IMG/VR virus record: IMGVR_UViG_3300045988_173170
Location: 1-33,227 of that record
DNA: 33,227 nucleotides
Strand: one strand, 5' to 3'
From: a virus
The notes below the pieces were generated by a model. It was not told the DNA's origin. It saw nothing but the letters and a program-made list of their open reading frames with translations, and made no database searches. A program made the position numbers and the translations under genes. Shown here piece by piece: positions 1 to 33,227 of the stretch (the first letter of the stretch is position 1; every line of letters starts with the position of its first letter).

Positions 1-51
1 AGGAGTTTATCTCCAACTGTTTAATTATTAGTGAAGGAGAAAAATTTACTT

Positions 52-522
52 ATGACAGATAAATTAAAGCCATGTCCATTCTGTGGTGGAGAAGCAAGGA
101 TACAAGTAACAGATGAAGAAGGAAATTTTAAAAGCGAGAGTTACCTGGAAGATCCATACAGTGGAATAAATTATGCGATTATACATGATGAAATTAGTTC
201 GAAAGAATATTGCCCAATTGCAACCAATTTGGATGAGATGCAAGGACGTTACATTTACAGTTCAAAGCAAGAAGCTATAAATGCTTGGAATAGAAGAATT
301 GATGATGATTTAAGTGATCTCGTTGAAAAAGAAACTGCAACACAACCTGACATCGAAGGTGATGGATATTACAAAGGGGAGCTTGTGTATGACACGTGGA
401 TTTGTCCAAGATGTGGTACACGGTATGAAATTGATTATGATGAATATGAGTATTGTCCGGAGTGTGGCCAACATATAGATAGAGCTATATTTACTGATCA
501 AAACGATTCAAGTGAAGAATAG
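52..522 (+). CDS. Lar-family restriction-alleviation-like protein with an additional C-terminal zinc ribbon
   Basis: ATG at 52 follows GAAGGAG (33-39). N-terminus LKPCPFCGG...EAINAWNRR resembles the Lar family signature. C-terminus has a second CxxC...CxxC pair (CPRCG...CPECG). Confidence 0.6.
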   Translation: MTDKLKPCPFCGGEARIQVTDEEGNFKSESYLEDPYSGINYAIIHDEISSKEYCPIATNLDEMQGRYIYSSKQEAINAWNRRIDDDLSDLVEKETATQPDIEGDGYYKGELVYDTWICPRCGTRYEIDYDEYEYCPECGQHIDRAIFTDQNDSSEE

Positions 523-532
523 AGGAAATAAA

Positions 533-901
533 ATGTATACAAAAGTAAAACTATTAAGCTTAACTGATGGATATGAGCATAAATTGGTAAGCAGTACAGG
601 AAAGCTTAAAAAGGAATATATTGGTCAGATTGGTAAAGTAATCCATACGTGCGTTATAAGTAAGGGTAACTATGTGAATCCTACACTATATGATGTCCAG
701 TTTGATGATGGAGCTATATTTTGCCTGGATGAGGATCAGATAAGATTTGTAGCACTTGGTGCTCTAGAACAAAAATCATCAAGTGTGTCTCAAGAAATTA
801 GGCGTGAAGCAATGCAATTTATTGATAATGCAGATGCAGTGTTTTCTGCACTAGGTTATGCGCTAGAAAATGGATTGTATTACGGACAAAATAAGCATTA
901 A
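533..901 (+). CDS. Hypothetical early protein (122 aa)
   Basis: In-frame ATG at 533 after AGAGGAAATAAA. The ORF fills the gap between neighbouring genes. No family recognised. Confidence 0.55.
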   Translation: MYTKVKLLSLTDGYEHKLVSSTGKLKKEYIGQIGKVIHTCVISKGNYVNPTLYDVQFDDGAIFCLDEDQIRFVALGALEQKSSSVSQEIRREAMQFIDNADAVFSALGYALENGLYYGQNKH

Positions 902-1025
902 AAAACACAAAAAGTTTTTAGTTCAAAAAAATGCACTGAGAGCCTCTATTCTAGGGCTCTTAGCACAGAATTGATTTTGGAAAATAATTTAAGGTTATTT
1001 GACAAAGAAAAAAGGAGGAGAAAGA

Positions 1026-1415
1026 GTGATAAACAGAGTTATTTTAGTAGGAAGATTGACTAAAAATCCTGAGATTAGAAAAACACCAAATGGAGCAAGC
1101 ATCTGTAAGTTTACTTTGGCAGTAAGTAGAAAAGTGAAAGCGCAAGGACAACCGGATGCAGATTTCATTAGTTGTGTTTCCTGGAACAAAACAGCTGATT
1201 TAATGTACCAGTATTTAAAAAAAGGTTCATTGATTGGAATCGACGGAAGATTGCAGACAGGAAAATTCACAAATAATAATGGGGAAACAATCTACACGTG
1301 CGATGTGATGGTTGAAAGTTTACAATTCTTAGACAAGAAAGAAGAAACACAAAATAATGATGTTAACCAGGAAAGAGAAATGTCATACAGTGAAGGAGGT
1401 TATCCGCAATGGTAA
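1026..1415 (+). CDS. ssb: Single-stranded DNA-binding protein
   Basis: GTG at 1026 after AAAGGAGGAG. INRVILVGRLTKNPEIRKTPNG...FISCVSWNKTAD...GSLIGIDGRLQT is a classic OB-fold SSB N-terminus. The C-terminal tail ends YPQW rather than the usual acidic D-L-P-F type tip. Confidence 0.9.
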   Translation: MINRVILVGRLTKNPEIRKTPNGASICKFTLAVSRKVKAQGQPDADFISCVSWNKTADLMYQYLKKGSLIGIDGRLQTGKFTNNNGETIYTCDVMVESLQFLDKKEETQNNDVNQEREMSYSEGGYPQW

Positions 1416-1654
1416 AAGAAAAAGACACAGTCAATCATCCAGAACATTATGAGAGTGGATCATATGAATGCATTGATGAAATGATTGCAGTATTTGGAAT
1501 GTCAGTTGTCGCAAATTTCTGTTTGTGCAACGTTTGGAAATATAGGTACAGAGCGCTTCTAAAAGGTGGTGAAGAAGATATGAAAAAGTCTGACTGGTAT
1601 ATGTGTAAGTATATTGATTTAAAAAGAGCGATGAGCGATGCGTATGAAGATTAA
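1409..1654 (+). CDS. DUF3310-like phage protein
   Basis: VNHPEHYESGSYECIDEM... matches the remembered HPxHY/E-x-I motif of DUF3310. Start overlaps the ssb stop. Confidence 0.65.
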   Translation: MVKEKDTVNHPEHYESGSYECIDEMIAVFGMSVVANFCLCNVWKYRYRALLKGGEEDMKKSDWYMCKYIDLKRAMSDAYED

Positions 1655-1664
1655 TTGGAGATTA

Positions 1665-1784
1665 ATGTTTATTATTCTGTTTGTGGTTTTATACATATGG
1701 ATTTTTACGGCCATTGTAGGCGGAACTGTATGGATTATCTCAAGTATTGTTAAATTTGTTTGTTTTTTGTTTTCGTTGTATTAA
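1665..1784 (+). CDS. Small hydrophobic peptide (39 aa), absent from the ORF track because of its length
   Basis: ATG at 1665 lies 4 nt after GGAG (1657-1660), stop TAA at 1782-1784. Hand translation: MFIILFVVLYIWIFTAIVGGTVWIISSIVKFVCFLFSLY. It fits the otherwise empty gap between flanking genes. Confidence 0.4.
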   Translation: MFIILFVVLYIWIFTAIVGGTVWIISSIVKFVCFLFSLY

Positions 1785-1794
1785 GGGGAAAAGA

Positions 1795-2073
1795 ATGAAA
1801 AAAGTTGTATTGCATAATCAAACTGCAGAGAATGCATTTGATTGTTTAACTGAATTAATTAAGATCATGACGTATGATGTTGAAAATGGTGGAATGCGTG
1901 AAGCAGGATTAAAGCAACTTGAATATATAAGAACAGAATATTCAAAGTTGGAAAGAGAAAACTGTGGCTTAAATCAGACGGTTCTAAATTTAAGAAAGCG
2001 TGTAGAAAGTAAATATTCGTCTGGAACACAATGGGCACGTTGTTCGTGTATTGAAAAGGTTTCGCATGATTGA
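1795..2073 (+). CDS. Hypothetical protein (92 aa)
   Basis: In-frame ATG at 1795 after AAGGGGAAAAGA. No family recognised. Confidence 0.55.
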   Translation: MKKVVLHNQTAENAFDCLTELIKIMTYDVENGGMREAGLKQLEYIRTEYSKLERENCGLNQTVLNLRKRVESKYSSGTQWARCSCIEKVSHD

Positions 2074-2500
2074 GGCTTCAAAAACAGTGGCACAGTTTAT
2101 TGGTGATTTCAAATCACTTGATTATTGTTGCCATAGAATCATCGAGTTGAATGAAGAACTAGAAGAGCTAAATCATAAAATGTTAGGTTTATCACATTCA
2201 GTCGAAGAACTGTCTAAAGAACAAATGAAATCTAATTATCCAATGCCAACATATCAAAGAACATTTACATCTAAGCTTGCATTGTTAGAAACGATTGAAG
2301 AAAAGGAACGCGATATTCAGTATTATCAAAAAAGAATCCATGAATGCAAGGCCTTTGAATTGTTATCCAGCAAGGATAGATGCATTATGTGTGATTTGTA
2401 TTTCTTTAGAATGTCACAATACGAAGTGGCAGACAAATATGGATTCAGTCGTAGCGGATTAAAGAAACATGTTCATGCGATGATAAAAAGCATATTATGA
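2066..2500 (+). CDS. ArpU/sigma-region-4-like late transcriptional activator
   Basis: C-terminus DRCIMCDLYFFRMSQYEVADKYGFSRSGLKKHVHAMIKSI looks like a sigma-70 region 4 HTH. It sits just upstream of the packaging genes, as ArpU/RinA-type regulators do in Firmicute phages. Confidence 0.55.
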   Translation: MIEASKTVAQFIGDFKSLDYCCHRIIELNEELEELNHKMLGLSHSVEELSKEQMKSNYPMPTYQRTFTSKLALLETIEEKERDIQYYQKRIHECKAFELLSSKDRCIMCDLYFFRMSQYEVADKYGFSRSGLKKHVHAMIKSIL

Positions 2501-2892
2501 TGGAGCAATTATTAAAAGCAATCTTAGCGATTGCATGTGCCTTTGTTGGGTTGTACCTGATTCCGATTTTAACAAAGTCTTTGCGAATGCATGATTCAAA
2601 CAAAGGAATGTACAGACCCCAATCAGTGAAAACGATTTTATTTGATAGAAATGAGGTTCTATTTGTATATGTATATAGTTTAAGAAATGAGAAACTATTA
2701 GCATACGGATGTATGGGATGGGAAGACCAAAATAGCAAGGATTATGAATTTTCTATTTATGCTTATCCAGGACTTGAAAAGCTATCATTTGATGAAGCAG
2801 TAGCTAAAAGCGAAAACAATGAGAATGTTGAAATATACATGAATGTAGATAAAAATATTAAAATTGTAATCATTCCTGAACCAAAAAATTAA
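2497..2892 (+). CDS. Membrane-anchored hypothetical protein (131 aa)
   Basis: ATGA start/stop overlap with the upstream gene. N-terminal hydrophobic helix LLKAILAIACAFVGLYLIPIL. Followed by an intrinsic terminator. Confidence 0.6.
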   Translation: MMEQLLKAILAIACAFVGLYLIPILTKSLRMHDSNKGMYRPQSVKTILFDRNEVLFVYVYSLRNEKLLAYGCMGWEDQNSKDYEFSIYAYPGLEKLSFDEAVAKSENNENVEIYMNVDKNIKIVIIPEPKN

Positions 2893-2979
2893 AAGAGTAG
2901 CCATTGGCCACCATTTTAATGTGGTATATTAGTAGCGTAAAGAATTCGACAAAGCCAAGCGTTGAATCTTTTACACATG

Positions 2980-3008
2980 AAAGCACGCACATGTGCTTTT
3001 TTTATTTG
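2980..3008 (+). terminator. Rho-independent terminator
   Basis: AAAGCAC (2980-2986) / GTGCTTT (2993-2999) stem, followed by a T-run TTTTTATTT. Confidence 0.6.
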
Positions 3009-3053
3009 GTGTAGACAGTTTCCTTGCTAGACTGTCTTCACGAGGTAAAAAGC

Positions 3054-3362
3054 ATGGATTATAAGACTAAGAGATGGAAAAAGAAAAGAGAATCAATTCT
3101 TAGAAAAGATGGATATCTTTGTCAGATCTCAAAGCGATATGGTAGAAGAGTAGAAGCAGAAGTTGTGCATCATATCTATCCAGCAGATGAATATCCGGAA
3201 TATCGGTTCTGCGACTGGAATCTAATTAGTGTAAGCGTAGGCGAGCACAATAAGTTGGAGAACAGAAGTACTGGTGCATTGACTGAGCTTGGTGAAGAAT
3301 TGAAAAGACATACGATTCCAGGAGTTGATTGGAGAAAGAAGAAAAAAGATTATGCAATCTAA
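3054..3362 (+). CDS. HNH endonuclease (packaging-associated)
   Basis: YLCQ...VHHIYPADEYPE...NLISVSVGEHNKLEN matches an HNH motif pattern. It lies immediately upstream of terS/terL, as in cos-type HNH phages. Confidence 0.85.
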   Translation: MDYKTKRWKKKRESILRKDGYLCQISKRYGRRVEAEVVHHIYPADEYPEYRFCDWNLISVSVGEHNKLENRSTGALTELGEELKRHTIPGVDWRKKKKDYAI

Positions 3363-3593
3363 TGATGAACTATGTAGGCTGATACGAATCTATTTGCTCT
3401 ATTTGATTGGAGCTTATGATAAACGTGATGTTGCCAATGAATTGGGCGTTGATTTGGATGAGATAGCCTTAAAAAGATTGCTCTGAAAGAGATCCCCCCA
3501 CCTAATTTTTTTTGACATGAAAATTGAATCCCTGGGGGAGTATCCATCTTTCCAACTCTGAGCAATTTTTGAAAAAAGGGGGTGATGGCCAAA

Positions 3594-3971
3594 ATGAACA
3601 AAGCAACTGTCAGCAGAAAAACGAATCGAATTTTTAAAGAAACAGTTTTATATATGCAAGAAATTGGAACTTACAAGAAGGAGTTCGATGTAACAATTCA
3701 TAGGTATGCAGAGATGCGATTTCAGTACGATTTGTTGTATCAAAAGTGGTTCGAAGATGGATGCAAAGTGACAGAGACTTTTAAAAATAAATCCGGAAAT
3801 GAGAATATTCGCAAGACCGCAGAATACTTGGCCATTGAAACTCTTCAGAAGAACCTTCTTACAATTGAAACAACTTTAGGATTAACTCCAAAAGGATTAA
3901 AAGCGATTAAATCAAACGGACTTGAATCCGCAAAACAAAGTAGATTGGCGCAGGTGTTAAGTAGTGTATAA
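3594..3971 (+). CDS. Terminase small subunit (P27-family-like)
   Basis: Position directly before terL, and the LGLTPKGLKAIK-type C-terminal region. ATG at 3594 has better spacing to AAAGGGGG (3575-3582) than the alternatives at 3582/3585. Confidence 0.75.
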   Translation: MNKATVSRKTNRIFKETVLYMQEIGTYKKEFDVTIHRYAEMRFQYDLLYQKWFEDGCKVTETFKNKSGNENIRKTAEYLAIETLQKNLLTIETTLGLTPKGLKAIKSNGLESAKQSRLAQVLSSV

Positions 3972-5703
3972 TGGAAAGTATTTTTCAGAAGTACAGAAAT
4001 ATTGTGAAGATTGTAAGAGTGGGAAAATCAAAGCCAATATTTATCGTATAAAAGCAATTGATAGATTTTATAGAGATTTAGAAGATGAAAGATATGAATT
4101 CAATCCAAAGGATGCAGACTTCATTATTTCAATCATTCAAAAAACAATTTGCCATATGCAAGGCGAAACACAAGACGGAGAACCTTTACGAGGTACTCCT
4201 TTTATTTTGATGCCTTTTCATAAATTCATTATCTACAACCTGTTTGGAATCTATCGAAAAGGAACAAAGATAAAGAAATATCATGAGGCTTTGATATTTA
4301 TTCCTAGAAAAAATGTTAAAACATCATTTTCCGCAGCATTAGCGTATGCGGTTGGATTACTTTATCGAAAGTCCGGATCCAAGATTTATGTTGTGGCTGC
4401 AGCCTTAAAGCAGACATTGGAAACATTCAATTTCTTAAAGTACAACGTAAGAAATATGGGAGAATCTGATGAGGATGGCGGATTATTTCATATTATCGAC
4501 AACAACAACGAACATTCCATAAAAGCAGAAATGTCTGATGGAATGTTTGAATTAAATGCGTTGGCCACAAATCCAGATGCGCAAGATTCATTTAACTGTA
4601 ACTTTGCGATTGCGGATGAGGTTCACGCTTTTAAAAAGCCGAAACAATACAATTTGTTTAAAGAAGCTATGAAAGCTTACGCAAATAAATTGATGATTGG
4701 TATTTCAACTGCTGGAGATGATCCAAACAGTTTTTTAGCGCAAAGAGTTCGATATTGTAAAAAGATTTTAGATGGCGAAGTAGACGATGAGCAATACTTC
4801 GTTTTTATTTGCGAATCCGATCTAACGGAAAATGAGGAAGGCGCAAAGTTTTTGGATTACATGAATCCAGATGTTCAGGCAATGGCCAATCCTGGCATTG
4901 GTCAATCGGTTCGTGCCGAAGACTTAATGAACGATGCAATCCAGGCGCAGAACGACCCTCAACAAAGAAAAGATTTCTTCGCAAAATCATTGAATGTTTT
5001 TACAAATCAAATTGATACATATTTTGATATGAATGTCGTGAAGACATCCGATGCCAAGTATAATTGGACGATTGATGAGTTGGCCAAACTTCCTATTAAG
5101 TGGTACGGCGGTGCGGATTTATCCAAACTGCACGATTTAACTGGAGTTTGTATTTATGGCAGATATAAAGGAGTGGACATTTGCATTAGCCATGCATTTA
5201 TTCCACGGAGTACGGCATATCAGAAATCGGATGAAGACAACATGCCGGTATTCTGGTGGGAAGAAGAAGGATGGCTAACATGTTGCAATTCGAACGTTAT
5301 TGAATATGAAGATGTAATTCAATGGTTCATAAAAGTTCGAGACAGAGGTTTTAGAATTCGATGGATTGGATACGACAGAAGGTATTCACGTGAATTCATT
5401 TTAAAAATGAAAAAAGCTGGTTTTAAAATTCGTGATCAGAAACAGTTGTACGTCGAAAAAACAGAAGCTTTTCGAGAAATCGAGAAAAAATTCAATCTTC
5501 AGGAATTTTATTACGTGCATAATCTTGCGTATGAGTATTGTGTTGGAAATGTCAAAGCTATAGAAGACAGTGATGATTTTGTTCGTTTCCAAAAAGTAAT
5601 GCCAAACCAACGTATAGATTTATTCGATTGTTCAGTTATCGCTTGTAAACAATTATTGATTGCAGAAGAAAAGAATTCGTCTGCTTCGATGTTTTTAGAT
5701 TAG
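3964..5703 (+). CDS. Terminase large subunit
   Basis: 579 aa, overlaps the terS end. Walker-like region IFIPRKNVKTSF and the nuclease-half pattern are typical of Terminase_1-type TerL. Synteny with the portal gene. Confidence 0.9.
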   Translation: MYNGKYFSEVQKYCEDCKSGKIKANIYRIKAIDRFYRDLEDERYEFNPKDADFIISIIQKTICHMQGETQDGEPLRGTPFILMPFHKFIIYNLFGIYRKGTKIKKYHEALIFIPRKNVKTSFSAALAYAVGLLYRKSGSKIYVVAAALKQTLETFNFLKYNVRNMGESDEDGGLFHIIDNNNEHSIKAEMSDGMFELNALATNPDAQDSFNCNFAIADEVHAFKKPKQYNLFKEAMKAYANKLMIGISTAGDDPNSFLAQRVRYCKKILDGEVDDEQYFVFICESDLTENEEGAKFLDYMNPDVQAMANPGIGQSVRAEDLMNDAIQAQNDPQQRKDFFAKSLNVFTNQIDTYFDMNVVKTSDAKYNWTIDELAKLPIKWYGGADLSKLHDLTGVCIYGRYKGVDICISHAFIPRSTAYQKSDEDNMPVFWWEEEGWLTCCNSNVIEYEDVIQWFIKVRDRGFRIRWIGYDRRYSREFILKMKKAGFKIRDQKQLYVEKTEAFREIEKKFNLQEFYYVHNLAYEYCVGNVKAIEDSDDFVRFQKVMPNQRIDLFDCSVIACKQLLIAEEKNSSASMFLD

Positions 5704-5713
5704 GAGGCTTATT

Positions 5714-6910
5714 TTGTCAAGGAGAAACAAAAAGAAGAATATTAGACCAGATCCACAGAAAAGGTCGAATTATGCTGCGGTAATGCCAGTGAATTGGGAA
5801 TCTTTATTGTCGGCAGGTTATACACCATTATCACAGAATCCTGAAATTATTAGCGCAGTTAATAAGATTGCCAATCTAATTGGAAGTATGACAATCCATT
5901 TAATGGAGAATTCTAAGAATGGTGATCAAAGAATTAGTAATGCATTATCAAATTTAGTGGATATTCATCCAAACAAATACATGACAAGAATGACATGGAT
6001 GTCTTCTATTGTTCGTTCTTTATTGTTGGAAGGTGATGGAAACTGTGTTTTGTATCCAAGAACAGTATCCGGTTTGATTGAAGGTATTTATCCGTTGAAT
6101 CCTGGAAGTGTTTCGTTTGTTCCAAATGGCGATTTCGGATATTCCATTCTATACAACGGAAAAGAGTATTTACCGGAAGATTTAATTCATATCGTAATTA
6201 ATCCGGATCCAAACTATCCGTGGAAAGGTGTGGGATACCGTAAATCTTTGCGAAGTGTGGCCGAAACTTTAGATCAAGCAAGTGCTACAAAGAAAGGCTT
6301 TATGGAATCAAAATGGCAACCATCACTGATAGTTAAAGTTGATGGAATGGTTGATGAGTTTTCTGATTCAGACGGAAGACAAAAGTTATTGGACAAATAC
6401 ATTAAATCAAATCAGACAGGAGAGCCTTGGCTAATTCCTGCAGATGGATTTGATGTGGTTACGGTAAAACCATTATCATTGAATGATTTGGCCATCAAAG
6501 ATTCGGTAGAAATGGATAAGAAGACAGTAGCTTCCATTTTAGATGTTCCAGCATTCGTACTAGGTGCAGGAGAATTCAAAAAAGAGGAATGGAACAACTG
6601 GATCAATACAAGAATTAAAGGAATTTGTGAGTGCATCCAACAGGCACTTACACGAAGTTTACTTATCAAGCCTGAATGGTATTTTAGGTTCAATTATAGG
6701 TCGCTTTATGCCTATGACATACAGACACTCTCGACGGTTGGATGTGATTTGTATACACGTGGAATCGTGACAGGCAATGAAGTCAGAGATTCACTAGGAT
6801 ATTCTCCGATGGATGGATTAGATGAATTGATCATACTTGAAAACTATATTCCACAAGGAATGATAGGAGACCAAAAGAAATTGGAAAAAGGTGGTGAGAA
6901 TAATGGATAA
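5714..6910 (+). CDS. Portal protein (HK97 family-like)
   Basis: 398 aa. TTG start after AGGAGG. Lies between terL and the prohead protease. Confidence 0.88.
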   Translation: MSRRNKKKNIRPDPQKRSNYAAVMPVNWESLLSAGYTPLSQNPEIISAVNKIANLIGSMTIHLMENSKNGDQRISNALSNLVDIHPNKYMTRMTWMSSIVRSLLLEGDGNCVLYPRTVSGLIEGIYPLNPGSVSFVPNGDFGYSILYNGKEYLPEDLIHIVINPDPNYPWKGVGYRKSLRSVAETLDQASATKKGFMESKWQPSLIVKVDGMVDEFSDSDGRQKLLDKYIKSNQTGEPWLIPADGFDVVTVKPLSLNDLAIKDSVEMDKKTVASILDVPAFVLGAGEFKKEEWNNWINTRIKGICECIQQALTRSLLIKPEWYFRFNYRSLYAYDIQTLSTVGCDLYTRGIVTGNEVRDSLGYSPMDGLDELIILENYIPQGMIGDQKKLEKGGENNG

Positions 6911-7469
6911 AAAATATCAGATGAGAAGTTCTTTATCTAAATTCAAAACTAGAGATGCAGATGGGAAAAAGTATATCAGTGGATACTTTGCGGTATTCAA
7001 TTCCAATTACCAGTTATGGGATGGAGCTACTGAAAGTGTAGATCCGCATGCATTTGATGGAGCACTGGATAGTGATATCCGTTGTTTGATTGACCATGAT
7101 ACACGTTTGGTTTTAGGGCGCACCAAATCAGGAACATTGACTTTAAAAGTTGATGACAAAGGTCTATGGGGCGAAGTTGAAATCAATGAATCAGACCAGG
7201 ATGCGATGAATCTATATGCTCGTGTGCAACGTGGCGATGTGGATCAATGTAGTTTTGGCTTTGATATTACTTCAGAGGAATATTCAGAAAATGGAAGCGG
7301 AGTTCATTGGACAATTAAATCTGTGAATCTGTATGAAGTATCTGTAGTTACTTTTCCTGCGTATGAAGATACACAGGTATCTGCGCGAAAAAAGGAATTT
7401 AACACAATTCGTTCTAGAAAATTAGAACAAAGAAAAAAAGAAATGCTAAAGAGATTGAAGGGAGAATAA
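6903..7469 (+). CDS. Prohead maturation protease (HK97/S78-like)
   Basis: ATG at 6903 after AAAGGTGGTGAG. ISGYFAVFNS...LIDHD...LGRT...GLWGEVEI resembles HK97 prohead protease motifs. Confidence 0.88.
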   Translation: MDKKYQMRSSLSKFKTRDADGKKYISGYFAVFNSNYQLWDGATESVDPHAFDGALDSDIRCLIDHDTRLVLGRTKSGTLTLKVDDKGLWGEVEINESDQDAMNLYARVQRGDVDQCSFGFDITSEEYSENGSGVHWTIKSVNLYEVSVVTFPAYEDTQVSARKKEFNTIRSRKLEQRKKEMLKRLKGE

Positions 7470-7471
7470 GC

Positions 7472-9109
7472 ATGTTAAAAGTTTTAATGTTGCGTAAAAA
7501 ATTAGATACGCAGAAAAAGAATCTTGAGAAATTAAGAAAAAAAGAATCTGATTTTGAAAAACGTACAAAAGAATTAGAAGTTGCAATTTCTGAATTGCGT
7601 GATGATTCAACAGAAGAAGAACAACGAGCCGTTGAAGAAGAAGTAGCAAAATTAGAAGAAGAAAAACAAGAGTACGAAGATGAAAAGAAAGAGTTGGAAG
7701 AGACAATCGCTGATATCGAAAAAGAAATTGAAGAAGCAGAGTCTCAACAACCAACAGATGAACCTAAACAAGAAGAAAATAGAGGAGGACAACAGAAAAT
7801 GACTGTAAGAAAAAAATTCTTCAATATGCCAATGGAAGAACGTGATCGTTTCTTTAAAGATGAGAACGTAGAAAAATTCTTATCAAACGTAAGAACATGT
7901 ATTAAAGAGCATCGTGCAATTGAAAATGTTGGATTAACAATTCCACAAGTTATGTTGCCATTGATTCGTCAAACAGTAGAAGAAAATTCTAAATTGATTT
8001 CAAAAGTTAATTTGCAAAGTGTAAGTGGAACTTCTCGTCAAAATATCATGGGAGACATTCCTGAAGGTATTTGGACTGAAATGTGTGGATCATTGAATGA
8101 AATGGATTTGAAGTTCAATAACATTGAGATGGATGGATACACAGTAGCTGGATTCTTCGCGGTATGCAATGCAGTCTTGGAAGACAGTGACGAAGACTTG
8201 GCTACAGAAATCATTAATGCGATCGGTAAAGCAATTGGTAAAGCATTGGATAAAGCAATTGTCTTTGGCCACGGAGTTAAAATGCCACTTGGTATCGTTA
8301 CTCGATTAGCACAGGAAGAACGTCCAAACGATTATCCTACAACAGCTAGAGCATGGAAAGATTTGCATACTACAAATATTTTAAAAGGAAGCGCTAATCT
8401 TACTGGAAAAGAATTGTTTAAAGATATTATCAAAAAATCAACATGTGTAATCAATGATTACTCTTCTGCAGGATTGACATGGGTAATGAATGAAAAGACT
8501 CATAAATTGTTGATGGCAGAATCATTGGATGCAGATATGAATGGTGCAATTGTTGCCGGAATGCAGAATACAATGCCTATTGTTGGTGGTGAAATTGTTG
8601 AGCTTAACTTTATTGCAGATAACAATATTATCTTCGGACATTTTGATTTATACACATTAGGTGAACGTGCCGGAGCTAAGATTGATCAGTCAGAACACGT
8701 TAAGTTCTTAGACAATCAGACAGTATTCCGTGGTGTAGCTCGCTATGACGGAAAGCCTGCAATTGATGAAGGATTCGGTGTAATGACAATCGATGGTAAA
8801 TCACCAGTAACATCAGCAACATTCCGTGCAGATGATGCAAATGATGCAACATTAACATCATTGACTCTTGGTTCAGAAACATTAGCCTTTAATTCTAACA
8901 CTTACGAATATGAAGTAAGCGCGAATGCAGCAAATGCCGTTGTAAATGCAGTTCCTGCTCAAGAAGGAGCATCAGTGACTATTATGTATGGCGGAAAGAA
9001 ATACAATAATGGCCAGGAATTAACATTAGAAGGAACTAAGAATTTAGTTGTTACTGTTAAGAATGGTATGTCAAAGCTTGCATATACTGTAAAAGTCACA
9101 AAAGGGTAA
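7472..9109 (+). CDS. Major capsid protein (HK97 fold) with N-terminal coiled-coil scaffold/delta region and a C-terminal cadherin-like beta-sandwich domain
   Basis: 545 aa after the protease gene. E/K-rich N-terminal ~110 aa. The C-terminal ~90 aa (ATLTSLTLGSETL.FNSNTYEYEV...YTVKVTKG) matches the remembered pattern of the cadherin-like beta sandwich domain. Confidence 0.88.
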   Translation: MLKVLMLRKKLDTQKKNLEKLRKKESDFEKRTKELEVAISELRDDSTEEEQRAVEEEVAKLEEEKQEYEDEKKELEETIADIEKEIEEAESQQPTDEPKQEENRGGQQKMTVRKKFFNMPMEERDRFFKDENVEKFLSNVRTCIKEHRAIENVGLTIPQVMLPLIRQTVEENSKLISKVNLQSVSGTSRQNIMGDIPEGIWTEMCGSLNEMDLKFNNIEMDGYTVAGFFAVCNAVLEDSDEDLATEIINAIGKAIGKALDKAIVFGHGVKMPLGIVTRLAQEERPNDYPTTARAWKDLHTTNILKGSANLTGKELFKDIIKKSTCVINDYSSAGLTWVMNEKTHKLLMAESLDADMNGAIVAGMQNTMPIVGGEIVELNFIADNNIIFGHFDLYTLGERAGAKIDQSEHVKFLDNQTVFRGVARYDGKPAIDEGFGVMTIDGKSPVTSATFRADDANDATLTSLTLGSETLAFNSNTYEYEVSANAANAVVNAVPAQEGASVTIMYGGKKYNNGQELTLEGTKNLVVTVKNGMSKLAYTVKVTKG

Positions 9110-9115
9110 TAAATA

Positions 9116-9400
9116 ATGGATTTTGGAGAAGATACTGAACTAACTGTCCTGAAGCAGAATCTCCAAATGCCGCCAACAAATGCCAACGATGAATATTTAA
9201 AAGTGTTGTTGAAGCAAGCTGCTTCCCTTATGACAAGAGAAGGAATCGTCGACGATGATTCCTTTGATTATTATATGGCGAAGATTGACTACGCAGCATT
9301 CTTATTCAGAAAAAGAGCTAATAAAGATAGCCCACTAGCTATGCCTAGATCTCTTAGATATGAATTGAACAATATCCTGTGGTCACAAAAAGGAAGATAA
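9116..9400 (+). CDS. Head-tail connector (gp6-like)
   Basis: 94 aa directly after the capsid gene. DEYLKVLLKQAASLMTREG resembles gp6-like connector proteins. Confidence 0.6.
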   Translation: MDFGEDTELTVLKQNLQMPPTNANDEYLKVLLKQAASLMTREGIVDDDSFDYYMAKIDYAAFLFRKRANKDSPLAMPRSLRYELNNILWSQKGR

Positions 9401-9741
9401 TGACATTTGATGATGGAATTCTGAAGATTTATGAGCGTGTACCAGTGCAGGATAAAGGTTTTATGCCTGTATCTAAATTGCGCCTTAAATCTTCTTCTTA
9501 TTTTTCTTATGAAGTAATTGGTGTTACAAAGTTTTATGAAGCTAAAAAAGCACAGGATAGACTGGATGAATCTGTATCTATTTACAGAGACCGTTCAATT
9601 ACATATAACGATGTTGTTGTTTTGGAAGATGGTACACAGTATCAGATTTCACAGATTCAACATACATTTGATGATAATGGTATACAAATCACTAAGCTTA
9701 CATTGATGCATTTAAATGAAAAGTTTGAATTCGAAGCTTAA
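9400..9741 (+). CDS. Head-tail adaptor / head closure protein
   Basis: ATG at 9400 overlaps the upstream TAA (ATAATG). Size and position are typical. Confidence 0.55.
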   Translation: MTFDDGILKIYERVPVQDKGFMPVSKLRLKSSSYFSYEVIGVTKFYEAKKAQDRLDESVSIYRDRSITYNDVVVLEDGTQYQISQIQHTFDDNGIQITKLTLMHLNEKFEFEA

Positions 9742-10051
9742 AGAATTTGCAGAATTACTGCGGTATACAAGTACTAATGAAATTTACCATTATGATGCAA
9801 CAGGAGATAAAGGCGATAGATATATAGTTTGGCAAGAAGAAGGAGAATCTGATTCTTTATTTTTGGACAATCAACATGATGAAATCGTTATAAAAGGTTC
9901 GTTGGATATTTATACAAAGGTTGAGTTTGATGATTTAGTGGATGAAGTTATTGATTTGTTTCATAAAAATACAGTGTCATTTAATTTGATTAGTGTTGAT
10001 TACGAAACAAATTCGAGTTACATTCATTATTCATTCGATTGGGAGTATTGA
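9716..10051 (+). CDS. Neck / tail-completion protein (unassigned family)
   Basis: 111-aa ORF in the neck gene block. No motif recognised. Confidence 0.5.
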   Translation: MKSLNSKLKEFAELLRYTSTNEIYHYDATGDKGDRYIVWQEEGESDSLFLDNQHDEIVIKGSLDIYTKVEFDDLVDEVIDLFHKNTVSFNLISVDYETNSSYIHYSFDWEY

Positions 10052-10521
10052 TGGCGAAAATTGAATTTAATGATTTTGATGAATATCTTGATAAACTGCA
10101 GAAGCTTGAAAAAGATGATGTAGTTCCAATTATGAAAATGTCATTGTATGAAGGTGCTGGAGTGGTTGTAGACGGTATTCGTAGTGAAATACAATCGTTA
10201 CATACATCCAATCATGCAAGTCAAGGTCCTATGGACTACGAGAAAAAAGCTCTTGAGAAAGGTCTTGGAATATCAGACATGGAAAGCAAGGGCGATGATA
10301 TCAATGTCAAAGTTGGATTTGCCGGATATTCAAGTCATAAAACGAAAAAGTATTCAAGAGGTGTTCCAATACCATTGATTGCAAGATCAATCTTGAGAGG
10401 AACGTCTTTTCGTCCTAAAAATGATTTTGTAGGTCGTGCAGTTCGAAAATATAGAAAAAAGAGTATTGAAACAATGGACAGTAAAATGAATGAATTATTC
10501 AAAAAGGAGATGAACAAATAA
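10051..10521 (+). CDS. HK97 gp10-like tail component
   Basis: ATG at 10051 overlaps the upstream TGA. Size and position before the major tail protein fit. Confidence 0.55.
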   Translation: MAKIEFNDFDEYLDKLQKLEKDDVVPIMKMSLYEGAGVVVDGIRSEIQSLHTSNHASQGPMDYEKKALEKGLGISDMESKGDDINVKVGFAGYSSHKTKKYSRGVPIPLIARSILRGTSFRPKNDFVGRAVRKYRKKSIETMDSKMNELFKKEMNK

Positions 10522-11108
10522 TGGCAAAAAAAGGTTTATCAAAATTAATTATTGCGAAATATAGTCATTCAGATGGTACTACAACTTATTCAGAAGGAAC
10601 TATTCCAGAAAAGATGAGTGAGTACAGTCTTGATATTACGACTACAGACAATAATAATTTATATTTAGACAATGAAATTGCAGAATCGGAAGGTGGAGAG
10701 TTCAAAGAAGGAACTTTGACCATTACCACTGGCGAATTGATGCCTGCTACATCTAAACTTTTATTGAGTATTAAAGAAAATAAAATTACAGTTGGTGATG
10801 AATCCGTGACTGAATATGTATTTGATGATAATACGAAGTCAATTGAAGTTGGATGTGGGCTTATCGAACTTCATCAAAATAACGGCGAAGAATTCTATCG
10901 TGCGATTTGGTTTAACCGTGTTAAATTTAATATTCCAGGTGGTTCTGCGAAGACCAAAGAAGATACAGTCGATTGGCAGTTGCCTGAAATCACAGGATCC
11001 GTAATGCGTGATGCAGCAGGTGATCATGCATGGAAATGCTATGCAGATTTACCAGATGAAACAAAAGCGGTTGCGTACTTGAAGCAAAAGGCAAATATTG
11101 TTGCATAA
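10521..11108 (+). CDS. Major tail protein
   Basis: 195 aa, immediately upstream of the chaperone pair and the tape measure gene. Confidence 0.75.
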   Translation: MAKKGLSKLIIAKYSHSDGTTTYSEGTIPEKMSEYSLDITTTDNNNLYLDNEIAESEGGEFKEGTLTITTGELMPATSKLLLSIKENKITVGDESVTEYVFDDNTKSIEVGCGLIELHQNNGEEFYRAIWFNRVKFNIPGGSAKTKEDTVDWQLPEITGSVMRDAAGDHAWKCYADLPDETKAVAYLKQKANIVA

Positions 11109-11116
11109 GGTGACTT

Positions 11117-11548
11117 ATGGACATGAATATTCAATTTATAGACATTGGAGAATATAGATATCCAATGTCTTTTTCTTTAGCTTGTGTTTCACAAATGGGA
11201 AACTTTGCGCAAGCTGCTAAAAAGATTGAAGAAGGTCAAGACGTGGCCGAAGCTGCAAACATGATGATCAGCATGCTTTATCTAATGATTGATTCAGGAT
11301 GTGCATTTATGAATATCATGCGACAAAAGTATGACAGGGCGCCAATTGGCGAAGATGGATTATTGGAGCCAATTCCAAAAGATACAATTGGGTACTTGAT
11401 TCCTTCTGATCCAGAAGAATTGAAGGCAATTGTTACAAAAATCAAGAAATGTATTTCCAAATCAAAAGAAAGAAAAATCCAGGCTAAGCCTTTAAAATCT
11501 TCAAAAAAAAAGAAAAAAAGCTTCAAGGTGATTCAAGCAAATACTTAA
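11117..11548 (+). CDS. Tail assembly chaperone (gpG analogue)
   Basis: Position between the major tail protein and the tape measure. Ends in a lysine-rich run encoded by an A-rich slippery tract. Confidence 0.75.
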   Translation: MDMNIQFIDIGEYRYPMSFSLACVSQMGNFAQAAKKIEEGQDVAEAANMMISMLYLMIDSGCAFMNIMRQKYDRAPIGEDGLLEPIPKDTIGYLIPSDPEELKAIVTKIKKCISKSKERKIQAKPLKSSKKKKKSFKVIQANT

Positions 11549-11700
11549 TGGTAAAAGCCTATAAGATTGGTATCCCATCCAAAGAGTTTCTAGTGATGCC
11601 GTTAGGTTATTTAGCGGATCTAACGGATGCTTCGGTCATTCTAGATGGATATGCCGACGAACATATAGAGCCAGAATATATTAATGTAGATTTGAGGTGA
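11488..11700 (+). CDS. -1 frame extension of the tail chaperone (gpGT analogue)
   Basis: The -1 frame is open from 11488 to TGA at 11698-11700. It overlaps the chaperone 3' end and stops just before the tape measure start at 11705. Confidence 0.65.
   Translation, partial: AFKIFKKKEKKLQGDSSKYLMVKAYKIGIPSKEFLVMPLGYLADLTDASVILDGYADEHIEPEYINVDLR
11503..11509 (+). promoter_or_regulatory. Candidate -1 slippery heptamer A AAA AAA
   Basis: Zero-frame codons are TCA AAA AAA AAG AAA AAA AGC. The heptamer lies inside the window where both frames are open (11488-11546). Confidence 0.5.
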
Positions 11701-11704
11701 TGAT

Positions 11705-13873
11705 ATGGCTGGATATGATATTGGTCCAAAGATTTCAATTAAAGGTGAATCTGAATTTAATCAATCCATTTCTAAAATCAATCAGAATTTAAAAGAGTAT
11801 GGGTCTGAATTAAAAGCTGTATCAAGTGAATTCGATGCCCAAGCTGACAGCATGGAGTCGTTGACTGCAAAGAATAAAGTGTTGAAGAAACAATATGATG
11901 AGCAGTCAGATAAAATGAAGCTTTTATCGGATCAGATAAAAAAACAAACGGATTATCTTGAGGCACAGGCCAAAGAAATCCAACAATTGACGAATGAATA
12001 TGGTGAGAATTCAAGCCAGGTTCAGAAAGCGGAAAAGGCTTATGCGAATACAGAATCGACTATTTCTAAATTAAAAACTGCATTTAATGAAACAACTGCT
12101 TATGCCAATAAATTATCGTCTGAAATATCAGATAATGATGCTAAATTGGACGAGTTATCAAAGAATGCAGGTGAAGCATCCACTCAAATTGAAAAAATCG
12201 GAGACAGCTCGCAGAAAACTGGAGAAAAACTGAATAAGACCAAGACAGAAATAGAAGATTTTAAAGAAAGTTTTAGTTTGCATGAGGCTGCTGAGCATGT
12301 ATCTGAATTCGCATCTGGTATGGTCGAAAGTATTAAAGGTGCGGTCGAAGAATCAAAAGAATATTTAAAAATCATGGGTTCTTTAGAAGTTTCTTCTTCT
12401 AACTTAAATTACACTACGGACGAAACAAAACATACCTATAAGCAGCTTATTGGAGTGTTAGGGGATACGCAATCTGCAGCTACAACTACAGCTAACTTGC
12501 AGGCAATTGGTTTGGAGCAAAGTCAGTTAACGCAAATCACTAAGGGTGCAATTGGCGCCTGGGCACGGTATGGTGATTCGATTCCAATTGATGGTTTGGC
12601 TGAATCAATCAACGAGACAATCAAGACAGGTACAGTTACCGGTAATTTTGCGGATATGTTGAATTGGGCTGGCACATCTGAAGATGAATTCAATGAAAAA
12701 TTAGAACAATGTTCAGATAATTCAGAACGTGCACAGTTAGTGTTGGATGAAATGGCCAATCAAGGTTTAATGAAATCAGCAGATGCATGGAATGAGAACA
12801 ACAAGGCATTGGTTGAATCAAACAAGGCTCAAGATGATTACAATGAGGCTATGGCCGATTTTTCAAAGGCAGTAATGCCAGTGTTTACTGAATTTACAAA
12901 AGCATTGACTACAATTATTCAGATATTTAGTGAACTTCCTGAACCAGCTCAACAAATGATTGCAATCTTTATTGGGATTATTGCGGTTTTAACTACGATT
13001 GCTCCTTTGATACTTGCGGTTGGCACAGCATGTGGATGGTCAGCAGGTGGAGTTGCAGCTTTAATGACCGCCGCAGCTCCGGTGATTGCGATAATTGTTG
13101 CGATTATTGCAGCCATCATGGCAATTATATTAGTTATTCAAAACTGGGATGAGGTACTTAATTTCTTGACAGAAACATGGGAAGCCGTATGCAATAAGGT
13201 TTCTGAGTTATGGGAAGGCTTTAAAAAGTCATGGACGGATGGCTTCAATAATGTGAAACAGAAAATCGATGATTTCTTCCAAAATCTTGGAGAGAACTTT
13301 GCGAATGGTTTAAATAGATTCCAAAATTGGATTAGCAATATGTTGTCTGCGATTGTCAATTGGGCAAAAGATTTCGCTTCAAAAGGCAAGAATGCAGCGG
13401 TTAATTTGGTTAAAAATATTGCGAATGAAATAAAATCGTTACCTGGTCAATTTCTACAATGGGGAATGGATATGATGTCAAACTTTGCAAGTGGCATCTG
13501 GAAAGGATTCACTGGATGGGTCAAAGGAAAGATTAGTGGAGTCACAAACTTTATTAAGAAAAATCTGCATTTCTCTGTTCCAGATGAAGGACCGCTGTCC
13601 GATGCGGATGAGTGGATGCCTGATTTCATGGATTTATTAGCTACAGGAATTGACAGAAATAAGAGTCGAGTAGAAAGCCAAATCAAAGATTTACAGGATA
13701 TCATGGATATTGGAATGGATCCTTCGTTTACCGATAACACGAATTATCGGTATGATCCAACGTTTGTTGTATACAACACTACAACATTGGATGGTCGTAA
13801 TATCGCTTCATCTATGGAAAGAGTTATTGGATCTAGAAGCGTATCTAATGCTTATATGAGAGGTGAGGCATAG
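11705..13873 (+). CDS. Tape measure protein
   Basis: 722 aa, coiled-coil N-terminal half, central hydrophobic segment (IAIFIGIIAVLTTIAPLILAVG...). Canonical position. Confidence 0.9.
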   Translation: MAGYDIGPKISIKGESEFNQSISKINQNLKEYGSELKAVSSEFDAQADSMESLTAKNKVLKKQYDEQSDKMKLLSDQIKKQTDYLEAQAKEIQQLTNEYGENSSQVQKAEKAYANTESTISKLKTAFNETTAYANKLSSEISDNDAKLDELSKNAGEASTQIEKIGDSSQKTGEKLNKTKTEIEDFKESFSLHEAAEHVSEFASGMVESIKGAVEESKEYLKIMGSLEVSSSNLNYTTDETKHTYKQLIGVLGDTQSAATTTANLQAIGLEQSQLTQITKGAIGAWARYGDSIPIDGLAESINETIKTGTVTGNFADMLNWAGTSEDEFNEKLEQCSDNSERAQLVLDEMANQGLMKSADAWNENNKALVESNKAQDDYNEAMADFSKAVMPVFTEFTKALTTIIQIFSELPEPAQQMIAIFIGIIAVLTTIAPLILAVGTACGWSAGGVAALMTAAAPVIAIIVAIIAAIMAIILVIQNWDEVLNFLTETWEAVCNKVSELWEGFKKSWTDGFNNVKQKIDDFFQNLGENFANGLNRFQNWISNMLSAIVNWAKDFASKGKNAAVNLVKNIANEIKSLPGQFLQWGMDMMSNFASGIWKGFTGWVKGKISGVTNFIKKNLHFSVPDEGPLSDADEWMPDFMDLLATGIDRNKSRVESQIKDLQDIMDIGMDPSFTDNTNYRYDPTFVVYNTTTLDGRNIASSMERVIGSRSVSNAYMRGEA

Positions 13874-13874
13874 A

Positions 13875-14579
13875 ATGAGTTCATTTGATATTTATTTAGA
13901 TAATGTATCTTGCGTTCGGGAAAAGCTATATCCGGTCAGACGGCCTGATATAGTAACTCCTAAGCGCAACTACAAAGAATATGATATTCCTGGAAGAGAT
14001 GGTAAGTATTTCGAAGATTTAGGCACTTATGACGATATTACATTTAATATCAATTTTAATTTTAAAGAAAAAAGAGAATACTTGAATAAAACTTTTAGAG
14101 ATTATAAAAGAATGATTCGTAAATCTAAAACGCTTATGATGATGGATGATTCAGAAATTTTTTATAAAATCAAAAAAGTTGAATTTGGTGATATATCAAG
14201 AGAAAGCACAAAAGAAATTAATGCTTTTGTGGCCACGTTTACCTGTGATCCATACGGATATTTATTTATTGGCCAAGATAGATATAGTTGTGAAATGGTG
14301 CAGACAAATCCTTATGCACCATCTCATCCTACTTATATTATTAGTGGCGAAGGGCAATGCGTTCTTAACGTTAATGGAAATAAAATGACAGTTAATACAT
14401 CAGGAACAATTTATATTGATACCGATAGATGCGTAGCCTATCGAGAAAATGGCGATTTGCAGAATGTCCAGGTCAGTGGAGATTTTGAATCTTTATATTT
14501 AATGGAAGGTTCAAATTCAATTACAGTTAGTGGCAATTTTAAGTGTGAAGTGATTCCAAACTGGAGGTGTGAACTATGA
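13875..14579 (+). CDS. Distal tail protein (Dit-like)
   Basis: ATG at 13875 just after the tape measure stop. About 235 aa, typical of siphovirus Dit. Confidence 0.7.
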   Translation: MSSFDIYLDNVSCVREKLYPVRRPDIVTPKRNYKEYDIPGRDGKYFEDLGTYDDITFNINFNFKEKREYLNKTFRDYKRMIRKSKTLMMMDDSEIFYKIKKVEFGDISRESTKEINAFVATFTCDPYGYLFIGQDRYSCEMVQTNPYAPSHPTYIISGEGQCVLNVNGNKMTVNTSGTIYIDTDRCVAYRENGDLQNVQVSGDFESLYLMEGSNSITVSGNFKCEVIPNWRCEL

Positions 14580-16468
14580 TCCAATTGTATAAGCCTTTTA
14601 ATAAAAGCTATGAAAAGAATGGTGATTATGTTCTACATCCATCTAGTTGTGTTATGCATGTTGTTTTGAATGGGGAATGGTCTGTCAAGTTAGTTCATCC
14701 GATTGATGATATTTCAGAAAATATCATTGATGGTGCGGTCTTAAAAGTTCCAACATTATTTAATAAAGACCAATTGTTTATTATTCGTCATGTTGACAAA
14801 GCGGATTATGATGTTCAGGTAACAGCGTATCCGATTTTTTACATGGTCAAGACAACACCGCCTTTGTGGGATACTCGATGTGTGAATATGAATGGCCAGG
14901 ATGCGTTAAATACAATTTTAAGTGGAACTTCTTTTAAAGGAATTTCGGATATCACAGATATTTCTACGTGCTATTTCAATAAAATGAATCGTCTGCAGGC
15001 CATTAATGGGAATGCAGACAATACATTTATGAGTCGATGGGGCGGAGAAATCGTTTATGATGATTACACAATCAAGATCAACAAAAGAATTGGTTCAGAC
15101 AAAGGTGCCAAGTGTGAGTTCGGATACAATTTGAAAAGCGTTCAGGAAGTCGTAAACACAGAAAATTTAATCACTAGGATATATCCACAAGCCTACAATG
15201 GATACGTATTGCCAAATGAGGAGTGTATTGATTCTCCTTATGTCAACAATTATCCAGATGTATATTGGAGTTTCATCAAGTTTGATGACGTAAAGCTAAA
15301 AGAAGATGCACAGGAAGATGATGCATCGAATGGAATCACAGTCTGCGACACATTGGAAGATTTATATAAAGTGTTGAGAAAAAGAGCAGCCGATTATTAT
15401 AATGAGACCAATTGTGATGTTCCTAATATCACGTATAAAGTTGATATTGTAGATTTGGCAAGACTGGATGCTTACAAAGATATTAAGAACCTTGTTTCAA
15501 TTGGCTTTGGTGATACAGTCCATATTAAGCATAGAAAGTTGAATATCGAAACAAAGGCAAGATTAATCGAATGTGATTACGATTGCATCTTAAAAAAATA
15601 CGATAGTATGACTCTAGGTGATTATGAAACGAAGTACTTTGAAAATGCGGATAGTGTTATTCAGGCAGCACAAAAGGTAATCGACAAGAAAACATCGAGT
15701 TTGATTGCAGAAAAGATAAAAGGAATCATTGATGCAACTCAAGCCTCACTTTATGCTCAAAGAAATATTGCGAAGAAGATGGATTATAGAGCCATGAAGA
15801 TGGAAGATTTAGATCCAGATAGTCCAACGTATGGAGCAACATGCTATGGAACTAGCGGTTTGGAGTTCTCTGACACAAGAACCGAAGATGGAACGGATTG
15901 GAAGTGGGGCAATGCGTTTGGCCCAAAAGGGTTGATTGCGAATGCGATTATTACAGGCATTCTTTCAGATAAGAGTGGCAACTTCTACTTAAATATGGAT
16001 ACCGGTGAGTTAGTCATGAATGACGGAACTTTTAAAGGGGTCTTGAACACCATAAAGGATATTAATGTTGGAGCAGAAATCAATATGCAGCCACGTACTG
16101 ATGGGGTTGCGCAAGGATCTGTTTGGTCTGATATTAAGTGCATTGATTCAGATGGTACTCGATTGCCCGAAAGAATAGCATTTCGTTCTTTTAAACACGA
16201 TGGCGAGTATCTATCGCATAGTGTGGCACTGATCAGTGGCGACACCAGCGTTTCGGTTAGCAATGATGGCACAATTTTACTTTCAAACGGTGACAATAGG
16301 TTTTCTGTGACCAAAAATTATGTTAGTATGGATACCAAAAATTCTAGTATATCCATTTCAGAAAGCGCTAGTATCATAAATTTAAACGGAAAACACGGAC
16401 TTACCGGTACTTATACTGTAACGAAATCAATTACAGTTGAAGCCGGAATAGTAGTAGGGGTTGAGTAA
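14576..16468 (+). CDS. Tail-associated lysin / baseplate hub (Tal-like minor structural protein)
   Basis: 630 aa. ATGA overlap with Dit. Position and size fit. Confidence 0.7.
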   Translation: MIQLYKPFNKSYEKNGDYVLHPSSCVMHVVLNGEWSVKLVHPIDDISENIIDGAVLKVPTLFNKDQLFIIRHVDKADYDVQVTAYPIFYMVKTTPPLWDTRCVNMNGQDALNTILSGTSFKGISDITDISTCYFNKMNRLQAINGNADNTFMSRWGGEIVYDDYTIKINKRIGSDKGAKCEFGYNLKSVQEVVNTENLITRIYPQAYNGYVLPNEECIDSPYVNNYPDVYWSFIKFDDVKLKEDAQEDDASNGITVCDTLEDLYKVLRKRAADYYNETNCDVPNITYKVDIVDLARLDAYKDIKNLVSIGFGDTVHIKHRKLNIETKARLIECDYDCILKKYDSMTLGDYETKYFENADSVIQAAQKVIDKKTSSLIAEKIKGIIDATQASLYAQRNIAKKMDYRAMKMEDLDPDSPTYGATCYGTSGLEFSDTRTEDGTDWKWGNAFGPKGLIANAIITGILSDKSGNFYLNMDTGELVMNDGTFKGVLNTIKDINVGAEINMQPRTDGVAQGSVWSDIKCIDSDGTRLPERIAFRSFKHDGEYLSHSVALISGDTSVSVSNDGTILLSNGDNRFSVTKNYVSMDTKNSSISISESASIINLNGKHGLTGTYTVTKSITVEAGIVVGVE

Positions 16469-16469
16469 T

Positions 16470-16949
16470 ATGGCTCAACCTTTTTCTGTATTCGTTGATA
16501 CTTATAATGGCACAAGTCATGATATAGACGGTGCATATGGAGCACAATGTTGGGATGGATATGCATTCTACATGAAGTGGCTAGGCTACTCATATGCGAA
16601 TTGTACGGCCACAGGTGGTGCTCAAGATATTTGGACTCAGCGCACTTCTAACGGAATGTTGAATTCATGTAATGTTGTATCTACTCCACAGAACGGAGAT
16701 ATCGCAGTTTGGGGTTCCAATATGGGAGGTGGTAAAGGCCACGTAGCCATGTACTACAATGGTCAGTACTTCGGCCAAAACCAAGGTAGAAGTGGTGGTG
16801 CGAATGGCGGACCATTTAATTTATTAGCGATTGGAACTGTTCCATTAGGCTATTTTAGACCGAAGTGTTATGCAAATGGTTCAGATGGAGAAAAAAAGCT
16901 GCAGCTAACATTGATTAATGGAATTGTAATAGATGCAAAATATGTATAG
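16470..16949 (+). CDS. CHAP-domain peptidoglycan hydrolase (virion-associated)
   Basis: GAYGAQCWDGYAFYMKWLG...GDIAVWG...GHVAMY gives the Cys...His pattern of CHAP domains. Encoded inside the tail module. Confidence 0.8.
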   Translation: MAQPFSVFVDTYNGTSHDIDGAYGAQCWDGYAFYMKWLGYSYANCTATGGAQDIWTQRTSNGMLNSCNVVSTPQNGDIAVWGSNMGGGKGHVAMYYNGQYFGQNQGRSGGANGGPFNLLAIGTVPLGYFRPKCYANGSDGEKKLQLTLINGIVIDAKYV

Positions 16950-16964
16950 GAAGGAGTTGATTTG

Positions 16965-19262
16965 ATGGAATTATTAAGAAACGGATTAAAGCTTATTGTT
17001 GTTCAGGGTTTAGATGATTCAGAAGGGTCCGTAAATGTGCCAGTGAAATTGGTTCATAAATCGAACGATCAATATGTTAATTTTACTGAGCAAGTGCATA
17101 TTAGATATATAAATGGTGGAAAAGCATTTGAGGAAATTCTTCCTTCGAAGGATTCGGAATTTTATATTCCAGGAAAAGTGTTTATTGAATCAGGCCCAAT
17201 TCAATTAGCCGTTCATCTGATCAATGGAGAAGTTGAACGTGTTACAAATGAATTACAGTTTGTTGTTAAGACAGCGCCTAATGGTAAAACTCTCGTTGAT
17301 CCAAGTGAATTTTCGTGGCAGCAGCTAGTAGATCAGTATGTAAATGCGAAGTTAGATACATTTGCCGATAAAGCAGATATGAATGAATTCAAGGGTGATG
17401 TTAATGCAAATTTATCTAATCAAGATAAAAAGATTACAGATTTGCAGACTTCAACTAAATCAACACTTGATTCTCAGAATGCAAAAATCAACGATGCTTC
17501 TAGTACGCAGAACTCAAAAATTGCAACACTTGAAAGCCGTATGAACACATTCACTAGGCTTTCTGAAGGATCTACAACTGGTGATGCAGAACTACAAGAT
17601 ATTAGAGTAGGTGTTAATGGCACAACTTATGATACGGCTGGCAATGCGGTTCGTGGTCAATATAGTCAACTAAAGGAAGATTTAACTCACTACATTTACA
17701 AACCAACTTTAGAAGATAACAATAAATTTCCTCGTGCAAAAGATGGAAATGTTGAATGGGTGGAGCAAGGACTACCGACAGACGAACAGACAGCAAATGC
17801 TGTTAAAGATTGGCTTGATGAACATCCGGAAGCTACAACAACGGTTCAAGACCGTTCACTTACTATTGATAAAATGGTTATTGGAACACTTGGTTATGTA
17901 ACTCCCGAAATGTTTGGTGCTGTTGGTGATGGGCTTACTGATGATAGTGATTCGATAAAAAATTCTATTTTATTTGCTTCATCGCACAATGTTCCACTAC
18001 TTTTTTTGCAAAAAAGATACTTTGTATCAAAGGAAATTCATTTAAGTAATCAGAGCGGTATTGAAATTTACGGTGATGGTCTTGCCATGTATGATTTGAT
18101 TTATACACTGCCTTGCATTATAAACAATAATGAATTTAATGGAGATAACATTTTTAAATTTGACAATTGCGGAAGTGTTCATATTAAAGGATTATCGTTG
18201 CAAGGAACATCAGCAACCAAAAATGGAATATATATTGGTACAAATACAGCATTATTTATTGAAAATTGTAACATTTCAAATTTCAATGTAGGTTTATATT
18301 TATTTTATCCATCCAGTATTAATAAATTTTATAACAATAACATTGGTCATTGCCACTGCGGTATTTATGGTCTTTCTGTTGGTGACAGTCAATTTGTAGG
18401 AAATTATATAAATGGCTGTGGTTTTGATGATGCATCGGAAGACCCATTTAAAGGAACAGGAATCTATCTTGGATTAGGTTCAAGTCATAACCTAATTAGT
18501 GGTGGGAAAATTGAATATAATGCAAAAGGTGTTTTTATTCATGCATCTAGCGGAATTATTATTAGTGATATAAATTTTGACCATAATAGTTTTTCTCATA
18601 TAGTAGTAACAGGTGATAGAATAGATAACTTTATTGACTCTAAAAATATAGGAATTTATTCTAATTATTTTAGGAGTGGTGGCCTAGAAGAATATAGGTG
18701 TCATATCATGACTAAATCACAATTAGGAAATGTAGAATTAAGTATTGTCGGTAATACATTTATAAAAGAAAAAAGTAATGAAGAATCTGAAGAAAGCGGT
18801 AATTACGGACCAAAAGATGCAGTATTTAGATATAGGAGCGGAGATAATGGATTCACATTAACAGCATTTATAGCAAGTAATCAGATGACTAATGGGTCTC
18901 TTGGTAATGATTTATGGCTGGATGGCTTCAATGCTACGGTATATTTTTTGAATAATATAACTAATCTTAATAGATATGTTACAAACAATAATAAAGTTAT
19001 TACTGGTCCTAAAAACTGGAACGTATTACTTGGCCAAAGAAACATCGATTTGACAACTATGGGTAGTGGTGATCATACTGGTTCATTTGTTGTGGATATC
19101 AGCAAATATTCAAACGCATACATAATTCCTTTAGGTGGAACTAACGGAAATGACTACAGATTTTGTGATACATCAATATTTGCCGAAAATAATACCGTAT
19201 ATGTTTACAGTAAGACATTATCAAGTGCATATGTAAGATACCTTATATTATATATTGAATAA
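16965..19262 (+). CDS. Receptor-binding tail fibre/spike with pectate-lyase-like beta-helix (putative depolymerase)
   Basis: ATG at 16965 after AGGAAGGAG. FGAVGDGLTDDSDSIKNSI is the hallmark N-cap motif of the pectate lyase superfamily domain. It is followed by repetitive N/G/I-rich beta-helix-like sequence. Confidence 0.78.
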   Translation: MELLRNGLKLIVVQGLDDSEGSVNVPVKLVHKSNDQYVNFTEQVHIRYINGGKAFEEILPSKDSEFYIPGKVFIESGPIQLAVHLINGEVERVTNELQFVVKTAPNGKTLVDPSEFSWQQLVDQYVNAKLDTFADKADMNEFKGDVNANLSNQDKKITDLQTSTKSTLDSQNAKINDASSTQNSKIATLESRMNTFTRLSEGSTTGDAELQDIRVGVNGTTYDTAGNAVRGQYSQLKEDLTHYIYKPTLEDNNKFPRAKDGNVEWVEQGLPTDEQTANAVKDWLDEHPEATTTVQDRSLTIDKMVIGTLGYVTPEMFGAVGDGLTDDSDSIKNSILFASSHNVPLLFLQKRYFVSKEIHLSNQSGIEIYGDGLAMYDLIYTLPCIINNNEFNGDNIFKFDNCGSVHIKGLSLQGTSATKNGIYIGTNTALFIENCNISNFNVGLYLFYPSSINKFYNNNIGHCHCGIYGLSVGDSQFVGNYINGCGFDDASEDPFKGTGIYLGLGSSHNLISGGKIEYNAKGVFIHASSGIIISDINFDHNSFSHIVVTGDRIDNFIDSKNIGIYSNYFRSGGLEEYRCHIMTKSQLGNVELSIVGNTFIKEKSNEESEESGNYGPKDAVFRYRSGDNGFTLTAFIASNQMTNGSLGNDLWLDGFNATVYFLNNITNLNRYVTNNNKVITGPKNWNVLLGQRNIDLTTMGSGDHTGSFVVDISKYSNAYIIPLGGTNGNDYRFCDTSIFAENNTVYVYSKTLSSAYVRYLILYIE

Positions 19263-19320
19263 TCAACACAAGCAGACATTAGTTAACTAAATAAGAATTA
19301 AGTGTATTGAATGATTTTAT

Positions 19321-19347
19321 AAGAGTCTAGAAATATACTCTTTTTTT
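19321..19347 (+). terminator. Rho-independent terminator after the tail genes
   Basis: AAGAGT (19321-19326) / ACTCTT (19337-19342) stem with a T-run to 19347. Confidence 0.5.
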
Positions 19348-19371
19348 ACAAATTTAAAAGGAGGAATAAAT

Positions 19372-19641
19372 ATGATTGATTTTGCAGAATTAAGTAAATA
19401 TTTTGTTTTGGTAGTTGTAGTAGCTTGTTTGATTGTTGGATACATTTTGAAAACATCATTTGAAAGCTTTCCAAATAAATACATCCCTACTGTATTAGCT
19501 TTTGTAGGATTAGTACTAAATCTAGCAGTAAGTGGTTTAACAATTGAAAATGCAATTTATGGTGCATTAATGGGATTAGCATCTACAGGTATGCACCAAG
19601 CTTTCACTAGATTTGTCGAAGGACAAACAGAAGAAAAATAG
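19372..19641 (+). CDS. Holin-like membrane protein
   Basis: 89 aa with 2-3 hydrophobic helices and a charged C-terminus (EGQTEEK). AAAGGAGG RBS. Lies upstream of the endolysin. Confidence 0.7.
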   Translation: MIDFAELSKYFVLVVVVACLIVGYILKTSFESFPNKYIPTVLAFVGLVLNLAVSGLTIENAIYGALMGLASTGMHQAFTRFVEGQTEEK

Positions 19642-19655
19642 AATAGGTGGCTTGC

Positions 19656-20051
19656 ATGGATTTTGTAATTACAAGCCAACAAATTATATGGATTTGTGGA
19701 TTCATAGCATCCATTTGGGGTGTTGTTAAGATTTTTAAAGAATTAAAAAAACCGAGTGATGATTTAAAGGCTACAGTCAAAAGGCATGATGATTTATTAC
19801 ACAAGGATAACGAGCGATTGAACTCATTAGAAAAGATTACTTTAAATCAAGAAGGAATTAATCGCAAATTAGAAGAACATACTCGCATTTTATCAGACCA
19901 TGACGATAGATTAGACGAAGATAAAGAAAGAAGCAATTTGTTACTTAAAGCTAACATTGCAATTTTGAATGGTTTATTGTCTGAATCGGATAAAGAAAAA
20001 CTAGTCGAAACTAGAAATGAAATTCAAGATTTTTTAGTCGAAAAGAATTAG
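19656..20051 (+). CDS. N-terminally membrane-anchored coiled-coil protein in the lysis cassette
   Basis: ATG at 19656 after AGGTGG. TM segment IIWICGFIASIWGVV is followed by a charged coiled-coil region. Confidence 0.55.
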   Translation: MDFVITSQQIIWICGFIASIWGVVKIFKELKKPSDDLKATVKRHDDLLHKDNERLNSLEKITLNQEGINRKLEEHTRILSDHDDRLDEDKERSNLLLKANIAILNGLLSESDKEKLVETRNEIQDFLVEKN

Positions 20052-20060
20052 GAGGTATTA

Positions 20061-21122
20061 ATGATGAATATTATTAAAAATTTAGTAAGTCCTAGCTTAT
20101 ATTATTGTAAATGTCCTTTTGACATGAATCCAACTCGCATTGTTGTTCATAACACAGCTAATGATGCTTCTGCTAGAAACGAAATTCAGTATATGATTAA
20201 CAATCGAAATGAGGTTTCATACCATTACGCAATTGATGATAAAGAAATTGTTCAAGGTATTCCCGAGAATAGAAACGCTTGGCATGCTGGAGATGGTGGT
20301 AATGGAATTGGAAATAGACAAGGTATTGCTATTGAAATCTGTTATTCAAAGTCAGGTGGGGCAAGATTTGATGCTGCTGAATTATTAGCTGCTAAATTCA
20401 TTGCATCAAAATTAAAAGAAAAAGGATGGGGAATCGATAAAGTAACTAAACACCAAGACTACTCCAATAAATATTGCCCACATAGAACTCTAGATAAAGG
20501 TTGGCAACGATTCCTAAAGATGATTCAAGCGGAATTAGGACAAACTAATCCAAGTTCACCAAGCACTCCAAGCACTCCAAGTGGAGAGAAGTATTCTACA
20601 GGTACTCCAATTTGCACAAATACATTAAGTACAAATTGTAATGGTACATCTAAAATCTTAAAAGGGGATTGGAGCGGTTCAATCGGTAAAGTTATTAAAG
20701 GTTCTAAATATCCATATCGTGTTGATCGTAATGGGGTAGCGATTGGATGGACAAATGATACAGGTATTGATACAGACCCACATACACCAGTAGGTGCTAC
20801 ACAATCTAATGCAGAAGCTATCGACCAAATCTTGCATGAAGGAAGCTACGTTACATCTGTGCATATGAAAATTGGTAATCAAGGCTTAAAGCAAATAGGC
20901 GATGATTTATGTTGCTACTTATCACAATTAGGCGGTTGGTTCCCAATTCGATTGGTCGACAAAGTGCCAAACTCAGACGGATATAATGACAATGTATTGC
21001 ATACTACAAATGCAGTAGTCTACGTATCTAGAATCAGAGTCGATGCAGTGAATGTTCAAAAGAATATTGTCAAGATTGGTGGTGTTTGGGTTGATCCAAC
21101 ACCGTTAACAGAAATTGTATAA
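20061..21122 (+). CDS. Endolysin: N-acetylmuramoyl-L-alanine amidase (Amidase_2/PGRP type) with C-terminal wall-binding region
   Basis: RIVVHNTAN...YHYAIDD...AWHAGDG...IAIEICYS...KHQDYSNKYCPHR. PSSPSTPSTPSG linker, then a C-terminal SH3-like region. Confidence 0.9.
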   Translation: MMNIIKNLVSPSLYYCKCPFDMNPTRIVVHNTANDASARNEIQYMINNRNEVSYHYAIDDKEIVQGIPENRNAWHAGDGGNGIGNRQGIAIEICYSKSGGARFDAAELLAAKFIASKLKEKGWGIDKVTKHQDYSNKYCPHRTLDKGWQRFLKMIQAELGQTNPSSPSTPSTPSGEKYSTGTPICTNTLSTNCNGTSKILKGDWSGSIGKVIKGSKYPYRVDRNGVAIGWTNDTGIDTDPHTPVGATQSNAEAIDQILHEGSYVTSVHMKIGNQGLKQIGDDLCCYLSQLGGWFPIRLVDKVPNSDGYNDNVLHTTNAVVYVSRIRVDAVNVQKNIVKIGGVWVDPTPLTEIV

Positions 21123-21162
21123 ATAGTAAAAATAACACATTCAACTATTTTTTCGTATATTT

Positions 21163-21196
21163 AGCCTATGATTAAGTTCATAGGCTGTTTTTTTTA
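21163..21196 (+). terminator. Strong rho-independent terminator of the late operon
   Basis: AGCCTATGA (21163-21171) / TCATAGGCT (21178-21186) 9-bp stem, 6-nt loop, then G + T9. Confidence 0.85.
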
Positions 21197-21208
21197 TGTT
21201 CAAAAATG

Positions 21209-21255
21209 TATGCTCATAGCATAATGCTAGCATATACGCAAGCATAGGTAATGCT
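21209..21255. repeat. Cluster of six ATGCT/AGCAT pentamers in both orientations
   Basis: ATGCT at 21210, 21224, 21251. AGCAT at 21218, 21229, 21241. Includes the perfect palindrome ATGCTAGCAT (21224-21233). Confidence 0.5.
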
Positions 21256-21319
21256 TTTCTTTTGCTTTTTTTGGATTAAATACCGACTTTTGGAAACTCT
21301 TCAAAAATTAAGATATCGT

Positions 21320-21339
21320 TTATATCTTGATTATATCTT
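21320..21339 (+). repeat. Pair of TTATATCTT direct repeats, 11-bp period (candidate integrase arm-type sites)
   Basis: TTATATCTT at 21320-21328 and 21331-21339. Confidence 0.5.
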
Positions 21340-21461
21340 AAAAGGAATAGATTCTATTAAATATCATTTATTCTCATGAATTCTGCACCTATATTTAAAG
21401 CACAAATTAATGTTATAAACGCATTATCTTTCTACGAAAAATTTACTAACTAGGTAAAATG

Positions 21462-21477
21462 TGCTTTATATAAAGCA
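21462..21477. repeat. 16-bp perfect palindrome TGCTTTATATAAAGCA
   Basis: Read directly. GTGCTTT also recurs at 21494-21500, and its complement AAAGCAC occurs at 21397-21403. Confidence 0.6.
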
Positions 21478-21499
21478 TAAATTGCACATTGAAGTGCTT

Positions 21500-21519
21500 T
21501 TATATCTTATTTATATCTC
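21500..21519 (+). repeat. Second pair of TTATATCT(T/C) direct repeats, 11-bp period (candidate arm-type sites)
   Basis: TTATATCTT at 21500-21508 and TTATATCTC at 21511-21519. Same spacing and orientation as the pair 180 bp upstream. Confidence 0.5.
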
Positions 21520-21530
21520 AAAAATTCAAA

Positions 21531-21550
21531 AAGCTAGATCTCTCTAGCTT
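21531..21550. terminator. Bidirectional terminator hairpin downstream of int
   Basis: AAGCTAGA / TCTAGCTT 8-bp stem with a 4-nt loop, flanked by an A-run on the left and a T-run on the right. Confidence 0.7.
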
Positions 21551-21560
21551 TTTTAGGTTT

Positions 21561-22640
21561 TTAGAAGTTTGAAATTGCATTCAAAACCTCTTCCTCTTCT
21601 GTATCAATAAGATGGCCATAAATATCCATTGTAGTACGTATAGAAGAGTGTCCTAAGCGTTTTGATATCTTGTACATATTAACACCAGCCTCGATAAGAT
21701 TTGAAGCATGTGAGTGTCTTAACGCATGAATATTGAATTCAGGAACTCCAGCTTCTGCACACAATTTGTTTTTTCTTGATCTCAATATTTCAGGATCCAT
21801 GTGTCTATATCCGCCAAAGATGAACCACGACTCTTCAAATTCATCAAATGAAGAATAGTATTTCTTCAATTCATAAATAAACGATTTTGTCTTTTCATCA
21901 ACCGCAATCTTACGAATTGAATTCTTGGTCTTTGGCGTCTGCCACTTACCACGAATATATTGTCTGCGAATATGAATGTATTTACCATCAAAATCCTCAA
22001 AGGTTAAAGATAAACATTCAGATACACGCATGCCTGTCATATACATCGTCCAAATTGCGTATGCCGTATCTTTCCACGCTCCCTCTCTAGTTGTTACTGC
22101 ATATTCAAAAAGTGTCTTAAAATCACTTTTAGGCACGATTTCAAGCTTCTTAGCCTCCGTGGCCACAGGCCTTGTCAAAGGAGCCATCTTAAAAAATGGA
22201 TCATTGATAATACCGTAGTATTTCTTCGCGAATCTAAAGATATTTCTAAGATTAGTTAATAAAGTCTTTTTGGTCGAATACTTATAAGATTTGATCTGTG
22301 GCAATTCAAAGAAGTTGTCTATATCCATATATGTAATCTTGGCCATCTTCTTATCATTAAGCGGAGACAACATATTCAGATACACTCTTTTCGTATCCAG
22401 TGTGGATGGTTTCAACGTTCTAGACTTAAATTCATACCATTTTAAAGAAACTTCATAGAAGGTTACGTTCTGGTCTCCAACAACCTTTAATTGCATAAAA
22501 GTAGATTCTGCAGCTATCGCTTCTTTCCTGGCATTGAACCATTTGGAATGTTTTTGAATACGATCTCCATTAAAATCAGTATAGTAACAACGGTAGCACC
22601 ATTGTTTCTTTCCATTGTGTAGGCGCTCATAAATAGGCAT
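21561..22640 (-). CDS. int: Tyrosine integrase with N-terminal arm-binding-type domain
   Basis: 359 aa. HALRHSHASNLIEAGVNMYKISKRLGHSSIRTTMDIYGHL carries the HxxR...H...Y catalytic motifs. GGAGG RBS. Confidence 0.95.
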   Translation of the reverse strand: MPIYERLHNGKKQWCYRCYYTDFNGDRIQKHSKWFNARKEAIAAESTFMQLKVVGDQNVTFYEVSLKWYEFKSRTLKPSTLDTKRVYLNMLSPLNDKKMAKITYMDIDNFFELPQIKSYKYSTKKTLLTNLRNIFRFAKKYYGIINDPFFKMAPLTRPVATEAKKLEIVPKSDFKTLFEYAVTTREGAWKDTAYAIWTMYMTGMRVSECLSLTFEDFDGKYIHIRRQYIRGKWQTPKTKNSIRKIAVDEKTKSFIYELKKYYSSFDEFEESWFIFGGYRHMDPEILRSRKNKLCAEAGVPEFNIHALRHSHASNLIEAGVNMYKISKRLGHSSIRTTMDIYGHLIDTEEEEVLNAISNF

Positions 22641-22671
22641 TTAAATTTCCTCCGTTCTATGCTAAAATGAG

Positions 22672-22758
22672 CACATAAAAAGTTTGATGTGGTAGTCATC
22701 TTTTTATGTGAGAGTATTGGTAGTACTCTTAATCGTCCTGGATGTTGGTAGCATCCAG
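22672..22758. repeat. Three consecutive hairpins whose 7-nt loops all contain TGGTAG
   Basis: H1 22672-22710 (CACATAAAAA..GATG TGGTAGT CATC TTTTTATGTG). H2 22711-22729 (AGAGTA TTGGTAG TACTCT). H3 22738-22758 (CTGGATG TTGGTAG CATCCAG), followed by a T-run on the + strand. Confidence 0.6.
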
Positions 22759-22765
22759 TACTTTT

Positions 22766-23620
22766 TTATTTACCTTTTAATTGCTTTGACTGCAGTTTTA
22801 ATCTTTTTTTCTTTTCTTGCTGCAATTGCTTTATACTTTTTGTTGGAGTTGGTAACTCCTCAGGAGCTTTTCCACCTAATTCAATCATCGTTTTTCGAAC
22901 TTGATGTCCAACTTTTCTATGGACAGCACAAGAACGTCCTTCGCCTTGAATATTATCATTCTTTAATTTTTCATCAGTTTGAGTGATTCTAAACCAGTTA
23001 GCAGCCAATTCAGTTGGACCCATGTAATCTAATATATCTTGATTTTTACTAAGGTTCTTTCTGGTCTTGATATCAGCCATATTTTCTCCCCCATAAAGTC
23101 CTTGATAACCAGCATTATTGAATTTCCCAAAGTTTGATACACCATGATCTTGAGCAGTGGTAAACAATGTTTTATTTGAATTTTTCACGTTTTCTCGTAG
23201 TGCCAGTCTTTTTTCATCATCAGACAACTTTTCAATATTATCTTCTAATATCTCTTGTTTTCTTGTTTGAATTGCAAAATACGATTGCCCTTGCGCTACT
23301 GCCTTTTTACGCGCATCTGCATTTTGAACAATCAAGTAACAAGCATATCTTGATAATTTAATATCTTCAATTTCGCGTTCTGTTCCTGAACCTATGAGGA
23401 CCATTTTGTTGGCGTCAACGAAATGGTTTTCGATTACATTGCCACTTTTTTCGCATGCAATTTTTGCCTTGTTTATCACTTTAACAAAATTTCTCCATTC
23501 GTTGTATTGCAATATGTTTTGCAAATCTCTTGCAAGCCAAAATTCAACTCCATTTTTGGAAAGATGTTTTATATCGTCGAATTCTGTTAAATCAAAAATT
23601 GATTGTTGTATATATCCCAT
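22766..23620 (-). CDS. dinD: DinD-like protein (DNA-damage-inducible protein D family)
   Basis: LSRYACYLIVQNADARKKAVAQGQSYFAIQTRKQE...AGYQGLYGG...MGPTELAANWFRITQTDEKLK...GGKAPEELPTP aligns closely with my recollection of E. coli DinD along the whole length. AAAGGAG RBS. Confidence 0.85.
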   Translation of the reverse strand: MGYIQQSIFDLTEFDDIKHLSKNGVEFWLARDLQNILQYNEWRNFVKVINKAKIACEKSGNVIENHFVDANKMVLIGSGTEREIEDIKLSRYACYLIVQNADARKKAVAQGQSYFAIQTRKQEILEDNIEKLSDDEKRLALRENVKNSNKTLFTTAQDHGVSNFGKFNNAGYQGLYGGENMADIKTRKNLSKNQDILDYMGPTELAANWFRITQTDEKLKNDNIQGEGRSCAVHRKVGHQVRKTMIELGGKAPEELPTPTKSIKQLQQEKKKRLKLQSKQLKGK

Positions 23621-23651
23621 ATTTATATTTCTCCTTTATTAAATCTTTCAT

Positions 23652-23686
23652 CTGTATGCACTTAGCATCCAGGATTTTTTATTTTG
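23652..23686 (+). terminator. Diverged copy of hairpin H3 plus T-run, overlapping the stop of the bPH gene
   Basis: CTGTATG CACTTAG CATCCAG GATTTTTTATTTT, compared with CTGGATG TTGGTAG CATCCAG TACTTTTTTATTT at 22738-22772. Confidence 0.45.
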
Positions 23687-24074
23687 CTTCACTTTTCAAT
23701 TTTCTCAATATTTCTCCAGCGAACTCTGCGCCACTTCGATTAATTGAGATTTTAACTTCTCCATCAACTGTATTCAGTATTAAAGTTCCTGCTGTTAATG
23801 TTTTTTTGTAGAATACGTTCCTGATCTGACTCCAATTCCACTCTTTAAACTTATATCCAAACATATTTTTAGAACATTTTATCAGGCGCTTTTTAGTTGC
23901 TACAAAGCATTTTCCATTTACAGTAATGAATGGAAGATTAAGTCTTTCATCTGAATCCAACATCGCGATAATCTGTTCAAAGCATTTGACTGCATTTTTC
24001 TTAGAAATGCCACCAATCAACTCATTGTTGATTGAATAGAAATAAGCTTCCATTGCAATTTCATGATTAGTCAT
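23679..24074 (-). CDS. Bacterial PH-domain (YokE-like) protein, 131 aa
   Basis: Internal ATG at 24074 preferred (GAAAGGAA upstream). The pattern ...CFVATKKRLIKCS...WNWSQIRNVFYKKTLTAGTLILNTVDGEVKISI resembles bPH domains. Confidence 0.55.
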   Translation of the reverse strand: MTNHEIAMEAYFYSINNELIGGISKKNAVKCFEQIIAMLDSDERLNLPFITVNGKCFVATKKRLIKCSKNMFGYKFKEWNWSQIRNVFYKKTLTAGTLILNTVDGEVKISINRSGAEFAGEILRKLKSEAK

Positions 24075-24158
24075 AATAAATTCCTTTCTTTCTGAATGAT
24101 AAATCCAGAATTTTATTGATTTTATAAGATAAAATTGACGTTCGCACAAAGATTTGAT

Positions 24159-24188
24159 AATATAGATGAGCACGTTTTTTGTTGACAA
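24159..24188 (-). promoter_or_regulatory. Candidate leftward promoter for bPH/dinD-like genes (TTGTCA-18-TATATT)
   Basis: Read on the - strand. Its -35 overlaps the -35 of the rightward consensus promoter. The region is AT-rich, so specificity is limited. Confidence 0.35.
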
Positions 24189-24210
24189 CACACAAAACGC
24201 AATTTATAAT
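24182..24210 (+). promoter_or_regulatory. Perfect consensus sigma-70-type promoter TTGACA-17-TATAAT, pointing right against the island genes
   Basis: TTGACA 24182-24187, 17-nt spacer, TATAAT 24205-24210. A second near-consensus TTGACG-17-TAATAT lies at 24135-24163. Confidence 0.6.
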
Positions 24211-24216
24211 TTGATT

Positions 24217-24315
24217 ACAAAGAGGAATTCCTCTACATATCTCATCTACCATTAAATAGGAAGAAGGAGAATCGGAAGCGCTAATATATCATTAGCGCTT
24301 CTTGCATTTTATCTT
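24217..24315 (+). ncRNA. Candidate ~100-nt small RNA (no family assigned)
   Basis: Predicted start about 7 nt after the -10. 5' hairpin AGAGGAATTCCTCT (24221-24234), purine-rich single-stranded stretch, 11-bp terminator hairpin (24275-24301). No start codon follows the internal GAAGGAG. Confidence 0.35.
24275..24301. terminator. 11-bp perfect hairpin shared by the convergent transcripts
   Basis: GAAGCGCTAAT ATATC ATTAGCGCTTC. T-rich sequence follows on both strands. It lies 7 nt past the stop of the 189-aa gene. Confidence 0.7.
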
Positions 24316-24878
24316 GGAATAGATTCAGTTTTGATTTGTGTATGGTTTTGTTTCTTGAAATTTTCGTACTCTTTGATGAGTCTTCTTTTTCTAGAACTAT
24401 ATTCTATTGGATATCCAGTTACAAAATAAATATCACCATTTTTTCTTTCTTCTAAGATAATCATATAATCATTTTTGTCATCAAAACATAAAATTCTTTT
24501 TTTCAAACCTTGTTTAGAAAGAACTTTTGTCCATATTTTTAAATCTCTGTTGAAATAATTTGGAAGGCAATTAGTTGCTGTTATGCGTATTGGACATAGC
24601 TCTCTAGGCATTTTTTCATCTATTAAAGGATTATAGCTAAACGGGTGATTGCAAATAACAAAAGGAGATATGCAATCGCAATCTGAAGGTTTGTATTCTT
24701 TTGTAATCAAATGAAAGTATGATTTTTCATAACCATCTACATCCGGAAATCTTTTTCTATAAATCTCTATTTTATTGTAATAGTTTATGTGATTGAAAAA
24801 TAGATTAATATAGTTTTGATAATGCGAATCTACTAAAAGTCTAATATTCTCATCGTTATATTCATAATTATCGAGCAT
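24309..24878 (-). CDS. Orphan Cys-rich 189-aa protein, translationally coupled to the DUF3800-like gene
   Basis: ATG at 24878 lies 7 nt after GGAGG and 11 nt inside the upstream gene. Cys cluster SDCDCISPFVICNHP...ELCP...TNCLP. No family recognised. Confidence 0.8.
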   Translation of the reverse strand: MLDNYEYNDENIRLLVDSHYQNYINLFFNHINYYNKIEIYRKRFPDVDGYEKSYFHLITKEYKPSDCDCISPFVICNHPFSYNPLIDEKMPRELCPIRITATNCLPNYFNRDLKIWTKVLSKQGLKKRILCFDDKNDYMIILEERKNGDIYFVTGYPIEYSSRKRRLIKEYENFKKQNHTQIKTESIPR

Positions 24879-25572
24879 TTAGAGGCCTCCACTGAAAAAT
24901 ATTGAATTTCTTTATGTATTTGGGAGTTGTTCTATTCAAAGGCTTATTTATTTTTTGCTCTATATAACGGACTAATTCCAATTTAGCTTGACTATTGTTA
25001 AGCCCTCTATTTTTATATGAAACAGCACCAATCAATAAATCTACTAAACCCATTAGTTCAATCTGATCAGAACGTACTAGTTGTATTTTATTAACAGTTG
25101 TATCATAAAATTTATACAGAGTTCCATTTAAAACATCTTTTAAGCTTTCTATTTTTGTACTACCACGTGTATCTTTTATATCAATATAGATATCGTAGCA
25201 AAAATCGACTTCAAGCATTTCTTTTAATACTAGGTAATATATTCTGTAATACAAATCATTATATGCAGGTAAATCATTTCCAAATATTAATTTATCTTTG
25301 TCTGAGGCTACGACTGCCCTGAAGAGCAAATTATCATATTCAAAAAATAAGTCTATTAATTCTTTGTACATTTCAATTTTGCTTTTAGACACTTTAACCC
25401 ATTTGATTTCAGCGTATTTATACACATGGTGTTTTTGCTTGATAGATTTTATTCTTTTATTAATTTCTGACGCAATATCTTTATCACATGAAATAGCTCC
25501 AATAACCATTGCATTACTTGAGTCATGTTCTAAATGACAGCTTTCATCACAATAAATATTAATTTCTTCCAT
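24868..25572 (-). CDS. DUF3800-like protein (234 aa)
   Basis: ATG at 25572 preferred (GGAGG 5 nt upstream; the track start 25584 has no SD). N-terminal INIYCDESCH and C-terminal SDQIELMGLVDLLIGAVSY resemble the two signature blocks of DUF3800. Confidence 0.75.
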   Translation of the reverse strand: MEEINIYCDESCHLEHDSSNAMVIGAISCDKDIASEINKRIKSIKQKHHVYKYAEIKWVKVSKSKIEMYKELIDLFFEYDNLLFRAVVASDKDKLIFGNDLPAYNDLYYRIYYLVLKEMLEVDFCYDIYIDIKDTRGSTKIESLKDVLNGTLYKFYDTTVNKIQLVRSDQIELMGLVDLLIGAVSYKNRGLNNSQAKLELVRYIEQKINKPLNRTTPKYIKKFNIFQWRPLNAR

Positions 25573-25584
25573 AAACTCCTCCAT

Positions 25585-25636
25585 TTTATAATCAAAATCA
25601 AGATATAATTACATACCAAAATTACTTATTATCCTT
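25585..25636. repeat. Copy A of the cassette-junction repeat (includes a relic of the cI 3' end)
   Basis: TTTATAATCAAAATCAAGATATAATTA [13-nt insert] CTTATTATCCTT. Matches copy B at 38 of 39 positions. Confidence 0.75.
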
Positions 25637-25647
25637 TTTAACTCATT

Positions 25648-26070
25648 CTATTTCTGAATTGGTAGATCAGGTAAGTTAGCTCTCTCATCTTCTTCAACAT
25701 TTTCTTTTTCAAAGCCACGATTGAAAAATAAGAATATCGAAATAAACGATAAAACACCTTGCACCGTTGAACAATAAAATCTTTCTGGAACAACTATAAT
25801 TGCTACAAAATATAAGATGCACGAAATTAAAGTTACGATCCAGTTCTTCGATATAGCACTAACTCCAGTTAAAAAGAAGTTAATTACCATACAAATTGTA
25901 AATGGCAATAAATATCTCAATGCCAGCATTGCACCTAACTTTGCAAAATCATTTTTCATGCCAACAATTCCAAATAAACTAATAATTGCAAATATCAAAT
26001 AAATAGCAGTCAATGCTAACGCAATATACATTAATACTGATCCAATTGTTTCTTTTTTCTTTTGTGTCAT
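25648..26070 (-). CDS. Four-TM membrane protein directly downstream of the repressor (superinfection-exclusion-like position)
   Basis: 140 aa with four hydrophobic segments. RBS AAGGGAGAGGG 9 nt before the ATG. Confidence 0.8.
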   Translation of the reverse strand: MTQKKKETIGSVLMYIALALTAIYLIFAIISLFGIVGMKNDFAKLGAMLALRYLLPFTICMVINFFLTGVSAISKNWIVTLISCILYFVAIIVVPERFYCSTVQGVLSFISIFLFFNRGFEKENVEEDERANLPDLPIQK

Positions 26071-26093
26071 AATTTTTAACCCTCTCCCTTAAA

Positions 26094-26132
26094 TTTATAA
26101 TCAAAATCTAGATATAATTACTTATTATCCTT
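26094..26132. repeat. Copy B of the cassette-junction repeat (spans the real cI stop codon)
   Basis: TTTATAATCAAAATCTAGATATAATTA CTTATTATCCTT. TTA at 26118-26120 is the cI stop on the - strand. Confidence 0.75.
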
Positions 26133-26462
26133 CATAACTCTTTCGTATTCCATCTGAGCAACTGTATCCACTGTGTGTTGGCCTTTGTCGTCAAGCCCTC
26201 TATATATATCTAAGTGTTCACGTTCGTGATCGGTAAGGATGTAAGAATCATTTCCTAGTTCTTCCCATCCCATAAGATATTGAGGGGTACATTTCAAAAC
26301 CCTGGCTAATGGTGGAACAATATCGGTAGGCAATTTTTTTATACTTTCCGATTCATACCTCATCACAGTAGTTTTGTTAACTCCTAACGCATTTGCAACA
26401 TCTTCCAATGTCAGTTTTAATTGTTGTCTTCTTGATTTAATTCGTTCTTGTATTGTCTTCAT
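26118..26462 (-). CDS. cI-like XRE-family repressor (114 aa, no peptidase domain)
   Basis: ATG at 26462. IKSRRQQLKLTLEDVANALGVNKTTVMRYESE is an XRE HTH. Divergent from the cro-like gene across the operator region. Confidence 0.85.
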   Translation of the reverse strand: MKTIQERIKSRRQQLKLTLEDVANALGVNKTTVMRYESESIKKLPTDIVPPLARVLKCTPQYLMGWEELGNDSYILTDHEREHLDIYRGLDDKGQHTVDTVAQMEYERVMKDNK

Positions 26463-26504
26463 GTGTACAAACCTTCTCATTTCTAATCTAAGTATAAAAA
26501 GAAA

Positions 26505-26581
26505 ATTGCAAAAAAGTAACAAAAATCGTTGACATAATGCAACACGGGTATATAATATTAATGAAGTTGCAAGAACGCAAC
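26505..26581. promoter_or_regulatory. Three 16-bp operator-like inverted repeats, consensus GTTGC-N6-GCAAC
   Basis: ATTGCaaaaaaGTAAC 26505-26520. GTTGAcataatGCAAC 26528-26543 (overlaps the -35). GTTGCaagaacGCAAC 26566-26581 (downstream of the -10). Confidence 0.6.
26529..26556 (+). promoter_or_regulatory. Early rightward promoter TTGACA-16-TATAAT
   Basis: TTGACA 26529-26534 and TATAAT 26551-26556, about 45 nt upstream of the cro-like start. Confidence 0.7.
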
Positions 26582-26599
26582 ATGAAAGGAAGGAGTATT

Positions 26600-26818
26600 A
26601 TGAAAGTGAATGTAAAGTTGTTAGAAGAAGAAATGGATAAAAAGCATGTATCTGTATCGGAATTGGCAAGAATGAGCAATGTTGATAAATCTACTATAAG
26701 TAGATTATTAAACGAACAAAGAGCGTGTTCGATTGCTACAGCACAAGCTGTAGTACAAGCATTGGATATTCCGTCTAAAAAAGCAGGACTTATTTTTTTT
26801 AGCACCGAAGTTGAATAA
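26600..26818 (+). CDS. Cro-like XRE-family HTH protein (72 aa)
   Basis: ATG at 26600 after AAGGAAGGAG. VSVSELARMSNVDKSTISRLLN is an HTH. Confidence 0.75.
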   Translation: MKVNVKLLEEEMDKKHVSVSELARMSNVDKSTISRLLNEQRACSIATAQAVVQALDIPSKKAGLIFFSTEVE

Positions 26819-26876
26819 ATGCAATTTACAAATTGATTAAGTACTACCAATAACTACCACAGAAAGGATAAAAAGT

Positions 26877-27122
26877 ATGGCTACCACAAAAACTAAAACT
26901 AAAGAAAAAGAACTTGAATTGTCTCCATTCGCAAACAACGGACATGCTACAGAGTACACAAAGATGATGCATCGTTATGCTGATCTAGATAAAAGAGAGA
27001 AGGCGGTGCGTAGAAAACAGCTTTTCGCAAACTGGATGTTGTTTGTGAGTGTTGTATTAGTGATCGGATGTGTCATTGGTACTGCATTCGTTTGTAGAAC
27101 TATCCAGTCTATTGGAATCTAG
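26877..27122 (+). CDS. Small protein with C-terminal TM helix (81 aa)
   Basis: AAAGGATAAAAAGT ATG. Hydrophobic WMLFVSVVLVIGCVIGTAFV near the C-terminus. Confidence 0.6.
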   Translation: MATTKTKTKEKELELSPFANNGHATEYTKMMHRYADLDKREKAVRRKQLFANWMLFVSVVLVIGCVIGTAFVCRTIQSIGI

Positions 27123-27135
27123 AAAGGAGATTGTT

Positions 27136-27402
27136 ATGAGGGGTATTAAAGTTGTATCTCGTCAGGAATATGACGAAGAAATTGAAGGTAAAATCCAAAA
27201 AATGACAAAGTATGCATATATCACGCAAAAAGACCTGGCAGAAATCATTGGCTGTAGCAGTGCGACTGTGAAAACCGAGTTGAACAAGTTGGGTGTTGAA
27301 TCTAATTGCTTCGGATGGCCAACAATCAAGGTAATTAATGTTCTTGGCTTGCAGCCTTATTTGGACAACCTGATCAAACTGCGTAAGTCATGCAGGGCAT
27401 AA
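27136..27402 (+). CDS. Small HTH DNA-binding protein (88 aa)
   Basis: ATG at 27136 after AAAGGAG. ITQKDLAEIIGCSSATVKTELNKLG looks like an HTH. Confidence 0.6.
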   Translation: MRGIKVVSRQEYDEEIEGKIQKMTKYAYITQKDLAEIIGCSSATVKTELNKLGVESNCFGWPTIKVINVLGLQPYLDNLIKLRKSCRA

Positions 27403-27464
27403 AAAAGACCACTTCAAAGGAAAGTGGCCAATCAAAAAATAACAACTAAATTATAAATTATTTT

Positions 27465-27639
27465 CTCGGGTTCTGCAACCTGGGTATCACCACAAATCGA
27501 CGTGATCCGCACTCGCTTTCTACTAATTGTATTTTTTGCTCTAGCACGTCAAAAAAAAGTTAATGGATTGTTTCTGTAACTTATTCTCCTTTAAAACAAT
27601 GTTTACGCGGATTGTGGTATCTAGGTTGCAGGATTCGAG
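27465..27639 (+). ncRNA. Candidate structured leader RNA closed by a ~30-bp long-range stem (no family assigned)
   Basis: 27465-27498 pairs with 27610-27639. All five non-Watson-Crick positions in the 22-bp outer helix are G-U on the + strand. Internal helices 27499-27504/27545-27550 and 27567-27573/27594-27600. Confidence 0.5.
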
Positions 27640-27664
27640 ATAGAACTAGCAAGGAGAAAAGAAT

Positions 27665-27835
27665 ATGAGCACCAGAGAGGAAACATATTATTTAGTCAGT
27701 AAAGACTATTCAGAAATAATTAAAACTCTGAGCTCTAATGAATTGGCTAATTTATTGAATGTTAAACGGGAGAGCTTAAGCTATAAACTTGTGAAAATCA
27801 AGGACTTCAATGGATTTCCAATAGCTCAGGAGTAA
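27665..27835 (+). CDS. Small HTH-like protein (56 aa), absent from the ORF track
   Basis: ATG at 27665 after AAGGAGAAAAGAAT. TAATG stop/start overlap with the next gene. SSNELANLLNVKRESLSYKL is HTH-like. Confidence 0.55.
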   Translation: MSTREETYYLVSKDYSEIIKTLSSNELANLLNVKRESLSYKLVKIKDFNGFPIAQE

Positions 27836-28569
27836 TGCCTATGGAACATGGCTATATTAAATTGTTCCGCCAAATTGTGGATTGGGAGTGGTATGACGAC
27901 ATCCCAACATGCAGACTGTTTGTTCACTTACTTTTAAAAGTAAATCACGCTGATCGCAATTGGCAGGGTAAGAAAATAGAAAGGGGTTCGTGTATTACAA
28001 GTTTTGCGAGTTTAAGCGCTGAAACAAAACTTAGCGTCGGACAAATAAAAAGAGCTCTAAAAAATCTACAAAAAACAGGTGAGATTAAAAAAATCTCAAC
28101 AAACCAAAACACGCTCATAATCGTTACAAAATACGATGATTATCAGTGTTTTGCCAATGTCGACAACAAGCAAACAACAAACGAACAACACGAGGACAAC
28201 ATGCAGAAAACAAACGGACAACAAACGGACAACAAACGGACAACAACAAACAATAATGTAAAGAATATAAAGAATGATAAGAATAATAATAATTTATATT
28301 GTTCTTCTGACGAAGAACGAGAAACAAATCAAATTATTAAAACAATCATTGAAATTCTGAACATTGAAACGGAGAAAGAATTTTCTCCTGATGCCAAATT
28401 AACTAGAAAGTTGATTCATGATAAATTGAACGCTGGATATAGCTTGGCGGATTTCAAATGTGTTATTGAAAAAAAATGTGATGCATGGAAGGCTGATCCG
28501 GTGATGAAATCATATTTAAAGCCAAGCATTTTGTTTGGAAATAAGTTTGATGAATATCTAAATGAGTGA
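27835..28569 (+). CDS. Replisome organiser / DnaD-like replication initiator with N/T/Q-rich linker
   Basis: N-terminal winged-helix-like IKLFRQIVDWEWYDD...SFASLSAETKLSVGQIKRALKNLQKTGEI. The C-terminal block ...KCDAWKADPVMKSYLKPSILFGNKFDEYLN resembles the conserved phage C-terminus domain. Confidence 0.7.
   Translation: MPMEHGYIKLFRQIVDWEWYDDIPTCRLFVHLLLKVNHADRNWQGKKIERGSCITSFASLSAETKLSVGQIKRALKNLQKTGEIKKISTNQNTLIIVTKYDDYQCFANVDNKQTTNEQHEDNMQKTNGQQTDNKRTTTNNNVKNIKNDKNNNNLYCSSDEERETNQIIKTIIEILNIETEKEFSPDAKLTRKLIHDKLNAGYSLADFKCVIEKKCDAWKADPVMKSYLKPSILFGNKFDEYLNE
28157..28244 (+). repeat. Eight tandem 11-bp units, consensus AAACGGACAAC (candidate origin iterons)
   Basis: ACAAC (AAAAC in the degenerate fifth unit) ends at 28167, 28178, 28189, 28200, 28211, 28222, 28233 and 28244. 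The last three units are identical. An 11-bp period is out of phase with codons. Confidence 0.6.
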
Positions 28570-28580
28570 GGAAAAGGAAA

Positions 28581-29690
28581 ATGAAATTTAATATAGAAAC
28601 AAAGACATTGCTAAATGCAGTGAACAATGTTGCAAAGGTAATCGATAAAGTTTCTCCATTGCCTGCGTTAGCAGACCTAAAGATTTGTGTAGAAGAAAAG
28701 TCAATTGTAATTACTGGATCCAATGGAACAGCGACTATGCAAGAGATGTTGCCGATGGAGACAGGCATTGAAGATTGTGGACAAGTTTTAGTGGATTCTA
28801 AATACTTTAGTGAGATTATTAGAAAAGTATCTGGTCAAACAGTAGAAGTGGATTGTACGGATAATTTAATGCATATCAAGTGTGGAAAAGCCAAGTTTAA
28901 ATTAACATGTACAGATGTTTCTGAATATCCAGAAGTAGATTTAAACACACCTGCAAACAAGTTATATTGTCCAATCGAAACGTTGCGTGAAGCATTCGAA
29001 AAAACATTAGTCTGTATAGCCAGTGGAGGACCGGTTGCAGTATCGCGCCCAATACTTACAGGTATTCATTTAAGTGTGAATGACGGTCAGGTTACAATTG
29101 TTGGTTCTGATTCGTATCGAATGAATCGATATGCGTTTATTGATATGGATTGTAAGGATACCAGTATTACGATTCCTAGACAGGCTTGTGTGGAATTTTT
29201 GAAAACATTCAATGATGAGGTTTCCGTTTTCTACGATGAAAACAAAATTCAATTTAAAACTGACAATAGAATGTATCAGTCGCAGCTTTTAAATGGAACA
29301 TATCCGGATGTTTCTAGAATCATTCCAAAATCTTGTTTGTATCACGTTGAAATGGATAAGAATGAATTATTAGAAGCAATCAAACGCTGCGATTTTGTGA
29401 AATCTGATGGAAAACAAATTGTACATTTGTCATTTGGTACCGAAGAATCTCATGTCGATTCAAAATCTGAAATGATTGGAGAAACATATGAAGAGCTTGA
29501 AACGGTTGAATTGATGTCGGATCCAATCGAATTCAACTTGAATGGAAAGTATTTAAGAGATGCACTTGATGTTATTAATTCTGAAAAAGTTCAGATTACG
29601 ACTCCAGGAATCGGAAAGCCATTGATTGTTCGTGGTTCGTGTGATGTTTTAAAGTTGATGAGTGTGCTTGTGCCTGTAAAGGCATACTAG
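28581..29690 (+). CDS. dnaN: DNA polymerase III beta sliding clamp homologue
   Basis: ATG at 28581 after GAGGAAAAGGAAA. MKFNI..., SRPILTGIHL, GSDSYRM, LLNGTYPDVSRIIP and LVPVKAY parallel conserved blocks of bacterial DnaN. Confidence 0.85.
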   Translation: MKFNIETKTLLNAVNNVAKVIDKVSPLPALADLKICVEEKSIVITGSNGTATMQEMLPMETGIEDCGQVLVDSKYFSEIIRKVSGQTVEVDCTDNLMHIKCGKAKFKLTCTDVSEYPEVDLNTPANKLYCPIETLREAFEKTLVCIASGGPVAVSRPILTGIHLSVNDGQVTIVGSDSYRMNRYAFIDMDCKDTSITIPRQACVEFLKTFNDEVSVFYDENKIQFKTDNRMYQSQLLNGTYPDVSRIIPKSCLYHVEMDKNELLEAIKRCDFVKSDGKQIVHLSFGTEESHVDSKSEMIGETYEELETVELMSDPIEFNLNGKYLRDALDVINSEKVQITTPGIGKPLIVRGSCDVLKLMSVLVPVKAY

Positions 29691-29699
29691 GAGGTTTGT

Positions 29700-30071
29700 A
29701 TGTCTAAGTTTGAAGAGGAATATAAGTCAATCAAGCAGAATCAAGGATTGAAAATAATCTGTGAATATTTGATGTCACGTAATGACATGGTTTCGAAGTT
29801 GGATAATCCTAAGAAGTCTGTCGACGGAATGTGGAATTACATTGTTTCTGAAGCTAAAAAGAAGGCAGTGAAAAACTGTGCAATCATCAGTGATGAAGAA
29901 GTGTTTGGTTTGGCCATTCATTACTACGATGAAGAAGACGTTGGCGGTGATGAAGAACAGCCTTCACATTTAAATCTTGAATCTGCAAAGGCAATCGTTA
30001 AAAAGAGTGTTGATCAAAAGAAAAAGCCTAAGAAAGAAGAATCGGAATGGAAGCAGGAAAGTCTATTTTAG
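29700..30071 (+). CDS. Possible PcfK-like protein (123 aa)
   Basis: MWNYIVSEAKKKA...ISDEEVFGLAIHYYDEEDV recalls PcfK-like proteins, and it sits upstream of a PcfJ-like gene. The family call is tentative. Confidence 0.4.
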   Translation: MSKFEEEYKSIKQNQGLKIICEYLMSRNDMVSKLDNPKKSVDGMWNYIVSEAKKKAVKNCAIISDEEVFGLAIHYYDEEDVGGDEEQPSHLNLESAKAIVKKSVDQKKKPKKEESEWKQESLF

Positions 30072-31306
30072 AGAGATTGCAGACAAAGAAGCTTTCATGG
30101 CCAAAAGGAATCGAAGAATTCATTTTTTCAAAAATGGATTTATGGCTCGCAAAAGAGGCTTGTAGTCGAACTTATTTTGTCGAAACACTAGAAATGTATT
30201 ACGGAAAGCTATTAAAACGAATATTTGGATTTCAATTGTTCAAGAATCCGAATCATTCGGTAGAACTGAAAATCCAGGAAGTGGCACGATACATAGAAGG
30301 CGAAAAGAAGTTTCTGGTTGGCAATCTGTATTGTGGAATGTTTGGTAAAAGGGTTGATTTCGATTATCCTTTGAAGTTTTGGATCAGTGACAGCAAATTG
30401 AATTTCTATCCGTTGAGGATGTATTCAGTTGAAGACTGGATCAAGTTATTAAACATTCCGTATTGCCAGTATCAGTCCGAATTAAATCAATCCGGTTTAG
30501 ATTTTTTTGAATATGTATGTGCTTATCGTAAAGAACCGAAAATTGAATATCTTGTGAAGGCAGACTTGAGTCAGTTTATTTCAAGTCTTCGCGTTCTTGA
30601 TCTAAACGAAAAGAGCTTGGACAAGATATTCAAGGTTGATCGTAAGTTCGTTCCGCTTCTTCCAAAGATGGATTACACACATTTGATGTTATGCAGGAAA
30701 TATTCATGGGCAAATGAAAAAGAATTATTGAAAATTAGACATTTGAATTTCAAGCATATACGTAAGTATATGTGTCCAAGAGTATTGGAGTACGCATCGA
30801 AGATAGATGATTGGAACATAAATATTTATGAAGATTATTTGAATTTCGCGGAAACGATTGGAGCGGACATGAAGTCTTATAGAGTTCTAACACCATCGAA
30901 TTTAGTAGAAGCACATAGTGCAGCATATAAGGCTATGCGTGCTACAGAAGGTGCCAGGTTTGAACAAGGGATTCTTGATAACTACGAAAAACATGTTGAG
31001 TTATGTTACTCAAACGGAAAGTATTTGATTCGTCCTGCTAAGAGTAATGCTGAATTGAAGAAGGAATCTGAAGTATTGAACCATTGTGTTAGAACCTATG
31101 CAGACGATGTATCCAAAGGATATACGGAAATCATGTTTGTTCGTTTAAGCGATAAACCGGATGTTCCTTTGTATACGTTGGAACTCAAACATAATGTTAT
31201 TCGACAATTTAGAGCAAATCATAATGCAGTCCCTCCAGATGATGCATTTAGCTTTGTCAGGGAATGGGCGGATAAATTTAAGATAAATAAGGAGTTGATA
31301 TCGTGA
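30047..31306 (+). CDS. PcfJ-like protein (419 aa)
   Basis: The C-terminal block ESEVLNHCVRTYADDVSKGYTEIMFVRLSDKPDVPLYTLELKHNVIRQFRANHN matches my memory of the PcfJ-like domain signature (HCV..Y......G...I...R). Confidence 0.55.
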   Translation: MEAGKSILERLQTKKLSWPKGIEEFIFSKMDLWLAKEACSRTYFVETLEMYYGKLLKRIFGFQLFKNPNHSVELKIQEVARYIEGEKKFLVGNLYCGMFGKRVDFDYPLKFWISDSKLNFYPLRMYSVEDWIKLLNIPYCQYQSELNQSGLDFFEYVCAYRKEPKIEYLVKADLSQFISSLRVLDLNEKSLDKIFKVDRKFVPLLPKMDYTHLMLCRKYSWANEKELLKIRHLNFKHIRKYMCPRVLEYASKIDDWNINIYEDYLNFAETIGADMKSYRVLTPSNLVEAHSAAYKAMRATEGARFEQGILDNYEKHVELCYSNGKYLIRPAKSNAELKKESEVLNHCVRTYADDVSKGYTEIMFVRLSDKPDVPLYTLELKHNVIRQFRANHNAVPPDDAFSFVREWADKFKINKELIS

Positions 31307-31509
31307 TTTTAAGAGATTTAAAGAATACAACATTTAGACCCGTGGAAATCAGTGTTGTGAAAGACTATCAGGAAATTATGTTTTCAGTGAATGTAATTCA
31401 TAGATTTCCATGTTTAAGCAAAGCCAAGAATTACTTTGGCAAAAGACAAATTGTTGAGATTGTAGACGATGAGTCTTCAAGAACTACCAGGATATTTCTT
31501 CAAGGCTAA
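31303..31509 (+). CDS. Hypothetical protein (68 aa)
   Basis: GTG start 8 nt after AAGGAG, overlapping the upstream stop. Confidence 0.5.
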   Translation: MILRDLKNTTFRPVEISVVKDYQEIMFSVNVIHRFPCLSKAKNYFGKRQIVEIVDDESSRTTRIFLQG

Positions 31510-31512
31510 GCC

Positions 31513-32373
31513 ATGAATAAAGAGTTTCTAGTTAGCAAAGTTGATGACTTCATCGCATTCGAAACGGAAAATGAGAAGTCTAAAAATTCATTGGTTCATT
31601 ATCGACAGGTTGTTGAATTGTTTGTAAATTCTTTTGAGGTCGATGATATCTGCAAGCTTGATATTATCGACTTTAAAAAGAATCTAGAAGAAGAGTATGC
31701 TCCGTCCACAGTAAAGAACTACATTACTATCGCAAATCGATTCATAAAATATTGCGAATTGGTAGAAAAGGATTTGGATCCAGACGAATTGTTGCGTACT
31801 CATCATTCAAAAATGACTCTGAAGAACATCAAGATTCAACAAGCTGCATCATTGGATGATGTGATTGAACCATCTGATTTTAAGAGAATGTGCAGAATGG
31901 CCAAACAATGTAATCGAATGGATATTTACCTGATCATGAAGATATTTGCATACACAGGCATACGTGTGAGCGAGTTAAGTTATTTCACGGTTGAAAACGT
32001 AAAGGCAAATTATATTACAGTCAAAAACAAAGGTAAGATTCGTGATGTTATTCTGAGAAACGATTTAAAACGTGAAATATTAAAGTATTGCAGAACAGAA
32101 AAGATAAAGTCAGGAAAAATCTTTTTTTTAACCTATAAGCAGATTTACTACCAGTTGAAGAAGATTGCAGGAAAGTGTAGAGGTATAAGCCTGGATAAGA
32201 TCCATCCTCATGCGTTCAGACATATGTTTGCGATTAATTATTTGGATGCTGGTGGACAGGTAACGGATCTTATGGATATTCTTGGCCATAATTCTATACA
32301 GACAACGTCTTTGTATACTAGAACGACAAACAAAGCTAAGAAGAATATGTTGGAAAGCATGAAATATAAATAG
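31513..32373 (+). CDS. Second tyrosine recombinase (XerC/D-like, 286 aa)
   Basis: GIRVSELSYF (Arg), HPHAFRHMFA (HxxR) and LGHNSIQTTSLYTRTT (His...Tyr). All catalytic motifs appear intact. Confidence 0.9.
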   Translation: MNKEFLVSKVDDFIAFETENEKSKNSLVHYRQVVELFVNSFEVDDICKLDIIDFKKNLEEEYAPSTVKNYITIANRFIKYCELVEKDLDPDELLRTHHSKMTLKNIKIQQAASLDDVIEPSDFKRMCRMAKQCNRMDIYLIMKIFAYTGIRVSELSYFTVENVKANYITVKNKGKIRDVILRNDLKREILKYCRTEKIKSGKIFFLTYKQIYYQLKKIAGKCRGISLDKIHPHAFRHMFAINYLDAGGQVTDLMDILGHNSIQTTSLYTRTTNKAKKNMLESMKYK

Positions 32374-32385
32374 GAGGACAAAGCA

Positions 32386-32871
32386 ATGCCTAAAGAAGAT
32401 AAATATTGGGAATATGACGAAATAGAAGAGAATTATAAGCTTCATTTTACAAGATTTTATGAAGATGAAATTATCGCAACTGTATTTGAAGATGAAGAGT
32501 TTTCTGAATTCTATGCAGATTTTGAACTTGAAAATGTACCAAAAGTTGAAGGTGAGCCTTATGTTTTAGATGCAGAAACGATCGAAGAGGCTAAATTGGA
32601 AGCAGAAGAAAAAATTCTTGAGCTTGTACAAGAACAAGCCGAATATTTGCAAAGTTGGATTCATAAGTTTAAATCTACTGATGATGAGGATTACACGATT
32701 GAAGAAAGGATAGACGGTCTAATCAGAGCATATCAAAGAAACATTGATGATAATTGCAAATATATTGAAAATACGGGAAATAATGTTATTGACCTTAGAA
32801 ATGAAAATAGCTATTTTGAGCAATTCATTGAATCATTAAAGTACGCAAAGTCAGGAGAAATAAATGAATAA
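32386..32871 (+). CDS. Strongly acidic 161-aa protein
   Basis: AGGAGGACAAAGCA ATG. The N-terminal ~100 aa are very rich in D/E (EDEIIATVFEDEEFSEFYADFELE...). Confidence 0.7.
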   Translation: MPKEDKYWEYDEIEENYKLHFTRFYEDEIIATVFEDEEFSEFYADFELENVPKVEGEPYVLDAETIEEAKLEAEEKILELVQEQAEYLQSWIHKFKSTDDEDYTIEERIDGLIRAYQRNIDDNCKYIENTGNNVIDLRNENSYFEQFIESLKYAKSGEINE

Positions 32872-33163
32872 TAAAGAATTGAAAAAAAACTTAGAAAAGG
32901 AAAGAAAAAAGCAAAGAGAAGATGCTATAAAAATAAATACTTTTATCAGATTAGATAAAAGCAGTGCTACTGAAATCGATAAACAAATTGAGCAAACTTA
33001 TTTATCTTTGCAAAAGAATATTAAATTTGTCTGTACCAATAAAGACTTGATGAACAGTATGCTAGATGAATTAGACTACATTGTTTACGCATCGAAACTA
33101 TATGGTGGAAAGCATGTTATGGAAGAATTAGATAATGGTTACAAAAATAAATTAATGAGTTAA
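32864..33163 (+). CDS. Hypothetical protein (99 aa)
   Basis: ATG overlaps the upstream gene end. Lys/Glu-rich N-terminus. No family recognised. Confidence 0.55.
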   Translation: MNNKELKKNLEKERKKQREDAIKINTFIRLDKSSATEIDKQIEQTYLSLQKNIKFVCTNKDLMNSMLDELDYIVYASKLYGGKHVMEELDNGYKNKLMS

Positions 33164-33227
33164 AAGGAGAATAAAAATGGTGCGCCAGTTCGGTGTAGTT
33201 GATTTAGTTAGGTGAAACTCCTGACCT

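Follow-up and report, generated by a model that had tools for sequence, protein, structure and literature searches.

A conserved small RNA gene accompanies the RlfA-RlfB (PDC-M04) gene pair of an Erysipelotrichaceae prophage, possibly as part of an RNA-controlled nuclease module

What is encoded by the two overlapping genes, A and B, that an Erysipelotrichaceae prophage carries in its lysogeny region, and do the two proteins make up the whole of the system? The window, that is, the whole stretch of 33,227 nucleotides that was analysed (IMG/VR record IMGVR_UViG_3300045988_173170), has no close nucleotide relatives in GenBank phages or IMG/VR, and the neighbourhood of the pair was found to be free of reverse transcriptase and Cas genes and of CRISPR arrays. 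An earlier reading of this DNA, made from the letters only and referred to here as the sequence-only reading, had described two minus-strand ORFs overlapping by 11 nt, with an internal GGAGG serving the second gene. Our ORF check agrees. A and B are overlapping minus-strand ORFs at the positions given in Table 1, the stop codon of A (24868-24870) and the ATG of B (24876-24878) falling within the 11-nt overlap, and GGAGG lies inside A, 7 nt ahead of the ATG of B. For A itself, position 25572 is the most likely start, since a GGAGG is found 5 nt upstream and the homologues begin at the same position; the first ATG of the ORF is at 25584, and an extension to there is possible.

The pair closes a row of same-strand genes headed by the repressor. 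As A and B lie on the repressor's strand and no terminator-like sites are predicted on the minus strand from 27000 to 23500, their expression in the lysogen is plausible, and the repressor gene row probably supplies the lysogenic transcription. A duplicated junction had been taken to mark the pair as an exchangeable cassette. The duplication is real and covers the last 8 codons of the repressor (Table 1), but its copies bracket the 140-aa membrane-protein ORF (25648-26070) and not A-B.

Table 1. Positions of the A-B module, the predicted small RNA (sRNA) and neighbouring features in the window
Feature	Position	Strand	Basis or description
sRNA promoter	24182-24210	+	TTGACA-17 nt-TATAAT, 12/12 match
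Predicted sRNA, ~95 nt	24217-24312	+	Runs towards B and ends at the stop codon of B; covariance model R1
sRNA 5' hairpin	24221-24234	+	Predicted fold
sRNA hairpin P1	24241-24269	+	CUCAUCUACC...GGAAGAAGGAG; short linker, then P2
sRNA P2, 12-bp terminator hairpin	24274-24302	+	Followed by U-rich tail TGCATTTTAT
Gene B, 189-aa RlfB-like partner	24309-24878	-	PDC-M04B models, B-family profile, conservation
Gene A, 234-aa RlfA-like DUF3800 protein, predicted RNase HII/H2-like fold	24868-25572	-	PF12686, PDC-M04A and phage P1 RlfA matches; structure model
Junction duplicate, copy 2	25578-25648	-	Non-coding relic of repressor 3' end plus intergenic leader, directly upstream of A
Junction duplicate, copy 1	26087-26144	-	True repressor 3' end plus leader of the 140-aa membrane-protein ORF
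cI-like HTH repressor	26118-26462	-	NCBIfam DicA/RstR-type HTH; first in the same-strand row repressor - 140-aa ORF - A - B

The assignment of A to DUF3800, made earlier by eye, is upheld by a match to the Pfam profile PF12686 above its cut-off (E 7e-12, 46.7 bits at a cut-off of 21, profile positions 1-148 of 149). A also matches the PADLOC model PDC-M04A (E 7.6e-81) and, by tblastn, rlfA of phage P1, to which 96% of the query aligns at 40.9% identity (E 2e-52). The hallmarks of DUF3800 are an N-terminal D-E motif and a C-terminal QxxD motif (Mestre et al. 2020). A retains the acidic residues D9, E10, D131 and D178, which do not vary in the homologue alignments, D9-E10 and D178 being present without exception in 47 sequences. 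In the QxxD motif, whose family consensus is QLxD, the window and the homologues nearest to it have G for the Q three residues before D178 (MGLVD). The AlphaFold model of A (pLDDT 87.3) gave RNase HII as its best Foldseek match (1eke_A; E 1.1e-6, probability 1.00, TM 0.55-0.58), and all 23 matches with E <= 1e-3 were to RNase HII, H2 or HIII. A shares with the RNase HII/H2 catalytic subunit its overall fold (TM about 0.5-0.55) and the carboxylate set on equivalent core elements, although sequence identity is just 10-16%, and no PDB chain was matched by A at the sequence level. On the strength of this fold, of the four invariant acidic residues and of the literature, in which DUF3800 has been described as RNase H-like, we infer that A may be an RNase H-like nuclease.

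B had been reported to match nothing that could be named. No Pfam or NCBIfam model matches it, but nine PADLOC PDC-M04B models do (best E 7e-16), and a profile of the B family recognises RlfB of phage P1 (E 5.3e-46). Nor is B the Cys-rich orphan it had seemed: it belongs to a large family, throughout which residues Y20, H56, W116 and T154 are kept, and conservation of its Cys cluster (C67, C69, C76, H78, C95 and C131) does not go beyond the five closest homologues. The CxCx6CxH insertion is specific to this subfamily and absent from the wider family, which rules out a zinc-binding Cys sensor as a family feature. Furthermore, the window's subfamily has other residues at three positions that are conserved in the B family, so that the Cys insertion cannot be the sensing device of the family. 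Relative to RlfB of phage P1, B of the window carries the Cys-rich insertion and is without the RCERIxW motif. The AlphaFold model of B reached a pLDDT of 94, with no significant Foldseek match in the PDB (best E 0.016) and a single match in BFVD, to an uncharacterised protein; solved structures were not matched by sequence either. A RelE/BECR RNase fold was considered for B, but the sequence and structure matches remained below significance. Pfam PBECR2 was weakly matched by 3 of the 72 B-family members (best E 6.6e-4) and not by the family consensus, and the comparison of the B model with HigB and CdiA-CT in Foldseek gave E values of 0.06-0.7 with a TM of about 0.2.

The matches to PDC-M04A and PDC-M04B, together with the homology to RlfA and RlfB of phage P1, make it almost certain that the pair belongs to the RlfA/RlfB (phage P1) or PDC-M04 family. 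It had been presented as undescribed, whereas it corresponds to a PADLOC candidate and to homologues of genes of phage P1 (AF234172). A PADLOC scan of the pair returned PDC-M04 only and no named defence system, with the two genes adjacent and on the same strand, as in the candidate. PDC-M04 is one of 145 predicted phage defence candidates drawn from genes embedded in defence systems, which their authors put forward as candidates only. It is a two-gene prediction by guilt-by-embedding, with neither an RNA component nor a proposed mechanism, and no mention of PDC-M04 was found in the literature searched. The coupling of A and B is widespread: of 80 genome loci, drawn from many phyla, 75 have a B-family ORF that abuts or overlaps A, always with E <= 2e-22 against the B profile.

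A third gene adjoins these two. The sequence-only reading had ascribed an 11-bp terminator hairpin to the pair and had noted a consensus convergent promoter facing it. Both elements exist, but neither has the role given to it. The hairpin has 12 bp and its T-rich tail lies on the plus strand, which means that it terminates the convergent transcript and not the A-B mRNA; the promoter, a perfect TTGACA-17-TATAAT and one of two 12/12 matches in 3.5 kb, is not punctuation but part of an sRNA gene. The covariance model R1 matches the window at 24233-24325 on the plus strand (59.4 bits, E 7e-18), and the predicted fold of the window sRNA has an energy of -31 kcal/mol (z = -5.7).

Conservation of this element follows its RNA structure. 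The sRNA retains ~85-90% nucleotide identity in relatives with only 53-74% identity in the A and B proteins, and hairpin P1 is nearly invariant in sequence across phyla. In the sRNA alignment, 95% of the structure cells are paired, compared to 43-50% in slid controls, and changes on both sides were found in 12 of the 18 pairs, with 9 of 10 in P2 (54 sequences). At locus L082, for example, P2 has undergone a compensatory change from GCGC to GAGC/GCTC. RNAalifold arrives independently at the same structure. The strand is fixed by the abundant G·U pairs, which would become A·C mismatches on the other strand. Upstream of the RNA, the best sigma-70 score averages 9.4 of 12 in the family loci against 7.0 in controls, and in roughly 45 of 78 loci the end of the -10 hexamer deviates from one position by no more than a base or two.

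The RNA lies directly after B, once per locus, in 76 of the 80 genome loci (73 strong R1 matches and 3 weak ones). R1 finds it in phage P1 and the window's relatives as well, with 1 spurious weak match in 886 kb. In 4 of the 80 loci, A and the RNA occur with a fragmented B; these are MAG assemblies, in which the breaks may be errors. We consider the RNA very probably a genuine third component, so that what had been called a two-component system has a conserved sRNA gene as its third part, the ends of which had been misread as a terminator and a facing promoter. A two-protein unit, either sensor plus effector or a toxin-antitoxin pair, in which the Cys cluster lets B act as sensor or antitoxin and the flanks are mere punctuation, would agree with the conserved overlap and coupling of A and B and with their listing by PADLOC as a two-gene candidate. 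However, the supposed punctuation outconserves the proteins, covaries as an RNA and is present in those 76 loci, while the Cys cluster is missing from most of the family and three family residues are replaced in the window's subfamily. We therefore regard this explanation as highly improbable.

Several other roles were considered for the RNA. A small ORF was rejected on inspection of the alignment: an AUG in the loop of hairpin P1 and an SD-AUG arrangement are each confined to subsets of the sequences, and the window type has neither. Inspection likewise spoke against tRNA mimicry by hairpin P1, whose loop has neither U33 nor the 7-nt geometry. Cis-antisense control of B is unlikely as the conserved mechanism, since some loci have no overlap with B and others up to about 80 nt of it, and the RNA is in sense orientation at two loci. 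These sense-oriented RNAs keep a perfect promoter of their own, and antisense pairing with the B mRNA is thus not the conserved feature.

The protein pair is already catalogued as RlfA/RlfB and PDC-M04, but the RNA component is new and without an Rfam family. Known RNA families were represented by the Rfam 15 covariance models. At gathering score, neither the window nor any of 14 loci gave a match; there was none at E <= 10 in window positions 23500-26600 or in an orphan RNA copy, and none at E <= 1 in phage P1 and six other loci; a full-text literature search with the RNA sequence returned nothing relevant. Even without a role in conflict, the annotation is corrected, in that the 'terminator' and 'promoter' beside these genes are a gene.

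Structured RNAs are not new to DUF3800 proteins, which recur in retrons, in Cas12a2/a3 and Cas13 loci and in defence islands, and whose RNA companions have been known since 2017. The DUF3800-associated motifs (DUF3800-I to -XI, drum and skipping-rope) end in terminators and occur in either orientation (Weinberg et al. 2017). Like them, the RNA described here is structured, ends in a terminator and is tied to a DUF3800 gene. It differs from them in that it is not matched by DUF3800-I (RF02969) or DUF3800-IX (RF02968), is small (two hairpins), is linked to the RlfA subfamily with RlfB, and is also found in phages without a DUF3800 gene. A DUF3800 protein is joined to a dedicated ncRNA within an immune module in type VII retrons (RT, ncRNA and DUF3800), in the TPR-DUF3800 proteins with Cas12a2/a3 and in Csx32 of CASK; the partner here, in contrast, is RlfB. 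RlfA of phage P1 typifies a large DUF3800 branch whose members come with RlfB and a single small RNA that hardly varies.

Phage P1 and the P1-like plasmids of E. coli, where genetics is easy, both have the triad. The rlfA-rlfB genes of phage P1 (rapA-rapB in P7) encode homologous proteins in the same order and with a start/stop overlap, rlfA ending where rlfB starts, and directly beyond the second gene the RNA is encoded on the opposite strand (R1 E 2e-17), with a predicted position of about 52892-52983 on the minus strand of AF234172. The window RNA has a longer hairpin P1 than that of phage P1 and an additional 5' hairpin. The phage P1 record AF234172, which reportedly corresponds to the 2004 phage P1 genome paper, does not annotate the RNA and describes rlfA and rlfB as having a possible link with lytic replication. 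In phage P1 these genes follow repL/oriL, and a C1 operator lies ahead of rlfA, which suggests that rlf is repressed in the lysogen and expressed in lytic growth. In contrast to this placement after the lytic replicon, the pair of the window follows the repressor in a lysogeny module. The C1 operator and the link to lytic replication were counted against the reading that we favour below.

These data from phage P1 raise the possibility that the module serves the phage's own life cycle, with A processing an RNA primer or R-loop or maturing phage RNAs, and the sRNA as its substrate. The position of the genes after repL/oriL and the C1 operator speak for this, a transcriptome study of phage P1 places rlfA/B among the replication genes, and other phages have the RNA in tRNA arrays or as the first element of late operons. 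On the other hand, rlfAB is non-essential for plaque formation by phage P1, and P1-like plasmids have it deleted or replaced by other cargo. The majority of family members lie on bacterial chromosomes of many phyla, and a tRNA or tmRNA gene was present within about 0.5 kb in 4 of the 14 loci scanned. One relative lies within Tn7-like cargo, where a KAP NTPase and a type I R-M system are its neighbours. A and B of the window and its relatives belong to the lysogeny module, in which they share the strand of the repressor, at a long distance from the replication genes. We consider such a life-cycle function quite unlikely.

The earlier view of a mobile or defence setting, as opposed to a housekeeping one, was borne out, relatives being found in defence islands and mobile elements. 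The slot between repressor and integrase is taken by the pair in four prophages or integrated elements that are independent of one another. Given this use of the slot, the Tn7-like cargo beside R-M genes, the origin of the PDC candidates and the dispensability of rlfAB in phage P1, we lean towards a role in conflict, be it defence or addiction.

Our best reading, which we hold tentatively, is that of a three-part, RNA-controlled nuclease module of mobile elements, similar to a type III toxin-antitoxin system, for which RNA copies in phages would be decoys. Its parts would be the RNase H-like nuclease A, the coupled partner B and the structured RNA with its strong promoter and terminator, the RNA being a regulatory ligand of the A-B proteins. 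It would most likely act as an inhibitor or antitoxin-like partner, made constitutively and in excess. An infecting phage or a competing element might then upset the balance and release the nuclease, and either the infection or the cell would be halted, in the manner of a type III toxin-antitoxin or abortive-infection system. In ToxIN-type systems, a nuclease is restrained by a small structured RNA encoded beside it, and phage pseudo-ToxI look-alikes provide an escape. The likeness to type III systems (ToxIN, CptIN and TenpIN) is a working analogy only, based on an adjacent small RNA that would check a nuclease and on the look-alike RNAs of phages. The RNA of the A-B loci comes as one unit per locus that has a promoter to itself and in most cases lies downstream of B in convergent orientation, whereas type III systems have an array of tandem repeats upstream of the toxin, which processes it; the proteins are an RNase H-like fold with a B partner and not ToxN/Kid-like. 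The single copy and separate promoter, unlike a type III tandem-repeat precursor, were counted against the three-part reading, as was the sub-significant resemblance of B to RelE/BECR RNases.

The RNA also occurs apart from the genes. The exact P1 24-mer together with the full RNA is present in 60 viral contigs, and A-B is absent from 27 of the 34 RNA-bearing contigs that extend at least 1.5 kb to either side. Such orphan copies are without the fixed promoter, and their neighbours are diverse, with no conserved protein among them. In several contigs, a second P1 element appears to lie beside the full RNA. Same-strand tRNA genes lie within 500 nt of 13 orphan copies, and the sites include the start of the SPbeta late operon, an E. 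coli prophage whose copy lies downstream of a Q antiterminator gene, and tRNA arrays. The occurrence of the RNA in viral contigs without A-B, the lack of the fixed promoter, the proximity to tRNA genes and the apparent second P1 elements favour the idea that orphan copies are decoys, which would keep the nuclease silenced. An RNA inhibitor with phage copies as decoys is a possibility that we entertain with some reserve; the copies could also reflect a phage function of the RNA unrelated to A-B. That their sites are compatible with such an independent function was counted against the decoy-bearing module.

Alternatively, the RNA might be a cofactor, guide or scaffold, with hairpin P1 used by A-B to find or cut a target, as in small-RNA-loaded nucleases of the RNase H fold. 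This target could be a tRNA, invader nucleic acid or the anti-SD end of 16S rRNA, the last because the 3' arm of hairpin P1 reads GAAGGAG and resembles a Shine-Dalgarno sequence. The near-invariance of the hairpin across phyla would fit the recognition of something equally universal, and the RNase H fold is common to guide-using nucleases. The DUF3800 proteins beside Cas12a2/a3 and Cas13-CASK belong to a biology centred on tRNA ends, and orphan RNAs lie among tRNA genes. The A model also has weak matches to Argonaute PIWI, but these stand far down the Foldseek list and are not significant (E about 0.3). No conserved target was identified, the conserved bases are mostly in a stem and not single-stranded as in a typical seed or guide, and orphan copies identical to the guide would arm the nuclease instead of helping the phage. 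We judge a guide function unlikely.

Returning to the inhibitory RNA, its broadest form would make RlfA-RlfB and the RNA an unrecognised cross-phylum class of RNA-gated nucleases, with the orphan RNAs of phages from many lineages as a broad-spectrum antidote. This is doubtful as yet; if it is true, the rlf genes of phage P1, one branch of DUF3800 and a widespread phage RNA that lacks annotation would each gain a function through the antidote reading. In any case, phage P1, SPbeta-like phages and numerous tRNA arrays of phages are flagged as carrying an unannotated small RNA.

The gene pair singled out by the sequence-only reading comprises, as described there, two minus-strand ORFs: a DUF3800 gene (A; score above the Pfam gathering cut-off) and a downstream gene (B), whose ATG overlaps the A stop by 11 nt and is preceded at 7 nt by GGAGG. 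The A start at 25572, where the homologues begin too, likewise has a GGAGG, 5 nt ahead of it. No match to B was found in Pfam or NCBIfam. The pair had been taken for an undescribed two-gene orphan system, which proved wrong, as both proteins are matched by PADLOC models of the phage defence candidate PDC-M04 (PDC-M04A to A, 7.6e-81; nine PDC-M04B models to B, best 7e-16) and by RlfA and RlfB of phage P1. A translated search of GenBank phages placed A at 40.9% identity to phage P1 RlfA and P7 RapA, and RlfB of phage P1 matches the B-family profile at E 5e-46. The RlfAB/PDC-M04 family thereby gains a new, somewhat divergent member in the window pair.

The PDC systems, 145 in number, are 'phage defence candidates' whose prediction started from genes lying within BREX, DISARM and type I R-M loci. 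The authors themselves present them as untested predictions; a literature search for PDC-M04 found no paper mentioning the name. In phage P1, rlfA and rlfB overlap as in the window. They lie after repL/oriL with a C1 operator in front and are annotated as 'possibly associated with lytic replication'. They are non-essential by CRISPRi, and P1-like plasmids have them deleted or carry other cargo in their place.

Homologues of A number 5876 at E <= 1e-3, and a scan of one genome per species gave 566 stretches encoding an A relative. The best 80 of these, from many phyla at 40-57% identity, form our set of genome loci. Of the 80, 75 have an ORF of about 120-220 aa (155-190 in most) that adjoins or overlaps the A stop. 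Every one of the 75 ORFs fits the B profile (E <= 2e-22), so that the two genes are conserved neighbours well beyond the window. B evolves faster: a word-indexed search recovered 4 of its relatives, against 97 representatives by full profile search. Its family-wide conserved positions are Y20, F/Y54, H56, W116, Y138, L142 and T154, while three otherwise conserved residues of the RCERIxW motif are replaced in the window's subfamily. The cysteine cluster, which had been noted in B, is conserved only in the five closest sequences and forms part of an insertion that other family members lack. Four of the 80 loci (L034, L038, L054, L069) keep an intact A and the RNA described below with B split into two or three short ORFs, which may be pseudogenes or MAG assembly errors.

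The predicted structure of A (pLDDT 87) resembles those of archaeal RNase HII and human RNase H2A (probability 1.0, E 1e-6, TM about 0.5-0.55), in agreement with the literature, which describes DUF3800 as RNase H-like. Residues D9, E10, D131, D134 and D178 are invariant, and a catalytic centre is therefore plausibly intact. For B (pLDDT 94) the best PDB match stayed short of significance (E 0.016), and viral models gave a single match, to an uncharacterised protein. Below significance, the B model leans toward the RelE/BECR-type RNase fold (HigB and CdiA-CT, E 0.06-0.7), and Pfam PBECR2 is touched, also below significance, by 3 of 72 B-family members.

The window looks like a temperate phage, and the same phage is integrated in a chromosome (L096) whose SufB is closest to named Erysipelotrichaceae, at 87% to Catenisphaera. 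Three other prophages or remnants (L088, L090, L095; A 63-74% identical) share the order repressor, small ORF, A, B, integrase, and a small integrated element beside smpB has HTH repressor, A, B, integrase. The cargo of a Tn7-like transposon holds a more distant relative, with a KAP NTPase and a type I R-M system alongside, and several genome loci have a tRNA or tmRNA gene no more than a few hundred bases away. All of these are conflict and mobility contexts rather than housekeeping ones. The earlier idea that a moron slot here houses a conflict module is reasonable. As no terminator-like site was found on the minus strand between the window's repressor and the pair, we infer that A-B may be transcribed in the lysogen.

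Features of the window and RNA copies elsewhere
Feature	Position	Strand	Remarks
Structural genes	up to about 21.1 kb	+	
Integrase	21561-22640	-	after structural genes; followed by a row of - strand genes
DinD-like protein, Bro-N domain, 284 aa	22766-23620	-	NCBIfam DinD E 2.5e-111; PADLOC PDC-S13 E 7e-110
Bacterial PH-domain protein, 131 aa	23679-24074	-	bPH_3, E 3e-10
Candidate promoter of bPH_3 gene	24188-24159	-	back-to-back with sRNA promoter
Predicted sRNA, ~95 nt	24217-24312	+	convergent with B; R1 match 24233-24325, E 7e-18
Hairpin P1 of the RNA	24241-24269	+	
Hairpin P2 of the RNA	24274-24302	+	T-rich tail
B, 189 aa	24309-24878	-	RlfB-like
A	24868-25572	-	DUF3800/RlfA-like
Direct repeats, 60-70 nt	25578-25648 and 26087-26144		flank 140-aa ORF; contain last 8 codons of repressor gene
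Predicted multi-pass membrane protein, 140 aa	25648-26070	-	no family match; between repressor and A
cI-like repressor	26118-26462	-	last of the - strand row; opposite a cro-like gene
Second perfect sigma-70 consensus, TTGACA-16-TATAAT	26529-26556	+	sole other one in 3.5 kb scanned; just upstream of cro-like gene, opposite repressor; presumably the early lytic promoter
RNA, phage P1	L081 5135-5226 = AF234172 about 52892-52983	-	between rlfB and pmgF, unannotated; R1 E 2e-17
RNA, SPbeta	L160, NC_001884 about 59629-59656		1.7-kb yonN-yonK gap
RNA, E. coli prophage	L161 5001-5071 (NZ_CP027587)		~400 nt downstream of Q antiterminator gene; no A-B nearby
RNA, SPbeta-like IMG/VR contigs	L111, L115, L124, L126, L143, L151, L154, L156		
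Orphan RNA copies, phage tRNA arrays	L103, L106, L113, L114, L116, L121, L125, L132	same as tRNAs	
Further orphan copies, tRNA arrays	L134, L135, L140, L146-L148, L150	same as tRNAs	
Rfam ssNA-helicase RNA motif	L005 7767-7816	+	~540 nt beyond the RlfAB-associated RNA

The terminator hairpin and convergent promoter noted earlier beside the pair are both present. The hairpin's T-rich tail, however, is on the plus strand, where a perfect TTGACA-17-TATAAT stands 64 nt upstream, so that together they bound a predicted small RNA gene instead of serving A-B. The ~95 nt between promoter and hairpin tail fold at -31 kcal/mol (z = -5.7 against shuffled sequence). In relatives with no more than 53-74% identity in A and B, an 85-nt DNA block beginning at the B stop codon is ~85-90% identical; each of these loci has its own promoter antisense to A-B, and one shows a compensatory hairpin change. 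Across genome loci, including phage P1, B is followed by a related element, which on the strand opposite A-B has the form 5'-CUCAUCUACCAUGUGUAGAAGGAG-UAACG-(GC-rich hairpin)-U-rich tail.

In a 54-sequence alignment, 95% of cells are paired in the two-hairpin structure, against 43-50% with slid partners, and both sides change in 12 of 18 pairs (128 cells). None of 500 shuffles reached the observed values, and RNAalifold returned the same structure without structure input. G·U pairs are common, occurring in 17, 16 and 30 sequences at three positions. Read from the opposite strand each would become an A·C mismatch, which fixes the functional strand and favours an RNA over duplex DNA.

A covariance model of the RNA (R1), searched over 886 kb, gave one strong match directly after B in 73 of the 80 genome loci, with three weak ones from a divergent subclade. 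Four loci were missed, three of them cut by contig ends, and R1 also matched phage P1, the window and its relatives; elsewhere in the 886 kb there was a single weak spurious match. In the subclade of L035, L047, L053 and L066, where the R1 match is weak or absent, the downstream regions are 81-88% identical to each other over 68-112 nt and probably hold a divergent version of the RNA. Two loci apart, the orientation is always convergent with B, and both sense-oriented copies carry perfect promoters. The best sigma-70-like match upstream averages 9.4 of 12 (7.0 in controls), and the end of the -10 hexamer keeps to one position, ~8 nt before CUCAUC, give or take 1-2 bases, in roughly 45 of the 78 loci.

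Eleven structured, terminator-ended RNA motifs have been described beside DUF3800 genes, on either strand. No Rfam 15 family, including DUF3800-I and DUF3800-IX, matched our RNA at any threshold tried, and its sequence was not found printed in searchable literature text; as far as these searches show, it is an additional DUF3800 RNA motif. The RlfAB family is tripartite, which is new here and in our view more interesting than the original two-gene claim: the RNase H-like protein and its coupled partner form a conserved triad with a small RNA, of which one hairpin is almost invariant.

The RNA is also a widespread, unannotated RNA of phages and mobile elements. The exact P1 24-mer was found in 60 IMG/VR contigs, from 59 of which R1 recovers the complete RNA (the 60th is cut by its contig end), and A-B adjoins it in only 7. 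Of the contigs, 34 extend at least 1.5 kb to either side, and 27 of these lack A-B. These orphan copies, without the fixed promoter, mostly share the direction of surrounding genes. What adjoins them varies: integrase, methylase, serine recombinase, RNase T-like exonuclease, and ORFs that, on size alone, resemble terminases. Thirteen lie <= 500 nt from same-strand tRNA genes, some within large arrays; in L134 the RNA begins 2 nt past tRNA-Trp, and in L140 it sits inside a 37-tRNA array. Several contigs appear to hold a second hairpin-P1 element beside the full RNA, in several SPbeta-like ones ~55 nt upstream.

In GenBank phages the RNA always lies in unannotated intergenic DNA. Carriers are SPbeta/phi3T-like Bacillus phages, Vibrio, Geobacillus, Rhizobium, Streptococcus and Mammaliicoccus phages, P1, P7 and Bbif-1. 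In SPbeta-type phages the RNA is found in the yonN-yonK gap, where the YonO-transcribed late operon starts, and a published study of that region in SPbeta speaks of 'an unannotated non-coding RNA'. Among 5426 complete E. coli genomes, 174 have the RNA, with 118 places on plasmids and 61 on chromosomes; four 100% matches to the phage P1 RNA are on plasmids of 74-99 kb, which by size and identity we infer to be P1-like. Of two chromosomal places inspected, one is an island of hypothetical genes and the other a prophage, where the RNA's position roughly corresponds to the site of the short pR'-tR' leader transcript in lambdoid phages; a dinD pseudogene follows it.

Hairpin P1 is nearly identical across phyla and ought to have a binding partner conserved to the same degree, most obviously A (40-60% identical between phyla) or B. 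The RNA would be a constitutively made inhibitory ligand of an A-B nuclease, the whole working like a type III toxin-antitoxin or abortive-infection system, and orphan copies in phages would be decoys. The pseudo-ToxI RNA of phage PhiTE offers a precedent. Such a model would explain the obligate A-B linkage in bacterial genomes and the RNA's strong private promoter, as well as its orientation independence and the promoter-less copies in highly transcribed phage regions. Alternatively, the RNA could be a guide or cofactor, or irrelevant to the pair, or the module could serve phage replication or RNA processing, as the phage P1 annotators guessed; among the models considered, inhibition with decoys accounts for the most observations. 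The main points against it are that the RNA possibly has a phage function of its own and that a C1 operator precedes rlfA in phage P1. Taken whole, the inhibitor/decoy model is drawn by analogy and we hold it tentatively, as a serious possibility somewhat short of probable.

The duplicated junction reported upstream of the pair exists, but the repeats bracket the 140-aa membrane-protein ORF, which makes this ORF, not A-B, look like the inserted cassette; it is possibly a superinfection-exclusion gene. Beside A-B, the PDC-S13 match of the DinD-like protein makes a second predicted 'phage defence candidate' in the window's lysogeny module.
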